From the IMG/VR virus record IMGVR_UViG_3300046492_000199: a DNA stretch of 64,000 bases. One strand, written 5' to 3'. Both the position numbers and the translations under genes were made by a program. Numbering within the stretch: the stretch's first letter is position 1; the number at the start of each line of letters is the position of its first letter. Below, piece after piece: positions 1 to 64,000 of the stretch. The notes beneath the pieces were generated by a model. That model had not been told where the DNA came from. It made no database searches and worked only from the letters and a program-made list of their open reading frames with translations. The DNA is from a virus.

Positions 1-993
1 GCCGATAATATTCCAATCGCTGGATCACTGGCGGATTACTTCGGGGTTCAAAAGACTTTGGGCCAATTGGCCGAAGGTGAAAACGGCTGGCTCAGACTGG
101 TAACGGCTGAGAATAAAATCCATCACCACGTTAATCCTTGCGGCGCTGTAACAGGTCGTTGCACTCATGCCAATCCTAATCTTGGTCAGGTTCCTTCGAT
201 TTCTAAAAAAGAAATTGAAGACGAGGCTGGAAATAAGAAGAAGGTTATTAAGATGGGCCGCGAAGGCGGTTGGGGCTTTGAGTGCCGCTCATTGTTCCAT
301 ACCGTCTCGCCATTCACAATGATGGGTTCCGACCTAAGTGGTATCGAGCTTCGCTGCTTGGCCCACTACATGGCTGAATTTGACAACGGTGAATACGGTA
401 AGATTCTTCTTGAAGGTGATATTCACTCCGTCAATCAGCAAGCCGCTGGGTTAGAAACCCGCGAGCAAGCCAAGACTTTTATTTATGCAACCCTATATGG
501 TGCAGGCCCTGAAAAGATCGGATCGATTGTATTACCATTTGGTACGCCTGACGCTCAGACCAGAATTGGTAAAGAACTTCTAGATCGATTCCTTCGTAAC
601 ATGCCAGCGCTTAAGAAGCTGATGAAGAAACTTAAGACAGAGGCACGTCGTGGTTGGATCGAAGGCATTGATGGCCGTCGTCTCTATATCAGGGCACAAC
701 ATGCCGCGCTAAATACTTTGCTTCAGAACGCGGGCGCGATGCTGGCCAAGAAGTGGTATCTTCTGTTCGAAGAATTTATGGAAGATCGCGGGTTCGTGCA
801 TTCATGGGAACAAGATTTTGCGATGATGGCTTTCGTTCATGACGAAATTCAGGTCGCGGTACGTGAAGAGATTGCACAAATCGCGGGCGAGACTTCGGTT
901 GAGGCAGCTGCCGCATCTGGTGACTTCTTTAAATTCAAACTTCCGGTCGAGGCGCAGTTCAAAATCGGAAACAATTGGGCATTGACTCACTAA
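1..993 (+). CDS. DNA polymerase family A (T7 gp5-like), C-terminal part; 5' end outside window
   Basis: Frame open from base 1; motifs GAVTGRCTHANPNLGQVP, DLSGIELR (A), REQAKTFIYATLYGAG (B), VHDEIQ (C). Confidence 0.96.
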   Translation, partial: ADNIPIAGSLADYFGVQKTLGQLAEGENGWLRLVTAENKIHHHVNPCGAVTGRCTHANPNLGQVPSISKKEIEDEAGNKKKVIKMGREGGWGFECRSLFHTVSPFTMMGSDLSGIELRCLAHYMAEFDNGEYGKILLEGDIHSVNQQAAGLETREQAKTFIYATLYGAGPEKIGSIVLPFGTPDAQTRIGKELLDRFLRNMPALKKLMKKLKTEARRGWIEGIDGRRLYIRAQHAALNTLLQNAGAMLAKKWYLLFEEFMEDRGFVHSWEQDFAMMAFVHDEIQVAVREEIAQIAGETSVEAAAASGDFFKFKLPVEAQFKIGNNWALTH

Positions 994-1043
994 ACCATTG
1001 GTATTGTTAAGGAAATTATTATACAGTGTTTTTAATTTTTTCC

Positions 1044-1072
1044 TTGACAATCTAAAATCTTTATGGTATAGT
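1044..1072 (+). promoter_or_regulatory. sigma70-type promoter
   Basis: TTGACA-17 nt-TATAGT upstream of ORF 1113. Confidence 0.75.
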
Positions 1073-1112
1073 TCGCACATAATAACAAAAGTAAAAATTA
1101 GAAAATTGATAA

Positions 1113-1352
1113 ATGGCATTATTCACATATCTCGGCTACGGCGTCGTAGCTCTTTTTCTCCTTATTATTTATTACCTCGTCACGGTTCTGGCTATCAAGA
1201 ATGGCTTAAACCTCTACATGGATACCCTTGTTGGACAATCCATGACTGAACCAACATCTCAAGAAGAAGATGAAGACGACGTAACGATTGAACCTCTCAT
1301 GACAGATGAAGAGGCAGTCACAGTCCTCCGCAACATGCGGGGAGCAAATTAA
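1113..1352 (+). CDS. small membrane protein, hypothetical
   Basis: N-terminal hydrophobic helix, acidic C-terminus; TAATG coupling to next gene. Confidence 0.7.
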   Translation: MALFTYLGYGVVALFLLIIYYLVTVLAIKNGLNLYMDTLVGQSMTEPTSQEEDEDDVTIEPLMTDEEAVTVLRNMRGAN

Positions 1353-1945
1353 TGAAATCATTAGTATTTGATACCGAAACAACTGGCTTGGTCAGTTGGG
1401 GCGCACCTCCGTCTGACCCCCGTCATTGTAAACTGGTTCAGCTTGGTTGCATTCTGTTCGACTCCAATCACAACGAAATCGCTACACTCAAAACGATTGT
1501 TATTCCGTCTGTTCCTATTGGCGAAAAGGCTGAAGAAACTCACGGCATTAGCCTAGAGATGGCTCAAGAATATGGCGTCTCAAGCCAATCCGCGTTAGAG
1601 ATTTTCTGTGACTTCGTTGATATAGCAGATGTGATCGTGGCACACAATATGTCTTTCGATTCCCTCGTAATGCGCCACATGGCACACGAACTTAAAATGC
1701 AGGGCGACATTTTCGAAGGCAAAGAACTTCGCTGCACCAAGGAAGCCACGACAAGCATTCTCAGACTTCCAAAAGTTAAAGGCGGTAAGGGTTATAAGTG
1801 GCCCACGCTTCAGGAATGCATGACCTATTTCTTTAAAGAAAATATCGACGGGGCGCACGATGCCATGGTTGACGTTAGGGCATGTGCCAGAGTTTACCAA
1901 AACCTAGTAGATAATTTTGAACCGAGAGAATTAAAATGGCAGTAA
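1352..1945 (+). CDS. DEDDh 3'-5' exonuclease (DnaQ-like)
   Basis: ExoI VFDTETTG, ExoII VAHNMSFD, ExoIII AHDAMVD. Confidence 0.93.
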   Translation: MKSLVFDTETTGLVSWGAPPSDPRHCKLVQLGCILFDSNHNEIATLKTIVIPSVPIGEKAEETHGISLEMAQEYGVSSQSALEIFCDFVDIADVIVAHNMSFDSLVMRHMAHELKMQGDIFEGKELRCTKEATTSILRLPKVKGGKGYKWPTLQECMTYFFKENIDGAHDAMVDVRACARVYQNLVDNFEPRELKWQ

Positions 1946-3027
1946 CAGGTTCCAAAATTTTAGATTTCGATAAAATCTTTAATAACTACATGGCTCATGA
2001 GAGCAAACAAAAGAAGTGGATGTACGACCGTAAACTTTCTATGGGCGCGTCTGAGGCATTTGATTGTCTCAGAAAGGCATACTTCAAGAAGAAGGATTAC
2101 GAACAAGACGCGGATTATTCTCAGTCTTGGGGCGCGATGGAACGCGGAAATCTTATCGAAGATTTCTATGTCGTACCTGCACTCGAACTTGGTCTTCCTG
2201 AAGGTATCGATCTAATCGGTGCGGGTCAGCAGGATCAAACCACCTTCTTGGACGAAGAGAATCGCTTATCTGCAACGCCAGACGGCTTGCTCGCAAATCT
2301 AGAACGTGACGCGCTCAGCCTTTATGGCATTGATGATATCGAAAGTGATTGTATCACGGTCGAAGTCAAGTCAATCGATCCTCGCGTCTCCCTCACGGAA
2401 GAAAAAGCGATTCACCGTGGACAGGTTAATATCCAGATCGGTCTAATCCGCGATCAAACTGATTTCAAGCCCCGCTACGGCGTCATTCTTTACGTTGATG
2501 CTTCCTTCCTCGACAACATCACACCTTTCGTAATTCGCTTCGATGAAAAGACTTACGAAGCGGCTAAGGTCAGGTCAAAGAAAGTGTTTGCGGCTAAAGA
2601 ACCTTCCGATCTACCGGCTGAAGGTAAGATCACAGGGGCATGTAAACTTTGCCCATGGGCCAAGCAATGTAACGGTCTCAATCTGGCTGCTGTGCCACAA
2701 GAATCATTCGATAAAACAGCGCTTGAAAAAGATCGCGTTATCATGGGCAAGCTAGTCGAGGCGGAACAAGAAGCCAAGGAACGCAAGAAACTTGCGGAAA
2801 TGGACGAAGAACGAATCCGCGTCGAAATGAAAGAATTCCTGAAGAAGCTCGGCACAAGAAATCTAAAAGCAACCGATGGTTCATGGGGCGTTACTTATTC
2901 TACGCAGAAGGGCCGTACCGGTCTAGATAAAGAAAAAATGATTGAGGATGGAATTGATCTAACGCTCTATGAAAAAGAGGGCGAAGGGTTTGAAGTTCTC
3001 CGTGTCACGACAAAGAAAGTTAAGTAA
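1936..3027 (+). CDS. Cas4/RecB-like PD-(D/E)xK exonuclease with probable Fe-S cluster
   Basis: ATPDG, VEVKS, QVNIQ motifs; N-terminal Cys (FDCLRK) plus CKLCPWAKQC. Confidence 0.85.
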   Translation: MAVTGSKILDFDKIFNNYMAHESKQKKWMYDRKLSMGASEAFDCLRKAYFKKKDYEQDADYSQSWGAMERGNLIEDFYVVPALELGLPEGIDLIGAGQQDQTTFLDEENRLSATPDGLLANLERDALSLYGIDDIESDCITVEVKSIDPRVSLTEEKAIHRGQVNIQIGLIRDQTDFKPRYGVILYVDASFLDNITPFVIRFDEKTYEAAKVRSKKVFAAKEPSDLPAEGKITGACKLCPWAKQCNGLNLAAVPQESFDKTALEKDRVIMGKLVEAEQEAKERKKLAEMDEERIRVEMKEFLKKLGTRNLKATDGSWGVTYSTQKGRTGLDKEKMIEDGIDLTLYEKEGEGFEVLRVTTKKVK

Positions 3028-3260
3028 TGGTAAAGCTAAACGACGACAAAGTAGTAGAACTTATGGAAGAACTGGCTAACGCGATCATTGAGTGTATCAC
3101 TGATCGTGCCACGGCGGCAGAGGCGCGAGGCTCATCAGAAGAAGATTTTAACGCCGCAGTATATGCCACCGTCACCGCTCTAGTTGCTGGTTTTGAAGAT
3201 GGTATGGACCCTGCAACACTTGATGCGGTCAAGGCACTACTAAGTCAGGACAAGATTTAA
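3027..3260 (+). CDS. hypothetical protein
   Basis: 77 aa, TAATG-coupled, same strand as neighbours. Confidence 0.7.
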   Translation: MVKLNDDKVVELMEELANAIIECITDRATAAEARGSSEEDFNAAVYATVTALVAGFEDGMDPATLDAVKALLSQDKI

Positions 3261-3358
3261 ACTCCAATCGTCTCTAGGAGATTTAAAAAAATAAAAGACT
3301 GTAGAGACATAAACATCGAAACGTTAAACAAGAAACTAAGAAACGAGAAAATTATAAC

Positions 3359-4150
3359 ATGGCAAATGAACTTACAACCCGTAACAACAATGCAGTCGCT
3401 AACGCTGGTGCAGCCTCTGGCAACCCGTTCCTAAGCGCTGCGTCCTCACTCGGTGGCGGTAATGATGGCCTCACTTTCGCTGGTTTCAGCGGCAAGACCG
3501 GCGATTATACCTACGGTGCTGAAAAGGACGAACTTGATGACGGTTGGGAAGGCGCTGTAAATATGAATTCTGCTAAGCAGGGCCATATTTGCTGGAAGGA
3601 TTCTGAAGTCGTTGGCGAAGATATGACTCGCATCCTCGACGGTAATCCGACGCCAAAGGGTCAGCTTGAGGATCACGGTCCTTACGATGATGACGATGAT
3701 GGTTGGCAGCAGCAGATCAGCTTCGAAGTCGCTGTACTTGAAGGCGGTGGTGATGCTGAAGGTGAAAAGCTCCTCCTGAAGAATAGCTCAAAGTCTGGTA
3801 TTCGCGCCTTTGGTAATCTCCTAGCGGCTTACGGTAAGGCGATTCAGAAGGGTCAGAACATTGAGAATGGCGAAGAACTTCTTCCCATCGTAAAGTTCGA
3901 GGCCACTGAATTCACGCCGAAGGGTGCGAAGAAGAAGGAAAAGGCATACGCTCCGAAGTTCACTATCGTTGGCTGGATCAGCGAAACAGAGCTTGAAGAG
4001 AAGTATGGTGGCGAGAATGACGCTTCTAACTATGACGAAGATGAAGGCGATTCATCCGAGGCAGATGAAGAAGTAGTCAAGGAAGAAAAGGTAGTAGAAA
4101 AGAAGGCCGAAGAAGCCGCTGCTACCGGTGGTCGTCGCCGTCGTTTCTAA
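3359..4150 (+). CDS. putative single-stranded DNA-binding/annealing protein
   Basis: Between nuclease and helicase; long acidic C-terminal tail; function inferred from context. Confidence 0.6.
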   Translation: MANELTTRNNNAVANAGAASGNPFLSAASSLGGGNDGLTFAGFSGKTGDYTYGAEKDELDDGWEGAVNMNSAKQGHICWKDSEVVGEDMTRILDGNPTPKGQLEDHGPYDDDDDGWQQQISFEVAVLEGGGDAEGEKLLLKNSSKSGIRAFGNLLAAYGKAIQKGQNIENGEELLPIVKFEATEFTPKGAKKKEKAYAPKFTIVGWISETELEEKYGGENDASNYDEDEGDSSEADEEVVKEEKVVEKKAEEAAATGGRRRRF

Positions 4151-4252
4151 GATTTAAAAGCTTAGAAATCTAGTCGAAGATTTGAAACGGTCATCCAACC
4201 TTAAGTGAGTTGGGACGCTAACGGCAACCCTTTCAAGGTGTTTCAAATCTTC
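4144..4252. other. structured intergenic element (stacked hairpins)
   Basis: IR TTTCTAAG/CTTAGAAA (4144-4168); perfect 13-bp IR 4176-4188/4240-4252 enclosing CCAAC/GTTGG. Confidence 0.55.
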
Positions 4253-4258
4253 TGAAAA

Positions 4259-4288
4259 TAAAAGGGCTATTCTGAGCCCTTTTATTTA
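4259..4288 (+). terminator. intrinsic terminator
   Basis: AAAGGGCT-attctg-AGCCCTTT followed by T-rich tract. Confidence 0.7.
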
Positions 4289-4309
4289 TGACTTAAGAAG
4301 GAGATTGCT

Positions 4310-5644
4310 ATGTCAATTACCCTAACTGACCACCAAAATGCCGCAGTCAAAAAAGTAGTGGCATGGTTTAAAAAAGCCCAAACTGAAGAAGAGCCAAAGC
4401 CTTGCTATCTAGGCGGTTATGCCGGTTCAGGTAAAACAGCAATTCTCCCTTTTATTGTTGAAGCTTGCGGCCTGACCACGACCGAAGTCTTTGTTGTCAC
4501 CCCTACGGGGAAGGCTGCTCGGGTGGCGGGCAAAAAACTGCGTGACGCTGGTGTAGATATTATCCCTAGCACGATTCATTCCGCGATCTATAGACCCAAA
4601 GCTCTAAAGGCTGAAGTGCTCGAATATAAAATCGCTGATCTTGGTAAAGCACTTAGTTCAGCTGCTGAATTCAGCGCGCCAGATGTTTTCTTTGAAGGCA
4701 AGAAGTACAATCTAAAAGATGCTCAGCGCACCCTCAAACTTTTAAACGAAGATTTGGACAAGGCTTACATTTCGACCGATGGGCCGACTTGGCACCTCAA
4801 TACTGAAGGATCGATTCGCGAAGCTTCACTCATCATTGTGGACGAAGCGTCTATGGTTGGTGAGATGATTCGCGATGATTTAAAATCTTTTGGTATTCCA
4901 ATTCTAGCAATTGGTGATCCGGGACAGCTTCAGCCCGTTAAAGATAATCCCGGATTTTGCATCGGCACTCCTGATGTATTCCTGACTGAGATTCACAGGC
5001 AGGCCAAAGATAATCCGATCATCGCATTAGCCACACATATCAGAGAAGGTGGTGAACTGGAAGTTGGAACGTGGGGCGAGACTGTTGATATTGTTCGTAA
5101 GAGAGATGACGAAGACACACTAGATATGGACAAAGAAGTCCAAGTGCTTTGTGGTACAAATGCCACACGTTGGAAACTTACGAAGAAAATTCGCAAAGCA
5201 GCTGGTTATGATCTCGTTGGTCCAATGGCTGGCGAACCACTCATCGTTCGTAAAAATTCAAGAGTCGCTAAAGAACTTGTCAATGGCATGTTCCTAACAA
5301 ATAATAAAGATTACGAATTGGTTGAGGGCCGTGCCACATTCTATATGAATGCCACGGATGAAGATGGTGTCGTTAGAAACATCACAGTTTGTCAAGCTCT
5401 GTTCGAAGAACATTACGGAAGGCAAGCCGGATATTTCACTGGCGACAAGAAGGAAGTGTTTGAGGCGAAGAAAAAACAGCATCACGTCGATTGGGGCCAT
5501 TGCATCACGACTCATCTAAGTCAGGGATCGCAATGGAGCCATGTCGTGGTGCATGACGAAGGTTATGTTTTCAGGGATGATATTGACAAGTGGCGATATA
5601 CAGCTGTGACAAGAGCCGCAGATAAATTAACAGTGGTAATTTAA
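4310..5644 (+). CDS. SF1B helicase (RecD/Dda-like)
   Basis: GYAGSGKT, IIVDEASMV, GDPGQLQPV, LTEIHRQ, ITTHLSQGSQW, YTAVTRA. Confidence 0.95.
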   Translation: MSITLTDHQNAAVKKVVAWFKKAQTEEEPKPCYLGGYAGSGKTAILPFIVEACGLTTTEVFVVTPTGKAARVAGKKLRDAGVDIIPSTIHSAIYRPKALKAEVLEYKIADLGKALSSAAEFSAPDVFFEGKKYNLKDAQRTLKLLNEDLDKAYISTDGPTWHLNTEGSIREASLIIVDEASMVGEMIRDDLKSFGIPILAIGDPGQLQPVKDNPGFCIGTPDVFLTEIHRQAKDNPIIALATHIREGGELEVGTWGETVDIVRKRDDEDTLDMDKEVQVLCGTNATRWKLTKKIRKAAGYDLVGPMAGEPLIVRKNSRVAKELVNGMFLTNNKDYELVEGRATFYMNATDEDGVVRNITVCQALFEEHYGRQAGYFTGDKKEVFEAKKKQHHVDWGHCITTHLSQGSQWSHVVVHDEGYVFRDDIDKWRYTAVTRAADKLTVVI

Positions 5645-6234
5645 TGGCAGAGAAGAAATTTAAATTCATTGATAAACGCATCGTTGGTTTTTGCGGTTAT
5701 AAACGCTCAGGAAAAGGGACATGCGCCGAAGCTTTGGCAGACCTAGGTTATGTCGATGTTCCTTTCGCTGGCGGATTGAAGTCAATGCTCACGGCGTGGC
5801 TCGAATATAATGGCGTCGAAAATACTGATCTCTATACCGATGACTGGTACAAGGATCACAGGAGTAGATATTTCAATAATAAAGAATTCCGCTTCGCGAT
5901 GCAAACTCTTGGCACGGAGTGGGGCAGAAATATTATGGGGAAAAACTTCTGGATCAGTGGTTGGGAACGGAAAATGGCTGACCTAGACCTAGTTGCGGTG
6001 AGTGATGTTCGCTTCCCCGATGAAGTAGACGCTGTCAGAGAAAGAGATGGCATTATGATCAGAGTTAGACGCCCGAAATTCTACAACACCGACAACCATG
6101 AATCAGAAAAACTTATGGAATCTTTAAAATGTGATTACGAAGTCGTCAATGTCGAAATTGAAGACACGCAGCAGCAGGTTAGAGAAATTGTAGAGAACCA
6201 TTTTAAAGGTAAAGGAAATTTTATTCGTGACTAA
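5644..6234 (+). CDS. deoxynucleoside monophosphate kinase
   Basis: P-loop GYKRSGKGT, MQTLGTEWGR, VSDVRFPDE. Confidence 0.9.
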   Translation: MAEKKFKFIDKRIVGFCGYKRSGKGTCAEALADLGYVDVPFAGGLKSMLTAWLEYNGVENTDLYTDDWYKDHRSRYFNNKEFRFAMQTLGTEWGRNIMGKNFWISGWERKMADLDLVAVSDVRFPDEVDAVRERDGIMIRVRRPKFYNTDNHESEKLMESLKCDYEVVNVEIEDTQQQVREIVENHFKGKGNFIRD

Positions 6235-7084
6235 GTTTATTACAGCGCCAACGGTTCACGTCGTGGCTGAAACCAAAATCAATCCCGAAGGGATACGGGC
6301 TTGGGCCGGGGAACACAACCTGACCGAAGTTCTACATGATGGCGGAACTCCGCTCGGCGTGCTGTGGCACGATCTTTACCATGACGAAAACGACGTTTCT
6401 CTTGACGCCCTTCCTGAATTTGCTGGTCGGCATTGTTATCGCTCGTTTTCAAAAGGCAGAGCGAGAGATAAGTATATTGAAAACATTATCGAGATGGAAC
6501 ACGGTTCAGTTCTTGAGCACGCCAACATTTCGTTTGCCATCTCTGGCGTCTCACGTTCCTTGACCCACGAATTGATTCGTCACAGGGCCGGGGCAGCGCC
6601 TAGCCAAGAGAGCCAGCGTTACGTAGATGCTCAAGACGTTAACTTCGTTGTCCCGCCCCTGATCCAGAGCCTAGATAGTCGAGCCGTAAATTCTGTGGGT
6701 AAGATTTTCGCAAACACTTGTCTTGATTCTCTGCAAAGATATAAAGATTTGATTTCCTTTATGGAGTCATTGACTACCTCTGGCGAAGGTTCTGAACTAG
6801 GCGTAAAACTCGCTACGATGCGCAAGAAGCGCATTCTAGAAGCGGCCCGTTCAGTTCTGCCTAATGCGGCTGAGACGCGCCTAACATGGACCATGAACAT
6901 GAGAGCGGCACGTCACGTCTGCGCCCTACGTGGCGGTGAAGGTGCCGATCTGGAAATTCGAGTGTTGGCAGTCGAAATGCTTAAACATCTTCAGGAACGC
7001 GCTCCGATCATTTTCAGCGACTTCGAAATCTATACCGCTGATGACGGGTTTAAAGCAATTAAGTGTGATAAGCCAAAGGTATGA
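6227..7084 (+). CDS. thyX: FAD-dependent thymidylate synthase
   Basis: HGSVLEH, SRSLTHELIRHR...SQESQRY, LPNAAET. Confidence 0.95.
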   Translation: MTKFITAPTVHVVAETKINPEGIRAWAGEHNLTEVLHDGGTPLGVLWHDLYHDENDVSLDALPEFAGRHCYRSFSKGRARDKYIENIIEMEHGSVLEHANISFAISGVSRSLTHELIRHRAGAAPSQESQRYVDAQDVNFVVPPLIQSLDSRAVNSVGKIFANTCLDSLQRYKDLISFMESLTTSGEGSELGVKLATMRKKRILEAARSVLPNAAETRLTWTMNMRAARHVCALRGGEGADLEIRVLAVEMLKHLQERAPIIFSDFEIYTADDGFKAIKCDKPKV

Positions 7085-7311
7085 TTGAAGAATTCGATGA
7101 AGACTTTGCAGATGGCCTTTGTTATATCGGCGGGGAAGATTTTGAAGGGTCATATTTGGACTGGCTGCAAAGAAACAGAATCTTTCAACTACAACGACGC
7201 GGTGATGACTTTATTCTTATCGAAGCTTGCGACGATTACTTCGCCGTAGATATTAGCAAAGATCAACTTAAAAATATAATAAAAGAACTACAGGAACTTT
7301 TAGATGCTTAA
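7081..7311 (+). CDS. hypothetical protein
   Basis: ATGA overlap with thyX. Confidence 0.7.
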   Translation: MIEEFDEDFADGLCYIGGEDFEGSYLDWLQRNRIFQLQRRGDDFILIEACDDYFAVDISKDQLKNIIKELQELLDA

Positions 7312-7510
7312 TTTAAAAGACATGGTTTCGGATGGCAAGAAAGTCCGATTCAAATACTACAGAGCCGGTAATCTTTGGTACGAAACGGAAAGTGAATTTC
7401 TCTTCCCCGTACCGATTGGCGACACAGGCGATGCCACTTTCCTTGACGAAGATAAAGCTATCCTCTTCATGCGTTATATCAGAAAACAAATCAAACTATT
7501 AGAAAGTTAA
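7304..7510 (+). CDS. hypothetical protein
   Basis: 68 aa, tightly packed in operon. Confidence 0.7.
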   Translation: MLNLKDMVSDGKKVRFKYYRAGNLWYETESEFLFPVPIGDTGDATFLDEDKAILFMRYIRKQIKLLES

Positions 7511-7513
7511 AAC

Positions 7514-7750
7514 ATGTACGGCAATATTAAAGTTACAAACGGTGAAAATGGTACAGTCATTACCGAAACTTCGTTTGAATTCGAGAATGACGAAGAGCGC
7601 GCCGGTCCTGTCAGTAACGCAGGATTTTACACCTATGTCGTGGACTGGCTTTTCAGGACTGGCCACATTCAGGACTACGTTCAAGAGGCTGGCGACGAAC
7701 TGAGGGCGTTTGAGGCTCAAGAAAATGCGGCGCAGGAAGTAGATGAATAA
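7514..7750 (+). CDS. hypothetical protein
   Basis: 78 aa, tightly packed in operon. Confidence 0.7.
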   Translation: MYGNIKVTNGENGTVITETSFEFENDEERAGPVSNAGFYTYVVDWLFRTGHIQDYVQEAGDELRAFEAQENAAQEVDE

Positions 7751-7922
7751 TTACGGAACAAAAATGGTTGATGGTGTGGAGGAATTAACCTCCTTCATCA
7801 CCACGACTGACAAAGAAATTATCAGCGTTAACAGTCATGGTACTGGATTTATTATTGTTTTCAAACAAAGCGATCCTGAACTTGAAGACTGGATCAGAAA
7901 CATTCGCGTAGAACCAATTTAA
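7743..7922 (+). CDS. hypothetical protein (59 aa, not in ORF track)
   Basis: MNNYGTKMVDGVEELTSF...IRVEPI* fills the gap between two genes. Confidence 0.6.
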   Translation: MNNYGTKMVDGVEELTSFITTTDKEIISVNSHGTGFIIVFKQSDPELEDWIRNIRVEPI

Positions 7923-7938
7923 TTTTTTAAGGAATCTA

Positions 7939-8457
7939 ATGACTTACGTTGCAATCACTACGGCAGACCTCCTCGTGCTTCAGGACGAGATTTTTGAAAT
8001 TAATAAAGCTAATGGCTTTTGGGATATGGGTGTCGAGAACCGCTCATTTGCTCAGCACATCTCGCTCGTGCATTCCGAAGTTTCCGAAGCGGTCGAGGCG
8101 GATCGTAAAGACCTAGACGATGACAAGCTACCGGAATACAAAGGTGTTCCCGTTGAACTGGCTGATACAGCGATTCGCATCCTAGATTGGACCGGGGCTA
8201 ACAAGCAGGGCTATACCGTTGACACTAAGGGCATTCCTTATGACGGTGAATACAGTGACTTCTCAGAATTCGCGGCTGAGCTTCACCTCCTGATTTCCAG
8301 CTGGTACGTCACAGATAACGCGGCATGGGGCTTCATCGCTCTGGACGAAATCGTTAAGTACGCAAACGATAATCAATTCCCGTTCATGGAAATCGTTCTC
8401 AAGAAACTACAAAAGAATCGCGAACGCGGGTATAAGCATGGCGGAAAGAATTACTAA
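7939..8457 (+). CDS. MazG-like NTP pyrophosphohydrolase
   Basis: LVHSEVSEAVEA...ELADTAIRILD. Confidence 0.85.
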   Translation: MTYVAITTADLLVLQDEIFEINKANGFWDMGVENRSFAQHISLVHSEVSEAVEADRKDLDDDKLPEYKGVPVELADTAIRILDWTGANKQGYTVDTKGIPYDGEYSDFSEFAAELHLLISSWYVTDNAAWGFIALDEIVKYANDNQFPFMEIVLKKLQKNRERGYKHGGKNY

Positions 8458-8478
8458 TTAATTCAATTAGTTATACAG

Positions 8479-8508
8479 AAATTGCCCGCCACGTGGCGGG
8501 TAATTTTT
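8479..8508 (+). terminator. intrinsic terminator
   Basis: AAATTGCCCGCC-acgt-GGCGGGTAATTT then TT. Confidence 0.75.
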
Positions 8509-8520
8509 ATGGAGAAAGAT

Positions 8521-8796
8521 ATGGCAGAAGAAAAATTTTATATGAAGCCTAAAGACATTGTCGAGCTTTTTAAAAAGTTCGAGATGGAAAAGAAGGACAC
8601 AAAAAATCCTAAGAAGAATAAGCCGACTGGCAGAAAGCGCCCAAAGAATCATGACGGGCTTCCGCTGATGGAACGTTGCCAAGCTATTTTAGGACGCCGT
8701 ATGAAAGAGCGCAAGGGCGTTGGATATATGCTAGATGGTGTACACGTTTCGTGTGAACGACTATTGCGCGAAGCTGGCCTCTTTCTTCTGGACTAA
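8521..8796 (+). CDS. hypothetical basic protein
   Basis: ATG 8521 after GGAGA RBS; track start 8482 lies inside the terminator. Confidence 0.65.
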   Translation: MAEEKFYMKPKDIVELFKKFEMEKKDTKNPKKNKPTGRKRPKNHDGLPLMERCQAILGRRMKERKGVGYMLDGVHVSCERLLREAGLFLLD

Positions 8797-8808
8797 GATA
8801 ATTTTAAC

Positions 8809-8837
8809 TTGACTTTTTAGAAGTTTTGTGTTAAGAT
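8809..8837 (+). promoter_or_regulatory. sigma70-type promoter of nrd operon
   Basis: TTGACT-17 nt-TAAGAT. Confidence 0.7.
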
Positions 8838-8895
8838 TTTAATCTTTCAATAATGAAAAATGGACGTTTTAAGTAGGCCAATAAGGAGGTGGCAG

Positions 8896-9285
8896 GTGTA
8901 TAATATTGTCTTTTATTCCTCCGAAACTGGTAACACTCTTTCATTCATTAAGAAATTAGGTATGGAAGAAAACGCATTCCAGATCAAGACTAGAATGCCA
9001 AATTTAGTAGAAATTTCAAGTCCTTACATTTTATTTATCCCGACCTATGCAGCAAATGACGGACGAGGGGCTATCCCAAAATCAATAGTAAAATTTCTAA
9101 ATAATCAAAATAACAGAACACACCTCAAAGGTATTGTGGCTTCCGGTAATAAAAACTTCGGGAGCAATTTTTGTCTCGCGGGCGATCTGATCTCGAATAA
9201 ATGTGATGTGCCAGTCTTATACAGGTATGAGCTACGCGGCACGCAACACGACGTAACAAATGTAATGGATATTTTCAATGCTTGA
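8896..9285 (+). CDS. nrdI: class Ib RNR flavodoxin NrdI
   Basis: [26 protein letters not shown]; GTG after AAGGAGG. Confidence 0.93.
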
Positions 9286-11392
9286 TTATCACTCTCTTAA
9301 CGCACTACTGGCAATTCCCACTCATGACGGAAAAGTAAATTTCGACGCAGACAAAGAAGCAGCACGTCAGTATTTTTTGAATCATATAAATCAGAATACC
9401 GTTTTCTTCCACTCTCTGGAAGAGAAGATCGCATACCTCATCGAGAATGAATATTACGAGCAGGACGTTTTTGATCTCTACAAATTTGAAGATATTAAAA
9501 ACCTATTCAAGACTATCTATGACGTAAAGTTTCGCTTCCCCTCATTCATGGGCGCTTTTAAATTTTATACCCAATACGCGATGAAGACGTTCGATGGCGA
9601 GCGTTATATCGAACGCTATGAAGATCGCGTCTGCATGACAGCGCTCTACCTTGGCCGTGGTGATTTAGCTCTGGCCCATGACATAGCTTCCGCCATTGTC
9701 AAGGGCGAGTATCAACCCGCTACGCCAACCTTCCTTAATTCTGGTAAGAAGCAGCGTGGCGAACTTGTTTCGTGTTTCCTTCTCCGTGTCGAAGATAATA
9801 TGGAAAGCATTTCACGCGCCATCAACTCTTCACTTCAGCTTTCTAAGCGTGGCGGTGGTGTTGCCCTCCTCCTCACAAATCTTCGTGAAGCTGGTGCGCC
9901 GATCAAGAAAATTGAGAATCAGTCTTCCGGCGTTGTGCCTGTGATGAAAATTTTAGAAGATTCATTCTCCTACGCAAATCAGCTTGGGGCTCGACAAGGC
10001 GCTGGCGCGGTTTACCTAAACGTTCACCACCCCGACATTTTGGAATTTCTTGACACGAAGCGCGAGAATGCTGATGAGAAGATTCGTATCAAGACACTTT
10101 CCCTCGGGCTAGTCGTACCAGATATTACGTTTGAACTGGCGAAGAAGAATGAAGACATGTTCCTGTTTTCGCCTTATGATGTTGAGCGCGTCTATGGCAA
10201 GCCAATGTCTGAAGTCTCTATCACAGAGAATTATTACGACATGGTAGCGAATACTGAGATTCGTAAGAAGTCAATCTCGGCTCGTGAACTGTTTCAAATC
10301 ATTGCTAAGATTCAGTTTGAATCTGGCTATCCATATCTGATGTTTGAAGATACTGTCAATAAGTTAAATCCGATTGACGGCGTTATCAACATGTCTAATC
10401 TTTGCTCAGAAATCCTACAGGTAAACACTCCTTCTGTTTACGAAGACGATCTCGGATATAAGGTTATTGGTAAAGACATTTCGTGTAACCTTGGCTCGCT
10501 TAACATTTACAACGCGATGAAGTCAGATGATCTTGGTAGGCTCGTTAGAACTTCTATCCTTGCCTTAAACACTGTATCGGAAATGTCATCCCTAGACAGC
10601 GTGCCTTCGATACGCGAAGGGAATGCTAAGAGCCACGCCATCGGCTTGGGGCAAATGAATCTTCATGGCTATCTCGCGAGTGAAAAGATTCATTACGGTT
10701 CAGAAGAATCTGTTGACTTTACGAATATTTACTTTTATACAGTTTTATATCACGCGCTGCGTGCGTCTAATGAACTGGCGAAACTTCGTGGTAAATCATT
10801 CGACGGCTTCGAAAAGAGTGCTTATGCCGATGGTTCATTCTTTGATAAATACATTAATCAAAAATGGGAACCTGCGACAGAACGCGTCAAAGAACTTTTC
10901 GGCGGCAAGTTTATCCCGACACAGGGTGATTGGGTCGATCTGGCTCAAGCCATCCTTATTGATGGATTGTATAATCAAAATCTTCAGGCCGTTCCGCCTA
11001 CAGGCTCGATCTCGTACATCAATAACGCCACGTCTTCAATTCATCCTATTGTTGAAAAGATCGAAGCTCGTAAGGAAGGTAAAATTGGACGCGTCTACTA
11101 TCCCGCGCCTCATCTCACAAACGACAATGCGGAATATTTTGCAGATGCTTACGAAATCGGTCCAGAAAAGATTATTGATATCTATGCCGCCGCTACTCAG
11201 CATGTGGATCAAGGCTTGTCGCTGACATTGTTCTTCCCTGACACAGCGACGACTAAAGATATCAACAAGGCGCAAATCTATGCGTGGAAGAAAGGTATCA
11301 AGACAATTTATTATATCAGGATTCGCAAAAAGGCTTTAGAAGCAAAAACAATCGAAGTAACTGAAGACTCTTGCGAAAGCTGTGTACTATGA
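9278..11392 (+). CDS. nrdE: class Ib ribonucleotide reductase alpha subunit
   Basis: [35 protein letters not shown]-terminal CESC. Confidence 0.97.
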
Positions 11393-12336
11393 ATTTCTCT
11401 GGCGCTATTAATTGGAATCAATTAGAAGATAACACGGATTTGGAAGTCTGGAACAGAATGACTTCTAGCTTTTGGCTCCCCGAAAAAATCGCGATATCCA
11501 ATGATATTCCATCGTGGACCACGATGAGTGAAATAGAACAAGAGACAACGGTGAAAGTCTTTACCGGTCTCACCTATCTTGACCACTTACAAAGCTCAGC
11601 CGGTGCGCCTTCTCTCATGGTAGATGCTGTGACGCAGCACGAAGAAGCTAATCTAGCTTTCATTGGTGCGATGGAAGCAATTCATGCCCGATCTTATTCT
11701 TCAGTGTTCGCTACACTGTGTAGCTCCTCTGAAATCGCAAAAACGTTCGAATGGGCGAAGAATAATAAGCACCTTCAACAGAAATTTGAAATAGTAAATA
11801 AGTATTATAGCGGTACTGATCCTCTTATGAAGAAAGCAGCTTCAGTATTTCTAGAAAGTTTTATGTTTTATTCCGGATTCTACTTGCCGCTTAAATTATC
11901 GGCAAGAAAGAAACTCACTAATACTGCTGATATTATTAAATTAATCATTGCAGACGAAGCGGTACATGGATATTACATTGGATATAAATTCCAAGTAGCG
12001 GCGCGTAAACTTTCTCAGGCAGAGCGAGACGAGTTGGAGCAAAAAGTTAAAATCCTACTTAACTCGCTTTACGCGGTAGAAACGGCATATGCTTATGAAA
12101 TTTATAAAGATATAGGCTGGTACGAAGAAGTAATTCCATTCCTAAATTACAACGCAAACAAAGCTCTGATGAATTTGGGCTATGACGAAATGTTTGATTT
12201 CAGTGAGACTCAAGCCGATCCTTCCGTCATTGCTGCACTGACTTCAGACGATAATCACGACTTTTTCTCCGGCGCTGGCTCAAATTACGTCATGGGAAAA
12301 GCAGTAGATACAGACGACTCAGATTGGGATTTTTAA
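11389..12336 (+). CDS. nrdF: class Ib ribonucleotide reductase beta subunit
   Basis: [30 protein letters not shown]; ATGA overlap with nrdE. Confidence 0.96.
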
Positions 12337-12339
12337 AAA

Positions 12340-12588
12340 ATGTTCACAGTGTACAGTAAAGATAATTGCGGATTTTGTGTCAAGGCTTATGCCTTGCTGG
12401 ACCTGAAAGGCGCGGCTTACAGGAAAGAAATTCTCGACACGGAAGAAAAATTGCAAGCTTTTAAAGCTCGGGGCTTTAGGCAAGTTCCTCAGATTTACTT
12501 TAATGATGAATTGATTGGCGGCTTCGATAAGCTTGAAGTTTGGTACAAGACGCGAGACGCAACCGAAGATAGTGCTTTTGATGATTAA
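12340..12588 (+). CDS. nrdH: NrdH/glutaredoxin-like redoxin
   Basis: CGFC active site, QVPQI, IGGFD. Confidence 0.85.
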   Translation: MFTVYSKDNCGFCVKAYALLDLKGAAYRKEILDTEEKLQAFKARGFRQVPQIYFNDELIGGFDKLEVWYKTRDATEDSAFDD

Positions 12589-12589
12589 A

Positions 12590-12620
12590 AAGAAACCCCG
12601 CTGAGAAGCGGGGTTTTTTA
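12590..12620. terminator. bidirectional terminator between convergent operons
   Basis: AAACCCCGCT-gaga-AGCGGGGTTT with A/T tracts on both sides. Confidence 0.85.
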
Positions 12621-12857
12621 TTATCGAAATCCGTATGTAGAACTTATTCCGTATCGGCCCTCAATTGCTTTGTTCAAAGCCGTAGCCCCTCTAGCAATAT
12701 CCTTGGCCACTTCGCTTCTCAACGTATCAAGAAGATTTTGGATATCCACGGTCTTGACAGTCTCAAATTTTAAAATACTCAGGACCGTATCTGATCCAAG
12801 TTTCCCAAACTCTTCCGCCGTGATATCTAGTGTGACATGTTCGGACGTGATCAGCAT
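12621..12857 (-). CDS. small protein whose C-terminus matches the tape-measure C-terminus
   Basis: TAATG-coupled to o-spanin; VAKDIARGATALNKAIEGRYG vs TMP VAKDISKGGTSLNKAIEGRYG. Confidence 0.75.
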   Translation of the reverse strand: MLITSEHVTLDITAEEFGKLGSDTVLSILKFETVKTVDIQNLLDTLRSEVAKDIARGATALNKAIEGRYGISSTYGFR

Positions 12858-13162
12858 TATTTCTGACCCCATTCTTCTTTGAGCTTCAACGCGTTTTCGT
12901 TCTGCTTATCGATCAGGCCAATAATTTCTTTGAGCTTCAATTTGCAATCAAGGCGAGCCGAATTCAATTTAATAATAAATTCGCCTACTTCACGCTGCGT
13001 GTAAATTCCTGTAGGCCTCTTGGGAAGGCCGGAACAGGTGCGCAACGCGGCAGGAATTTCCACGGTATAAATCAGGGGCTCGTATTTAGTTGTCGCCGCG
13101 CAACCCGCTAATGCTACGCTCCAAGAGAGGAGACACACTCCCATTATCGCTTTCAGGTTCAT
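12857..13162 (-). CDS. o-spanin (Rz1-like lipoprotein)
   Basis: Signal peptide with LAGC lipobox; overlaps the 3' end of the i-spanin. Confidence 0.8.
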   Translation of the reverse strand: MNLKAIMGVCLLSWSVALAGCAATTKYEPLIYTVEIPAALRTCSGLPKRPTGIYTQREVGEFIIKLNSARLDCKLKLKEIIGLIDKQNENALKLKEEWGQK

Positions 13163-13421
13163 TTCTAAGTTTCTCCAAATCTTCTTCTAATTGTTTATTT
13201 GCTTCGTTCTGCTGTGTCAGTAGATTCTCAAGAGATTGCTGCGCCGCTTTAGAATTATCAACTTCTAATGCTTTGGATTTAAATGCCGCCTTGGCATTAT
13301 CTCTTTCGATACTGACTTGCAGAACTTCATTTTTTAAATGTTGGTTCGTGGCATAGAGCGAACTTAGCGCTCCAAATGCCAAGAGACCAACGATCAGATA
13401 TACACCAATTTGATTGAACAT
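13086..13421 (-). CDS. i-spanin (Rz-like)
   Basis: N-terminal TM helix then coiled coil, directly after endolysin. Confidence 0.8.
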   Translation of the reverse strand: MFNQIGVYLIVGLLAFGALSSLYATNQHLKNEVLQVSIERDNAKAAFKSKALEVDNSKAAQQSLENLLTQQNEANKQLEEDLEKLRNEPESDNGSVSPLLERSISGLRGDN

Positions 13422-14497
13422 TATTTATCCTCAAACGCTTTTTTATAGTTTGTGTAGGCCTTGATGATTTTATCTTGGGCCAGAATGCCTAGGACAGCTA
13501 GAACGATAAGGCTCAAGAAGATGGCAACAAGAATTCGCCAGTCCTGAAACCAAGCGAGTCCGCCAGCGAACGGGATAGATGAGAACCAATAACCGAAGCG
13601 GCTGAAGAAACCGGCTTGAATAGCAGGAGGTTGACCTAAAACGCCACTTGGATCTTGACCTTGATCTTCGACAACTTCAGCCAACTTCTGTTTCGTCAGT
13701 GGGCCAACTTCGCCATCAACGGTTAGGCCGTTAGCTTCTTGGAATTGCATCACGACTTCTTGAGTGTGACCACCAAAATCTCCATCAGAGTCCACATCAT
13801 ATCCAGCGGTTTGTAGCGCGCTCTGCACCGCCTCAACATCAGCGCCCTTCGTGCCAATATCGACAGTTGGATTGCTATACGAAACAGGCGTGAACTTAGA
13901 GCTATTAAGTTTGGCCTGCCACTTGCGATCCGCGTTTAGAAGCTTGACGTGATAGTTGTTAGCTTTATATTGCTTGCCGTTATAACCAGCGGCAAAAACT
14001 TCCCACTTGCCACTTTTCAGAGCTTCGAAGATACCCTTGGCCTGAGCAAATTTAATAATACCCTCAAGCTGATTAGCTTCGCTCTGAGCCATCCACTGAA
14101 CCATGGATAGCGCGGTTGGGAAGCCTAACATGGCATGATTGAAGCCCATGCACTGACCCATGCCAAACGAAGTTGACATAGCTGCGATCTCGTCTCCCGC
14201 GATAGAGGCGCAAAGATCGATCCTGTCATAGGATGTTTTGGGGTAATTGCGTACCCAATCCTTATAAGCAATGCCAGCCTTGACGAGTTTATCCCTTACC
14301 GCGCCCTTGGTGTAGCGGTAGGCGATATGAGGCTCGTACAGCGCGATTAGGCGGTTCTGGCTGTCGTAACCGCTACCGCGTGCTTCTACCTCTGCTACGG
14401 CTCTGAGGCGCGATTCTGCGATGTTGTACTTATTGGCTAGAGCAGTGAAATCCGCAGCGCTAATTTTTCTCCCTGTGCCGTAATAAAATCTTGTCAT
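13421..14497 (-). CDS. endolysin: N-acetylmuramidase (DUF3380-type) + peptidoglycan-binding domain + C-terminal TM
   Basis: AVAEVE, STSFGMGQCMGFNH, FAAGYNG; VEAVQSAL...DGDFG...FQEANGLTVDGEVGP. Confidence 0.9.
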   Translation of the reverse strand: MTRFYYGTGRKISAADFTALANKYNIAESRLRAVAEVEARGSGYDSQNRLIALYEPHIAYRYTKGAVRDKLVKAGIAYKDWVRNYPKTSYDRIDLCASIAGDEIAAMSTSFGMGQCMGFNHAMLGFPTALSMVQWMAQSEANQLEGIIKFAQAKGIFEALKSGKWEVFAAGYNGKQYKANNYHVKLLNADRKWQAKLNSSKFTPVSYSNPTVDIGTKGADVEAVQSALQTAGYDVDSDGDFGGHTQEVVMQFQEANGLTVDGEVGPLTKQKLAEVVEDQGQDPSGVLGQPPAIQAGFFSRFGYWFSSIPFAGGLAWFQDWRILVAIFLSLIVLAVLGILAQDKIIKAYTNYKKAFEDK

Positions 14498-17400
14498 TAT
14501 GTTGCCGTCCTACTAAATTGTGTTGAATAGAGATAACCGTTACCACCGGCATAACTATCGATTGTACTAACTCTGTAATAATATGTCGTCCCTGAAGCCA
14601 GACCAGTAATTGAAACACCTAGGGCGTTTGCATCAAATACTCTGTTTGCCGGGGCAGGAGTAAACCCGTTTACCGTGCTCATGAATACTTGATATTTAAT
14701 AATGTCTGATCCAGATACCGCGCTCCACGTGATATCAATTCTTCCCGCACTTGGGCTTGTTGAACTGATTGTCGTAGGTGCAGCTGGTGCATTATCAGCA
14801 ACGTTCAATGTTGTATCCGGCCCGACTAGGCTTGAGTTTTCAGCATTGACTTTCACGGAGAAAGTTCTCCAAGGCCCGCCATCTGCAATTAACTGTGAAT
14901 TACTATAGAAATAGTTATTCGAAGTTGTCGTGGTTTGCCTTACCAATGTGCCAATATTATTATAAATTTTAACTCTATAAAGCGTGGCGCTCGTAACTGT
15001 GTTCCATTGGATCGTAGCTTCTACGCCGGTATATGGCGAGGTGAGGGATAATCCAGAAACTGCACCCAATGTGAGACCAAGAATTTGATCCGACACGGCG
15101 GCAGATTCGCCATAATCATTAATAGCATAAACATTGACTTGAACCCTAGACCAAGGTCCGCCAGCAGCGGTAATCTCAGAAGAGGTCCATGATAAGAACG
15201 GCGACGATACAGTCTTAGAAAGTTTGATAGTATCAAAATTCCCGCTACCTACAACGCTTTCAATATAAACATCACCTCTGTAAGACGTGGCACGTGGCGC
15301 GGCGTTAAACGTGGCCTGAAGTGTACCAGCATTAACGTCAGCTGTTGCGTCCAAGTTACTTACTATACCCGGAGATAGAGAAGGAGTACCAAAGCTTTGG
15401 GGATTTGGATCAATATATTTCCAAGGCCCGATGATGGTATTAAAAGCCGCAACCCTTACATATAAATCACCAGCACTTGCGACGATCTGGAAATTCAGGT
15501 TGGAACCATTGTAAACGGTTTGCCAGCTAATTCCGTCATAAGAAATTTGCAGAATATAACTCTGCGCCCCAATAGCACCGGACCAGATAGCATTAATATC
15601 TACTGGATCACTGCCGCTCAATGGGTCTTGAGATATATGAATGCTCGTTACTTCAGGACCGGCAGGCACAACGCCGGGGCCATAATATGTAACACCCGGA
15701 GGAGGAGTACCGGTATCGGCGCTATATACTCTAGGATCATCAATTGCCAGAGTTAGATCGACTTTATCGATACCCCTCATTGTTGAGCCGACAACTATAA
15801 ATCTCTTTTTGTACTCCGTGGTAGAACCTAGGACAAAAGCCGTGTCTTTGGCTTCGCCGTCATAAGATAGAACTTCCTCAATTGTAATGTCTTGAGAAAT
15901 TTCCAAAGCATCTAGCGAGCCACTTTCTAATTGAACCTCATTCGTGAAACCAGTATATGTAACCTCTATCGGGCCAAATTCTTTACCATCACGGCGTCTC
16001 AATGAAATATAATTTGTTTCAGATTGACTCAATGTGACGTTTCTATCAAAAACAAGAATTCTATCAGATGGTAAATAATCCACGACCAACCCGTTCTGAG
16101 ACCAACCCGGAACGTCATGGCTAACAATAACTGGATCGCCTTTGAGCAGCAAACGTCCATCAGCTTCGGTCGAAACAGAAGCCATAATTCTGCGATAAGA
16201 ATTAGACGCGGCGTGATACATTCCTTCGCGCCAAGCCTGAGACCTATCTGTGATTCCGAAAAGTTGAATTCTTGCAGGTTTTGTCGAAGTCGATCCCGGC
16301 AGAGTACATTGAATTTCAGAATCTTCCCAAGTAGTCGAATCTTTAAATTCTACAATAACATCGTCAGCGCTATCTTCTCCTTTAGCAATGTGCGTAGTTT
16401 TAAAAGTGTTCTTCAAAATGGACTGAGGCGTAATAACAGTTCTGGCTAGAGAGCGTTGTTGATCCCTGACAAATGTCACCATGCCAGCGACAAGAATTGG
16501 CTGCGTTCTAACAACGGCTAGAACTGAATTTAGTGCATCCCACAAAGTTCTGGCCGTGTCAAAGACGCCGTTGAAACCATCATTTCTGGAGTCATAAATC
16601 TGAGCCAGTTCACTAAGTTTGGCAATGTCGATTCGACTATCTGGCAGGCCAGCGCCGTAAACAGTGTTTCTTAATATGTCAGCCGCGATCCATGCCGGAT
16701 TGCTAGTATCAGCTGGTGGTTGCCAAGCCCCATTATCCCAATAAGGAATTCTCCCCCTTTGGATGGTATTGATTTGAGTCGAACTCTGACTACTTAACTG
16801 ATTAGAAGCCCTGATCTTTACCGCTAACAGTGTAACATCTGGATAGATGTTATCGTCGGGGATGAAGGCTCTCAGACTTTGCCAAACAATATCATTACCG
16901 TAACGAGAATCTGTTTGTTTCGTGCTAGTTCTTCTAACTCTAACTTCGTATCTTCCGAGACTTACATAGATATTACGTGTGTAACGACGCTGTGTAGAAT
17001 CGGCAAGCGTAAACGTCTCGTTAAGTACGGTGATGTAGCTTCCGATAGGATCGCCTAGATTATCAATCTGTCTAACTTGAACTGTGTAGCTCACAGAAGC
17101 ATTGCTCAAACCACCAGCATCGTTGGCGTAGTAAAGCCCGCGAGGTAGGACAAGGTCAACTTGGAGGTGATCCGTGGCTTGATTGTTAGGGTTAGCCACA
17201 AATGGGCCGGTCCAAACAGAAGTGTCAATTAGTTCTTGGCCGCTTACTTCAGCCGACGTGTTGACGTTGGATGGAAATAGTGTAATAGTTCCACCGGGAG
17301 GAATGACTTCTATCTGAACATTGGAAAACGAGCCGCTGTAGCCAGAAGTGGTATCCCACAATTCTGTTTCGCCAATGTTAATTTTCATTAGATCATAATA

Positions 17401-17985
17401 ACCAACACCGAGGCAAAACAATTGGTATAGATATTGATCGTTATTTTCAAAGCTTTGAAATGGCTGTGACGCAAAGTCTGGATATAGAATATGCGTCCCA
17501 TAAAGTCTTGGGATAGGATTTAAGAGTCTGGCGCTATTACCCTGAGCCCCAATATCATAAGTAGGGCTAGCGGCTTGAGCCGATTCTTGCTTAGGGGTTT
17601 TTACTGAAGAGCCTAGGAATGCATTGATTAGAAACGTGCCGCCAAGAACGATTGCGGCAGAAATGAGTGCAAACGCAAATGTACCAGAGGCCGCGAAAAG
17701 CCCAGCGATAGGACCAGCGACAATACCAAGCGCAATGATAGCAACGGTTTTAAGAATATCTTTAAATGTTTCGCCACGAGGGATTACAACGAATTTAATC
17801 TCGTCTTCCTTCATCCCGACTACATTCCCCCAATCCTTTCTAAGGACCGGTACGCCGTTGCGTACACAAATTACCGGTTCTCTTTTATAAGGCGCACCTA
17901 GTTTGTCAGCGATATCGTAATACGTATCACTGCAAACATAGTTATCAATTTTTAAATTAGCAAAAGGTGAATTATATTCAATCAT
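14497..17985 (-). CDS. tail tip/central fibre protein (lambda J-like, with FN3-like C-terminal repeats)
   Basis: PIPRLYG, DLVLPRGLY, NPAWIAADIL motifs; position after the NlpC gene. Confidence 0.88.
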   Translation of the reverse strand: MIEYNSPFANLKIDNYVCSDTYYDIADKLGAPYKREPVICVRNGVPVLRKDWGNVVGMKEDEIKFVVIPRGETFKDILKTVAIIALGIVAGPIAGLFAASGTFAFALISAAIVLGGTFLINAFLGSSVKTPKQESAQAASPTYDIGAQGNSARLLNPIPRLYGTHILYPDFASQPFQSFENNDQYLYQLFCLGVGYYDLMKINIGETELWDTTSGYSGSFSNVQIEVIPPGGTITLFPSNVNTSAEVSGQELIDTSVWTGPFVANPNNQATDHLQVDLVLPRGLYYANDAGGLSNASVSYTVQVRQIDNLGDPIGSYITVLNETFTLADSTQRRYTRNIYVSLGRYEVRVRRTSTKQTDSRYGNDIVWQSLRAFIPDDNIYPDVTLLAVKIRASNQLSSQSSTQINTIQRGRIPYWDNGAWQPPADTSNPAWIAADILRNTVYGAGLPDSRIDIAKLSELAQIYDSRNDGFNGVFDTARTLWDALNSVLAVVRTQPILVAGMVTFVRDQQRSLARTVITPQSILKNTFKTTHIAKGEDSADDVIVEFKDSTTWEDSEIQCTLPGSTSTKPARIQLFGITDRSQAWREGMYHAASNSYRRIMASVSTEADGRLLLKGDPVIVSHDVPGWSQNGLVVDYLPSDRILVFDRNVTLSQSETNYISLRRRDGKEFGPIEVTYTGFTNEVQLESGSLDALEISQDITIEEVLSYDGEAKDTAFVLGSTTEYKKRFIVVGSTMRGIDKVDLTLAIDDPRVYSADTGTPPPGVTYYGPGVVPAGPEVTSIHISQDPLSGSDPVDINAIWSGAIGAQSYILQISYDGISWQTVYNGSNLNFQIVASAGDLYVRVAAFNTIIGPWKYIDPNPQSFGTPSLSPGIVSNLDATADVNAGTLQATFNAAPRATSYRGDVYIESVVGSGNFDTIKLSKTVSSPFLSWTSSEITAAGGPWSRVQVNVYAINDYGESAAVSDQILGLTLGAVSGLSLTSPYTGVEATIQWNTVTSATLYRVKIYNNIGTLVRQTTTTSNNYFYSNSQLIADGGPWRTFSVKVNAENSSLVGPDTTLNVADNAPAAPTTISSTSPSAGRIDITWSAVSGSDIIKYQVFMSTVNGFTPAPANRVFDANALGVSITGLASGTTYYYRVSTIDSYAGGNGYLYSTQFSRTAT

Positions 17986-18397
17986 GTTTATACTTATAAA
18001 AATTAAAACGACGCCAGCCAGAAGCTTTTAAAACAATTAGAGGGTCAAAAGTAACCCCGGCAAATGAGCAATGTAAAATCCCTCCACCGTCGATATCTAG
18101 ATAAACCCCGATATGATGTGGGTTATTGGAATTGGATAGTTCGACCACACCACCATGAACCGGAGCATCTACTTTTTCCCAATTTAAATGTTCGGAATGG
18201 TTTCTGATAAATTTAACTAAATCTCTGGCATTATCAGATGGCGGTTCAATAATTTGTAATTCCCTACCAAACGCTTCTTTTTGAACATGGCGGACCAAAC
18301 CCCAACAGTCGAAAGTATCTGGCCCCATAGAGCCAGATTCATATTTAACACCTAGTACAGAGTAAACAATTTCTATTAATTTTTCATCATCTGTCAT
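17978..18397 (-). CDS. NlpC/P60-like tail assembly protein (lambda K-like)
   Basis: FDCWGLV, HHIGVY, ILHC. Confidence 0.85.
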   Translation of the reverse strand: MTDDEKLIEIVYSVLGVKYESGSMGPDTFDCWGLVRHVQKEAFGRELQIIEPPSDNARDLVKFIRNHSEHLNWEKVDAPVHGGVVELSNSNNPHHIGVYLDIDGGGILHCSFAGVTFDPLIVLKASGWRRFNFYKYKHD

Positions 18398-18398
18398 A

Positions 18399-18974
18399 TT
18401 AAATCAAACCTCTAAACTCTTCAGGTCTGTATAACTTTCCCGGAAAGTTTCTGTTAACCAGATCGGCAAAACTGGCCGTAGCGGTTACACGAGTTACTGT
18501 GGTATCTATTGATTGAATCGACATGCCGTTCAAAATAAACTGAGGTACTTCTAAATCGCTTAACAGATATTCTCTATAAGTAACCTCAATGCTAGTGTCC
18601 AGTTCAACAACTGAATCTAAATATTTTCCAACTTCTTTAGTTACGTTATCGATAACGATTTCGATGGTTGGCAGACTTCCTTCTTGCTGCGCCGGAAGTT
18701 CAAAATCAAACATACAGGAGACGTAGCGAACCACTTCTCCCGCATTTACCGGGGCGTCATCTTCAAGCGTGAAATCATACCCAAAAATATCAGGATCGCC
18801 TTCTTCAAGAAGCTCTCCATTATCCCTAACCAACCTAATAGGAGTTAAGTCTCCATTGCTATCCACAAAAGATGGGTGGCGAAGTTCCAGCGTATACAGA
18901 ATTATTTCGCCGGAAGGCGCGGAAGCATAAGCTTCTTGGATAGCTTGGTCCCAAATGTCGTCAGATGTTGCCAT
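18399..18974 (-). CDS. minor tail protein (DUF1833/lambda L-like)
   Basis: AYASAP, TLELRHP, IDNV motifs; canonical position. Confidence 0.75.
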   Translation of the reverse strand: MATSDDIWDQAIQEAYASAPSGEIILYTLELRHPSFVDSNGDLTPIRLVRDNGELLEEGDPDIFGYDFTLEDDAPVNAGEVVRYVSCMFDFELPAQQEGSLPTIEIVIDNVTKEVGKYLDSVVELDTSIEVTYREYLLSDLEVPQFILNGMSIQSIDTTVTRVTATASFADLVNRNFPGKLYRPEEFRGLI

Positions 18975-19457
18975 TTATAAATAGTCTGCCATAATTGTCG
19001 GGTAAGTTTGATTTACTATAATTTGAAGTTTGTCAGCCAATTCTATCGCGAAATCTGCGCCATAGATGCTGATAAAATAAGTAGAAAATGTATTGTAATA
19101 AAAATAATTTCTAACATCTAATTTAATGGTGACTGTGTATTGGTTCCAGCCCTCGTCTTTAACCGAGTATTTTTCAGCAAATCTTGCTTTTCTGACGGTG
19201 TAACTGTTTCCTTCCCAAACAGGAAGTTCAAACCATCTACTGCCCTGATTAAGTGTACCGAAATAGAAACTTCTAAAAACCATGAACTCGTCATTAGTCA
19301 TGGTTAAGGTGCCGCTGTAAGTGAGAAGAGGATTATTAAATCTCACTCTCACCAACTGCGGACCATCATCAAAATCAGTGCGTGCCGGTTCTTTCTCTTC
19401 AATCGAGAAAGAGCCGCGATCTAATGTATAGTTAAGATTAGTAGGCCACTGATCCAT
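18975..19457 (-). CDS. distal tail protein (lambda M-like)
   Basis: RTDFDDGP...LNQGSRWF; directly after the tape measure. Confidence 0.7.
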   Translation of the reverse strand: MDQWPTNLNYTLDRGSFSIEEKEPARTDFDDGPQLVRVRFNNPLLTYSGTLTMTNDEFMVFRSFYFGTLNQGSRWFELPVWEGNSYTVRKARFAEKYSVKDEGWNQYTVTIKLDVRNYFYYNTFSTYFISIYGADFAIELADKLQIIVNQTYPTIMADYL

Positions 19458-19465
19458 TATTTTTA

Positions 19466-22400
19466 TTATCTTCTCTTATTGCCAGCGGCTGGTGAAGAAC
19501 CGTAACGGCCTTCAATAGCTTTATTAAGGCTAGTACCACCCTTGGAAATATCTTTGGCCACACCGTCTTTAATTTGTTCAAGTAGAACATTAACATCCAA
19601 CGAACCATCTGAATTTTGTTTCGTTGAAGTTGAGGCGTTAGCATTAGTTCCGTTATTTATAACATTCAAATTAATTTTGGGCTGAACAAAAACAGCTGAA
19701 GACGAAGCTTGAACCGCACCGCTGGCTTGGACGCCTAATGAACCATCAGCTGCTCTTTTAAGAGGCATAATCGCTTCAGGTCCAGCCTCACCCATTAAGC
19801 CAGTTCTATTTCCTGACATTCCAAATGTGGTAGGAGAATTTACTATACCATTGTTTGAACCATTTGTCAAGCCCCCGTTAGCAAAAGCAATGAGTTTTCC
19901 TGAATTAAATGCTCCACCATTGGCAAAAGTCATTGGAGTTGAAATAGCCGACATGCCGCCGCCAAGATCAAATCCACCTAATGAACTTGAACCGCCGCCG
20001 AACATACCACCAAAAGCACCAGACAATGCTTTGATGATCGGCTGAATCACTGTGTAACGAATAACGATTCTAGCAATATCACCTAAGATACTCTGAGCCA
20101 AAGATTTGAAATCCATTTTACCTGTTGTTACCCAACTCGTCAAAGCATCCTCAAGACCGTTGAAAGCATTGGAAACAGCGCCAGCAACATCCGTAGTGAA
20201 ATCCTCAGATGTTTTAGTTAGATCGGTCAAGCCTTTATTGATACCCGAAATCCATGGAGAACTACCACCTGAAGCAGCTTCAGAATATTGCTTCTTCAGG
20301 CGAGTCAATAGCTCAGTGTATTCCTGAAGATTACCAGTGTTGGCAAATTCTTGATCAAGGAGTTGCTTCTTCTGAGTAAACTCATCAAGTGCCGTTGTTG
20401 ACGGCATCAATTCGTTTCTTAGTTTCTCAAAATCAGAAGTGAAGGCGGAAGAACCCGGAAGAACGCCGCCGTACTGATCCCTAAGTTCAGCAAGGCCTTT
20501 GTTATACTCAGCCTGTGTTATTTGACCCTTCTTGAGTTGTTTCTCAAGAGCTTCCTGTGCTTTATTATACTTTATAGTATCTTTCGCAGCACCGTCAAGA
20601 TACGAAGAAGCCGCACCTCCGGTATGGTCTACCTTTGGTTTACCGCCATTAGCAATATCTTTTTGTGTCTTGATTAAGTCCGTTTGCATCGCGGTCAATG
20701 CGGCAACTTGATCCGGCGACTTGCTTTGAACCTTTTGAAGAGCAGCTATATCATCTTTTAATTGAGAAACTTTACGAGAGGCTGAAGTTGCTCCTTCAGC
20801 GTATTTTTCAATACGCTTGTTGAAATCATCAGCTGCGTCGTGTCGTTTCGTAGCGGTTTCTACAGCCTTGACAGAAGTGCCAATTTGGTCATAAGTCTTT
20901 TTTAATTGTTGACCAGCTTGAGCAATGGCTTGGATTGCACCAGCAGGATCATTCTTTGCAGATTCATTGATTGTCTTTACCATATTTTGATAAGACTCAT
21001 CAGCCTTCTCGTACTGTTGCGAAAATTGGGCCGCAGCCTTGGATCGATTCAGTTCTGCGATAGCTTGATTCGCTTTACTAGCCGCGCTGGCCACTGCTTC
21101 AGCCATGCCACCAGCTGCTGACGCAACACTGTTCATCACAGCAACTGCGTTAGCCGATGACATATGATTCATTACACCTTGAATTAGTTCAAGTTTCTGA
21201 GCCGCATTGAGAGCTTCACCTTGCGCCGACGCAAGAACGTTTTGCAGTTCGATAAAACCTCTAGCCAATTCGGCAGTGTTACCGTCTTCAAATTTCGAAC
21301 TTGCGATTTCCATGACAAACTGATTATATGATTTGCCGGTCTCGTCAAGATATTGTTTAATATTCTGAAGTTTAGTGGCTAATTGATCATACTCTTGTGT
21401 GTTTTGTCCGCCAGTCAAGGATTGGTCGGTTGATCTGCGCAGAAGCTCAAATTGTCCGCGAGCCTCTTCCACTCGCTGAGCCACGTCTATTAGCTCAGTC
21501 TTTAGTTTTTGCTGCTCCGTGACGATCTGAGACGCAGAAAGAGCCTCTACAGATTCTCTATATCGGTCCATAGCTTCTTTAGAAAACCTAATTACTTCCG
21601 TGAATTCTTTCGCGCTCGAACTAGATGCATACCAAGACGCAGCTAGAATGCCTAGGCCAATGATTAGAGCACCTACTGGACCAGAAGCAAGACCAGCAAT
21701 TGCGCCGCCAGCGCGTCCAAAAAGTGATACAGCAATGGAAGCTTCTGACGCGGTTGTAGCAACGCCGGTAATGGCATATTTTATTAAATTTAGATTAGTT
21801 ACCCAAGCTGTTCCGCTAGCAATGCTCCCTAGAACCATTGAGGCGAAACTTTGTAAAAATCTAGCAATATTAAGGGCGAGCAATACCTTTAGACCGTTAA
21901 CTACAGTGTCAACGTGCTTGATCAGGAACGAGAATGCCGAACCTAATGCTTCAATAGCCTTACCAGAACGTTCGCCAAATTTATCAGCAAACTCCAAAAA
22001 TTCAGGTGATGAGATTGAATCTTTTACTTGTTCAATTGCCTTAGCTAGAGATGCCATAGCACCACCTTGACCAACGGCGACTTCTAGGTCATAAACCGCG
22101 TTCTGCAATAGATTAAACTGCGCCGTTGAATTCTTCAACGCGCTCTGAAGTGATCCACCATAAGTTCTTTGAATTTCAGCTGCGAATTTAGGCAAGGCAT
22201 CAGAAGAAAGAATTTCACCCTTCTTAAGCATATCTTGTAGTTCAGCAGTTCCTACACCTAATGCACGAGCCATTAAGTTAACGGAACCCGGTAATTGCTC
22301 GCCCAACTGTCTACGAAGTTCTTCGGAAGACACAGTTCCTTTGCTCATCATCTGTTCAAGAGCAAGCAACGCAAGTTTAGTTCTATCACTTGAACGGTGC

Positions 22401-23758
22401 AATACTGTCATGGCAGTAATTGTTGCTTCGAAGATAGTTCTGGTTTGCTCAGTGGAAACGCCTGCCAATTTTGAGGAGATAGAAAATGAGCCAAAAGATT
22501 CTTGAATATCTTCTACACGCTGACCAAGGCGATTAGCCATGTCTTCGGTGTAGCGCATTTCTTCGCCGGTCTTGCTTAAGCTTCCCTCATTTACGGCCAG
22601 CAGTGTGCTTTTGAAAGCGTTGAAATTCGTGTTAGCGTCATAAATTGACTTGGATAGTGTACCCAGCGTGATAGAGCCAATCAGGGTACGAAATACCGAT
22701 GCGGCTTGGAACGTACCGCTGAAAGCATTCTCTAAGCCACGAAGGTTCGTTGTCATGCCAGCGGCTTGACTTGAGAACTTTCCGCCGCCAATGTTGCTTA
22801 AGTTGGTGCGGAAATTATTTAGGAATTTATTAGCCATACCCGCTGCCATACCGATCTTTTCGATATAAGCTGCGATCTGAGGGGCGTTGGTTGGTACTTT
22901 TAAATTGCCCAACATCTTGACGAAAGATTCGACATTCTTAATCTGAGCCGGTGTGGGGCCTTTGAAATTAGAGAAGGCCTGAGTAATGGCTGAGATAGAG
23001 CTTGTGCCACTGATCGGCTTAAAAGTCGATAGGGCTGAGAAAAGATCACGCAGGTTCTTAACGCTGGTAGAGCTAGGAGCTTTCATACCAGCTACAGCGC
23101 TACTTAAATTAATAATTCCTGTGATCAGCGAGCCATTGATGGAAGCTTTCGCGCCGCTGTTGTTCAGCGCGCTAAAGAAAGCCTTCATGTTGGAAACAGC
23201 TTTTTCAGAAGGGGCGCGGAACCCGCCTAGTGCATCACCTAATTTAGTAATGCCTGTGAAACTACCTGAGATGCGAAGCAGTGGAGCTACTTCTGAAAGA
23301 GAAGTGCCAAATACTTTTAAAGCTTCAATCTTTGAAGCACTTGGGACTTTGAATCCAGCCATGGCAGCGCTGATCTTGTTTACAGATTCAGCAAAGTTCC
23401 CACTAACATTAAAACTGTTTAGCAGGGCAGGAATAGATGTGGCAAATGTGTTGATGTTTTTAAGCGCGGCAGGGCTAGGCGCTTTTAGATTTTTAAAAGC
23501 GTTACCAATGCTGTTAATGCTCTTAACAGCAGCCGGATTGATATTGATGTTGTTGAGTTTGCCTAAGTCTTTAGCGAGCTTAGTAAAGTCGCCGCCAGAG
23601 GCACCGCCCGCCATCAGTTTAGAGAAAGCAGCTTGGGCCTTGGCGTCTAGGTTGTCTAAACCTTTATTAATAGAAGAAATGGCCGAAACAAACTTTTTCG
23701 CCCCCGCTTCGGCGCGAGAGGCGTCAATTTCGAAGCGTAAGGAAAATGTATCGGCCAT
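19466..23758 (-). CDS. tail tape measure protein
   Basis: 1430 aa, Ala/Ser-rich helical; QMMSKGTVSSEELRRQLGEQLPG; FANGG and GEAGPEAIMPL. Confidence 0.95.
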   Translation of the reverse strand: MADTFSLRFEIDASRAEAGAKKFVSAISSINKGLDNLDAKAQAAFSKLMAGGASGGDFTKLAKDLGKLNNININPAAVKSINSIGNAFKNLKAPSPAALKNINTFATSIPALLNSFNVSGNFAESVNKISAAMAGFKVPSASKIEALKVFGTSLSEVAPLLRISGSFTGITKLGDALGGFRAPSEKAVSNMKAFFSALNNSGAKASINGSLITGIINLSSAVAGMKAPSSTSVKNLRDLFSALSTFKPISGTSSISAITQAFSNFKGPTPAQIKNVESFVKMLGNLKVPTNAPQIAAYIEKIGMAAGMANKFLNNFRTNLSNIGGGKFSSQAAGMTTNLRGLENAFSGTFQAASVFRTLIGSITLGTLSKSIYDANTNFNAFKSTLLAVNEGSLSKTGEEMRYTEDMANRLGQRVEDIQESFGSFSISSKLAGVSTEQTRTIFEATITAMTVLHRSSDRTKLALLALEQMMSKGTVSSEELRRQLGEQLPGSVNLMARALGVGTAELQDMLKKGEILSSDALPKFAAEIQRTYGGSLQSALKNSTAQFNLLQNAVYDLEVAVGQGGAMASLAKAIEQVKDSISSPEFLEFADKFGERSGKAIEALGSAFSFLIKHVDTVVNGLKVLLALNIARFLQSFASMVLGSIASGTAWVTNLNLIKYAITGVATTASEASIAVSLFGRAGGAIAGLASGPVGALIIGLGILAASWYASSSSAKEFTEVIRFSKEAMDRYRESVEALSASQIVTEQQKLKTELIDVAQRVEEARGQFELLRRSTDQSLTGGQNTQEYDQLATKLQNIKQYLDETGKSYNQFVMEIASSKFEDGNTAELARGFIELQNVLASAQGEALNAAQKLELIQGVMNHMSSANAVAVMNSVASAAGGMAEAVASAASKANQAIAELNRSKAAAQFSQQYEKADESYQNMVKTINESAKNDPAGAIQAIAQAGQQLKKTYDQIGTSVKAVETATKRHDAADDFNKRIEKYAEGATSASRKVSQLKDDIAALQKVQSKSPDQVAALTAMQTDLIKTQKDIANGGKPKVDHTGGAASSYLDGAAKDTIKYNKAQEALEKQLKKGQITQAEYNKGLAELRDQYGGVLPGSSAFTSDFEKLRNELMPSTTALDEFTQKKQLLDQEFANTGNLQEYTELLTRLKKQYSEAASGGSSPWISGINKGLTDLTKTSEDFTTDVAGAVSNAFNGLEDALTSWVTTGKMDFKSLAQSILGDIARIVIRYTVIQPIIKALSGAFGGMFGGGSSSLGGFDLGGGMSAISTPMTFANGGAFNSGKLIAFANGGLTNGSNNGIVNSPTTFGMSGNRTGLMGEAGPEAIMPLKRAADGSLGVQASGAVQASSSAVFVQPKINLNVINNGTNANASTSTKQNSDGSLDVNVLLEQIKDGVAKDISKGGTSLNKAIEGRYGSSPAAGNKRR

Positions 23759-24170
23759 TATTTATTCTTCTTTATTTTATTAGCAGCTTCGTCAGCCAAT
23801 CTTTTCTTTTTGTCTTTTTCGTAATAATCTTCTATCCACAGATTATCCAAAAGTTTTACAAAATCGGAAAAGTCTATTCTCTTCCTATAATCATCAATGC
23901 CATATAATTGGCAATAGTGATTTATTTCAGAAAAAGAAATATGCATCGGGCCAGCCATTCCGGCAGGTCTTGATGAAGAAAGAGTTAAAAACCCTTCCCA
24001 CACCCAATACAAATCCTCGAAAAGTTGTGGCCCTTCTTCTTGAACTTCCTGTACTTCTACAGGAAGTCCTTTTTCTTTTCTTACCTTAGCTATCCATTCA
24101 TTATCTTTTTTGGAGATTTTATTATTGACTTTGGATAGTGAATAGTTAAGGTACTCTGTTAGTTTTTTTC
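23758..24170 (-). CDS. tail chaperone gpT part, reached by -1 frameshift from the upstream gene
   Basis: -1 frame open from the slippery site through YWVWEGF to stop at 23758. Confidence 0.8.
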
Positions 24171-24560
24171 TGCTTCAGCCTTGTTCTGGACCTTGAACGC
24201 GTCATCGTCCGTGACAAGCTTGGCAATTAGGTTGCGGAATTCGCGGTACTTGGTAAGCTGATCTTCAGCGGCCTTGACAGAGAAAGGAAGGACAGTCTCT
24301 TCGTCTTCTTCTGTGAAGCCTTCCCAATCAGCAACAATGGCCTGTGCCATCTGAGCGATCAATAGGCGTTCCTGATCACCCTGTGGAATGCCTTTGCCGG
24401 AACGCTTCATAGCGAGGTAAGGAGCTTCAAGAGCCTCACGGACTTCCTGTGAGCGCTTGCTCTGGAAAGAGCGAAGCTTGATGCGAGCCTTATCGCCAAG
24501 TTCGAACCACTTACCAGTTTCTTCAGATTCAACGTCGGTAGCAAATGTAGAGAATTTCAT
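24159..24560 (-). CDS. tail assembly chaperone (gpG-like)
   Basis: Between tube and TMP genes; ends at a slippery site. Confidence 0.85.
   Translation of the reverse strand: MKFSTFATDVESEETGKWFELGDKARIKLRSFQSKRSQEVREALEAPYLAMKRSGKGIPQGDQERLLIAQMAQAIVADWEGFTEEDEETVLPFSVKAAEDQLTKYREFRNLIAKLVTDDDAFKVQNKAEAEKN
24162..24168 (-). other. -1 programmed frameshift slippery heptamer A_AAA_AAC
   Basis: ...GAA AAA AAC TAA at the end of the gpG-like gene. Confidence 0.85.
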
Positions 24561-24607
24561 GTTCGGGATTTCCTATGTTTTTAAATATTTCGGGTTATTA
24601 ATTGAGA

Positions 24608-24644
24608 CAAAAATGGCGGCGGCACCCGACAACCCCCGCCATTT
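24608..24644 (-). terminator. intrinsic terminator after major tail gene
   Basis: AAATGGCGG...CCGCCATTT followed by TT on - strand. Confidence 0.6.
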
Positions 24645-24753
24645 CCTATTAAGCCTCTTGGCTTAAATTTTTTAACTATTTGTCAGACCGAGAAGTAGCC
24701 CGAGAGGCGACCCTGTAGTCCCGCCGCCCCCGCCTGTAGGAGGCGAGACTGGA

Positions 24754-26613
24754 TCAGGAGCAGACGTTACTCACGTCACTCCAACGGTCGATTTGGAACA
24801 TCGTACCAGTGGATGCGTCACGGAAAGCAACGAATTCAAGTGGTTCAACAACGTCTTGGTCGATACCCTGAGCCGCAATGTTATCGCTTGAGAACTTAAC
24901 AGCTGGTAGGGTGTACTTGTAAGTATTACCATCAACGTCAGTGAACTTGAAAGCGAGAGAAGACGTTTCGTGGTTGATGAAGTCGTCATAGAACGGGCTA
25001 CCAGCTTCGAAATAAGCCGTAACAGTGCCGGTTAGGTTGAAACGGCCTGTACCGATACCACGAGCGAACTTAGAACCAACGGCGGGCTGCTGACGCAGTG
25101 TAGCATCACCCTGAAGCGCGATTGACTGAAGTGCTGAAGAAAGTTCAACACCATCTTTTTCAATCGAACCTACGTTGGTCGTAGCGTTCATAACTTCAGT
25201 ACCAGTTGAGCGAAGCGCAACGTAAGGAGAAAGAGCTAGTTTGGAAACGTTCGTGATCTGACGCTTAGTTTCTTTACCTTCGAATGAATACGTACCGGTA
25301 ACGATGGCACCTGAGCTTACGTCCATTGAGAACGAACCTACGCGTAGGCCGTTGTGAACGAAGAACTGGTTAACGTCGTTGTAAGCCGATTCAGCGCTGA
25401 AGCTCTGAGCCACGATTTGCTGGTGAGGCAGTGATCCGGTCCCGTCAGGGTTACGAAGCATTGAACCTTTAATAGTTACACCAAGTGTACCACCGTTAGC
25501 GTCTGTAGCAGGGGCTGGCGAAACTGTTAGAACATCGTCCGCAACAGAAAGGATTTTGAAGAAACCACCAGAAGCTAGGCCACCGCTGAAGTTAGTCGTA
25601 ACAGCGTTGGTAGAAACGTCAGCAAGTGTACCACCAGTTCTACGAAGGTTCGTTACAGTAACTGTAGCGGTAGACACAGTAGCCTTGGCCTGAAGACGAC
25701 CATCAACACGAGCTTGGTTGATAGCAGCGGCAATGTTAGTCGCTGTGGCAGCACCAGAACCACCGAGCGTTACGATCTGATTACCAGCCGTTGCGCCACC
25801 GTCTGAAGACGTTTCGAAAACAACCTGATTCACGCCATCGTAAACCGTGAACGTGTCGTGGTTAGCAGCGTTGGTCGTGAAGTTAATCGTACCGGATTCT
25901 CTACCGGAAGCGTTATCTACATAGATGTTCTGACCGGCGACAAGATTGCCAGCTGCAATTGCAGCGGCAAAAGCATTTGTACCATTTGAGTCGATAGTAG
26001 AAGCGCCGCTAGTTCCGAAGCGAATAGCAGTGTTGTTGAGAATAATAACATCGTTTGCATCTTGAACCTTAGTAAAAGCAGTACCGGCTTCAACAACAGC
26101 TGTAGTTGTTGATACAGTAACTTGAGTTGCGCCGCCAGAAAAAGCAAGAGAAGCAACCTGCACATACTTGTTATTCAGCGGGTTAAGAAAGCCCGAAGTC
26201 TTGAGACGGCGACCTACCACGAAGTAGTCACGGAAGTCTCCACCAGCAATCGAGATGACGTTGTTCGCGGTCCAAGCAACACCAACACCTTTGAAGAAGT
26301 CAAACTCCATTGGGCGGCTCCAAAGGCCGAGCACGAAAGCTTGCATCAGAATGTCGTGAGAACCGGCGCTGAATTCGTAATTAATATCACCGCTTGTAGA
26401 GGCCGAAACTTCAACAACCGAGCTAACCATACGGTCGGCACGAAGTTCGTCAGACGTGACGGTTTCTTTGGCCGCAGCGAGGGAGTGGGATGTGATACGA
26501 ATTTCACGAGTCGCACCAGACGCAGGAGTCGTACCCCAAGTCAGGTTATTTTCTTGAATTAGGCGAATGCTATCGCGGTTACTATCAGCAAAGTTGGCCA
26601 CTATTGTCTCCAA
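24754..26613 (-). CDS. major tail tube protein with large central insertion
   Basis: TSDELRADRMVS, SGDINYEFS, LTGTVTAYF, YTLPAVKF; upstream of chaperones. Confidence 0.85.
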   Translation of the reverse strand: METIVANFADSNRDSIRLIQENNLTWGTTPASGATREIRITSHSLAAAKETVTSDELRADRMVSSVVEVSASTSGDINYEFSAGSHDILMQAFVLGLWSRPMEFDFFKGVGVAWTANNVISIAGGDFRDYFVVGRRLKTSGFLNPLNNKYVQVASLAFSGGATQVTVSTTTAVVEAGTAFTKVQDANDVIILNNTAIRFGTSGASTIDSNGTNAFAAAIAAGNLVAGQNIYVDNASGRESGTINFTTNAANHDTFTVYDGVNQVVFETSSDGGATAGNQIVTLGGSGAATATNIAAAINQARVDGRLQAKATVSTATVTVTNLRRTGGTLADVSTNAVTTNFSGGLASGGFFKILSVADDVLTVSPAPATDANGGTLGVTIKGSMLRNPDGTGSLPHQQIVAQSFSAESAYNDVNQFFVHNGLRVGSFSMDVSSGAIVTGTYSFEGKETKRQITNVSKLALSPYVALRSTGTEVMNATTNVGSIEKDGVELSSALQSIALQGDATLRQQPAVGSKFARGIGTGRFNLTGTVTAYFEAGSPFYDDFINHETSSLAFKFTDVDGNTYKYTLPAVKFSSDNIAAQGIDQDVVEPLEFVAFRDASTGTMFQIDRWSDVSNVCS

Positions 26614-26677
26614 ATATTTTGTTATTGTTATTAGATGGGGCTTTTAGTGACCCAAACTTTTATTAAATTTGAACTGC

Positions 26678-26706
26678 ATCATACTACAATTTTTAAAATT
26701 TGTCAA
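26678..26706 (-). promoter_or_regulatory. sigma70-type promoter
   Basis: TTGACA-17 nt-TATGAT. Confidence 0.75.
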
Positions 26707-26733
26707 GAAAAATCTTCTTTGTACAGAAAATTA

Positions 26734-26758
26734 AACCCACTAAATTACTTAGTGGGTT
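26734..26758 (-). terminator. intrinsic terminator
   Basis: AACCCACTAA-attac-TTAGTGGGTT with T tract on - strand. Confidence 0.65.
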
Positions 26759-26790
26759 CAATCATTATCTTAAAAATTTAATTGTTCGTA

Positions 26791-27834
26791 TTATACTGAT
26801 ACGGTGTGAAGCGTGATGGTATAAACTGAAGCTGAGTTAGGGGTGTAAGCGCCGTTAGTTACGAGATAGCCGTACACATTGGCTGAGCTTAACTTCATCT
26901 GCTTGTTGATGTTAGTCACTTCGCAGTATAGAGTCGAACCTAGATCGGCTGGTGTTCCCAAATCGATATAACCAAGGAACGAAGCTCTGTCGCCAGAAGG
27001 CAAGTCCCAAGCAGCATTGTCAGCCAAAGCGGATGGAGGCGTGACGTTGTAGAGGTAAAGTCTAAAGTTCGTCATACCAGAAGGAATGGCAGAAACATCG
27101 ATTTCTAGCTGAGCGCCAGTAATCATTGTTGTTGCACCTGAAACGCCTACAGTTGCAAAGGTGAGTGCAGCGGCGGTAGGGCCAACAACGTCGTTCGCGG
27201 TATAAGCCGTGGTGTCAGCTGGACGAGTCGCAGAAACAGCAACGTCGAAAGCTGAAGTGACTTGGTTGATCGGAACCGTGGCTTGGTCCGTAGCAAGAAC
27301 TACAGATAGCGAGCCTGTGCTTGCCTTAGCGCCAATCGAAGTTGGAAGTAGAGCAATTAGAGATGTTAAGCGTTGAGCCACGCGCTGTAAACGACCATTG
27401 AGACCGCTTGAAGCAGTATCGGAAGCTGGTGCGGTTTCAGTAACGATACCAAGTTGCGGGACTAGAACGTCATCAGTAGCAGTGGTTACAGCAAGTGATG
27501 CAGCAGCAGTCTTTGCGCCAAGCGAAGTTGGGAGCAATGCGATCAGCGATGTGAGACGCTGAGCCACGCGCTGTAGACGACCGTTCAGGCCGCTTGAAGC
27601 GGTATCAGAAGCTGGTGCAGTTTCAGTAACAATACCGATCTTAGCTTGCACGTCATCATCGCTGGCGATAGTGACTGGAAGCGAAGCCGCTTTGTTGCCC
27701 TGACCCAAAGTAACATCAGTGGCAGTGCCATCTGGACCTACAGTAAGTTTGACACGTTGAATAAGTACGCCGCCTACGTCATCGGCACCGATTGTAACGC
27801 CTGTTCCGGGAGTTACTGTGATATTATCAGCCAT
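26791..27834 (-). CDS. probable virion accessory protein with internal tandem duplication
   Basis: 347 aa Ala/Thr-rich; 38-aa identical repeat at 62-aa period. Confidence 0.7.
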   Translation of the reverse strand: MADNITVTPGTGVTIGADDVGGVLIQRVKLTVGPDGTATDVTLGQGNKAASLPVTIASDDDVQAKIGIVTETAPASDTASSGLNGRLQRVAQRLTSLIALLPTSLGAKTAAASLAVTTATDDVLVPQLGIVTETAPASDTASSGLNGRLQRVAQRLTSLIALLPTSIGAKASTGSLSVVLATDQATVPINQVTSAFDVAVSATRPADTTAYTANDVVGPTAAALTFATVGVSGATTMITGAQLEIDVSAIPSGMTNFRLYLYNVTPPSALADNAAWDLPSGDRASFLGYIDLGTPADLGSTLYCEVTNINKQMKLSSANVYGYLVTNGAYTPNSASVYTITLHTVSV

Positions 27835-27840
27835 TTTAAA

Positions 27841-28038
27841 TTACCTCGTTAAGATTAAAAGTAGGCCGATTGGCGTACCTGAAGTTTCTGGAGGATTAAC
27901 TACCGGTGTGGGTGGTTTCCTACCTGCTTTTTTGTTTTTCTTCGGAGAAACTTCTCTAAAGGGTTCTGTCGGTATTTGATCCGTAAACACGATTAGTTTG
28001 TTTGCCGGATTATACCTTACTTTTTTTGGTGTTCCCAT
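27841..28038 (-). CDS. small basic Pro-rich hypothetical protein
   Basis: 65 aa, downstream of its own promoter. Confidence 0.6.
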   Translation of the reverse strand: MGTPKKVRYNPANKLIVFTDQIPTEPFREVSPKKNKKAGRKPPTPVVNPPETSGTPIGLLLILTR

Positions 28039-28070
28039 GATGTATAATCCAGTTTATAATTATTGATTTC

Positions 28071-28098
28071 ATTATACCATAATTTTTTAAAAAGTCAA
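28071..28098 (-). promoter_or_regulatory. sigma70-type promoter
   Basis: TTGACT-16 nt-TATAAT. Confidence 0.65.
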
Positions 28099-28129
28099 GA
28101 TAAAGTGATTTAATCCAAAATTTTAAATA

Positions 28130-29836
28130 TTAAGGAGCCTCGTAACATCCAATATTGGCTGTGCCGCCAGCGGATAGTGCGTTGCCAAACAAATCAATTG
28201 AGCCTAGATTAATGCTAAACAGTGAGTTAATATTCTGCCCCGCGTTCTTAGCAGGGGAAGAAGATTGTAATTTATATGGAGCTAGTGCGGCAATGCTAAA
28301 GCCGTTGGTGTTCCCAACTGGAACAGTGCCTTGTAATAGTGGATCTCCGCTCACTGATACGTTAGTGCTTGTGATAGTTTCTTGAGTAGAGAATGCGCCG
28401 CGCCAAGCACCAATTGAAGTGTAAGTAGAAGGCCCCCATTTGATCGATACTGAAGCTACAGTGCTATAAAGATTTCCAATAAATCTAATGGCAGGCGTTA
28501 AGCTCGTGGATGAGTTGATCAGCTTTGTCGTCGCGCCGGTTAGATAGAAAATGTTGTTGCAGACATATGTGGTTGTAAATTTATCTGGATTGGAGAAAAC
28601 GTAGACACCATTAATCGAAGCAACACTGCTGTAGATCGTGTTATTATAAATAGAATTTCCAGACGCGGCTCTTGCTGTTTCCGCCGTGCCCATAAGAATG
28701 CCTCCCTTAGTAGTGGGAGCTTGTGTGCCGTCGTTTTCGGAGATATTAAAACGAATCGTATTTCCGGTTAGCGCTAATACAGTTGAATCATTATATTGAT
28801 AAAGTTGCAAACCAGAACCATAATTATCGTGACTGTAGCAAAATTGAACGATGCAGTTCTGACACCCGCCGTCAATATCAAAACCGCCGCCGTCTGATGT
28901 GCCGGTTCCGGTCTTGTTGTGGTGGCTTTCACTGTATTGAATAACAGTGCTGGTGCAATCGTACATCCAAATCCCTACCGGACCAGATGCATAAGTATTG
29001 TTTGCTCCATTATTATATGCTTCGCAAAATTCAATTAATCCACCACTGCACTGACCTAAGAGAATACCGCTGCCACAGTGAGAAACAGTAATGCCTGCCT
29101 TGCCGGTACAGTTATACGCTTTGCAATTTCTCACGACAGGATTTGTGTGACTCGCGGCATTAGCTACTAGGCCGTACAGTCCTTGAACCGTGATGCCGTT
29201 GCCTACATAATCAATACAATTTCCGGTGCAGTCATGAACAATACAACTATCAATTAGAGGCGCATCAAATCCAGAAGGAGAGTTGGCAGCATATGCCGTG
29301 TCTCCGGTGTAAAGCGCGATACCATCATAGCCATAACCAGAAACATCCAGTCTCAGAAGAGTTAGGCCTTTTAACTTAGTGCTGCCGAGTTGATCATTAA
29401 TGCAATAAACGCCAGTCGATGTACTGACAGTTGTGCCGGTTCCAACAAAAATTAAATCTTGAACCGTGACGTGGTGTGGATTAATTAGATAAGCGCCTCT
29501 ATCACTATTACCAGAAGCTTGAATAGTCGCTCTTCCAGTTCCATAAGAGCCAAATACAGTTGCCGCACCGCTGTTGCCATAGTGCTGACCTTCTACCAGA
29601 CTAAGAGTTCCAGAGAAAGTTGCGCCACCTTTAAATAGCACCCAAGCCCCAGCCGGGAAGGTGGCTCCGTTTACTTTGGACAGGGTTTGCCAAGGCGTAG
29701 AAGGTGACGTTCCGCTGTTTGTGTCTGACCCGTTAGGGTCAACATAATAAATAACGGATGGTTGTGAGACGCCTTTTTTCGTCACAGGAGCACTGGAAAT
29801 GACTGCTGTTTTTGTTTTATTTCTGGCTAGCGGCAT
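28130..29836 (-). CDS. right-handed beta-helix protein (pectate-lyase-like; putative depolymerase), copy A
   Basis: YYVDPNGSDTNSGT.P..PWQT start; DGGGFDIDGG; N/G/S-rich PbH repeats. Confidence 0.8.
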   Translation of the reverse strand: MPLARNKTKTAVISSAPVTKKGVSQPSVIYYVDPNGSDTNSGTSPSTPWQTLSKVNGATFPAGAWVLFKGGATFSGTLSLVEGQHYGNSGAATVFGSYGTGRATIQASGNSDRGAYLINPHHVTVQDLIFVGTGTTVSTSTGVYCINDQLGSTKLKGLTLLRLDVSGYGYDGIALYTGDTAYAANSPSGFDAPLIDSCIVHDCTGNCIDYVGNGITVQGLYGLVANAASHTNPVVRNCKAYNCTGKAGITVSHCGSGILLGQCSGGLIEFCEAYNNGANNTYASGPVGIWMYDCTSTVIQYSESHHNKTGTGTSDGGGFDIDGGCQNCIVQFCYSHDNYGSGLQLYQYNDSTVLALTGNTIRFNISENDGTQAPTTKGGILMGTAETARAASGNSIYNNTIYSSVASINGVYVFSNPDKFTTTYVCNNIFYLTGATTKLINSSTSLTPAIRFIGNLYSTVASVSIKWGPSTYTSIGAWRGAFSTQETITSTNVSVSGDPLLQGTVPVGNTNGFSIAALAPYKLQSSSPAKNAGQNINSLFSINLGSIDLFGNALSAGGTANIGCYEAP

Positions 29837-29878
29837 GACTGTCTTTCTAAAATTTTAAATTGTTTTATATGGGAAATA

Positions 29879-31597
29879 TTAAGAGGCTTCGTAGCACCCG
29901 ATATTTGCAACACCGCCTGCGGATAGGGGATTTCCAAATAAATCAATTGTGCCTAGGTTGATGCTGTACAGTGTGGCAAGGTCTTGACCTGCATTCTTTG
30001 CGGGGGATGAGGACTGCAATTTATAAGCCCCAAGCGCTGCTGCATTGAAACCGCCTATAGTGCCTACAGGAACTGATCCTACAAACAATGGATCACCAGA
30101 TACTGATGTGTTACCACCAGACACAGTCTCCTGAGTGACAAATGCGGCTCGCCATGTACCTAGACTGGAATATGTGGTCGCGCCCCACTTCAACGAGAAT
30201 GTCGCTGTGGTATAATAAAGATTACCGACGAACTTAAAAGTGGTATCCGGCGTAACGTTGTAGGTGTAGATCAATACGCCAGACGATCCAGTAACCCTTA
30301 TTATGTTGTTAGCAAAATAAGTGCTTTTTATGAGGTTGTGCGCCGCGCCGATAAAGTTTACCGCTACGCCGCCAGAAAGGGAAGTCATTATCACATTATT
30401 ATAAATTTTGTTTCCGGTGTGATCGCGGCCTGTCTCATCGTTACCAATTGTGATAGAAGCTTTGCCCACAGAGACGCCGCTAGCTCCTCCATCATTCTCT
30501 GTGATATTGAATCTAATAATATTTCCCTGAAGCGGATATTGGCCATAAGTAGCGCCGTCTTCATAGTTGTAGAGAAGATAACCAGCGCCAACGTTGTCGT
30601 GGCTGTAATTGTATTGTACCACGCAGTCTTTACAACCACCATCAAGATCAAAACCACCGCCATCTGACGTTCCAGCTTCTACGGTGTGAAACGCACTTTC
30701 ATTATACTGAAGCGTAACGGCTTCGCAGTCATAAATCCAGATGCCTACAAGACTTCCGCCTGAGCCTCCGTTGTGATGGACATAATTATATGCAATAAGT
30801 GAATCTTTGGCCTGCCCTAGCAGGATGCCATTACCTGAATGTGAATTTATAATTGCTTTGCTTTTACCGATGCAATTGTAAACCGTATTGTTACCTACAT
30901 AAGCATTGATGACCGTGGGAGGAACAGCGGCTAGTCCGTAGGTGTTCAGAGATTGTAGCGTGATGCCACAGCCTTGATAAGTGGTGGCGTTGCCGGTGCA
31001 ATCATGGACAACATTGCCTGTGATCACAATTCCATCAAAGCCTGAGCCAGACACATCAGAAGGATTTCCCCAACCAGAGATACCGTTGTTGCCGTATTGC
31101 GATACGATATTATTGATGATCGAAACGCCAAGTAGTTTGACGTTGCCTGTAAGCGTATTCTCAAAATAAATACCAGAACCTGTACCGACTAGAGTGCCGG
31201 TGCCACGAAGGTCTAGATCGCGGATAGTTACGTATTGAGGATTAATTGCATACACGCCGTGATGGGCATTGGTAGACGCTTGGATAATTGCTTTACCAGA
31301 GCCATAAGAACCGAAAACAGTAACTGAGCCCTTTACGCCAAAGTGTTGACCAGCAGTTAGGGTAAGCTGCCCGCTAAATGTAGCACCACCTTTAAAAAGT
31401 ACCCAAGCCCCTGCCGGGATAGTTGCGCCACTCACTTTGGAAAGAGTTTGCCAAGGTGTGGAAGGCGATGTTCCGCTATTTGTATCTGATCCGGCTGGAT
31501 CAACATAATAAATAATATTAGGTTGAGACACGCCTTTCTTAGAAGCGCCAGCGCTAGAAGTAATTGTATTATTTGTTTTTCTTCTACCTAAAGGCAT
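29879..31597 (-). CDS. right-handed beta-helix protein (putative depolymerase), copy B
   Basis: Collinear paralogue of 28130-29836 (DGGGFDLDGG, YKLQSSSPAKNAGQ). Confidence 0.8.
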   Translation of the reverse strand: MPLGRRKTNNTITSSAGASKKGVSQPNIIYYVDPAGSDTNSGTSPSTPWQTLSKVSGATIPAGAWVLFKGGATFSGQLTLTAGQHFGVKGSVTVFGSYGSGKAIIQASTNAHHGVYAINPQYVTIRDLDLRGTGTLVGTGSGIYFENTLTGNVKLLGVSIINNIVSQYGNNGISGWGNPSDVSGSGFDGIVITGNVVHDCTGNATTYQGCGITLQSLNTYGLAAVPPTVINAYVGNNTVYNCIGKSKAIINSHSGNGILLGQAKDSLIAYNYVHHNGGSGGSLVGIWIYDCEAVTLQYNESAFHTVEAGTSDGGGFDLDGGCKDCVVQYNYSHDNVGAGYLLYNYEDGATYGQYPLQGNIIRFNITENDGGASGVSVGKASITIGNDETGRDHTGNKIYNNVIMTSLSGGVAVNFIGAAHNLIKSTYFANNIIRVTGSSGVLIYTYNVTPDTTFKFVGNLYYTTATFSLKWGATTYSSLGTWRAAFVTQETVSGGNTSVSGDPLFVGSVPVGTIGGFNAAALGAYKLQSSSPAKNAGQDLATLYSINLGTIDLFGNPLSAGGVANIGCYEAS

Positions 31598-31652
31598 AGT
31601 GGTCTTTCTTTAATTGTTATTAGAAGTTTAATAACATAAATTTTTAAAAAAG

Positions 31653-32084
31653 TCAAGAAACTTCTTCGTCGCGCCTAAAAGGAATGCGAACCACAACTCT
31701 ATCTGCACCGCGTTCCTGTCCAACTACCAAATTGCTTGCTGTTTTAAATACTAAAGTACCAGCTGTTGTTGTCGGAATATTTGAACGGCGATATATTTTA
31801 CCAAGGTAATCCGCTACGTCATTTTGCTTCTTCGTGCCGCTATCTAACGGTGTCACAACATCGAACTGTAAAATTCCGACATGCCTATCGACTTGTCTCG
31901 TATTCGTTAATTGGGCTTGAATGGAATCTCCGTGGATGATAGAGAGGCGGATGTAGGTCTTGTCATCTGGCGTTTCAAAGGATTGATTCGGGTATTGAAT
32001 CGGTACATCTGGAAAGGCTGCGATGAAGCCAGACGAAATTAGCTTTTCTGTAATGGCTTTACGAACTTCATCTAAAGCTGACAT
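31653..32084 (-). CDS. tail terminator/completion protein
   Basis: YPNQSF.TP, GILQFDVVTP; last neck gene. Confidence 0.7.
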   Translation of the reverse strand: MSALDEVRKAITEKLISSGFIAAFPDVPIQYPNQSFETPDDKTYIRLSIIHGDSIQAQLTNTRQVDRHVGILQFDVVTPLDSGTKKQNDVADYLGKIYRRSNIPTTTAGTLVFKTASNLVVGQERGADRVVVRIPFRRDEEVS

Positions 32085-32566
32085 TATAAACTCCTTGCCT
32101 CCAATCGAGCCAAGACCTGTTCCATGGTGATGCCAAACATCCCGTTAGGGCTACGTGAGACAAAGGGATCACCCGGCAAAAGCCCAGCTTCAAGACCAGA
32201 AACACTATCTGCGTTGTTGCTGATGTAAATTTTTACAAATGGTTTATCTGGATTAACTATTAAATTAGAAAGTGACGTTTCCGCCGCTTTCTCATTTGCT
32301 GGTCGTCTAGGTTCCACGCCTAGAGGAAGATTATTGGTTTGACCAGTAGGCCCGCTTTCGATAGGATCGAACACGGTTGAGGAAGGTGTGTTCATGGTTA
32401 AGATATAATTTCTAACCGTAGTACCTTCGTGGACCGGCGTTTTTGACATTAGCGTCTTGTGCGTATAACGCGCTATTCTGTCCAAACGCTTGGCAAAATC
32501 CTTTTTCCATTTGGGAAAATAGGAATTAAGCTGATCTTTAAATTGTGGAATGTTAGATTTAAACAT
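32084..32566 (-). CDS. neck protein (HK97 gp10-like)
   Basis: TPVHEGT, IYISNNA, SPNGMFGIT; position. Confidence 0.65.
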   Translation of the reverse strand: MFKSNIPQFKDQLNSYFPKWKKDFAKRLDRIARYTHKTLMSKTPVHEGTTVRNYILTMNTPSSTVFDPIESGPTGQTNNLPLGVEPRRPANEKAAETSLSNLIVNPDKPFVKIYISNNADSVSGLEAGLLPGDPFVSRSPNGMFGITMEQVLARLEARSL

Positions 32567-32937
32567 TAAGCTTTTCTACACTGAAGAATCCAAACGCTGT
32601 CACCCGGAACGCTTTTTACAATTCTAACTGTCCAACGGAGATTTCTGTCATCGAGAAAATAATCATTTTCTTTAGGTACTACTCCGTTTAAATCTTTGTT
32701 TGCAATAATAAACTTTGCATCCTTGTCTACAATAATTGAATCATTAATTTCTTCAGCCTTGTAGCGAGCCTTAACAGCTTTGACGACTGTCTGAGTATCT
32801 GTACTAATTTCAGCATCATTAATTGGATCGTAAGTGACATTAAGGCCTTTAGAGACATACGTTATTTGAATTGGTATGTCTCCAAGAATTTTAATTGCTG
32901 AAGAAACAAGATTGTTTAGTGAACCTTTTAAGGCCAT
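32566..32937 (-). CDS. head-closure protein
   Basis: YDPIND...GD-like motifs; position between adaptor and neck genes. Confidence 0.6.
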   Translation of the reverse strand: MALKGSLNNLVSSAIKILGDIPIQITYVSKGLNVTYDPINDAEISTDTQTVVKAVKARYKAEEINDSIIVDKDAKFIIANKDLNGVVPKENDYFLDDRNLRWTVRIVKSVPGDSVWILQCRKA

Positions 32938-32940
32938 TGC

Positions 32941-33456
32941 TTAGCTCCTTCTGATTTTAGCTACTGTAGTTGCGCCGCCCTTTATTCTTCCAATTCCAAA
33001 AATGAGATCGTTGATATAACTAGGTACTTCGGCCAGTCTGTAACTTTTATCAAATTCAAGTTCAATAACGTCAACAACGATTTTCGTTAAGCCATCAGTT
33101 TCTTGCTCAACTGTTCTATCATTCTCGATAAGAAACCTTGCGTATTGAGCCGTGGCTTGCTTTAATTGCTTAGGCACCACATTTGACGGAATTGTAACAT
33201 TGTCTCTATCCACAGTGTATTTGCGGGGCCAACGTAATGCAGAAGTGGGATAGGCTTTCTGCCCATCCCAATCTGCTTTGGTGTCTAAAAGACTTGTAGC
33301 CCATGCAAGAAGATATTGCTTGCTAGTATCATTCAAAGCTTCCCAAGCAGTATTATGAATGTTAGTAACAAGAATATCGTTAGCTTCGGATAGCGAGACA
33401 TAGGAAGTGGCATTCGGTAATCCGGTGCCATCCTCAACAACGAACGCGAACGCCAT
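32941..33456 (-). CDS. head-tail adaptor (DnaT-like family)
   Basis: MAFAFVVEDGTGLPNATSYVS, QKAYPTSALRWPR, IPSNVVPKQLKQA; start reassigned to 33456. Confidence 0.75.
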   Translation of the reverse strand: MAFAFVVEDGTGLPNATSYVSLSEANDILVTNIHNTAWEALNDTSKQYLLAWATSLLDTKADWDGQKAYPTSALRWPRKYTVDRDNVTIPSNVVPKQLKQATAQYARFLIENDRTVEQETDGLTKIVVDVIELEFDKSYRLAEVPSYINDLIFGIGRIKGGATTVAKIRRS

Positions 33457-33460
33457 GATT

Positions 33461-34189
33461 TCATCCTTTTTGTTTTTCTTTATTGAAAGCGCCGACCCAT
33501 TCTTTTGCATTAGCAGAACGGACAACATCTTCCTCGGTAAACTCGACCACGGCAGGGCTTAGGTCATATTCGTAAATAATATCTACGATTTTCTCTAATC
33601 CGCTGTCAGGAATATCAACCTGATCTATGTCGCCATTGACAATCGTTAGGCTGTTTTCCCCGATACGAGTCAGGAACAGTTTAAGATCGGCGTAGGTGCA
33701 GTTCTGAGCCTCGTCTAGAATAATGACAGCGTCGTTAAAAGTACGACCTCTCATGTGCTCAAAACTCAGGAATTCAATTCGGCCTAAGTTTTTTAATTTA
33801 TCAACATCAGCTGGTGAAACTTCATCAGCGAAAGAAGCTAGAATGGGAACAAGCCATGGTCTTAATTTGGCTTCCAGATTTCCCGGTAGAAATCCTAACT
33901 CGTGTCTCTTCTGAGCCACTGTAGGTCTTGCAATAATTAATTTTTCGTATTTGTTTTCGACTAGTTTGCGGATCGCGAAGCGTGAAGCTAGATAGGTCTT
34001 ACCAGTACCTGCGCCTCCAATGGCGAAAACTTGTGTCTCAGTATTTAGGCATTCAAGATAAAATTTTTGTGTTTCAGTCTTTGGCGTTAGAGGCCTTTTT
34101 GTTTTTTGTTCCGTTCTAATGTCTTTCGTATCCCTACGGGCACGACGTTTTTCAGATTTGGTTAGTGAAGCGGAATGTTCTTGAACCAC
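33461..34189 (-). CDS. phoH: PhoH-like ATPase
   Basis: GGAGTGKT, LGFLPGNL, EHMRGRTF, ILDEAQN, FLTRIGENS, NGDIDQVD. Confidence 0.95.
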   Translation of the reverse strand: MVQEHSASLTKSEKRRARRDTKDIRTEQKTKRPLTPKTETQKFYLECLNTETQVFAIGGAGTGKTYLASRFAIRKLVENKYEKLIIARPTVAQKRHELGFLPGNLEAKLRPWLVPILASFADEVSPADVDKLKNLGRIEFLSFEHMRGRTFNDAVIILDEAQNCTYADLKLFLTRIGENSLTIVNGDIDQVDIPDSGLEKIVDIIYEYDLSPAVVEFTEEDVVRSANAKEWVGAFNKEKQKG

Positions 34190-34256
34190 TATGGGATTAC
34201 CTTATTTCATTTATTATTATTATTTTTAGTTTGGTAGAGTAACCCGAAAATTTTAA

Positions 34257-34475
34257 TTATGAACCAATTATTTTATCCTTGAAAAAATCCCACAAGTAAA
34301 ACCAAGCTGCTACAACTGCGGCAGCACTTAATAGGATTGTTTTAATATAACGACTAACCACATTCATGGCTTCGTCTCTTTCAATCATTGTCATCATTCT
34401 GCGATAATCTTTCGCTCGCATCTTTACGACAATAAGTTCTTCATCCTTGAAAAGATCGTTATTTACGTCTGACAT
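34257..34475 (-). CDS. small single-TM protein (possible holin)
   Basis: 72 aa with C-terminal hydrophobic helix; holin role is inference only. Confidence 0.55.
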   Translation of the reverse strand: MSDVNNDLFKDEELIVVKMRAKDYRRMMTMIERDEAMNVVSRYIKTILLSAAAVVAAWFYLWDFFKDKIIGS

Positions 34476-34500
34476 GGCAAACCCTTAACCCCTTGAAATA

Positions 34501-34526
34501 AAAAGAGCCACAATCAATGTGGCTCT
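34501..34526 (-). terminator. intrinsic terminator
   Basis: AGAGCCACA-atcaa-TGTGGCTCT with T tract on - strand. Confidence 0.7.
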
Positions 34527-34580
34527 GAGTTGTTCACCACGATATTACATGGTAAAAATAAATTGTTATTTTTATTTTTA

Positions 34581-34931
34581 TTATGACTTCTTCTTGCGGC
34601 CACGGACAGCAGGAGCAGGGGTGGGAACTTCTTCCTTAACTTCTACTTCTTCTTCCTTGACAGCTTCGACAACTTCAGATACTTCGTCTTCAACGACTTC
34701 TGAAACTTTTTCTTCTTGAACTTCGGCAACAGGGGCTTCTACTACAGGAGCCTCAATAACAGGTTCAGAAATTACGACAGGCTCTTTAACTTCGACAACA
34801 TCAAAGATTGCTGTATCCGTGTGTGGCTTATCGTAGCTCCAACCAGCATGCACTACTAGATCACGCGCGTTAACGGGTGAGTTTTCGAACATTTCGCCAG
34901 AGGGGGCGTATACTTTTACCAATTCAGACAT
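34581..34931 (-). CDS. acidic Glu/Val/Pro-rich hypothetical protein
   Basis: Low-complexity acidic body, basic C-terminal RGRKKKS. Confidence 0.7.
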   Translation of the reverse strand: MSELVKVYAPSGEMFENSPVNARDLVVHAGWSYDKPHTDTAIFDVVEVKEPVVISEPVIEAPVVEAPVAEVQEEKVSEVVEDEVSEVVEAVKEEEVEVKEEVPTPAPAVRGRKKKS

Positions 34932-34957
34932 TATCTCTTCTTTCAGGGTTTAGAAGA

Positions 34958-34985
34958 TTAAAGTCTCATTTTATTGAGACTTTAA
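34958..34985. terminator. hairpin/terminator
   Basis: TTAAAGTCTCA-6 nt-TGAGACTTTAA. Confidence 0.55.
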
Positions 34986-34988
34986 TAA

Positions 34989-35429
34989 TTAACCAACGAT
35001 AGGAGCAAGATATGCGTCGTAGTCGAGGATTGGGGTTGTACCAGCGAGCGTGGTGTTGATACGGATGAAGGCAGCGTTAGAAACGAGCTTCTTAACTGTG
35101 TCCATATCGAGCAGGATGGTGTAAGCACCAACCGCAGTTACGCCAGCGAGCGTACCAACAACTGTGTATGAACCGCCAACTAGGTTGGAAACTTCAACAG
35201 TGAAGGTGTAGGTTTCGTCCGCAGTGGTGCGGTCGATTGTCTTAACAATGATGTTAACTGCCATAACCTGATAAGGTGTAATACCCGAGTTCCAGTAAGC
35301 AGCACCGTTGTTAAGGGAAACGCCTGTTTCAGCGGTTGACGCCGTAATCTGAGCAGCAGAAGTAGCACGAAGTGTTACAGCAGCAGCCTTGTCAACTAGA
35401 AACTTTACTTTAGAATTCATGTTAGCCAT
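34989..35429 (-). CDS. probable head decoration protein
   Basis: 146 aa beta-rich protein directly after the major capsid gene. Confidence 0.55.
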   Translation of the reverse strand: MANMNSKVKFLVDKAAAVTLRATSAAQITASTAETGVSLNNGAAYWNSGITPYQVMAVNIIVKTIDRTTADETYTFTVEVSNLVGGSYTVVGTLAGVTAVGAYTILLDMDTVKKLVSNAAFIRINTTLAGTTPILDYDAYLAPIVG

Positions 35430-35454
35430 TTTAATTCTCCTAAATGGTTGTATT

Positions 35455-35487
35455 TAAAGTCAAGTCAGAGATTGCTCTGACTTGACT
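35455..35487 (-). terminator. terminator after major capsid gene
   Basis: 13-bp perfect IR AGTCAAGTCAGAG-attg-CTCTGACTTGACT. Confidence 0.75.
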
Positions 35488-35504
35488 ATTGTCTCTAGTT
35501 GATA

Positions 35505-36437
35505 TTAGAGAGTTACGTTAGCGTTTGTGATGCCCCAAAGACGAGCAGCGGCGCGACCGTGTTCAACAACCATACCGACGTACCACTCAACGCGAGTACG
35601 GTAGACCGGAGCCGTGTCAAGTTCGCCAATATCCTTAACGTCAATAAAGCCGTTCTGGATACCCTTGATCTTGCCGGGGCCGATTGAAAGAACGTAGATC
35701 GAGCTAGCGGTTGAACCACCACCCGGACCAGCTTCGTTGAAGCCAACCATACGAGAACCAGATTCATCGTAATCTGCGATGAGGATCGGAAGACCGTTGT
35801 AGTAAGCAACGCGCTGACCAAATTCGTTAATGTCGAACATGAAGTCGCCACCAATGCCAGCACGAACAGCTGTTGAAAGCTTGTTACGCATAGTCTTGGA
35901 CATTAGGAGGTGAGTAGGAGCATCAACACGGTCAATAGCTTCGTCAAGCGCTTCAAGAGAAAGCGGCGAGTTCGAAGAAGGAGCGGTTAGGTTAGCAGGT
36001 ACAAGCTGATCGCCAGTGATACGCTTGCGAAGGCCGTCAAACTCAAGCTCAGAGTTAAGTTCAGAGTCACCGTTGATCATCTTGTTCATGATCGCGAGCG
36101 AAAGTGCCTTAACCTTCATAGCTTCTTGCTGTGAACGAACGTCAGCGCCACGAGTAGCGATAAGGAACTTATCGACGTCGAGATCACCGCCAGCGATACG
36201 AAGAGCTTCGGTGCGCTGGTTCAGGATGCCTGTTGATTCGGTGTAAGCAGCATTAACGCCACGGAAACCAACACCCGGAAGAGCGTGCTCTTCAGTATAT
36301 GTGTATGAACCACCAGCAATATTTTCGAAAGGAAGAACGCGCAGTAGATCGGCGTTCATTGCGAACATTTCAACAATAGCGGAACGCTTTACGTCGCCAT
36401 CGTTAAGTTTATTTGCTTCTAAAAGCGTAAGTGCCAT
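35505..36437 (-). CDS. major capsid protein
   Basis: 310 aa; FRGVN, GGDLDVDKF, EFDGLRKR, RTRVEWY; follows scaffold; strong codon bias. Confidence 0.88.
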   Translation of the reverse strand: MALTLLEANKLNDGDVKRSAIVEMFAMNADLLRVLPFENIAGGSYTYTEEHALPGVGFRGVNAAYTESTGILNQRTEALRIAGGDLDVDKFLIATRGADVRSQQEAMKVKALSLAIMNKMINGDSELNSELEFDGLRKRITGDQLVPANLTAPSSNSPLSLEALDEAIDRVDAPTHLLMSKTMRNKLSTAVRAGIGGDFMFDINEFGQRVAYYNGLPILIADYDESGSRMVGFNEAGPGGGSTASSIYVLSIGPGKIKGIQNGFIDVKDIGELDTAPVYRTRVEWYVGMVVEHGRAAARLWGITNANVTL

Positions 36438-36586
36438 GGGAATTCTCCTTGTAGGCCATTTTGTTGTTTTTAAAAATTCAGTTTCTTGGGCTGTAGTTTT
36501 TTAAACTTGGGGAACTTCCCTAAAGATTTTCCCCGTACACAGCCGTTACGAGGAGTTGTTTTATGTCCTGTCAAGGAGATTAGGCT

Positions 36587-37360
36587 TTACTTAAGAGCCT
36601 TCTTGTTTGCTAGCTCAAGGCGTTGCATCGGAGAAAGTTTATTAAGTTCTTCCCTAGTCATACCATAACCAGTCATATTACCGCCGTTAGCACCGCCGCC
36701 GTTGGATTCCTTAAAGAGGTAAGGCATCGTTTTCTGAAGAGACTTCATCCATTCTACAGGTGACATTGGCGTAGCGCCGTCCGAACCGTAAATCGTTGAG
36801 TCACCATTCTTCGGAATGATCTTTTCACCGTCTATTTTAAATACTTTGCGAGCTTCAAGAAGAATGTGAGATTCAGCTTCGGCACGAGCACCAGACTTAG
36901 GATCATGGATAGCAGAGCGAATGAAATTATCGATCTGGACGCCCTTGAGTTGTTCTGTTACCGTTTCGTACTGGTTCTTCCATGTCGAACCTTCATTCGC
37001 TAGGCGACGAAGTTCTTCTTCATGGGTCTCACGCATTTTCTTTGTACGTTCTGACAGAACTTCTTCGATCTTACCTGACTCAGAAAGTGTACCGTCGTCT
37101 ACACGCTGCTTTGTGGTACGAAGTTCTTTAAGTTCAGCAACGAACTTATCTTCATCATCACCAACAACTTTGGCTAGCTTCTCTACGCGCTTGGCTAGAT
37201 CGTCTTTTTCCTTAGCGAGCTTTACATTGTTCTCGCGGAATTCATCAATCTTGACTTTCGGTACTAGATTGAGAACGAACTTTCCGTCGTCGCGCTTCTT
37301 GGCTTCAGCATGTAGTTCCTCTGGAACCTGTTCAATTACGTCAAAAAGAAATTCTGGCAT
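36587..37360 (-). CDS. capsid scaffolding protein
   Basis: Coiled-coil, PYLFKESNGGGANG, MQRLELA C-terminus; between portal and capsid. Confidence 0.75.
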   Translation of the reverse strand: MPEFLFDVIEQVPEELHAEAKKRDDGKFVLNLVPKVKIDEFRENNVKLAKEKDDLAKRVEKLAKVVGDDEDKFVAELKELRTTKQRVDDGTLSESGKIEEVLSERTKKMRETHEEELRRLANEGSTWKNQYETVTEQLKGVQIDNFIRSAIHDPKSGARAEAESHILLEARKVFKIDGEKIIPKNGDSTIYGSDGATPMSPVEWMKSLQKTMPYLFKESNGGGANGGNMTGYGMTREELNKLSPMQRLELANKKALK

Positions 37361-37476
37361 GTGTACATCTCCGATGTATTTTTAAGTATTTAAAATAAAA
37401 GGTCGCGCTGCAACTCTTTACCTAGACCATCTTGGCTAGGGTTTGTTTTGGCTTTAAACTTTAATAAATTAAAATT

Positions 37477-37620
37477 TTAGGCCTTGTCGGGATCATTAAC
37501 AAGGTCAGTCAACTTTCGTTGCGCCGATCTTCGATCTTTAAAAGGTCCAATTCGAACTACGATATAGGACTCTTGTGTATCTGGATCAGTCTTTACTTCA
37601 GCTAAACCGGTTTGCTTCAT
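37477..37620 (-). CDS. 47-aa hypothetical protein with SPOR-like motif (not in ORF track)
   Basis: MKQTGLAEV...YIVVRIGPFKDRRSAQRKL...; directly after a consensus promoter. Confidence 0.55.
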   Translation of the reverse strand: MKQTGLAEVKTDPDTQESYIVVRIGPFKDRRSAQRKLTDLVNDPDKA

Positions 37621-37632
37621 TTTATGTTTCTC

Positions 37633-37661
37633 ATTATATACTAAAAATTTAAAAAAGTCAA
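37633..37661 (-). promoter_or_regulatory. sigma70-type promoter
   Basis: TTGACT-17 nt-TATAAT. Confidence 0.8.
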
Positions 37662-37668
37662 GAAAAAA

Positions 37669-37854
37669 TTATTTAGTCCATTTTTTCGGTGTTTTTATTT
37701 TAACTTTTTCTAGGTATTCTTCTAAACTTTCAAGTTCAATACCAAAAAACGCATCATCTTCGTCGGGCATAGAAAGTTCGAATTCTTTGAGGAGGGAGTC
37801 AATATCATCCACATCCTCAAAGTCAGTGTCAAATTTGCTTGGTTTTCTGGCCAT
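37669..37854 (-). CDS. small acidic hypothetical protein
   Basis: 61 aa, overlaps the portal 3' end. Confidence 0.55.
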   Translation of the reverse strand: MARKPSKFDTDFEDVDDIDSLLKEFELSMPDEDDAFFGIELESLEEYLEKVKIKTPKKWTK

Positions 37855-39448
37855 TGGTACTATTCTTATTTAATTTATTCTGTTGAGCCGTAAAACTTTG
37901 AGTCATTTGAAGCTGGGACTGCGCCGCGCTGCGATCCTTGGCGTTCTCTTCAACTTCTACCTTGGTAGCCGCATCTGGATAACCTTCTAGGCGGGCTTCG
38001 AAGTCTGGATCATTCGGGAACTGGTCAGGATTTTCAAGCATGTTCTTAAATTCATCAACAGTAAGTCCGTCTGGAATGATATCTGTCTTCTGAAGAATAT
38101 CGAAAAGTACGTCGATAGGAATGATGCCGTCTTGATACATCATTGTGAATGCTCTAAATTCACGAGCATCGATCTGAGCAAATAGGAAGTCTTTGTTTAC
38201 TTCTACCGTTGTTGCGATAGAATCAAGGTCTTCGTTCTGCCAATACATCCACCAAGAAAGAAGTCTGGTGAAGCCTTCGTTGAGAACGGTAACGACATTC
38301 AGTAGAAGAGACATTTCGTTTTTCTCTTTTACTTTGACAAGGTTATCCGATTCAGCAACGGCGGTAGACTTAGTGCCAAGCATTCTGCCACCCATGGCAG
38401 AGATGTTAGATTCTTTCTCATCTAGGGCGCGTTCCAAATAGATCAGGCCTTGGCCATTATATTCAGCAATGCCGGGAGCCTTGTCGCCTTCGTATTCCCA
38501 AACGACGTTAGGGCCGACGACATAATCGCCACCCTTATCATTTGCGCTCTTGACTTGGACGTGATAGATCGGAATGGCGGTATAGAAACGACCATGTTCT
38601 AATTGAGCCACTGAGCGATAGTGACTTAAATTCATTAGGGCGATATCTAGAAGAGGTGGCTTCTCAACCTGTGGATTATTGGACAGGGAGCCGAAGAAAA
38701 CAAACGGAATGAAATCGAACGGAACGCCGAGGCGCTTTGGCTCGATAACTTCGGGAGTTTCATCTGTAACAAGTGCTAGATTAAAAAACTTGGTGCGATA
38801 CACGTACTGGCGATACACACCGTCATCGTCAAGACTGAGCTTGCGGTAAACGGCTTTATAGCGCAATGAAGTGGTGCGGAGCACAGGCGCGATAGTGTCT
38901 CTGTCTTCTTCAATCTCGCGAAGCAGGACTTCCTTGAGGACGTATCGCCCATTCTTTTCAACCACGGACCAATCAAGAATGTTCTCAGCGATATAGTTTA
39001 CGAAAAAAGGTGTGCCGTCTCCGTTCTTATCCATATCGAGGAGCACGCCGATGCGGCCCACGTCAAAGATTTGATTCGCTGTGTCACGGATAAACGTGTT
39101 GAGCGAAGTACCATCTTTGGAAATGGACTTGATAGACTTTTCAAATTGTTTGGGGAGGTTTTTTACTTTTGGTTCACGTCTAAAGATTGTGCCTACGAGG
39201 CCATTCGACGTGCGCTGTGTCATGTTGTAGAAATAAGCGCGATCCAAGAAGGCGGCGTATTCGTTGGGGTCTTGGGCTTCCATTCGAGGAAGGTACAGTG
39301 AGCCAGCGTCTTTTACCGCGATTTCACCAAGAATGGTGTCGCGCATCACTTGCCACTTAGATCTCCAATAATTATATTCAGGATGTGACTGAATACTTTC
39401 TTGACCTACGGCGGTTACAACCTGAAGATTTTTATCGTTAATTGCCAA
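37829..39448 (-). CDS. portal protein (DUF4055-like)
   Basis: LPRME, YAAFLDRAYFYN, IPFVFFG, PPLLDIALMNLSHYR. Confidence 0.9.
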   Translation of the reverse strand: MAINDKNLQVVTAVGQESIQSHPEYNYWRSKWQVMRDTILGEIAVKDAGSLYLPRMEAQDPNEYAAFLDRAYFYNMTQRTSNGLVGTIFRREPKVKNLPKQFEKSIKSISKDGTSLNTFIRDTANQIFDVGRIGVLLDMDKNGDGTPFFVNYIAENILDWSVVEKNGRYVLKEVLLREIEEDRDTIAPVLRTTSLRYKAVYRKLSLDDDGVYRQYVYRTKFFNLALVTDETPEVIEPKRLGVPFDFIPFVFFGSLSNNPQVEKPPLLDIALMNLSHYRSVAQLEHGRFYTAIPIYHVQVKSANDKGGDYVVGPNVVWEYEGDKAPGIAEYNGQGLIYLERALDEKESNISAMGGRMLGTKSTAVAESDNLVKVKEKNEMSLLLNVVTVLNEGFTRLLSWWMYWQNEDLDSIATTVEVNKDFLFAQIDAREFRAFTMMYQDGIIPIDVLFDILQKTDIIPDGLTVDEFKNMLENPDQFPNDPDFEARLEGYPDAATKVEVEENAKDRSAAQSQLQMTQSFTAQQNKLNKNSTNGQKTKQI

Positions 39449-39482
39449 TGTATTAATCTTTATTATTTATTATTACATTCAG

Positions 39483-39511
39483 CTTATATCATATAAAAAT
39501 TAAAAAGTCAA
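39483..39511 (-). promoter_or_regulatory. sigma70-type promoter of portal operon
   Basis: TTGACT-17 nt-TATAAG. Confidence 0.65.
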
Positions 39512-39522
39512 GTGAAAAATTA

Positions 39523-39554
39523 AAAAAGTCCAGAAAATTAATTCTGGACTTTTA
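39523..39554 (-). terminator. terminator closing the tRNA array
   Basis: AAAAGTCCAGAA-6 nt-TTCTGGACTTTT. Confidence 0.8.
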
Positions 39555-39558
39555 AAGT

Positions 39559-39634
39559 TGGTGGCCCGCCTCAGATTCGAACTGAGACTGGACGCGTTCT
39601 AAGCGCGTTGCCTCTGCCTTTGGGCTAGCGGGCC
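39559..39634 (-). tRNA. tRNA-Leu(TAG), short variable region
   Basis: Cloverleaf GGCCCGC/GCGGGCC, loop CT-TAG-AA, encoded CCA. Confidence 0.9.
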
Positions 39635-39637
39635 AAT

Positions 39638-39713
39638 TGGTAGTTCCTGCTAGGATCGAACTAGCGCATGCTGGAATGTAAATCCAGAGCCTTAACCGCT
39701 TGGCGAAGGAACC
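39638..39713 (-). tRNA. tRNA-Val(TAC) with Gln-like body
   Basis: CTGGA-TT-TAC-AT-TCCAG; encoded CCA. Confidence 0.85.
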
Positions 39714-39723
39714 GTGTTAAATT

Positions 39724-39873
39724 TTAAATACTTAGACCTTTACCATGACGTGTAGGGACGTTATAAAAACTGATAAGAGTTTCATACATGGCTTGGACCA
39801 GATCATCACGTTCAGCCGATGGGGCGGACGCTCTAATGGTCTTCATTACTTTATTAAATTCATTTAATTCCAT
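39724..39873 (-). CDS. 49-aa hypothetical protein
   Basis: MELNEFNKVMKTIRAS...; track start lies inside tRNA-His. Confidence 0.55.
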   Translation of the reverse strand: MELNEFNKVMKTIRASAPSAERDDLVQAMYETLISFYNVPTRHGKGLSI

Positions 39874-39892
39874 AACTTTTGTCCTATGTTTT

Positions 39893-39968
39893 TGGACCGT
39901 CTTCCTTGAGTTGAACAAGGGTATCGCGATCCACAATCGCGCGCTCTAACCAATTGAGCTAAAGACGG
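39893..39968 (-). tRNA. tRNA-His(GTG) lacking G-1, with T73
   Basis: CCGTCTT/AAGACGG stem, loop TT-GTG-GA, CCA. Confidence 0.9.
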
Positions 39969-40320
39969 AAGTTTTTAATTTTTCTCTGGCTTTACGTTTA
40001 TATTGCTTGGATTTCTCATTCCAAGCAAGTCGGCAAGCATCACATCTACACTTTCTGTGTCTATACATTCCCATGGTGCCGTGTTCTGGAGCGTGCTTTT
40101 CGGTATGACACTCGATACATAATAGCTGGCATTTATTTATTTCATCTATCAGAGTGTCCCAAGGATAGGACCAATTAGATGTAACATTAAATTTTTTATT
40201 GGTTGGGTCTATATGATCTACTTCTAGTGCTTCAGTAGAACCGCAGTGAACACATTTATTTCCTAAATGATTTAATAATTTTTCTTTAAATTGCTTATAG
40301 TATTTTACGTTTTTCTTCAT
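39946..40320 (-). CDS. HNH endonuclease
   Basis: CVHCG...LEVDHIDP...CQLLCIECH; C-terminal HG...CRC..C motif. Confidence 0.9.
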   Translation of the reverse strand: MKKNVKYYKQFKEKLLNHLGNKCVHCGSTEALEVDHIDPTNKKFNVTSNWSYPWDTLIDEINKCQLLCIECHTEKHAPEHGTMGMYRHRKCRCDACRLAWNEKSKQYKRKAREKLKTSVFSSIG

Positions 40321-40332
40321 AATATTTATATT

Positions 40333-40407
40333 TGGTTTGCGAGGCTAGACTCGAACTAGCAACCGCCTGATTCAAAGTCAGGTGCTCTACCATTAAGCTA
40401 CTCGCAA
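40333..40407 (-). tRNA. tRNA-Gln(TTG)
   Basis: CCTGA-CT-TTG-AA-TCAGG; T1-A72; CCA. Confidence 0.9.
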
Positions 40408-40413
40408 AAATTA

Positions 40414-40509
40414 TTAAAGCGCTAGGTAAATACCTTCACCCATGGGTTGGTACGAAGCACAAGCTGTTACGGTTAGGGTTAAACAAATAATTGTTAAAAT
40501 CTTAAACAT
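40414..40509 (-). CDS. 31-aa lipoprotein-like peptide (not in ORF track)
   Basis: MFKILTIICLTLTVTAC-ASYQPMGEGIYLAL; lipobox VTAC. Confidence 0.55.
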   Translation of the reverse strand: MFKILTIICLTLTVTACASYQPMGEGIYLAL

Positions 40510-40527
40510 TACATTCTCTTTTTAATT

Positions 40528-40610
40528 TGGTGGACGTAGATGGAGTTGAACCACCAAGCCTTAAGGACCGGAGCTACAATCCGGCGGGCCTGCCAATGCC
40601 CAATACGTCC
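40528..40610 (-). tRNA. tRNA-Tyr(GTA)
   Basis: CCGGA-TT-GTA-GC-TCCGG, variable arm, CCA. Confidence 0.9.
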
Positions 40611-40616
40611 TAATTT

Positions 40617-41003
40617 TTAAACCTCAACGTCGGAATACTTTTCTTTCAGCTTCTTCAGTTGTTCTAATTCTTTATTCCTAGCCTTATCAGCCTTCTTCTG
40701 CGCCGCTGCTTGGCTTCTACGTTTAGCTTCAGCTTTGCGTTCCTGTTCAGCCTTTGCGGCTCGCTCAACCTCATCCCTAATGGACTTGATTGCCTGTAGC
40801 GCGCCACCTTCAGGTTCACGTACCAACACGTATTGATGGACGTTGTTATTAATCTTCTGAAGGAGGTGAAGATTTTGCTGAACGAACTGAAAATCTTCCT
40901 CAGAGATTTCTTCCCAATCTGAGATACCTTGAGTAAGGATTTGTTGGTCGTAATAATCATCCACGCTTATGTTTACATACATGAACAGTTTAACTTTTAC
41001 CAC
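40617..41003 (-). CDS. hypothetical protein
   Basis: 128 aa with C-terminal coiled coil; AGGAGG RBS. Confidence 0.75.
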   Translation of the reverse strand: MVKVKLFMYVNISVDDYYDQQILTQGISDWEEISEEDFQFVQQNLHLLQKINNNVHQYVLVREPEGGALQAIKSIRDEVERAAKAEQERKAEAKRRSQAAAQKKADKARNKELEQLKKLKEKYSDVEV

Positions 41004-41021
41004 GACAACCTCCTTAAAAAT

Positions 41022-41100
41022 TGGCTCCCTTCCTCGGGATCGAACCGAGCTAATCAGTGCTTAACAGGCACGCCCATGCACCAAGCTTGGGTTGAAGGGA
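41022..41100 (-). tRNA. tRNA-Asn(GTT)
   Basis: Loop CT-GTT-AA, T1-A72, G73, CCA. Confidence 0.88.
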
Positions 41101-41111
41101 TAATATAGTTA

Positions 41112-41222
41112 TTATCTATTTGACAGGAAGAAAGAGCACTTCTTAAATTCTGTCAAACCAATTTCATTAATAGCTGCTGTAACAGCTGATTTGATTGCGT
41201 TGTAAACTGTTTCGTCGTCCAT
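41112..41222 (-). CDS. 36-aa hypothetical peptide
   Basis: MDDETVYNAIKSAV... after AGGAG RBS. Confidence 0.45.
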   Translation of the reverse strand: MDDETVYNAIKSAVTAAINEIGLTEFKKCSFFLSNR

Positions 41223-41514
41223 GTCAATGTCTCCTAACAAAAATAGAACCAGAAAGTGTGCTGCTACGCCAAATTCTCTAAGGGTCTTACGTGGCATCTA
41301 AGGGGATTCTTGTCCATACCCTCCCCAAATTAATTCAGAGGCTTCACCCAATGAACGTACCACGTAAACTGCGTAGTCTAGATATTGTTCGCGCAATACC
41401 TAAACATCTCCTTCCCCTGTTGACCTATTCAGACTGTGGACCAGAACTGACTTATTCAACTCGAAACTCTTTAAAAGATGGCTGCTCTTAGGCCAACTTC
41501 CTTAACTGGTATTC

Positions 41515-41605
41515 TGGCGGAAGGTGCAGAGATTCGAACCTGCGGACCCCTTTCAGGGCCTCCTCTTTAGCAAAGAGGTGGTTTAAGCCACTCACCCAAC
41601 CTTCC
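41515..41605 (-). tRNA. tRNA-Ser(GCT)
   Basis: CCTCT-TT-GCT-AA-AGAGG, long variable arm, G73, CCA. Confidence 0.9.
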
Positions 41606-41612
41606 AAACTTA

Positions 41613-41687
41613 TGGAGACGAGAGCCAGAATCGAACTGGCGAGTATCGGATTTGCAGTCCAACGCCTAACCATTCAGCCTTCCCGTC
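41613..41687 (-). tRNA. tRNA-Cys(GCA)
   Basis: Loop CT-GCA-AA, T73, CCA. Confidence 0.9.
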
Positions 41688-41694
41688 GTCTTAG

Positions 41695-42321
41695 TTAAAC
41701 AATCGTTTCTTTAATTCCAGCAGCCTTGGCGCGATCTTCGTCACTAAATTCCATAGCGAAACTCAAGCCACTATCTGCCGAAGCATACAAAGCACTACGG
41801 TTTGCTACTGACTTAAATGCTTGATCGTAATTACCCTTAGTCATATTCAGAGTCGAACCTGACAGAACACCTAGACCGCCGCTCTGACCAAACGCGTCAA
41901 AGTCAGCACCAATGAAGATAACGTCATAGCCCTTTGTCTTAAAATCGTCAATAGACTTTTTAGCATTATCTTTAGTAATTTCGCGGCTCGCATTTTCAAG
42001 GCCGTCAGTTACGACTACAATGGTAGCTTTCTTAGGAGCCTTGAGGTGAATGGTCTGAGCCAGAGTGCCAATAGCGTCGAACAAAGGTGTCATCCCGCGC
42101 GGCATAACTTCGTTAGCTGCAATTGGAGTCCATTCCTTGATCTTCACTTCGGAACGAATAACTTTAAAAGGTTCCTGATTGTCAAAAACGGCAACAGTGA
42201 TATCACCCTTCTTAACACCATTTTCACTCAAGGCAGCGGCGTAAGCATTTACCGCGCCAATGGTTTCGGTCCAGTTAGAAGACATGGAACCGGATCGATC
42301 AATAAGAATATAAATCTTCAA
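41695..42321 (-). CDS. von Willebrand factor A (vWA) domain protein
   Basis: MIDAS IDRSGSM, MTPLFDAIG, VVTDGLEN; TTG start reassigned outside tRNA-Ser. Confidence 0.88.
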   Translation of the reverse strand: MKIYILIDRSGSMSSNWTETIGAVNAYAAALSENGVKKGDITVAVFDNQEPFKVIRSEVKIKEWTPIAANEVMPRGMTPLFDAIGTLAQTIHLKAPKKATIVVVTDGLENASREITKDNAKKSIDDFKTKGYDVIFIGADFDAFGQSGGLGVLSGSTLNMTKGNYDQAFKSVANRSALYASADSGLSFAMEFSDEDRAKAAGIKETIV

Positions 42322-42337
42322 TTTCGTTCTTTCTATA

Positions 42338-42430
42338 TGGCGGAAGAGGTGCGGATTCGAACCCACGGAACGCCTTTCGACGTTCGCTCGCTTTCAAGGC
42401 GAGTGCCTTAGACCACTCGGCCACCCTTCC
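42338..42430 (-). tRNA. tRNA-Ser(TGA)
   Basis: CTCGC-CT-TGA-AA-GCGAG, long variable arm, G73, CCA. Confidence 0.9.
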
Positions 42431-42440
42431 AATTCTGTGA

Positions 42441-42522
42441 TGGAGCACTCCGCGAGACTCGAACTCGCATTTTCGTTCCAGTTAGCTTAGTCAACGTTCG
42501 TAGCGCTGCGGCATAGGAGTGC
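42441..42522 (-). tRNA. non-canonical D-armless tRNA-like gene, anticodon ACG (Arg)
   Basis: Perfect acceptor and T arms, CAGCG-CT-ACG-AA-CGTTG, about 7 nt where the D arm should be, 23-nt variable region, CCA. Confidence 0.7.
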
Positions 42523-42527
42523 GTGTT

Positions 42528-42899
42528 TTAAAAATCTTTCTTAGCGTCACGAAGCAGGATCAGTGAGGTATGATTTTCAGGTAGAAAATATTCGTACACA
42601 AGATCGATCACAACATCTTCGTCATAGTCTTTACAGCTGAAAATGTCAAGATAAAAATCGCCATCTGTTTCGCAGAAGTGGCCCGTAATGTTGGACGTTT
42701 CAATCATCTGGATAAAAGAAATGCCAGCTTTAACCGGATCATGCGTTGCGAAACGCTCGATCCAGAGCGGGCCGTACTTGATCATATCAATCTTTACAAC
42801 AAGTTCGTCTACGAACTTAGCGATATGGTCCTTAGACGTGATGGCGGGGATAGCCCCCGCTCTTGCGTCGATTACGATATGCTTACCCCAATAGTCCAT
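42528..42899 (-). CDS. speD: pyruvoyl-dependent S-adenosylmethionine decarboxylase-like protein
   Basis: GKHIVIDA, IETSNITGHF, YLDIFSCK. Confidence 0.75.
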   Translation of the reverse strand: MDYWGKHIVIDARAGAIPAITSKDHIAKFVDELVVKIDMIKYGPLWIERFATHDPVKAGISFIQMIETSNITGHFCETDGDFYLDIFSCKDYDEDVVIDLVYEYFLPENHTSLILLRDAKKDF

Positions 42900-43298
42900 T
42901 TATAAATCTTCCTTGCACTCGGCCCAAGAAACTGGTTGGTTAGTGATCCATTTTTGAGTAAACGAATCGTACTTCTTTCTAAATCCACCGGGATAAGAAG
43001 TTTCAATGCCGTTCTTATGTCTTAGTTTTAGATAATGAATTGCGTGATCGGTCTTTAATTTCTCTACACCTTCTGGTGTAATTCTGTTATCATCGTCTAC
43101 ATCATTGATATAATATTGACAAAGATAGTCATTGTAATGGATGTTGGACCAATCGGTTAGGCCTATCACATCAATTAAATAATCTTCAAATTGCTCATCG
43201 GCTCTTTGATAATCTTCTAAAATAATGCCAAACTTAAGAGGCTGGTTCATCAACGTTAAAACCTTGACGCTTGGAACCAAAAGGATAGGTCTTGCCAA
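42900..43298 (-). CDS. hypothetical protein
   Basis: 132-aa ORF on array strand; true start uncertain. Confidence 0.6.
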   Translation of the reverse strand: MARPILLVPSVKVLTLMNQPLKFGIILEDYQRADEQFEDYLIDVIGLTDWSNIHYNDYLCQYYINDVDDDNRITPEGVEKLKTDHAIHYLKLRHKNGIETSYPGGFRKKYDSFTQKWITNQPVSWAECKEDL

Positions 43299-43503
43299 GA
43301 TTTAGATAAGGCTCGTAGCGCTCATAGCGAGGCTTGGCGTAGGCAACAAATTCACCCTTAATCTGACGACCTTCGACCAGCTGATCCAGCGGGTGGACCT
43401 TGTAGCCCTTTAGCTTGGCTTCGATGCGGCGCTCCGTAGTAAGTTCAAATTCTGTAACCTTGTCATCGAAAGATTCAATAACCGACGTTGTAGCTGTTTC
43501 CAA
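43234..43503 (-). CDS. hypothetical protein
   Basis: 89 aa, AAGGA RBS, TTG start. Confidence 0.65.
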   Translation of the reverse strand: METATTSVIESFDDKVTEFELTTERRIEAKLKGYKVHPLDQLVEGRQIKGEFVAYAKPRYERYEPYLNLGKTYPFGSKRQGFNVDEPAS

Positions 43504-43533
43504 GTTTAAATTTCCTTATTTATAATTTCTAAT

Positions 43534-43608
43534 TGGCACGACGCCGTGGTCTCGAACCACTCTCTTCAGTTTTGGAGACTGAGGTTTTACCAGATAAACT
43601 ATCGCCGC
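43534..43608 (-). tRNA. tRNA-Trp(CCA)
   Basis: TCAGT-CT-CCA-AA-ACTGA, G73, CCA; two A.G mismatches at the acceptor/T junction. Confidence 0.85.
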
Positions 43609-43616
43609 AAAGAGTT

Positions 43617-43868
43617 TTAGAGAAGTGCTTCAATAGCTGCTTGGACCATTTGATCCGCGCTCTGCTTTGAATTTGCGTATTCTTCTAATGGATCAAGAAG
43701 TTCATATTCCCATCCACTATTGCCTAATGGGCGCTTGCCGCTAAAGCTTTCACCTTCGTCCCATAACACGGATAGAAGGGTTACGAGATATTCGCGAACC
43801 GTGGCAGCGCCAGCGTCATTTTCTTCTTCATTTAATGGAAGTTCTAAAATTTCTTTGCCGGATAACAC
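43617..43868 (-). CDS. hypothetical protein
   Basis: GTG start after GAAAG; FSGKRPLGNSGW motif; track start lies inside tRNA-Phe. Confidence 0.65.
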   Translation of the reverse strand: MLSGKEILELPLNEEENDAGAATVREYLVTLLSVLWDEGESFSGKRPLGNSGWEYELLDPLEEYANSKQSADQMVQAAIEALL

Positions 43869-43892
43869 TTTAATACTTTCTATTTTTATAAT

Positions 43893-43968
43893 TGGTGCAG
43901 CTTCTTGGTTCCGCCCCAAGCTCTCTTGTGCTTCAAACAAGCGCTTTCACTAGATTAGCTTAAACTGC
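43893..43968 (-). tRNA. tRNA-Phe(GAA), atypical T loop
   Basis: CTTGT-TT-GAA-GC-ACAAG; T loop GGCGGAA; CCA. Confidence 0.82.
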
Positions 43969-44080
43969 GAAACTACTAGAAGGGGAAATGGTGGTCAGTC
44001 CATTCGCGTTGCCTTCGTAGCAGGAAGTAAGCGTGTATCCAAGACCATTACAGGACAGTGAAACTTACTTCTACTTAATT

Positions 44081-44155
44081 TGGAGCGGGTAGTGGGGATT
44101 AAACCCACGACATTCTGGTTGGAAGCCAGACGCTCTATCACTGAGCTACACCCGC
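44081..44155 (-). tRNA. tRNA-Gly(TCC)
   Basis: TCTGG-CT-TCC-AA-CCAGA, T73, CCA. Confidence 0.9.
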
Positions 44156-44161
44156 AAATTC

Positions 44162-44797
44162 TTAATAGGACTTACCGTCTTTATATCGTCTTCGTCTACT
44201 ATGTCGGCCTTTACCTACATTTTTAGCTTTATAAGTTGGTGTCATAGCGTGACAAGTAGGGCATAGCAATCTGCAATTCTCTAGTCTATTATCTTTAAAA
44301 TCCCCATTGATATGATCTATCTCAATAGGTATAACTTCACCAAGTTTATGCGTTTCATGGCACTTAGAACACTCTATCCCATTGTTTCTTATTAAATAGG
44401 ATTTAATTGTTACTGAAGAGGCAGTCCCACTTAAAACACTTAATTCTAGCTCAGAGTTGCGGTTGGCTACAAAACATTTCATAGAGCAAAATTTAGAATT
44501 TTTTGTCCTACATTTACAATGAAAACACTCTATTATTGGCCTTCGATCTTTAGGTCTTTGCGGTGGCCCAATTTTATCGTTACTGTGGTCTATTCGTTTG
44601 AAATTATTAAATGTAGCTCCGCAAGACTTAGAACAAAAATCGTTCTTTCTCTTATAATAAGTTAAAGAATTATTGCACCATTTGCAAATCTTTGGATTTG
44701 AGTTATAATCGTCAATTCGTTTTTGTTTCGCAATAGCATTGGCTAATTTAGATTTTTCCGCCCCTAGACGGCCAGCTTCTGATTTTGTTAGTTTCAT
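44162..44797 (-). CDS. HNH endonuclease with N-terminal Cys-rich repeats
   Basis: EIDHING...NRLENCRLLCPTCHA; several CxxC motifs. Confidence 0.9.
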   Translation of the reverse strand: MKLTKSEAGRLGAEKSKLANAIAKQKRIDDYNSNPKICKWCNNSLTYYKRKNDFCSKSCGATFNNFKRIDHSNDKIGPPQRPKDRRPIIECFHCKCRTKNSKFCSMKCFVANRNSELELSVLSGTASSVTIKSYLIRNNGIECSKCHETHKLGEVIPIEIDHINGDFKDNRLENCRLLCPTCHAMTPTYKAKNVGKGRHSRRRRYKDGKSY

Positions 44798-44813
44798 AAT
44801 ACTTTAAATGATT

Positions 44814-44887
44814 TGGTGCCTCCACCCCGAATCGAACAGGGAAACTCGCGTTACAAAGGCGAAGTTATACCATTTAACTATGGAGGC
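44814..44887 (-). tRNA. tRNA-Thr(TGT)
   Basis: Loop TT-TGT-AA, GCCTCCA/TGGAGGC, CCA. Confidence 0.88.
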
Positions 44888-44902
44888 TTTAAAGATTGAC
44901 GC

Positions 44903-45229
44903 TTACGCGTCAATCCACTTAAAAATGTCTTCCCTAGTGATTTGCTTATCACCGTACTTATTAACCATAGCGAGGACGCGAGGCACAATAACAACCACTA
45001 GCTTATTGCTGCTGTGGATTTTTACCTCGACAGACTTGTAAGCCCTGCCATCTAGGAATGCACGAGCTAAGAAAGTGGCTCGATTTTCATTTCTAACTTC
45101 CCATGTTCTGTGTTGTCTCAGGGACCAGAACGCGGGCTTGTTTTTTGCTTTTTGTTTCCTCTCTTCAAAGCGGATAATTTTTGCTTCTTCAGAGAGGTGC
45201 TTAGATTTAACTTTAAGTTCGATACTCAT
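44903..45229 (-). CDS. hypothetical basic protein
   Basis: 108 aa, GGAG RBS. Confidence 0.75.
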   Translation of the reverse strand: MSIELKVKSKHLSEEAKIIRFEERKQKAKNKPAFWSLRQHRTWEVRNENRATFLARAFLDGRAYKSVEVKIHSSNKLVVVIVPRVLAMVNKYGDKQITREDIFKWIDA

Positions 45230-45382
45230 TTGTATTCTCCATTAGATAATTTTTTGTCATTAGTCAAGTGTTTATTTTAACTAAATTAGGCGGGCCTCTG
45301 ATACAGGTCGCACCATTATCTATTGAAGTAACGCACTTTAGGACTCAGCTAAAAATAATCATTATCATTTTCCTATGTTATT

Positions 45383-45458
45383 TGGTGCGCCTACGTGGAA
45401 ACGAACCACGTTAGGGAGATTTGAAGTTTCCTGCATAACCCATACATGCTCTAGGCGC
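45383..45458 (-). tRNA. tRNA with TCA anticodon (opal/UGA suppressor type)
   Basis: GCGCCTA/TAGGCGC, GCAT/ATGC D stem, GGAAA-CT-TCA-AA-TCTCC, CGTGG-TTCGTTT-CCACG, A73, CCA. Confidence 0.8.
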
Positions 45459-45758
45459 TGATATTCTAATTAAAGCTTCGAGCAACTCATCATATTTAGC
45501 TGCGCTCTCTGCCTTAGCTTTTGCGATAAGAGGAATACAATCTTCCACATATCCCAAAATGTTTTTCTGGTTAATTCTACTCTCGCCTCTGAATTCACCA
45601 TCGGCGGCGTACTCACCAGTTATATAGTATTCTCCGTCTCGGTATCCCGGTCCAGAGCCGATATAGTTCCAAAGCTCGTGTATCGTAAGCATTGGGCCGT
45701 TTGAATAATCGCCAGAGTTATAAAGAACGTTTCTGTTGCAATCATAAAGCTGTGGCAT
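45411..45758 (-). CDS. hypothetical protein; 3' end overlaps the TCA tRNA
   Basis: 115-aa ORF with AAGGG RBS. Confidence 0.65.
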   Translation of the reverse strand: MPQLYDCNRNVLYNSGDYSNGPMLTIHELWNYIGSGPGYRDGEYYITGEYAADGEFRGESRINQKNILGYVEDCIPLIAKAKAESAAKYDELLEALIRISAPRACMGYAGNFKSP

Positions 45759-45837
45759 ATCATCCCTTTAAACTTTGGTCGAAGCTTCTCACTCCGCTGT
45801 CGATTGCTTGGCCCATCGATAATGCCGACCATAAATT

Positions 45838-45917
45838 AGGTCTGAGTGGCAAGGATTTGAACCTGCGACCTTCCTCTTCATTGGTGAGGACGCTCTGTCC
45901 AGCTGAGCTACACCCAA
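45838..45917 (-). pseudogene. tRNA-like element with 9-nt anticodon loop, ends ACCT
   Basis: GCTCAGCTGGACAGAGC D arm, TCCTC-ACCAATGAA-GAGGA, GCAGGTTCAAATCCTTGC. Confidence 0.65.
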
Positions 45918-46050
45918 GTTAGCGCCGGACTCTTTCCCGACTGTCTCGCACTTGGCTTTTGTCGAATATAGTTGCCGTGGATCAGACGGTACTTTAATTC
46001 GCGGAGCCTCGACCCATGTTGCGCAACGGGCTTGCGTTCAAAACCTCAAT

Positions 46051-46127
<77 letters not shown>

Positions 46128-46128
46128 T

Positions 46129-46228
46129 TATTCTTTTATTGTGGGGCACCAGTACCTAACAAAAACACCTCGGATGCAGCGAGATGAAGGTTAGGTTTGC
46201 ACCCTGAGTGCCACCCAATAAAAGAATA
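46129..46228. ncRNA. candidate 100-nt rod-like hairpin RNA
   Basis: TATTCTTTTATTG...CAATAAAAGAATA closing stem plus three inner stems. Confidence 0.45.
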
Positions 46229-46446
46229 CACGCTAGGATGAATGAAGAAAGCGGCGTACCTGTTTCATCACTCTTCAATTCCTTAAGACGCCTAGCCGCC
46301 TTCTTTAAACCAGTATCCAAACTGGCACCAGAGGTCGATTCAAGTTTTAATTCTTTGTTACTAACAAGAGGCCAATCCTGTCAAGAACCATTAACCTATT
46401 CGGAGGCAAATCGACACGCCCTTACGCACCACATGGGCCGTAATTT

Positions 46447-46584
46447 TTAGAACCCGTTCTGCCTAGCAATTTCCCTAATATCGCAACGCGAGATACCAAG
46501 ATCGGCAAGTTCCCTATTTGTCAAACGCTCCAATTCGCGAATCGTCTGACGCTGCTTCTTCCACTTTGAGAAAAATTCGAACAT
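46447..46584 (-). CDS. DUF1127 (YjiS-like) small protein, 45 aa
   Basis: TIRELERLTNRELADLGISRCDI; ATG after GAAGGAAA. Confidence 0.88.
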   Translation of the reverse strand: MFEFFSKWKKQRQTIRELERLTNRELADLGISRCDIREIARQNGF

Positions 46585-46888
46585 GATATTTCCTTCTAAT
46601 GTTCTAGTTTTCTCCTCCACCAACCTTCTTCCAATGAATTGGAAGAAGGTCATATTGCTTCCCACGCAAATTAAATTCACCAAAGACATATTAAACTACC
46701 TGTAAAGAAAATGTTTACAGAGTGGAACGGGATGGTCCACAACGACGCTGGTTTTTGCAGAGAACTCCCCCACTACTTACCAAGGGCTGTTTTGTCTAAA
46801 TCCGTGTACGCCGATTATTCCCTCAACTGTCCTTATCACTACGGTTCGAAACGTCGTACAACGTAACGGATTATAGCTATGGCGAAAC

Positions 46889-46964
46889 TGGTGTCAAAAA
46901 CTGGACTTGAACCAATAACCTCTCCCTTATCAAGGGAGTGCTCTAACCATTGAGCTATTCTGAC
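46889..46964 (-). tRNA. tRNA-Ile(GAT)
   Basis: CTCCC-TT-GAT-AA-GGGAG, CCA. Confidence 0.92.
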
Positions 46965-46970
46965 TTATTT

Positions 46971-47112
46971 CTGTTTCTCGGCCACACCCTTCTAGCTTTT
47001 TATCTAGAATTTCGCCGCAATTCACGTCTGATTCGCTGACACCGTTTTTAGCGCGCGGAGTTAACAATTCCGCCTTCGTACTGACGTGCCGAAAGATGTG
47101 GCCGAGAAACAG
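46971..47112. ncRNA. candidate 142-nt multibranch RNA
   Basis: Perfect 16-bp terminal IR enclosing four inner stems. Confidence 0.55.
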
Positions 47113-47172
47113 CACCTTATTTCCTAATATAGCTACTTTGGGCTGCGAATTTTGGAGGTGCCGTATCAGATA

Positions 47173-47277
47173 TTACTTAGTTTCAGAAGTCTTAGATGGT
47201 ACAATCTCTACGCCATTAATATAAACAGCGACGTACTTAGTGCCATCTGTGTTTTTAATTTCTTTAGTCGTTACCAT
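47173..47277 (-). CDS. 34-aa hypothetical peptide (not in ORF track)
   Basis: MVTTKEIKNTDGTKYVAVYINGVEIVPSKTSETK after GGAG. Confidence 0.45.
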   Translation of the reverse strand: MVTTKEIKNTDGTKYVAVYINGVEIVPSKTSETK

Positions 47278-47336
47278 GTCATGCTCCAAAAGTTGTAGAT
47301 AAAAGTGTCGGGTGAAACTTTTATCTTATTATAATT

Positions 47337-47413
47337 TGGTTGCGGGTGTCAGAATCGAACTGACGTGATTGGCTTATGAGACCATGCTGGAACCGCCTCC
47401 AGTCCAACCCGCA
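47337..47413 (-). tRNA. tRNA-Met(CAT); initiator, elongator or Ile2 status unresolved
   Basis: Loop CT-CAT-AA, TGCGGGT/ACCCGCA, CCA. Confidence 0.85.
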
Positions 47414-47439
47414 AAACTTTGTAATCATTTAATGCACGA

Positions 47440-47468
47440 ACTATAACACAGGTTTTTCGTTTTGTCAA
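47440..47468 (-). promoter_or_regulatory. sigma70-type promoter heading the tRNA array
   Basis: TTGACA-17 nt-TATAGT. Confidence 0.75.
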
Positions 47469-47767
47469 GCATTAATTTTGTAATTTTTATTAAAATCTTT
47501 TTCAGGAACGATTTCAAAGGTCTGATTGTCGTTGAAAATAATATAATCTCCAACCATTACCGTTTCGGAAGATGAATCGCCACAAGTAAACGTAACAAAA
47601 AGTCTATCCTTTGCTACGAGCATTGACTCGCTTTCAGGTGGTAAATGAATTTGAAAATCTTCGCAGAGATAATCATAATGCAATTTTTCAATTAGAGAAA
47701 GTGCGTTAGTGAAATTAAATTGGGCCGCGCCCACATTCTGAGAAATTTTGGTGTAGGTTTTAATCAT
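47465..47767 (-). CDS. hypothetical protein, paralogue 3 of local family
   Basis: VGAAQF...VGDYIIF...FEIV...DF.KNY. Confidence 0.75.
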   Translation of the reverse strand: MIKTYTKISQNVGAAQFNFTNALSLIEKLHYDYLCEDFQIHLPPESESMLVAKDRLFVTFTCGDSSSETVMVGDYIIFNDNQTFEIVPEKDFNKNYKINA

Positions 47768-48069
47768 GCTTTGTATTCCACAAATGTTCCTAGAAATGTA
47801 TAATTGTCCACCACGCTAACTTCGCCGTCAGGAGCACTAACAAGGTAATTTCCTTCCGCGATGGTCCAAACCGTACCAACATTTTCTTTATTGGTGAGGG
47901 TTAGCGTTAGAATTCTGGTGTCGAAGTCAAGTGAAGCCTTTACGTCTTGGCCTTGGTTACGCGATGCACCTACAATAAATTTACTGGCTGCAATGAAAGA
48001 ATCAGCATCTTTGACAGAAAACTTCGCGGCTCGATATTCAGGTGTTCTCAATTTATAACTGCTAAACAT
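47764..48069 (-). CDS. hypothetical protein, paralogue 2 of local family
   Basis: YRAAKF...AEGNYLVS...GEVSVV...TF.GTF; start reassigned to 48069. Confidence 0.7.
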   Translation of the reverse strand: MFSSYKLRTPEYRAAKFSVKDADSFIAASKFIVGASRNQGQDVKASLDFDTRILTLTLTNKENVGTVWTIAEGNYLVSAPDGEVSVVDNYTFLGTFVEYKA

Positions 48070-48325
48070 TCTTAATCCATTCCTCAATAATTGCTTTCGT
48101 GACAGCGCCAATCTTCGTCCCGACCAACACGCCATCGCCGTTATAGATTTGCATCGTTGGTACGGCTTTGATTTTCTCTTTTTCTGCTATAGCAGGATTT
48201 TTATCAATGTCAATCACTTTGTGACGAAATCCGTCTAAATGTTTAACAAGTTCAAGAGAAGGTGCGTCCCACGAAGTGACATAAGCTGTGATGAAATAAT
48301 TAGTCGAGGACAATGGCGCGCTCAT
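48062..48325 (-). CDS. thioredoxin-fold protein without active-site cysteines
   Basis: W-DAPS in place of W-CGPC; KVIDID, IKAVPT, KIGA. Confidence 0.75.
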   Translation of the reverse strand: MSAPLSSTNYFITAYVTSWDAPSLELVKHLDGFRHKVIDIDKNPAIAEKEKIKAVPTMQIYNGDGVLVGTKIGAVTKAIIEEWIKNV

Positions 48326-48731
48326 ATGGGAAAATTCCGTCAGTAGGGAGAGGGCGGGGCTGATAAGGAGTAAAGCCGGGAGGTGTCTGACCCGGAGGGT
48401 AGTACCATTCCTGCGTCGTTACTTCTGGTGGAGCAGGTTCGAAAATTTCGTTAAATTGCGCTTCACTCATAACATCATAATCGTTGTCACCGAATACGAC
48501 ATAATCACCTTCCTTAATCGTGTCAATAGTGTATTCGTTTACTTCAAATGAAATGACTAAATGGGGGAAGTTGTCAGTTGGGACACTGACCTCGAATGTA
48601 TCCCGCCTCGCATAAGGCTCTAACTTAATCAAAAGTTCGCCTAAAGTCTCTTTAGTAAGTTTGAGCGCTTCGACTTCCGTTGATTTCTTCGGTACAAATT
48701 TATTGCCTACCATAAATGAAAAACTCTCCAT
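48300..48731 (-). CDS. hypothetical protein, paralogue 1 of local family
   Basis: KKSTEVEALKL...IKEGDYVVF...YDVMSEAQF.EIFE; Pro-rich tail. Confidence 0.75.
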   Translation of the reverse strand: MESFSFMVGNKFVPKKSTEVEALKLTKETLGELLIKLEPYARRDTFEVSVPTDNFPHLVISFEVNEYTIDTIKEGDYVVFGDNDYDVMSEAQFNEIFEPAPPEVTTQEWYYPPGQTPPGFTPYQPRPLPTDGIFPYERAIVLD

Positions 48732-48786
48732 AAATTTAATTATGAAGAGCTTTTAACATAACGATTTTAGAAAGTCAATAGGAAAT

Positions 48787-49113
48787 TTAAAGTTTTGATG
48801 CCCTTTTCCATAATTCGTCTAAATCGGCTCCCGTCATGCCTTGAATAGCGCCAAACACGCTGACGAACTTATTGCCTCGATTAAATGTTGTCGCGCCGCA
48901 GAGTTGCATCTTAGCGTCGAATTGATCCGCCTCGGGCAGAGCACTAATGAAACTAAGGAATTGCGTCGGCAAGGTGCCAGTCATGACAGCGCCAAGTGCT
49001 TCTTCTTTAGAGATAAGTCCCATAATCGCCAACTCCTGAAAGAACTGGCGATCACTGATTTCTGATGGAACGTAATCTTCTGTTACGGCATTGCCCCAAA
49101 GTCTAGGTGCCAT
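48787..49113 (-). CDS. probable tail-fibre chaperone/accessory protein
   Basis: Small ORF directly after the fibre gene. Confidence 0.5.
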   Translation of the reverse strand: MAPRLWGNAVTEDYVPSEISDRQFFQELAIMGLISKEEALGAVMTGTLPTQFLSFISALPEADQFDAKMQLCGATTFNRGNKFVSVFGAIQGMTGADLDELWKRASKL

Positions 49114-49119
49114 TATGGT

Positions 49120-51294
49120 TTAACTCCACTGCTGAACCGCACCTGAAATAAGGGCGTTCTTGTCGTTTAGGATTTGCACTCTGTATTTCATAGAAGTGCC
49201 TGAAGGTTGAGACGTAATGCTAGCCGTGCCTTCGAACTGACGAATCCCATTATAGTTCTCGGTCAGAGCCAATGTGACGCTGGTCCACGTCGTGCCGCCG
49301 TCGCGAGAAACTTGACCAATAATATCAGTGTTTGGCGTTAATGTGGCACTGCCTGTGACTTGAATCGAGAGACGCGAAGATGTAGGAACGCTGAGCGCAG
49401 TGACTGGTACGGATTCTAAGGTGAGATCGGCGTAGTTGATATTGTTATTGCGGACTTCCAGTTCCGTTACAAAGTACCTTGTATTAGCCGTCGCTGCGGT
49501 ATAACCGGTTACGACAGGCGTGCCAGCTTCCGTGACACTTGCTTTGAAGTAACTGGCGTAAGATGCTCCAATATCAGAAATAGATGGTAGATAATTAGAA
49601 ACAGGCGTGTCAAAAGCTATGACGTGATCCGCGCCCATGCTAAATGTTATCCAATCACTCCACACCGAAGAGCTAGCTGGAATTGTAACGTTATTCGCGC
49701 CGCCATTGAATGTCACACGTACCGGCGTAGAGCTAACTGTATCCATGTCCCAAACGTTGCCAGTAGCAGCTTTACGTCCGAAGAAAACATTGTCTATGAC
49801 GCCAGCACCGGCAGGGCCAGTGGTTAATTTTACTCTAAAAGCTGTTCCAATACTTAAAATACCGGTTCCATCTATAATAGTTCTAAGTGAGTATCTGGTA
49901 GATGCTGCGTTTGATATACCAGCAGCTACTGATAATACTTTAGTTCCAGCGCTTTTTGGAAAATAATAATCATTAGCGCTGTCGTAGATTTGATTCGCAG
50001 TGGTAGTCCCGGTATATACTGCGTACGGAGCAGCGGGTGGGGTGAAATTGGAGGTCCAACGTGCAACCCTGCTGATTCTAAACTCATCCAAGAACATCTG
50101 TGAACCAGTAGCATTATAATTTCTGCCAATCAGCGGTCTATTAGCTACTGCAATAACATTCATGTTATCCGTAAAGGTAGAACCCTCTTGCACACCATTG
50201 AGGTACATCTTAGTCACGTTGCCACTTCTAACAACGGCCATGTGATACCAAGTATTGGCTGTGATAAGGGTTGTGCCTGCAATGCTTGTCGAAGCATTGG
50301 TGCTGTAACTCAAGAAGTTAGCATTACTTACATACCAAGCAAAATTAGGATTCGGGGTGCCGGAACCGATTCGAGATTCATAAATAGTATCTTGAACACC
50401 AACAGCGGCGCGACGGAACCAACAATCGATAGTGAAATCACCAGTGCCAAACGCAAACCATGAATTTCCATCAGCTGCGTATGGTCCTCCATTGCCGCCA
50501 ACACTTAGGCAAGAGCCTCCAAACTTGGATTGAGCAGTGGTAATCGTTGCAGTGCCCCAACATTCCCATGTAGGTATATTTATGCCATGGTTGATGCCAA
50601 AACCGCTATCGATGATGGATTTTTTACCATTAACTCCATCGAAGTGAAGGCAAGTGATAGTATCAAAATCAATCCCGTTATTAACCGTTCCTAAATTAAT
50701 ACCATCTTCGGAATCATAAGGATCAGCAATGCCGCCAGCCATGCCGTTGCGGATACCTTTGATATCAGCCATGTCAAGAGCGAGAATTGAAATATTACGA
50801 TGCGCCATATCGACAGACGCTGCATTCACGGTGGCAAGATTTCCATTCGTGGTAATATTGCCTTCGATAGTCACTAGTGAAGATTCTAACGTGCCAGCGC
50901 CACGAGTGACAGTTGTTGTGGTATAATCACCAGAGACTGGAACAACGTTGCCCGATCTACCATTAAACGAAGCGACACCAGCAACAGCACCCGTTGCAAC
51001 ACCGGCCCAATATTTCGCACTGCGTTGTCCCGGAACAATTTCATTCGGGCTCTCGGCCCATAGCGAGGCTAAAGTGCTATAACCGCTGGCAGATGTTGCA
51101 GCGGCTTGTGCTTGCGTGACATAACCGCCAGCTGTGGTGCCAATCGTGGCATAGAATTTTGCAAGGCTAGGAACAACACCAGAATCAATCGCAATGTCGA
51201 GAGTAGATGCGCCGTTAACAATATTGTTAAGGCGGTCCATATTGATTTCTAGTTTGTCAAGCTTGGCTTGAATCTCAGCGGAAGTTGCAGCCAT
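49120..51294 (-). CDS. tail fibre/receptor-binding protein with LamG (ConA-like) domain
   Basis: GDFTIDCWF, WYHMAVVRSG, MYLNG, DEFRIS...NFTPP; VASFNGRSGNV repeat. Confidence 0.8.
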   Translation of the reverse strand: MAATSAEIQAKLDKLEINMDRLNNIVNGASTLDIAIDSGVVPSLAKFYATIGTTAGGYVTQAQAAATSASGYSTLASLWAESPNEIVPGQRSAKYWAGVATGAVAGVASFNGRSGNVVPVSGDYTTTTVTRGAGTLESSLVTIEGNITTNGNLATVNAASVDMAHRNISILALDMADIKGIRNGMAGGIADPYDSEDGINLGTVNNGIDFDTITCLHFDGVNGKKSIIDSGFGINHGINIPTWECWGTATITTAQSKFGGSCLSVGGNGGPYAADGNSWFAFGTGDFTIDCWFRRAAVGVQDTIYESRIGSGTPNPNFAWYVSNANFLSYSTNASTSIAGTTLITANTWYHMAVVRSGNVTKMYLNGVQEGSTFTDNMNVIAVANRPLIGRNYNATGSQMFLDEFRISRVARWTSNFTPPAAPYAVYTGTTTANQIYDSANDYYFPKSAGTKVLSVAAGISNAASTRYSLRTIIDGTGILSIGTAFRVKLTTGPAGAGVIDNVFFGRKAATGNVWDMDTVSSTPVRVTFNGGANNVTIPASSSVWSDWITFSMGADHVIAFDTPVSNYLPSISDIGASYASYFKASVTEAGTPVVTGYTAATANTRYFVTELEVRNNNINYADLTLESVPVTALSVPTSSRLSIQVTGSATLTPNTDIIGQVSRDGGTTWTSVTLALTENYNGIRQFEGTASITSQPSGTSMKYRVQILNDKNALISGAVQQWS

Positions 51295-51310
51295 TAAAAG
51301 TACCTTAAAT

Positions 51311-51349
51311 AAAAATAGTGGTATAGCTTTGAACTATACCACTATTTTT
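51311..51349. terminator. 16-bp IR terminator overlapping the -10 box of the next promoter
   Basis: AAAAATAGTGGTATAG-7 nt-CTATACCACTATTTTT. Confidence 0.7.
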
Positions 51350-51361
51350 TAAAAAAGTCAA
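51333..51361 (-). promoter_or_regulatory. sigma70-type promoter
   Basis: TTGACT-17 nt-TATAGT. Confidence 0.7.
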
Positions 51362-51384
51362 GTTTAAAGTTTATGATCCAAATT

Positions 51385-51651
51385 TTAGTAAGCACTCACT
51401 GCTGCTTTGCCACCGCCGCCAGTATTACCGGAACGGATATAGACATTGTTAGAGCCGAGTGATACTAATTTAATAGTGCAACGACTTGGAAGTTCGTGAC
51501 CCACAACACTGGCTAGATCGGAAGGTGCAGCTGCCACGCCCCAAAACAGAGGGATGGTGGAAGGGTTATAGATAATGACTGTACCTTTTGCCGCCGAAAC
51601 TGCGGTCCAAGCCGAGTCTGCCAAGGTGTAATCAGTTGTTAAAGCTGCCAT
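51385..51651 (-). CDS. small beta-rich protein, paralogue of 56962-57222
   Basis: MAA..YT..S.W..V ... N.VYIR pattern. Confidence 0.7.
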   Translation of the reverse strand: MAALTTDYTLADSAWTAVSAAKGTVIIYNPSTIPLFWGVAAAPSDLASVVGHELPSRCTIKLVSLGSNNVYIRSGNTGGGGKAAVSAY

Positions 51652-51674
51652 GATATTTTCTCACTTTTTAAAGA

Positions 51675-52883
51675 TTAAACAAATTTGTAATAAGGATCGA
51701 GGTATGGGACCATGTTAGCCGCTATCACAGCTGCCATGTTTGCATGATCTGTTGGGCCGGGGTGAATCTGATCAGAAGGATACGTGGTGAAATCGCCAGC
51801 CGCAGTATTAGTGTCGTGATACTGATCAACAAGACCATCAGCGCCAGCCGCGAGCCAAGCATTATAATCACTTCTGACCGTGTTCTTAGACGCGTCATAA
51901 GTGCCGCGAGGAATAATTGCTGTGGCATGAATTCTGAGACGGAAACCGTATGGTCCAACTATTCCGCGAGCATAACTAGCCAGATCGGTAAATCTGGTTT
52001 TCATCGTTGCGAGCGAAGCACTGTTGGCAATGTCGTTAGTACCTAATTGAATAAGTAGATCGGTACAATAAGGCCATAACTGTCTCTGTAACGGAGCGAC
52101 GGCTAATTGCTGATTTCCTAATGTATTGGCATCAATAGTTTGTTTATGCCAAGGAAAAACAACGCCATTGACGTTTTGCATAGCGCGGGCCAAGAAGCCC
52201 TGAGTCGTTGAGGTGTTTGTATCGTTCAAGTAAGTCGCAATGCTATCACCAACGATACAAACTGCTGGCATAGGAACATCAGGAATACCAAGAATAAGGG
52301 CGGGCCAAATCGCAGGACCGCCACCCGTACCACTAGTGTTCATAGAGCCGTTGCTCATCAACTGATTGCCAGAGGAAGATCTAAAGCCTTGGCTAGATGG
52401 CCCGTTTAGAGTAATGACGCTAAAGCTATCTGTATCTCCCGGAACTGTTCTATAGAAACGAGTATAATATCTGGTATTTTTGGCCCACGTTACGTTGATT
52501 TCATCACTAATAATCATTCCGCCAGCGGGTGTGTCCGCCGTTGTTGAAGCAAGCCATGTGGCACGCGAAGTGATGGTTCCGGTTTCAACCGATCTTTGCC
52601 ACGTACATGTCGCCGCCGGTGAAGAAAGTTCTTGGCCAGAGCCGGGATTGATTCTAAACTGTACATCAACAATTTTAATGCGTGAGCAATTAGCATTGCC
52701 TATGTCGTGCCCGTTGCGGCCTTGATTGGCAATATAAGAGCTTGTTTTCTGAACCACCGCTCCATTGGGAACGGCGGTAAAGCTTGCAATAAGTTGGTGG
52801 TTTACCGGGGCGGGGCGAACCGCTCCCGAAGTTGATACATTGGCGGGAGCAATGTTTCTTTTTTTAAATTTTGAAATAGGCAT
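51675..52883 (-). CDS. SGNH/GDSL-like esterase with N-terminal extension
   Basis: VGDSIA, QLGTNDI, DQIHP. Confidence 0.85.
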   Translation of the reverse strand: MPISKFKKRNIAPANVSTSGAVRPAPVNHQLIASFTAVPNGAVVQKTSSYIANQGRNGHDIGNANCSRIKIVDVQFRINPGSGQELSSPAATCTWQRSVETGTITSRATWLASTTADTPAGGMIISDEINVTWAKNTRYYTRFYRTVPGDTDSFSVITLNGPSSQGFRSSSGNQLMSNGSMNTSGTGGGPAIWPALILGIPDVPMPAVCIVGDSIATYLNDTNTSTTQGFLARAMQNVNGVVFPWHKQTIDANTLGNQQLAVAPLQRQLWPYCTDLLIQLGTNDIANSASLATMKTRFTDLASYARGIVGPYGFRLRIHATAIIPRGTYDASKNTVRSDYNAWLAAGADGLVDQYHDTNTAAGDFTTYPSDQIHPGPTDHANMAAVIAANMVPYLDPYYKFV

Positions 52884-55800
52884 TATGCTGTTACCGTAAT
52901 TGCTAAGAAATAATCTTTAATGTCGATGCCGCGCGTTTGACGCAAGATGCATACAACGGTTGAACCATTAGTTAGTGTCGCAGTGCTACGAGCAATATCT
53001 CCATCTGCGTTGATATAAATCGCTGCCCCGGTATAAGCCGTTGGAGCAGTTGCAGAATTCAACAGAGTGCGGGTTTCATTGTTTAACAGAGGAGGTAGAT
53101 TAACTACGACAGCGTCTAAAGCAGTACCAGCAATAGAAATAGTTCCTGTTGTTGTGAGAACTGGCATTGGAGTTGCTAGTTCGCCGGTACGCGCAATTGG
53201 AGTCGATGTGGCATACGTTGCGTCATAGGCCAAGTTAGTGACTGTACCATCCGTTACAACGATATGGATACGATCAACACGGCTGACCAAGCAACCCATA
53301 TCTTCGGTCTGAATCGTGTAACTCGGACCAGTTGCACCATCGATCCAGCGGCAGTCATAGCCCAAATGCTCGGTCCAATTAGCTAGCTGAACAACGGGAC
53401 GGTGACGACGCCATTGATACGAGCGCGTAATCGTTGCACCCGGAAACTGAGCCAAGATTACTGAAGTGTCAAAGTCAGTATCGGTTCCGTCTAGGGTTTG
53501 ACCCACGGCACGCGTTCCCGTAATTACGGCACGAGTAAGAATCGGAGGAGGAGCAACAACAACACCCTTATAGATGAAGTGATCGGACCAAGTGAAACTC
53601 TTCATAGTTCCAACTTGCGGAACAGTAGTATCGGTACGACGCAGCGTAGTAGTTACGTTGTGGAACACGATGCCACGGAAAATACCAGAAGTAGGTCTGT
53701 CAATGCTGATGCCGTTGGCGCACTTCCAAATCAATTCATCATGAACCGCAATATCGGCACGATATGGCTTGATCGTATTACCAGAAACAGAAATACCAGA
53801 ATAAGAATGGGCTCTGTTAATGTTGTACCAAGTATTATCGTAAACTTCGTGCTGTAACGAACCGCCTTGGTTATCATAACCACCAATGCCGTAGCCAAAC
53901 GAATAGCTATTCATAAGGGCGTGGGTGCAAGCGTTGCGGCAGAATACTTGGAAGTCGCCTTCATCCGTACCCTTAACGAAGTTATTTCCATCCATTTTAT
54001 TATCATGGCTATAGACGTAGCTCGCCATGTTCGTAACGAGGCAACCCTTGCCCGAACTGGTCTTAACGCTGGCCATGTCGAGGAAGCAACCACGTGCGAT
54101 AAAGCCACGGTTCTTAGTCGTGAAACGGTCTTCGCGAAGCTGAACCGCGTCACCTTCAGCCGCAAATACTGGCTTAGTGTTTACGTTTTCAAGAATTACA
54201 CGATCAGTGTTGTCGAGGTAGATACCATCGGACCAAACTCGGTCCAACGTGACACGACGCAGCGTAATGTCGTTACAGTTCTGGAAGAACAGGCCTTGCG
54301 AGTTTTCGTTTTTCGCGACATAACCGCAAGGATCAAATAGGCAATCTTCTACGAGCCAGTTGCTGCCTTGGCGTTGCTGAAGTCCGCGTTGGTTGCCAGC
54401 AATGTTTAGATTTTTAATCGTTACATTGCTTAGGCCCTGAGTACCGTCAGTGTATTGATCAATACCAAATGTCACGCCAGTTCCGATGGTCGGATATCCG
54501 CCTGTGCCAAATGCATCATAGGTACGGCTCGCGCCAACGACTAGCTGCGTGGACCAAGAAGAACCACGCTTAAGCAGGGCTGATCCGCTTGAAGTGATTG
54601 AGCCTGTTCCGGTTAAGGTCTGCTTCGCCGTGTCAGGAGTTTGACCATCAAAACCATCGTTACCGCCAGCTAGATCGTAATACGTTGCTGGACCTAGAAC
54701 AGTAAGTGGATCAGAATAAGCCGTGGTTGAACCAATGCCGTTTGTAGCCGTTACGGCGACACGAATTCTCTTACCCACGTCACCTGTGACAGGGATGTAA
54801 GTTGAAGTGGTTGCACCAGAAACGTTGGCCCAATCGCCCGCATTCAATGTAGCTTCAAGCTGAACCTGCATCGCAAAAGTGGTTGGCTGATGATTCCACG
54901 AACCAAGCGTGATGTTGTGTGCCACGTTGACGCGAGTTTCGGTCGCTGTAATCGCTGGAATGATTAGATTAGCGGGAGCAAGAGTTTGCGCCCCGCTTGC
55001 TTCTAACGTAATGCCAGCCGTTGTTACATTGTGAGTGAAACTTGAATTAGAATATGTAACCTTAGCAGCAATCGACTTACCGGCATGCTCGGAGCGTGAC
55101 GTGAATTTATTCTTACCTAGTGCGAGTCCGGTATAAGCACCCCAAGGAACGTCGATATAACTTGCGCCACTGATGGGGTCAATGTTATAGTTGTTTGAGC
55201 CAGAACCGGTATTTTTCTGCTGCAACTTAACTCTGAGAAAATCACCAGAGTTCCACGCACCGAAATCATTAGTGACTGTAACGGTGTACGGGCTATTGCC
55301 GACAGATGGAATAAATCCAGTGCCCAATGTGCCATGGATCATCTGAACTTCAGAGCCAACTACTGTGCCGGTAGAATCGACACGAGCTAGAAAGACTTTC
55401 GCACTGGTTTGAGAATTAGTCGTACCTTGTTTGAACGTGACGGAATATAATTGAGCCCCGTCGTTCTGACCGCCCGCAGCCGTAGCAGCTAAGTAGTAAT
55501 AATCGTTTTCTGTTGCAAAAGCGGCTAGTGATGCTGCGTTTGTATTGCTGCCGTTATAAGCACTTGTGCCATAAGCTCTGGTGTAGTTATCGCCCTGTGG
55601 GAAAGTCCCATTTGATGCAACGGTTTGAGCGTAATATCTCTTAGATGATCTCGTATCGTTAATTTTAACACCATCGGCTTGCCATTCGAAAGCCGTCTCT
55701 TTTGCAAAATTAGTATAGACACCCGGAACGATGGCAATTTCAGAGCCGATCAGACTAGTTCCAGATAGTGAAGGGGCTGTTGTTACAGCTGTATCGAGAT

Positions 55801-56458
55801 AAGCAATAGGTCCAATGGCATTAGCACTTACCCAAGCCGATGTACCAGCAGTATTAACCGCTGCAACTTGTGCCGTGATATTGTCAAAGTCATCGTCTTC
55901 TTGAAGAACGTAAGTGCTTGCATTAGCGCCGGGGATGAGATACGAACCACGGAGCCAACGATATAGGAAAGTCGTTGGATTATTGGCCCACGTTCCGGGA
56001 TTGACTGATAAAGTGCTGCCAACAAGTGCTGAGCCGGTTGTGACAGGGGCAACAGTATTAGCCGCGAGCAAGTCCCAATGCCAGCCAGTGATGTTTTTAA
56101 TTAAGAAAGACGAAGCCGTTACTTTAAGGGTGTGATCTAATCCGCGAGTACCATAAGGCGTAAAGTCATAGGTGAAGTCGCCATTCGCATCAGTCACAGC
56201 AGTTTTAGCCGCAGCGCCGTCTAGGGAGAGCGTAACGTTCAATCCTTCAACAAGATTGCCGGGAGACAGGAGTCGGCCCGTTACAACTGGAGTCGTATCT
56301 GTTCTAACAAGCAAACTAGCGCCGGTTCCGCCTCCACTATTAATGTCGGAGATTGCAACCTTATAAGGTACGCCGTTATCATCTACTAGAAGTAATGAAC
56401 CAGTTGCGATAGCGTCAACCGGGGCTGATGGTAAAGTTTCTACTGAAACGCGTGCCAT
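52883..56458 (-). CDS. large virion protein with Ig-like repeats and a central beta-helix
   Basis: Repeated P..TG...VG.TL...GTW...Y.W modules; PbH-type region around aa 640-940. Confidence 0.75.
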   Translation of the reverse strand: MARVSVETLPSAPVDAIATGSLLLVDDNGVPYKVAISDINSGGGTGASLLVRTDTTPVVTGRLLSPGNLVEGLNVTLSLDGAAAKTAVTDANGDFTYDFTPYGTRGLDHTLKVTASSFLIKNITGWHWDLLAANTVAPVTTGSALVGSTLSVNPGTWANNPTTFLYRWLRGSYLIPGANASTYVLQEDDDFDNITAQVAAVNTAGTSAWVSANAIGPIAYLDTAVTTAPSLSGTSLIGSEIAIVPGVYTNFAKETAFEWQADGVKINDTRSSKRYYAQTVASNGTFPQGDNYTRAYGTSAYNGSNTNAASLAAFATENDYYYLAATAAGGQNDGAQLYSVTFKQGTTNSQTSAKVFLARVDSTGTVVGSEVQMIHGTLGTGFIPSVGNSPYTVTVTNDFGAWNSGDFLRVKLQQKNTGSGSNNYNIDPISGASYIDVPWGAYTGLALGKNKFTSRSEHAGKSIAAKVTYSNSSFTHNVTTAGITLEASGAQTLAPANLIIPAITATETRVNVAHNITLGSWNHQPTTFAMQVQLEATLNAGDWANVSGATTSTYIPVTGDVGKRIRVAVTATNGIGSTTAYSDPLTVLGPATYYDLAGGNDGFDGQTPDTAKQTLTGTGSITSSGSALLKRGSSWSTQLVVGASRTYDAFGTGGYPTIGTGVTFGIDQYTDGTQGLSNVTIKNLNIAGNQRGLQQRQGSNWLVEDCLFDPCGYVAKNENSQGLFFQNCNDITLRRVTLDRVWSDGIYLDNTDRVILENVNTKPVFAAEGDAVQLREDRFTTKNRGFIARGCFLDMASVKTSSGKGCLVTNMASYVYSHDNKMDGNNFVKGTDEGDFQVFCRNACTHALMNSYSFGYGIGGYDNQGGSLQHEVYDNTWYNINRAHSYSGISVSGNTIKPYRADIAVHDELIWKCANGISIDRPTSGIFRGIVFHNVTTTLRRTDTTVPQVGTMKSFTWSDHFIYKGVVVAPPPILTRAVITGTRAVGQTLDGTDTDFDTSVILAQFPGATITRSYQWRRHRPVVQLANWTEHLGYDCRWIDGATGPSYTIQTEDMGCLVSRVDRIHIVVTDGTVTNLAYDATYATSTPIARTGELATPMPVLTTTGTISIAGTALDAVVVNLPPLLNNETRTLLNSATAPTAYTGAAIYINADGDIARSTATLTNGSTVVCILRQTRGIDIKDYFLAITVTA

Positions 56459-56463
56459 AAATA

Positions 56464-56955
56464 TTATTGCTCCAAAAGGTCTACTAGTGTGGCAAGGGTA
56501 ACTTTTCTAGAACCGCTAGCCGTTGCGATGAAAGTGTAGCCAACAAGCGTGGCTGTGGTATTTAATTCATTTAAAAATTTATCTTGTAGGGTATGAATCC
56601 CTACGTCATCGGCTGATCTATCGCCGGAATATGCTACGTTGCTCAGCGCTTCATCGAGCAGGAGGAGGGAAAATTCTTCAGTCGGTGAAGGTGTAGTTCC
56701 GCCGCCGCCGGGACCGCCATTATTGCCACCATCCCCATTATCGCCATCATCGGTATGACCGCCGCCACCGTTGCCATCGCCTGTGCCGCCACCGGGATTT
56801 TGGGCAGGATTTTGCTTCTTCGCTTCATCTTCGATATCGGGATTGCCGATGTAGAAGTGAACCTTCCCGATTGACCAACGAATTTTACGCCCGCTCTTCT
56901 TAATGAAAAACGAACGTCGCAATCTGTTATTTAGGGAAGAGCCGCGAATCGACAT
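56464..56955 (-). CDS. hypothetical protein with basic N-terminus and Gly/Asp/Asn linker
   Basis: 163 aa, GGGTGDGNGGGG low-complexity segment. Confidence 0.65.
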   Translation of the reverse strand: MSIRGSSLNNRLRRSFFIKKSGRKIRWSIGKVHFYIGNPDIEDEAKKQNPAQNPGGGTGDGNGGGGHTDDGDNGDGGNNGGPGGGGTTPSPTEEFSLLLLDEALSNVAYSGDRSADDVGIHTLQDKFLNELNTTATLVGYTFIATASGSRKVTLATLVDLLEQ

Positions 56956-56961
56956 AATTTT

Positions 56962-57222
56962 TTAAACCGTCAATACTTTGACAATAACTTCTTGCGCGGG
57001 GCAGCGAATAAAAATCTTATCGGTATTGGCAGTGAGACTTGACGCACTGAAATTGTCATCCGCATCGATCTGCACAAAGTCCAGTGTGTTATCGGCTGGG
57101 GTGTCAGGTCCGATAAAAAGTTCAAGGTCGAATTGCTTATTGGCAAAAAGAAAAACTTCAGTGGTATTGAAAGCCACTAGAACCCATGACGAAGAAACGG
57201 TGTAAGCCTTGGAAGCGGCCAT
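56962..57222 (-). CDS. small beta-rich protein, paralogue of 51385-51651
   Basis: MAASKAYTVSSSWVLV ... DKIFIR. Confidence 0.7.
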   Translation of the reverse strand: MAASKAYTVSSSWVLVAFNTTEVFLFANKQFDLELFIGPDTPADNTLDFVQIDADDNFSASSLTANTDKIFIRCPAQEVIVKVLTV

Positions 57223-57258
57223 AATAATAATCCCTAAATAAATATTTATTTTGGGATT

Positions 57259-57287
57259 AATATAACATTAAATTTTTAAAAAGTCAA
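57259..57287 (-). promoter_or_regulatory. sigma70-type promoter
   Basis: TTGACT-17 nt-TATATT. Confidence 0.65.
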
Positions 57288-57314
57288 GAATTTATTACTT
57301 GGTCCAAAAGTTAA

Positions 57315-58493
57315 CTAAACGGCCCATTTCTTGATCGTAGAGCCGAGGAAATTTCCTAGATCGGTATAGAGTAATTCTGTGGGGTGATTGGCGTTAAACA
57401 TCCAGCCCTTACTGTTTAACGTGACCCAATCTGTGTATTTCCCGAACTGATCCACCATCGGTAGATTGTTGGAAGCCGCCAGTTTGCGTAACGCTTCTCT
57501 GAACTGTTGTTGCACCGTGTCGGTAATTGTATCGATGCGCGACGGATTACCAGTCATCAGCATTACATCGGCTCCACCAGCTTTCGCGGCGTTGATAATG
57601 GATTGCATTTGAGTGGGATATGTCGTGTTATAAGTCGTAGGAGCGAGGAGGCCGTTATTAATTGTTAAATCAATAATAACTAGATCGGCATCGGAACAAT
57701 AAGTAGTAACCGCGTTTAGCGAGGTCCAAGGGTTTGCCGTGCCGATCCAATCCGAGGTTTGCGAGACGCAGTTTCCAAGGTTCCAAATATCAATGGCTTT
57801 GGACGTATCGTCCCACGCCCTAACCCCTGCTACGAAAGCATTACCTGAATCTCGTTTGACATTAAGGGTATGAGTGCCGAGCGAGCCGCAATCAATAATG
57901 GTGCTTCTGAGAGTATTGGTTCCGTTTTGAGAAACGATTGTGTCACTTCCGCCATCAACGTTATAAGCAATGGCTCCACCAGTGCTAATAATAATATCAA
58001 TCAATTCAAATTTCGAAACAGCAATTGTGGGAGTGTAGCTCAAAACACTAGTCGTGTCGGCAGTGTTGGTGAACAAACAACCACCAGCCGTGGTAGAAGA
58101 AGATAATACCCAACCAGCTGACGCAGGGTTAAAGCCCGACTTAACAGAATTTCTGTTTTCTGTAATAGTGACAACTGTTGTGGTTAGGCCAGAACTTCCA
58201 ATTTTATTTTCATTGACAGCCGGGACGCCGAGCGTGGTGAGGGATGCAGCGAGTTTGGCGGGCCAAGCTTTTGACATGCATCCACCTCTACCAGTGCCGC
58301 CTGTTCCAGACCCTTCACCAAAAGTGGTGCTGTCTCCGATGCAAATGATTTTACCACGACCTGTACCGCTCGTGACGCGAGCCAATGCATCGCGCGTTTT
58401 ACGAAACTGCGTCGAAGAAAAATTATAAAGCCCCGGCACAATTGTCGCGCCAGAGCCTACAATTGCTCTTTTTTGATTTTTTCCCAATGCCAT
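57315..58493 (-). CDS. SGNH/GDSL-like esterase
   Basis: IGDSTT, DLTINN, NANHP; start reassigned to ATG 58493. Confidence 0.82.
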   Translation of the reverse strand: MALGKNQKRAIVGSGATIVPGLYNFSSTQFRKTRDALARVTSGTGRGKIICIGDSTTFGEGSGTGGTGRGGCMSKAWPAKLAASLTTLGVPAVNENKIGSSGLTTTVVTITENRNSVKSGFNPASAGWVLSSSTTAGGCLFTNTADTTSVLSYTPTIAVSKFELIDIIISTGGAIAYNVDGGSDTIVSQNGTNTLRSTIIDCGSLGTHTLNVKRDSGNAFVAGVRAWDDTSKAIDIWNLGNCVSQTSDWIGTANPWTSLNAVTTYCSDADLVIIDLTINNGLLAPTTYNTTYPTQMQSIINAAKAGGADVMLMTGNPSRIDTITDTVQQQFREALRKLAASNNLPMVDQFGKYTDWVTLNSKGWMFNANHPTELLYTDLGNFLGSTIKKWAV

Positions 58494-58531
58494 AGTAACA
58501 AAAATACCCCCAAAATCCCAATTTTGAGGGT

Positions 58532-58560
58532 ATATTAGCACTTAATTTTTAAAAAGTCAA
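58532..58560 (-). promoter_or_regulatory. sigma70-type promoter
   Basis: TTGACT-17 nt-TAATAT. Confidence 0.65.
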
Positions 58561-59318
58561 GAAATATCGAGTTTTGCCATTTCTTCACAAATATCATCGC
58601 CGGGGATGAGCATTGAGATTCCGGTATATGAAGACATTTTTCTTGGCTCTACGCCTTTGCTAGGGTCATCTGGATCATTGGGGGCTAGCGCAATACCGGC
58701 TGGTCCGGTAAGGATCGCGTCATTGAGGCCAATCACTTCGCCTTTGACATTAAAGGTAGGTCCGCCGCTCATGCCGGGGGCTACGACTAGATCAGTAGGG
58801 ATAATGTTAAATTCGGTAACACTATTTGAAACTTTGTGTCCCGCAACCTTGCCAAACGTTGTGATAAACTCTAGGAAGGTTGGGTTGCCCATCGAGATAA
58901 TGTCATCACCCAATTTAGGACTGGTGCAGCTGAGTTTTGATTTCTTTAACGCTTTACCAGCTTTGATTGGCTCAAGGAACGCTATGTCCTTTTCGGGGAT
59001 TAATTTAACGATTTTTAGGTCAAAAATCGTTCCGTCAGGCATTTTTGCGATGAATTTAGCTATTTTTGAGCCTTTTTCGCCCGCAAAAACGTGATTTACC
59101 GACAAAATCAGGCCATTTTCGATATAAACGCCACTCCCATGGCCCATTTCTTCGTTTTTATCGTCAATTGCTTCAATTTTAACCACTGAAGCCATCATTT
59201 TGTCGTAATCCGGAGCTTTATTATCAAAATACGCAAAACTCGAAAGTCCTGCAACTGCGACCGCAGCAATAAATGCAATTTTAATCATTAGTCTGTTCCC
59301 ATTTATTTCGTTTATCAT
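58557..59318 (-). CDS. trypsin-like serine protease with N-terminal signal/TM segment
   Basis: GSGV, LSVNHV (His), DIAFL (Asp), PGMSGGP (Ser). Confidence 0.9.
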   Translation of the reverse strand: MINEINGNRLMIKIAFIAAVAVAGLSSFAYFDNKAPDYDKMMASVVKIEAIDDKNEEMGHGSGVYIENGLILSVNHVFAGEKGSKIAKFIAKMPDGTIFDLKIVKLIPEKDIAFLEPIKAGKALKKSKLSCTSPKLGDDIISMGNPTFLEFITTFGKVAGHKVSNSVTEFNIIPTDLVVAPGMSGGPTFNVKGEVIGLNDAILTGPAGIALAPNDPDDPSKGVEPRKMSSYTGISMLIPGDDICEEMAKLDIS

Positions 59319-59584
59319 CTCATATAATTAACGAAATGTCAAGATTTAAATTAATGGTCCAAAAATTAAAATGGTAAGTTACTGAAATTTTTGAGCACTA
59401 ACTTGCGGTGAAAAATTTTTTTGAGGGTAAGGGTCTGGAACATGGGGGGGGGTGTGTTGGCGTACAAGTTGGGTTGTGTATTTTTTACAGTAGTAAGGCC
59501 GGAAATCGAGGGGGAGGGGTATACCGGCCTTGGGTCCCTCTCGATTTTAAATCAATAATAGATTAGAGTCAACAACAATCGACA

Positions 59585-59779
59585 CTAGTCATCGCATCTC
59601 GTCTCGACTAGCTCAAGTTTAAATTGTTTTAATGATTTATTTAATTCTGAATCTATTTTATTTATTTCATCTTCTTTCATTCTGCATTCTTCATACGTGT
59701 ATTGACCATACACGTGCAACGAATCAATATCCGTTGCAGTGTTATGCACTAGCACAAAGAGAGTCAGCAACTTAATCAT
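59585..59779 (-). CDS. small hypothetical protein with hydrophobic N-terminus
   Basis: 64 aa, AAGGGG RBS. Confidence 0.55.
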   Translation of the reverse strand: MIKLLTLFVLVHNTATDIDSLHVYGQYTYEECRMKEDEINKIDSELNKSLKQFKLELVETRCDD

Positions 59780-60092
59780 ATCGTTTCCCCTTCTATCCCT
59801 AGCCTGCTAGGCGCATGGCCTATGCATGCACCATGTATTAGAACATATTAATGATTGCAGTATATGCGGCATGCGCTGCGAGCTTGAACAATTCGCGTAT
59901 GATGTAAGGCGCGACATGATCGGTAGTCATCATGTATGCCAGCCCACAAGCCATAGCAGTGGCAAAGCAGTTGCTGATATCGGAGAAGAAATAACCAATC
60001 TGTTTACGCATGCGCCTTACTCCTTATGTGTTGTGTATGAATAGACTATATCGAACAATGTAAGACAATGCAATCATTATCTTACATCTATT

Positions 60093-60163
60093 CAATCTAT
60101 TATATATTCATATATGATACATAGTGCATACACTATATGCACATATGAATATATAATAGATTG
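60093..60163. repeat. 21-bp perfect inverted repeat with nested hairpin
   Basis: CAATCTATTATATATTCATAT / ATATGAATATATAATAGATTG; inner ATAGTG-cata-CACTAT. Confidence 0.9.
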
Positions 60164-60205
60164 TGCATGTATGCACTGCCATGCATGGCCATGCTACTAG
60201 GTAGG

Positions 60206-60244
60206 CTGCTACGCCATGGCCCATATAGAGGCATGGCGTAGCAG
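60206..60244. repeat. 13-bp perfect inverted repeat (possible terminator of early genes)
   Basis: CTGCTACGCCATG / CATGGCGTAGCAG. Confidence 0.8.
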
Positions 60245-60253
60245 GAAGGCGTT

Positions 60254-60499
60254 CTAGTAAGTCGTTATTCCATCCTTTGGAGATGCGTCTATGTGGGCTT
60301 GTAGGGCGGCAATAGCGCCTTGATAATCCCTTGCCTTGAATTTCTTGCCAGTGATTTCACTAGCCTTTGCCATCATGGCCTTTGGCGTCCACATACGATT
60401 CGGCTTCATTCCGGTCTTAGCGTAAAGGCTCAAACCGTGTTTCAGCGAAACCGCAACAAAAAGATTCACGCCCGTTCCAGTAGCAACGATTCCAGTCAT
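60254..60499 (-). CDS. early-type hypothetical protein
   Basis: MTGIVATG... after AAGGAG. Confidence 0.7.
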   Translation of the reverse strand: MTGIVATGTGVNLFVAVSLKHGLSLYAKTGMKPNRMWTPKAMMAKASEITGKKFKARDYQGAIAALQAHIDASPKDGITTY

Positions 60500-60574
60500 G
60501 TCATTTTCTCCTTTGGTTTGACATGTAAGCATTTCGAAATAAAGCGCCATTCGCGGCGCTCCTAATCGAAAGGC

Positions 60575-60856
60575 TTAATCTATATCGGCAAACAGATTTT
60601 CCAAAGGCGGCAAGCCATTCTGTTTGCGGAAAACGTTGCGCATTTGAAGGCCGGTATCCAAGCAATGGGCGCAACGGTCTTTTGCATCAACCTTTGCGAA
60701 TTCAAGACGCCCGACAATCTCAGAAGCCATGAAACGGTATGTGTCGCGACCATTGTTTTTGATCTTACCATTTGAACCGATTTGGCTTGCACAAACAGCG
60801 CGTGGGCGAGTCGTTTCGTCAACAAGCTTGTTTGCGCGGAGGTGAATTTTAGCCAT
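60575..60856 (-). CDS. early-type hypothetical protein
   Basis: MAKIHLRANK... after the shared GGAATACGGAA leader. Confidence 0.7.
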   Translation of the reverse strand: MAKIHLRANKLVDETTRPRAVCASQIGSNGKIKNNGRDTYRFMASEIVGRLEFAKVDAKDRCAHCLDTGLQMRNVFRKQNGLPPLENLFADID

Positions 60857-61140
60857 TTCCGTATTCCTCTTGTTTCGATATCTACACAATAACATTTCCT
60901 TACATCTTGGCAAGCGGAATTTTTAAAAATCTCAAAAATAATCGAGCGTCCTGCAAAGCCTTTTAGAGCTTCACAGAACGCGATTCAGTGATTTGGCTAG
61001 GGCAATACCATCTAAGCCCTAAAAGCCGTTCCTTGGGCTTGCCTATGGCCTAGTGATGCAGTCCGATTAGGACATAGAGCAGTAGGCAAGAGCCGCAAAA
61101 TCCATAGAATTGAAACAATCGATAGTGCTCCTTTCTGCGA

Positions 61141-61737
61141 TCAAATCGCCTGAATAACTTTATAGCCAATGGCCTTAAGGTAGTTCAAACCAGATTCGCG
61201 GAAACATGAGCTATAGCCCGTTTCGCAATCGTCCGACATTTCCCATTCCCGTTGCAGCTTGAAAGCCGTTTCTTTGACTTCATTCCACCTTGCGTTTTTC
61301 GTGTCAGCGTCGGAGTCGGCAATGCCTAGCGCGGCATAGGCCTTTTCATACCAATCATTAGCGTAAACCATTCTACCGGTCGCCTTGCTGATACTGGTAT
61401 AGTTGGCAAGACTGTAACCCTTTTTGGGCGTGTAGTCACGCGGGAAGGTCTTACGACCTTTTGGCGGTTTTGGCGCTCCTACACTCTCAGCGTGATTCGT
61501 CATTTCATGACCGTCAATCGTCATTCCAGAAAGAGCCGCAGTGAATTTGTCGTAGCCATAGCCACCCGCCGTGGCATGCTGAAACTCGCCATGGAAATCA
61601 TGCACGTTAACAAGGCATGTTCCGCCGTCGCTGAAATGCGCCTTAACCGTGGCGACATGCTCGCCTTTCTTGTTCAAGACGACATAGGCGGAAATGCTCT
61701 TTCCAGCCTTGGTATCGTGTACATATTTGGTCGCCAT
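61141..61737 (-). CDS. early-type hypothetical protein
   Basis: MATKYVHDTK... after AAGGAG. Confidence 0.75.
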   Translation of the reverse strand: MATKYVHDTKAGKSISAYVVLNKKGEHVATVKAHFSDGGTCLVNVHDFHGEFQHATAGGYGYDKFTAALSGMTIDGHEMTNHAESVGAPKPPKGRKTFPRDYTPKKGYSLANYTSISKATGRMVYANDWYEKAYAALGIADSDADTKNARWNEVKETAFKLQREWEMSDDCETGYSSCFRESGLNYLKAIGYKVIQAI

Positions 61738-61800
61738 GCTCAAAACTCCTTTGTTAAGCATTTATTAAACGCCTTGCTGGCAAGGCGTTGATATAAAGGC

Positions 61801-62022
61801 TTAGCAAGCCGTCATATAATCAAAGCTGCAATCCATGTTGAAAACATGCTGAATCAGCCTATCAGGATTGCGCTTTGTGGCGCTAAGGAACGTGACAATG
61901 ATTTTCATCTCGTCTTTGTAGATTACTGACGAATATTCGCGAGTGTCTACTTCCAAGCGATTTTCTTGTACAAAACGCTTGAGGGCGTGGCGAGCGGCGG
62001 CGCGTGTTTCGGTGCGAGTCAT
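61801..62022 (-). CDS. early-type hypothetical protein
   Basis: MTRTETRAA... after the shared leader. Confidence 0.7.
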   Translation of the reverse strand: MTRTETRAAARHALKRFVQENRLEVDTREYSSVIYKDEMKIIVTFLSATKRNPDRLIQHVFNMDCSFDYMTAC

Positions 62023-62038
62023 TTCCGTATTCCCTTTG

Positions 62039-62081
62039 TTGACCATGTAAGGAATTTAGAACCTTTTCCTTACATGGTCAA
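62039..62081 (-). promoter_or_regulatory. palindromic promoter cassette 1
   Basis: 15-bp IR TTGACCATGTAAGGA-13 nt-TCCTTACATGGTCAA; TTGACC-17-TAAATT on - strand. Confidence 0.8.
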
Positions 62082-62096
62082 GCGGTTTTTTAAAGA

Positions 62097-62852
62097 TTAC
62101 AACGCCTTTGGGCGATTAACGACCGTAGTCTTGACGCCTTTATAATCGTTATGCTGCTTAACCGTCGCCTTGAAAGCGATTGTTTCGCCAACTTTGCCCA
62201 TTTCGTTATTGAAGAAAGAAACGATATCGTTTCCGATTCTAACCTTAGTGATAGTGTAACCAGCTTGATAGTCCGTTTCTTCCTTCTTGATGAAAGCGAA
62301 AATTTCGCCTTTGAATTCGCGGCGCTCGCCAATCGTGCCGATGAAAGAAGAAAGGGAGTCAACCGCGAAGCGTTCGGCGCGGATTGCCTCACGCTTGGCA
62401 ATCAAACCCTTTTCCAGTGCAACGCCTTGACAAGCCGCAATCAAAGCATTCGAAACCATGTTTGATTCGCTAAGGGCTTGATCGGCAAAATACAGGACAT
62501 AGGAGTCGGGCGCGTCAACAATCTTAACGCCTTTGTGCTTACCAAAAGGAAACACACCATTTTCAATTTCTTCAATGTTGCGAGTGTCATAGATGGAAAG
62601 CTTGCCGCGTCTCTTGTCAGCTTCAAACTCAGGCATATCATTGAAAAGGATTTCAAGCGTTGCATCGTGGGAAACGCGGCTTTTAAGGCGTTCAACATAA
62701 TCCGTTGCCTTCTCTACTGCCTTTTCTTCCGTAGCAGCAAGATTGCAGATGTAGTTATCAATGAAAAACTTGCCTACTACATTAACGCGAAGAGTGTACA
62801 TTGCGTTTTTAGCGCCGGTCGAAATGTAGTAAATGCGAGTCTGCTTTTCCAT
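62097..62852 (-). CDS. early-type protein with FPFGKHKG motif and OB-fold-like C-terminus
   Basis: FPFGKHKG motif; IGTIGERREF...FKATVKQH..YKGVKTT. Confidence 0.7.
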   Translation of the reverse strand: MEKQTRIYYISTGAKNAMYTLRVNVVGKFFIDNYICNLAATEEKAVEKATDYVERLKSRVSHDATLEILFNDMPEFEADKRRGKLSIYDTRNIEEIENGVFPFGKHKGVKIVDAPDSYVLYFADQALSESNMVSNALIAACQGVALEKGLIAKREAIRAERFAVDSLSSFIGTIGERREFKGEIFAFIKKEETDYQAGYTITKVRIGNDIVSFFNNEMGKVGETIAFKATVKQHNDYKGVKTTVVNRPKAL

Positions 62853-62874
62853 TTCCGTATTCCCTTTAATGCAG

Positions 62875-62917
62875 TTGACCATGTAAGGAAGATACGACTC
62901 TTTCCTTACATGGTCAA
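62875..62917 (-). promoter_or_regulatory. palindromic promoter cassette 2
   Basis: 16-bp IR; TTGACC-17-TATCTT on - strand. Confidence 0.8.
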
Positions 62918-62936
62918 TAGGCAAATCCGAGAATTT

Positions 62937-63062
62937 TTAATAAAAACGCTTTTCGACTCCATCCCTCTTATCAGCCGCGACAAAGGCGAAAACGTTGCGT
63001 CTTGCCTGCTTATCACGGCGCGCGTTCTGGATTGCCTTCTTGTTCATTTTGTTCTGCGACAT
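62937..63062 (-). CDS. 41-aa basic peptide (not in ORF track)
   Basis: MSQNKMNKKAIQNARRDKQARR... after AAGGAG. Confidence 0.55.
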   Translation of the reverse strand: MSQNKMNKKAIQNARRDKQARRNVFAFVAADKRDGVEKRFY

Positions 63063-63124
63063 GCTCTTAATCTCCTTTGTTGTAGAGCTATACCGTTCCA
63101 CCATTGGAGCGGTATTGTTGCGGT

Positions 63125-63445
63125 TTAATCGTTTTGTTGTTCCAGATATTCCCGCCGCGTTGCCACGGAAACATGAATTGCGGAATGTTTGTTATCCCTT
63201 GTGCCATAGGGCAAAACATCGGGATAATAAGAAGGTTTGGCCTTCTTTGCTTCGCGCCACATATGAGCGGCAAGCGCAGCAACGCCTTTCTTGTTTGCGC
63301 CAATGAAGCCTGCATCGCGAATGTCGCGCGCTTCCCATTCAATCGCGTTTTTCAATTCGCGCCTTGTGTCACATTTGATCACATAGGCGCTATCTGGCAT
63401 GTAACAGCCACGCAAGCCTTGCATGATATTGAAGTATTTCGCCAT
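63125..63445 (-). CDS. early-type hypothetical protein
   Basis: 106 aa, AAGGAG RBS. Confidence 0.7.
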   Translation of the reverse strand: MAKYFNIMQGLRGCYMPDSAYVIKCDTRRELKNAIEWEARDIRDAGFIGANKKGVAALAAHMWREAKKAKPSYYPDVLPYGTRDNKHSAIHVSVATRREYLEQQND

Positions 63446-63457
63446 TGCCCTAGCTCC

Positions 63458-63679
63458 TTAAGCCTTTTGGAACAATTTAATTTCCGCTGCATAGTAGAAA
63501 ATGTCGTCGTTTTCGTAGTTCTCAGAAACGACTGCATATTGAGTGATTCCATCCTTAACGAATTCGTTGTCAAGAATGCCCACAAAACCTTCATTCATAG
63601 GCCAACCGTTTTCAACGCCTTTTACGATCATGACGAAATCGCCAATTTCGATTTTGTCGTTTTTAATCTTGCGGGCCAT
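63458..63679 (-). CDS. early-type hypothetical protein
   Basis: MARKIKNDK... after the leader variant GGAAACACGGAA. Confidence 0.7.
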   Translation of the reverse strand: MARKIKNDKIEIGDFVMIVKGVENGWPMNEGFVGILDNEFVKDGITQYAVVSENYENDDIFYYAAEIKLFQKA

Positions 63680-63694
63680 TTCCGTGTTTCCTTG

Positions 63695-63737
63695 TTGACT
63701 ATGTAAGGATATTAAAATCATTTCCTTACATAGTCAA
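63695..63737 (-). promoter_or_regulatory. palindromic promoter cassette 3
   Basis: 15-bp IR TTGACTATGTAAGGA-13 nt-TCCTTACATAGTCAA; TTGACT-17-TAATAT. Confidence 0.8.
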
Positions 63738-63741
63738 TAGC

Positions 63742-63975
63742 TTATTTCCAATTTTTTGCAGTTTCGCCATATGCCTTTTCGCCATAGGCAACGGCTTCAT
63801 AACGACGCTTGAAAAGCTTTGCGCTGCATTCACCTTCTGCATAGCAGTAGGAATCAGAGTTTGGAGTCATCCAAGCCAAACGCCAAAGGTCTGTCATAGT
63901 GTCGCGCTTTACGTAAAGCTCCGCCGACATATCAGGCTGCAAACCGCGATTCTCAGTCATTTTGTAAGGACGCAT
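63742..63975 (-). CDS. early-type hypothetical protein
   Basis: MRPYKMTEN... after the shared leader; a fourth cassette begins at 63992 and is cut by the window edge. Confidence 0.7.
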   Translation of the reverse strand: MRPYKMTENRGLQPDMSAELYVKRDTMTDLWRLAWMTPNSDSYCYAEGECSAKLFKRRYEAVAYGEKAYGETAKNWK

Positions 63976-64000
63976 TTCCGTATTCCCTTTGTTGACCATG

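What the first reader, a model, noticed from the sequence alone, without database searches (positions are those of the whole stretch)
42441..42522. D-armless tRNA-Arg(ACG)-like gene with a D-loop motif displaced 3' of the anticodon arm
Seen: perfect 7-bp acceptor, canonical T arm and encoded CCA, but only about 7 nt before the anticodon arm (CAGCG-CTACGAA-CGTTG). The following 23-nt segment contains AGCTAACTGGA, resembling a normal tRNA-Arg D arm (AGCTCAGCTGGATAG). Inference: arm order is acceptor-anticodon-D-like-T, with the relocated GG possibly still docking on the T loop. It could be a rewired tRNA, a decoy for anticodon nucleases or synthetases, or a regulatory RNA. Standard scanners would probably miss it or call it pseudo.
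Basis: partly seen in the sequence, partly recalled or inferred. Interest (0 to 1): 0.72.

Follow-up and report, generated by a model that had tools for sequence, protein, structure and literature searches.

The report
Rewired phage arginine tRNA gene
This 82-base phage gene is very probably a working arginine tRNA in which one strand of the D stem and the D loop lie behind the anticodon arm instead of in front of it. More than a hundred phage sequences share this non-cloverleaf layout, tRNA finders miss it, and I found no paper that describes it.

Summary
Window 42522-42441 (minus strand) has a perfect 7-bp acceptor stem, 7 nt, an ACG anticodon arm, 23 nt containing UAACUGGA, a canonical T arm and an encoded CCA. 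ARAGORN and Rfam do not call it.

It is not a one-off. Pattern scans of IMG/VR and a covariance model gave about 120 distinct homologues. All carry Arg anticodons (ACG, UCU, UCG, CCU, CCG, GCG) except two with Ile GAU. Those two are also the only ones with U instead of A at the A20-like position.

Compensatory changes support all three arms. They also support a short new helix: nt 11-12 pair with the two nt just before UAAYUGGA (88/88 and 87/88 Watson-Crick, four pair types each). A Levitt-like 15:48 pair covaries (A:U 113, G:C 3, none broken).

The segment equivalent to tRNA positions 10-20 has in effect moved into the variable region. The genes sit in phage tRNA arrays and fill Arg anticodon slots that canonical genes leave empty. 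Here ICG would read 64% of the window's Arg codons.

I confirmed unannotated copies in Felix O1, Stenotrophomonas phage RAS14 and Streptomyces phage TunaTartare. This scan has noted the family before on other DNA. Expression and charging are untested.

The parts
42441..42522 (-). Whole rewired tRNA-Arg(ACG) gene, 82 nt including the encoded CCA. Gene position i corresponds to window coordinate 42523 - i.
   Evidence: Sequence. Model R1 scores it 83.6 bits over the full length. It is the only copy in the window.
42516..42522 (-). Acceptor stem, 5' strand (nt 1-7).
   Evidence: Seven Watson-Crick pairs with 42445-42451. Across the family all 7 pairs show changes on both sides and 99% of cells are paired.
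42514..42515 (-). U8 and A9, invariant. U8 is the inferred partner of the A14-like base. A9 probably takes the place of A21.
   Evidence: U and A in 116/116 members. The roles are inferred from canonical tRNA tertiary pairs.
42509..42513 (-). 5' linker UGCCG (nt 10-14). G11 and C12 form the D-stem analogue and stand for canonical 23-24. G14 stands for position 26.
   Evidence: Nt 11 pairs with the base before UAAYUGGA in 88/88 members and nt 12 with the next base in 87/88, four pair types each. On the model alignment the figures are 112/116 and 115/116.
42492..42508 (-). Anticodon arm, 5 bp with a 7-nt loop CUACGAA. The anticodon ACG lies at 42499-42501.
   Evidence: All 5 stem pairs covary in the family. 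C35 is present in 115/116 members.
42487..42491 (-). Linker ACUAA after the anticodon arm (nt 32-36). The first A is 44-like and the last A is 10-like, lying opposite C13.
   Evidence: A-rich and variable in length in the family. The third helix pair, 13 with 36, is C.A here and pairs in only 45/116 members.
42485..42486 (-). G37 and C38, the 3' strand of the D-stem analogue (canonical 11-12-like). They pair with C12 and G11.
   Evidence: Covariation.
42477..42484 (-). D-loop-like UAACUGGA (nt 39-46), read as 13, A14, A15, C16, U17, G18, G19, A20.
   Evidence: GG in 116/116 members and A20-like in 115/116. The A15-like base covaries with the last base before the T stem: A:U 113, G:C 3, none broken.
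42469..42476 (-). Tail ACGAAAAU (nt 47-54), a variable-loop-like return to the T stem. The final U is 48-like.
   Evidence: Length ranges from 3 to about 20 nt in the family. The last two bases are A and U (or C) in all members.
42452..42468 (-). T arm GCGAG-UUCGAGU-CUCGC.
   Evidence: Canonical T54, psi55, C56, R57 and A58 pattern. Four of the 5 stem pairs covary.
42441..42451 (-). Acceptor 3' strand (42445-42451), discriminator U (42444) and encoded CCA (42441-42443).
   Evidence: CCA is encoded in 91/116 members.
39524..47468 (-). Surrounding tRNA array, 17 ARAGORN calls plus one Rfam-only call, all on the minus strand. A promoter-like site lies at 47468-47440 and a terminator-like hairpin at 39553-39524.
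   Evidence: The promoter and terminator are consensus matches only.

Best explanation
This is a functional phage tRNA-Arg with a rewired core. Compared with a cloverleaf, the 5' D-stem strand plus the D loop (canonical positions 10-20) sits after the anticodon arm, inside what would be the variable region. U8 runs through A9 straight into the strand that stands for canonical 22-25.

G11-C38 and C12-G37 form a short D-stem analogue stacked on the anticodon stem. The following A14, A15, G18 and G19-like bases would make the usual U8:A14, 15:48 and G18/G19:T-loop contacts, giving an L shape. A46 is then presented as A20, the main bacterial ArgRS determinant, together with C35 and G36.

Host RNase P and 3' processing would release the RNA from the array transcript. 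Host TadA would convert A34 to inosine, so the tRNA reads CGU, CGC and CGA.

Shown: the layout, its conservation, the covarying pairs, the restriction to Arg anticodons and the genomic context. Inferred: the three-dimensional fold, processing, charging and decoding.
For: Family. Scans of IMG/VR and model R1 give about 120 distinct members, all scoring 52.8 bits or more, while canonical tRNAs score 36 or less.

Anticodons. In the 116-member alignment they are ACG 59, UCU 31, UCG 15, CCU 8, CCG 1, GCG 1 and GAU 1. The two GAU (Ile) members, L077 and L347, are the only ones with U at the A20-like site. PMC9976931 names A20 as the main E. coli ArgRS determinant and lists U20 among Ile determinants.

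Structure. 94% of cells are paired. The covariation score is 0.91 against 0.23 in shuffles and 0.17 or less with slid partners. The new helix and the Levitt-like pair are supported as listed under parts.

Close relatives. L012 differs at 1 nt, a G.U to G-C change. L002 differs at 9 nt, of which 8 form four double changes that keep pairing. Flanks are 66-87% identical.

Context. 93/108 members lie within 1 kb of a canonical tRNA, and 628/628 neighbouring tRNAs are on the same strand. In 42 loci that also hold canonical tRNA-Arg, only 3 share an anticodon, against 10.4 +/- 2.3 in shuffles. L358 and L327 each carry four rewired genes with four different Arg anticodons. The window has no canonical tRNA-Arg, and 64% of its Arg codons are CGU, CGC or CGA.

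Felix O1. Its genome paper expected but did not find a tRNA for the over-used AGA codon (PMC3185647). A rewired UCU gene sits unannotated at 25951-26032.
Against: There are no expression, processing, aminoacylation or modification data. In this gene the D-stem analogue is only 2 bp, because the third position is C.A. The single-sequence fold is not unusually stable (z = -0.93), and RNAalifold does not predict the short helix. The discriminator is U73, whereas the arginine-identity text of PMC9976931 names A/G73, although its Table 1 also lists U73. Compatibility of the fold with EF-Tu and the ribosome is inferred only. The three G:C Levitt-like cases are all UCU genes of one subtype, so they may reflect a single event. 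The shuffle tests ignore relatedness.
Confidence: 0.75

Rival explanations
1. A tRNA-like decoy or regulator. The RNA keeps the anticodon loop and A20 so that it binds or absorbs a factor specific to tRNA-Arg, such as an anticodon nuclease of a defence system, ArgRS or TadA, but it is not used on the ribosome.
For: Phage tRNAs are known to counter tRNA-cleaving defences (PMC10264068 and PMC11464382, listed). The odd core could be tolerated in an RNA that need not fit EF-Tu or the ribosome. Restriction to Arg would also suit an Arg-specific target.
Against: A decoy has no need for a 7-bp acceptor stem, a discriminator and an encoded CCA (91/116), nor for six different Arg anticodons. It would not be expected to fill exactly the anticodon slots left empty by canonical genes (3 of 42 loci overlap against 10.4 expected). 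The match between anticodon and the phage's main Arg codons (Felix O1) points to decoding.
Confidence: 0.12
2. A canonical tRNA after all. Either an alternative pairing or an RNA processing step (intron removal, permutation) restores a normal cloverleaf.
For: Archaea and algae have permuted and split tRNA genes (PMC3218864, listed). In the window sequence CGUU (27-30) could pair with AACG (46-49).
Against: Both acceptor strands are already at the two ends. No excision of a single segment can put nt 36-46 back between nt 9 and nt 10, which is a topological argument. The CGUU/AACG pairing is broken in the close relative L002. There is no bulge-helix-bulge motif, and the hosts are bacteria. Covariation supports the rewired helix instead.
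Confidence: 0.05
3. A decaying tRNA-Arg pseudogene left by a rearrangement, for example near the homing HNH genes of the array.
For: HNH endonuclease genes are interspersed in the array. Gene finders reject the sequence.
Against: About 120 distinct versions occur in phages of Proteobacteria and Actinobacteria, with compensatory changes in every helix and invariant tertiary-contact bases. The gene is 99% and 89% identical to its relatives where the flanks are 66-87% identical.
Confidence: 0.03

Closest known systems
Canonical bacterial and phage tRNA-Arg(ACG), e.g. the E. coli argQ-type tRNA-Arg and the Felix O1 tRNA-Arg(ACG) at 28168-28243
   Same: 7-bp acceptor stem, a 5-bp anticodon stem with loop CUACGAA, a T arm with UUCGA, a D-loop motif A-R-Y-U-G-G-A including A20, C35 and G36, and an encoded CCA. 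It lies in a phage tRNA array.
   Different: The 5' D-stem strand and the D loop lie 3' of the anticodon arm. The D-stem analogue encloses the anticodon arm and is only 2-3 bp. There is no hit to Rfam RF00005 and no ARAGORN call.
Metazoan mitochondrial D-armless tRNAs, e.g. mt-tRNA-Ser(AGY) and Ascaris mt-tRNA-Ser(UCU) (PMC7609411, PMC9427863)
   Same: Only a short connector lies between the acceptor stem and the anticodon stem. Both are natural, and mitochondrial ones are proven to work.
   Different: Those tRNAs have lost the D loop and the G18/G19 contacts with the T loop, and they rely on adapted organellar partners. This family keeps the D loop, GG, A20, the Levitt-like pair and a standard T loop, and would have to use bacterial partners.
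Permuted and split tRNA genes of Archaea and red or green algae (PMC3218864)
   Same: The order of tRNA segments in the gene differs from the cloverleaf order.
   Different: In those genes, processing at bulge-helix-bulge motifs restores a normal cloverleaf RNA. Here the ends are normal and the internal order cannot be restored by excision, so the mature RNA itself is rewired.
tRNA-Sec, tRNA-Pyl and allo-tRNAs with unusual arm lengths (review PMC7609411)
   Same: Natural tRNAs that depart from the standard 7/5 cloverleaf yet are charged and used.
   Different: They change arm lengths but keep the arm order. None relocates D-arm elements. The review contains no mention of phage or virus.
Rewired phage tRNA-Arg genes noted earlier by this scan (e.g. 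in Felix O1-like phages)
   Same: Same family. Model R1, built here, scores the Felix O1 gene at 60.3 bits, and its CUC/GAG helix and UAAGUGGA loop fit the model.
   Different: The window gene is the ACG isoacceptor with a long 8-nt tail and a 2-bp helix. It comes from an uncultured soil-type phage related to IMG/VR contigs L012, L002 and L011.

Membership tests
Canonical tRNA (Rfam RF00005 / ARAGORN cloverleaf) | D arm (stem of 3-4 bp plus loop) between positions 9 and 26 | tested here: not met
   Only 7 nt separate the acceptor and anticodon stems. The D-loop motif lies after the anticodon arm.
Canonical tRNA (Rfam RF00005 / ARAGORN cloverleaf) | Score at or above the family threshold (29 bits), or a call by a tRNA finder | tested here: not met
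   No RF00005 match on the minus strand even at E<=10. No ARAGORN call.
Canonical tRNA (Rfam RF00005 / ARAGORN cloverleaf) | 7-bp acceptor stem, 5-bp anticodon stem with a 7-nt loop (U33, R37), 5-bp T stem with a UUCRA loop | tested here: met
   All three helices covary in the family.
Bacterial tRNA-Arg identity set (PMC9976931) | C35 and G36 or U36 in the anticodon | tested here: met
   The anticodon is ACG. C35 is present in 115/116 family members.
Bacterial tRNA-Arg identity set (PMC9976931) | A20 in the D loop | tested here: inconclusive
   An A follows GG in 115/116 members, and it becomes U only in the Ile-anticodon members. That it occupies the spatial position of nucleotide 20 is inferred, not shown.
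Bacterial tRNA-Arg identity set (PMC9976931) | Discriminator A/G73 | tested here: inconclusive
   The window gene has U73. In the family the discriminator is G 46, U 41, A 28, C 1. Table 1 of PMC9976931 also lists U73.
Bacterial tRNA-Arg identity set (PMC9976931) | Charged with arginine by ArgRS | not testable with these tools
   Needs an aminoacylation assay.
   G11-C38 and C12-G37 in the window gene.
   UAACUGGA and ...AAU in the window gene. The model scores it 83.6 bits.
Mitochondrial-type D-armless tRNA | Loss of the D loop and of the G18/G19 contacts with the T loop; reduced or atypical T loop | tested here: not met
   GG, A14/A15-like bases and a standard UUCGAGU T loop are all kept.
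Permuted or split tRNA gene | 3' half upstream of 5' half, or separate loci, rejoined at a bulge-helix-bulge motif | tested here: not met
   The 5' and 3' acceptor strands are at the gene's two ends, and no such motif is present.

The most novel reading that the evidence does not exclude
Bacterial translation can use an elongator tRNA that is not a cloverleaf. In this reading, phages maintain a whole set of Arg isoacceptors (and occasionally Ile) whose D-stem strand and D loop are transplanted behind the anticodon arm. The design persists because it keeps A20 and the anticodon for ArgRS while escaping some host factor that reads the normal D-arm side of tRNA-Arg, such as a defence nuclease or a modification enzyme.
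Probability: 0.3. Interest if true: 0.92.

Novelty: new variant of a known kind. Interest (0 to 1): 0.8.

Why it matters
[quoted passage not shown] Natural exceptions are known mainly from animal mitochondria, where the partner proteins have co-evolved.

A widespread phage family with relocated D-arm elements would have to work with ordinary bacterial RNase P, ArgRS, TadA, EF-Tu and ribosomes. If it does, the tRNA core can be built from a different strand order. That gives a natural test bed for which tertiary contacts really matter.

It also bears on phage genome annotation. The "missing" tRNA-Arg of Felix O1 for its over-used AGA codon is one example (PMC3185647). Estimates of phage codon adaptation and the search for orthogonal tRNA scaffolds are affected too.

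The family exists in cultured phages (Felix O1, RAS14, TunaTartare), so the question can be tested directly.

Tried and rejected
- Single-sequence folding gave an unremarkable energy (z = -0.93) and did not recover the T arm. RNAalifold on 108 sequences returned only the three main helices. Thermodynamic tools therefore do not see the 2-3-bp helix, and the evidence for it is covariation.
- Alternative pairings I considered and dropped:
  - nt 9-11 (AUG) with the CAU that ends short tails. U10 changes to A or C with no change in CAU.
  - C13-G14 with the CG of the tail. It is not consistent across subtypes.
  - UGGA with the 3' UCCA. It holds only when the discriminator is U.
  - CGUU/AACG. It is broken in L002.
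- A second helix, nt 9-11 with the 3 nt right after GGA, is real but confined to the subfamily with an 8-nt linker (20/20 and 22/24). It does not apply to the window gene.
- BLAST of the neighbourhood against cultured phages found only the adjacent tRNA-Ser. No whole genome is held for this window.
- The genome-contig scan gave 120 hits, but only 3 loci (four genes, on MAG contigs L184, L263 and L276) were family members.
- Sphingobium phage Lacusarx, named in an earlier scan note as a relative of this phage, has no member.
- Seven literature searches found no description. A retron paper that mentions arginine tRNA proved irrelevant.
- I did not test the idea that the layout evades a defence nuclease.

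Full report
**What is there.** On the minus strand, window 42522-42441 reads as an 82-nt tRNA-shaped gene. In order it has:
- a perfect 7-bp acceptor stem;
- UAUGCCG;
- a 5-bp anticodon stem (one G.U pair) with loop CUACGAA, anticodon ACG;
- ACUAAGCUAACUGGAACGAAAAU;
- a standard T arm with loop UUCGAGU;
- the acceptor 3' strand, then U and CCA.

The gene starts 5 nt after the stop codon of an AdoMetDC-like ORF and ends 10 nt before tRNA-Ser(UGA). It lies inside an array of 17-18 tRNA genes on one strand. The array runs from a promoter-like site (47468-47440) to a terminator-like hairpin (39553-39524), next to a phage head module. ARAGORN does not call it, and Rfam gives no tRNA match on that strand even at E<=10. 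The array holds no canonical tRNA-Arg.

**It belongs to a large family.** A pattern joining the anticodon loop to AGCUAACUGGA hit 12 IMG/VR contigs, and every hit had the full layout. Two looser patterns each fixed only one end. The first fixed the D-loop-like motif plus the T loop and left the anticodon free. The second fixed the ACG loop plus the T loop and left the middle free. A further scan followed. Together they gave 108 distinct members by a simple structural filter.

A covariance model (R1) then found 116 in the carrier loci and 6 more elsewhere. Members score 52.8-93 bits and canonical tRNAs 36 or less. The window gene scores 83.6 bits and is the only copy in the window.

**Only arginine, with two telling exceptions.** Anticodons in the 116-member alignment are ACG 59, UCU 31, UCG 15, CCU 8, CCG 1, GCG 1 and GAU 1. 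The pattern that left the anticodon free returned only Arg anticodons among tRNA-shaped hits. The GAU (Ile) member, and a second one in L347, are the only sequences with U instead of A after GG. A20 is the principal determinant for E. coli ArgRS, and U20 is listed among Ile determinants (PMC9976931). The base after GG therefore behaves as nucleotide 20.

**Structure from covariation.**
- All acceptor and anticodon stem pairs, and 4 of the 5 T stem pairs, show double changes. 94% of cells are paired. The covariation score is 0.91, against 0.23 in shuffles and 0.17 or less with slid partners.
- A new short helix appears. I anchored the sequences on the UAAYUGGA motif alone, not on pairing. With that anchoring, nt 11 pairs with the base just before the motif in 88/88 members that have a 7-nt linker (C-G 44, G-C 27, A-U 13, U-A 4). 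Nt 12 pairs with the next base in 87/88.
- On the model alignment these figures are 112/116 and 115/116. A third pair forms in only 45/116 and is C.A in the window gene.
- The third base of UAA/UAG covaries perfectly with the last base before the T stem (A:U 113, G:C 3), as the 15:48 Levitt pair does. The three G:C cases may be one lineage.
- U8, A9, the A14-like base and GG are invariant.
- A subfamily with an 8-nt linker adds a helix between nt 9-11 and the three bases after GGA. The window gene lacks it.

**Reading.** The bases before the motif plus UAACUGGA match canonical positions 10-20. The 5' linker nt 10-14 matches 22-26. The 5' D-stem strand and the D loop have in effect been moved from between positions 9 and 21 into the variable region. 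The resulting D-stem analogue encloses the anticodon arm, so it is nested and not a pseudoknot. It can stack on the anticodon stem, after which the loop can make the usual contacts with U8, position 48 and the T loop. This three-dimensional picture is inference.

**Evidence of use.**
- The close relative L012 differs by one G.U to G-C change. L002 differs at 9 positions, 8 of which are four double changes that keep pairs. Flanks are 66-87% identical.
- 93/108 members lie within 1 kb of a canonical tRNA, and all 628 neighbouring tRNAs share their strand.
- Where canonical tRNA-Arg genes co-occur (42 loci), they share an anticodon with the rewired gene in only 3, against 10.4 +/- 2.3 expected.
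- Some contigs carry four rewired genes with four different Arg anticodons (L358, L327).
- In the window's long ORFs, CGU, CGC and CGA make up 64% of Arg codons. These are the codons an ICG anticodon reads.
- In Felix O1 the genome paper noted that a tRNA for the over-used AGA codon was expected but absent (PMC3185647). Model R1 finds a UCU member at 25951-26032, unannotated and partly overlapped by an annotated HNH ORF.
- Unannotated members also occur in Stenotrophomonas phage RAS14 and Streptomyces phage TunaTartare.
- Only 3 of the 120 bacterial-genome loci fetched held a member, all on MAG contigs.

**What remains open.** There are no data on transcription, processing, charging, modification or ribosome use. 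The helix is only 2 bp in this gene, and energy-based folding does not support it. Why Arg, and why this rewiring, is unknown. Evasion of a host factor that targets tRNA-Arg is a guess.

**Novelty.** Seven full-text searches found no description. The 2020 review of non-canonical natural tRNAs never mentions phages. Earlier AI notes of this scan report the same family on other DNA. I re-derived the structure independently and verified the Felix O1 claim here.

Noticed in passing
L077:2425-2504 (-) and L347:870-949 (-): Two members of the rewired family carry an Ile anticodon (GAU), have U instead of A at the A20-like position and have discriminator A. The scaffold seems to have switched identity at least once.
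   Followed up: partly
window 45383-45458 (-): A normal-looking 76-nt tRNA with anticodon UCA, which reads UGA. ARAGORN labels it SeC, and Rfam misses it at gathering score. An earlier scan note treats it as an opal suppressor linked to a leader ORF.
   Followed up: no
window 43896-43968 (-): A tRNA found by Rfam only (39.4 bits). Its anticodon loop reads GAA (Phe) and its T loop is atypical (GGCGGAA). ARAGORN misses it, and an ORF candidate overlaps it.
   Followed up: no
window 45839-45917 (-): ARAGORN calls tRNA-Ile(AAU) here. The anticodon loop CCAAUGA lacks U33, and Rfam gives 28 bits, just below threshold. It may be another non-standard tRNA.
   Followed up: no
window 39946-40320, 44162-44797, 42528-42899, 41695-42366 (all -): Protein genes interspersed in the tRNA array: two HNH endonucleases, an S-adenosylmethionine decarboxylase-like protein (Pfam AdoMet_dc, 46 bits) and a vWA-domain protein.
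   Followed up: partly
L315:6311-6402 and L305:1911-2004: Rewired ACG members with 10-12 extra nt after GGA. In L305 the insert can form a small hairpin, so the tail behaves like an expandable variable arm.
   Followed up: no
L200:715-793 (Flavobacteriaceae MAG contig): A tRNA-Ser(GGA)-like sequence with a long variable arm. Only 9 unpaired nt lie between the acceptor and anticodon stems, so there is no D stem.
   Followed up: no
NC_005282.1 26003-26395 (Felix O1): The annotated HNH endonuclease ORF45 starts inside the last 30 nt of the unannotated rewired tRNA-Arg(UCU) gene. Its annotated start may be wrong.
   Followed up: no

Follow-up and report, generated by a model that had tools for sequence, protein, structure and literature searches.

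Suppressor tRNAs are known from phages that have reassigned a stop codon, including crAss-like, Lak, Agate and Jade phages, and the study that describes them (Borges et al., bioRxiv 10.1101/2021.08.26.457843) also saw a TGA suppressor in one phage that uses the standard code. 'Orphan' suppressor tRNAs have also been reported in the standard-code phages Summit (PMC9022506) and phiKp24 (PMC8386662), with a target identified in neither. A different set of described systems consists of attenuators and arrest leaders, such as ErmCL/ermC, SecM/secA, MifM and the RAPP-type leaders ApdA, ApdP and ApcA, where a short uORF led by an SD lies upstream of the regulated gene. The R-A/G-P-P motif of the RAPP-type leaders is a documented ribosome-arrest motif (PMC7897499, PMC10951233).

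The locus examined here lies in a 64,000-nucleotide stretch of viral DNA, referred to below as the window, and shares features with both sets of systems. Like the suppressors of recoded phages and the orphan suppressors, it includes a tRNA with a stop-reading anticodon and presumed charging by a host synthetase. However, recoded phages carry many in-frame stops in late genes, whereas in the window TGA and TAG serve as ordinary stops and the candidate target is one nearby leader. As in the attenuators and RAPP-type leaders, a short SD-led uORF precedes a gene, the leader includes an R-[A/G]-P-P motif, and the leader is predicted to mask the downstream SD until a ribosome within the leader frees it. 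The proposed input signal is stop read-through by a dedicated tRNA, in contrast to antibiotic or secretion activity in the attenuators and arrest-peptide systems, and the gene that would be regulated encodes a small helical protein rather than a protein-localisation component (Sec/YidC) as in the RAPP-type systems. No account of a suppressor-gated leader in phages turned up in a full-text search of the literature. We consider it probable that the window tRNA is a working opal suppressor, that its nearby target is the UGA in the leader, and that read-through there turns on the neighbouring gene for a 108-aa protein.

The tRNA gene (positions 45383–45458, minus strand) is genuine. ARAGORN reported a 76-nt tRNA gene with the anticodon tca (45424–45422), and the full RF00005 model of Rfam matched with 37.8 bits (E 8.6e-07, cut-off 29) when a small region was searched; at default filters over 9 kb the gene was missed. 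The stems comprise a perfect 7-bp acceptor stem (GCGCCUA/UAGGCGC), a 4-bp D stem, a 5-bp T stem and a 5-bp anticodon stem that includes one A.C mismatch. The 7-nt anticodon loop, C-U-UCA-A-A, has U33 and a purine at position 37, as expected of an opal suppressor, and also fits the context of efficient suppressors described by Yarus's extended anticodon. The variable loop has 4 nt, and the gene encodes both A73 as discriminator and the CCA end. The cloverleaf had been drawn in the same form, mismatch included, in a first-pass annotation made from the letters alone, and ARAGORN, RF00005 and direct reading all bear it out. The same annotation had called the gene an opal-suppressor-type tRNA distinct from tRNA-Sec, and this classification holds. 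ARAGORN labelled the gene 'SeC', and the UCA anticodon is indeed common to tRNA-Sec (RF01852), but the variable loop of 4 nt, the 7/5 acceptor/T stems and RF00005 as the best member of the clan all set the window tRNA apart. The exact pattern of the tRNA was not found in IMG/VR. The tRNA and the leader that follows it were found as identical copies in four other metagenome assemblies from other samples, which rules out a sequencing error.

The gene is part of a minus-strand array (39.5–47.4 kb) of 17 tRNAs detected by ARAGORN, which includes the separate tRNA-Trp(CCA) that had been noted earlier (43534–43608). Several other features of this region were recorded. Just upstream of the suppressor tRNA and its flanking sequence, a tRNA-like gene with a 9–10-nt anticodon loop (45839–45917, minus strand) has counterparts in other loci (L005:2398–2476, L001:4899–4980 and L174:2834–2910; conservation 81–95%). 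The identity that ARAGORN assigns to it varies by relative (Ile-aat, Val-cac or Asn-att), and the window copy is missed by the Rfam default filters while the L005 copy scores 48.9 bits. A further Rfam tRNA (43896–43968, minus strand, 39.4 bits) was missed by ARAGORN and is probably tRNA-Phe(gaa), from synteny with L001. A small YjiS/DUF1127-like ORF (PF06568; 46447–46689, minus strand) lies within the array, upstream of a stretch in which no genes were called. At 39724–40371 (minus strand), the gene for an HNH endonuclease (124 aa) has a TAG stop, behind which a 70-aa ORF continues in frame; this could be a relic of amber read-through or mere chance.

The phage has no close relative by DNA in GenBank, where the only matches were tRNA-sized. 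The portals of Microcystis, Erythrobacter, roseobacter and phiCbK-type siphophages are 40–48% identical to that of the phage, which belongs to a T5/phiCbK-like siphophage lineage. Closer relatives were found in IMG/VR, with portals 77–92% identical and tRNA arrays collinear with that of the window, and the closest of these are amber at the same slot. Between tRNA-Pro and tRNA-Thr, a CUA tRNA is found in L001, L002 and L005, and also in L004 (genome G2), where it was called by neither tool and was read by eye. The first-pass annotation had pointed out that a sense anticodon in relatives would mark the UCA as a point mutant or an error, but in the relatives the slot holds CUA or UCA and never a sense anticodon.

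The 108-aa gene was used as an anchor to collect 18 IMG/VR and 80 metagenome loci. Upstream of 83 unique homologues of this gene, the nearest tRNA was CUA in 44, a CUA-like tRNA with an odd loop in seven, UCA in one and a tmRNA in two, while CUA accounts for 41 of the 496 unique tRNAs in those loci and UUA for none. Five of the CUA tRNAs were missed by ARAGORN and recovered by Rfam. The same tRNA(CUA)–gene pair is present in two cultured phages, DSS3_MAL1, which infects Ruegeria pomeroyi, and the Synechococcus phage BUCT-ZZ01, which infects Synechococcus elongatus PCC 7942. The window tRNA belongs to a widespread family of phage nonsense suppressors, most of them CUA, located directly upstream of a gene of the MSIELKVK family. 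In some slot tRNAs (L032:336–412, L045:122–196, L100:1993–2068, L102:3732–3807 and L016:886–959) the anticodon loop is 6 or 8 nt long and includes CCUA or CUAA, for which ARAGORN gives 2- or 4-base anticodons; in L032, L045, L100 and L102 the leader also ends in TAG.

The leader uORF (45264–45368, minus strand) lies between the tRNA and the 108-aa gene. It is preceded by an SD (AGGA, 45374–45371) and starts at an ATG at 45368 or 45362. The codons ATG ATA ATG ATT ATT TTT AGC TGA read MI(MI)IFS up to a UGA at 45347–45345, cognate to the UCA anticodon and referred to here as the gate, which is followed by VLKCVTSIDNGATCIRGPPNLVKINT and a second UGA (45266–45264). In its 3' part, including IRGPP, the leader is homologous to those of L001 and L005, which are gated by UAG. 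Behind the tRNA of L001 the sequence reads AAGGA-N7-ATG GGC GAT AAC ACG TAG ... AGA GGG CCA CCT TAA, so that its leader is MGDNT-amber-LEKTLILSIRGPP-ochre, and that of L005 is the same but with IRAPP. In about 45 unique loci an SD-led uORF of the form M-x(0–8)-TAG-x(3–13)-PP-stop was found, ending 47–68 nt before the main ATG. The order of the module is a nonsense-anticodon tRNA, an SD-led uORF with a matching early stop and an MSIELK-family gene. The window leader departs from the amber form in that no stop follows Pro-Pro; two TAAs of the relatives have been lost and the second UGA closes the leader.

Two other loci with a UCA tRNA were found. The leader of L174 reads MYDFS-TGA-IKTKIRDGPP..., with a closing TGA that overlaps the main ATG, and that of L061 (ATG TGA GTA TGT AAG CCA CCT TAG) reads M-TGA-VCKPP. 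The gate is TGA in all three UCA loci (the window, L174 and L061) and TAG in about 34 CUA loci, with no exception (Fisher 1.3e-4, a value that overstates independence, the loci being phylogenetically related). The anticodon and the leader stop change together, and the anticodon of the window tRNA is under selection. The window and L174 share one cassette lineage, while the body of the L061 tRNA comes from yet another subfamily, which indicates at least two independent switches to UCA. No further gate of this type was found in the window, where a search for TGA-gated leaders returned just out-of-frame matches within genes or matches over a tRNA. A consensus scan detected no promoter between the leader and the 108-aa gene, and in G4 and G5, two relatives that carry a CUA tRNA, the Pth2 gene has a normal start and no early stop.

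It looks as if a single cassette carrying the tRNA together with the leader's 5' half was exchanged. blastn comparisons showed that the segment 45278–45755 (minus strand), which spans a 115-aa ORF, the UCA tRNA and the stop-containing 5' half of the leader, could not be aligned with the CUA cassette of the closest relatives, while the flanks are 93–95% identical. With the UCA cassette of L174 it does share homology (73%). The last 16 codons of the 115-aa ORF (45411–45758, minus strand) overlap the 5' part of the tRNA, and the ORF travels with the UCA cassette. Its L174 homologue, 76% identical and likewise upstream of the UCA tRNA, was the only other one found, and IMG/VR contained no relative. 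From these comparisons, the locus appears to record a switch from amber to opal at one syntenic slot between near-identical flanks.

Variants of the leader region were also seen in other members of the collection. In L017, L052, L037, L038, L047, L070, L074, L075, L079 and L098, the short gated leader is replaced by a longer upstream ORF (...KAKGQ...STKG...IEDWAPP) that has no internal stop and ends with Pro-Pro-stop about 51–63 nt before the main ATG, and in this subgroup the CUA tRNA is located 0.45–1.4 kb further upstream. L030 has a 'skipping-rope' RNA (RF02924; positions 2146–2238, 53.7 bits against a cut-off of 36.7) placed after the CUA tRNA and before the leader.

Folding of the leader RNA suggested how read-through could be connected to the gene downstream. 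A predicted anti-SD (45315–45329, minus strand), in the part of the leader that is translated only on read-through, pairs with 45250–45237 in both the minimum-energy and the centroid folds, and would sequester the SD region of the 108-aa gene (45237–45250, with GGAG at 45240–45237). The predicted pairing covers all four SD core bases in the window and at least two in most other loci, and the fold is moderately better than shuffles (z-score −1.63). In many loci the codons CCN-CCN-TAA, encoding Pro-Pro-stop, are themselves the predicted anti-SD, and their conservation may therefore reflect a constraint at the RNA level. The window codons for Arg-Gly-Pro-Pro (45288–45299, minus strand; IRGPP at 45302–45288) form a RAPP-like arrest motif, as do those for IRAPP in L005. 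As the motif is of a documented arrest class, the missing stop after Pro-Pro need not abolish the putative stalling. The predicted anti-SD of the window lies 22–36 nt upstream of the putative stall site, a geometry unlike that of the amber loci.

The proposed mechanism would run as follows. The leader ORF between the tRNA and the gene, with its own RBS, presents a stop matching the tRNA (here UGA) after 5 to 7 sense codons. Without suppression, ribosomes would terminate at this UGA, the downstream part of the leader would stay paired with the SD of the 108-aa gene and the gene would be off. If the charged suppressor outcompetes release factor 2, a ribosome would pass the anti-SD and reach beyond the Arg-Gly-Pro-Pro codons, and its passage would open the helix and allow the 108-aa gene to be translated. 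Expression of the 108-aa protein would in this way be coupled to the phage's own read-through, or the state of host tRNA and release factor would be sensed, with the genetic code unchanged. Several observations speak against this reading: the altered leader geometry of the window, the modest z-score of the fold, the homologues that have a long upstream ORF or a tmRNA in place of the gated leader or suppressor, the unusual core of the window tRNA, and the retention of about 14 TGA-ending genes that would likewise be exposed to read-through.

The 108-aa gene (44903–45229, minus strand), the proposed target of the leader, is conserved and belongs to a family of 1,836 clusters at 90% identity, all annotated as 'hypothetical'. 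The protein begins MSIELKVK and its AlphaFold2 model has five helices (pLDDT 91). Sequence and profile searches of Pfam, PHROG and PDB found no relative, structure searches (Foldseek against PDB, VIA-align wide) returned generic helical hairpins only (Z 7.4 or below), and a search of the ESM Atlas by features gave nothing informative. Lys, Arg or His occupies 13 of the 37 invariant or nearly invariant positions of the family, and it is a reasonable guess from the sequence that the protein binds RNA or the ribosome. Its own stop is TAG in none of 40 family members. Suppressor tRNAs and tmRNA recur as its neighbours, which suggests a role in termination or ribosome rescue. Distant homologues in L018–L021 and L123 (BUCT-ZZ01) lie directly behind a two-piece (permuted) tmRNA, and BUCT-ZZ01 has tRNA(CUA), the 108-aa-family gene and tmRNA in a row. 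No suppressor tRNA was present among the 24 and 26 tRNAs recovered from the tmRNA-adjacent distant homologues G6 and G7. The putative leader of L021 has an in-frame TGA, yet no UCA tRNA was present among 24 recovered tRNAs.

The phage uses the standard code, as had been recognised from the letters. A greedy ORF set under table 11 covered 89% of the window and included 82 ORFs, ending in TAA (60), TGA (14, or 17%) and TAG (8). TGA terminates thyX, nrdI, nrdE and the NlpC/P60 gene, the four named in the first-pass annotation, together with the genes for PhoH, the tail terminator, the tail tube and the portal. Throughout the 64 kb, ORF merging and tblastn against genomes G1, G2 and G3 detected no in-frame TGA in genes supported by homology, and merging with TGA, TAG or TAA read as sense gave no homology-supported in-frame stop of any kind. 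The complete relatives with a CUA tRNA likewise retain TAG as 10% of their stops, and the choice of stops does not follow the type of suppressor.

The first alternative is that the tRNA is a general-purpose suppressor of UGA stops in host or phage genes, acting in takeover, in the production of C-terminal extensions or as insurance against nonsense mutations, with the leader as a by-product or a sensor. This we regard as unlikely, though it is the rival that fares best. About 14 of the 82 window ORFs, all of them kept with their TGA, would also be read through by a UCA tRNA, with extensions of 0–54 residues, and roles of this sort were suggested in genome papers that treated the tRNAs as unexplained (PMC8386662, PMC9022506). 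A leader that serves as a feedback sensor would fit this reading too. Against this alternative, no extension is conserved, many of the TGA stops soon meet a second stop, and nine TGA stops are the same in an amber-type relative (G1), so it is the leader's stop alone that tracks the anticodon. The tail-tube gene was considered separately, as the first-pass annotation had proposed selective read-through with its TGA as an example. The idea of selective read-through was of the right kind, though the annotation missed the UGA-interrupted leader directly downstream of the tRNA; the tube gene as target finds no support. Its TGA is also found in relatives with an amber tRNA and is replaced by TAA in G2. 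The extension, which is 25 codons long, overlies a GC-rich hairpin and is unconserved: a TAG interrupts it in G1 and G3, and G2 lacks it.

A second alternative, which seems quite improbable, is that the gene encodes a decaying or non-translational tRNA-like RNA, such as a remnant of an amber suppressor, a decoy or a processing element, that is never charged. The core of the tRNA does deviate from the usual one, with G8, G14 and U58 in place of U8, A14 and A58. U58 occurs only in the window's tRNA, which also has U15 where the subfamily has A15, retains the A.C mismatch and gives the lowest Rfam score in its subfamily (37.8 versus 40–49 bits), so it could be weak. However, G8 and G14 are common to all 14 members of the subfamily and are therefore a family trait rather than decay. 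The nearest kin among 486 unique tRNAs is the CUA tRNA of L058, which has the same acceptor stem, G8-A9 and GCAUG...AUGC D arm, and differs by compensatory changes on both sides of three T-stem pairs and one anticodon-stem pair, with all four stems of the window tRNA intact. Across the 14-member subfamily, 92.5% of cells in the cloverleaf are paired and 10 pairs have changed on both sides; the covariation score was 0.486, compared with 0.136 in shuffles, and none of 500 shuffles scored as high. The UCA tRNA of L174 has a different, canonical body, but its entire anticodon arm is the same as that of the window, A.C mismatch included. The CCA end is encoded, and an anticodon that is never used would leave its match to the leader stop unexplained.

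The suggestion in the first-pass annotation that the locus represents an early stage of recoding, with the suppressor acquired first and in-frame TGAs appearing later as in a code 4-like state, is very unlikely. There is a precedent in the standard-code phage that acquired a TGA suppressor beside recoded relatives (Borges et al.), and TAA dominates the stops of the window. However, TGA is kept in essential genes, no in-frame TGA was found in homology-supported genes within these 64 kb of the 183-kb genome, coding density does not rise under a TGA-as-sense code and the GC content is 44%, which is not low. When a purge of TGA stops was sought, just two orthologues were found that end in TAA here but in TGA in G1, as against the nine conserved TGA stops. 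More than 80 diverged loci of standard-code phages carry the tRNA-plus-leader module, one of them in a complete 283-kb genome with 39 TAG stops, and this points to a stable state rather than a transition. That the tRNA is a sense tRNA for a host in which UGA encodes an amino acid (code 4 or 25), for which the UCA anticodon alone speaks, is refuted by the phage's own TGA stops, many of them in ATGA overlaps, and is further at odds with the separate tRNA-Trp(CCA) and with the standard-code hosts, Ruegeria and Synechococcus, of the cultured phages that carry the module.

Suppressor tRNAs in standard-code phages have been reported repeatedly and left unexplained, and a suppressor gating the leader would provide one of them with a specific target close by. 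The pairing of the UCA anticodon with a UGA leader stop and of CUA with UAG amounts to a natural swap experiment. More tentatively, the module may be a portable sensor of translation, adjustable to either stop codon, with the suppressor tRNA and its matching leader gauging how well read-through works, as a reflection of how charged tRNA and release factor are balanced during infection, and only then switching on a conserved, basic, helical protein allied to tmRNA and tRNA-repair functions in phage translation surveillance or counter-defence; the shift of anticodon and gate from UAG to UGA would then have occurred by cassette exchange. The amber form is directly testable in the cultured phages DSS3_MAL1 and BUCT-ZZ01. 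If the proposal is true, the module would be a natural gene switch run by nonsense suppression, of interest to synthetic biology, and a large uncharacterised family of more than 1,800 clusters would be pointed to as part of the control of termination in phages. The tRNAs themselves would then be regulatory rather than agents of recoding.
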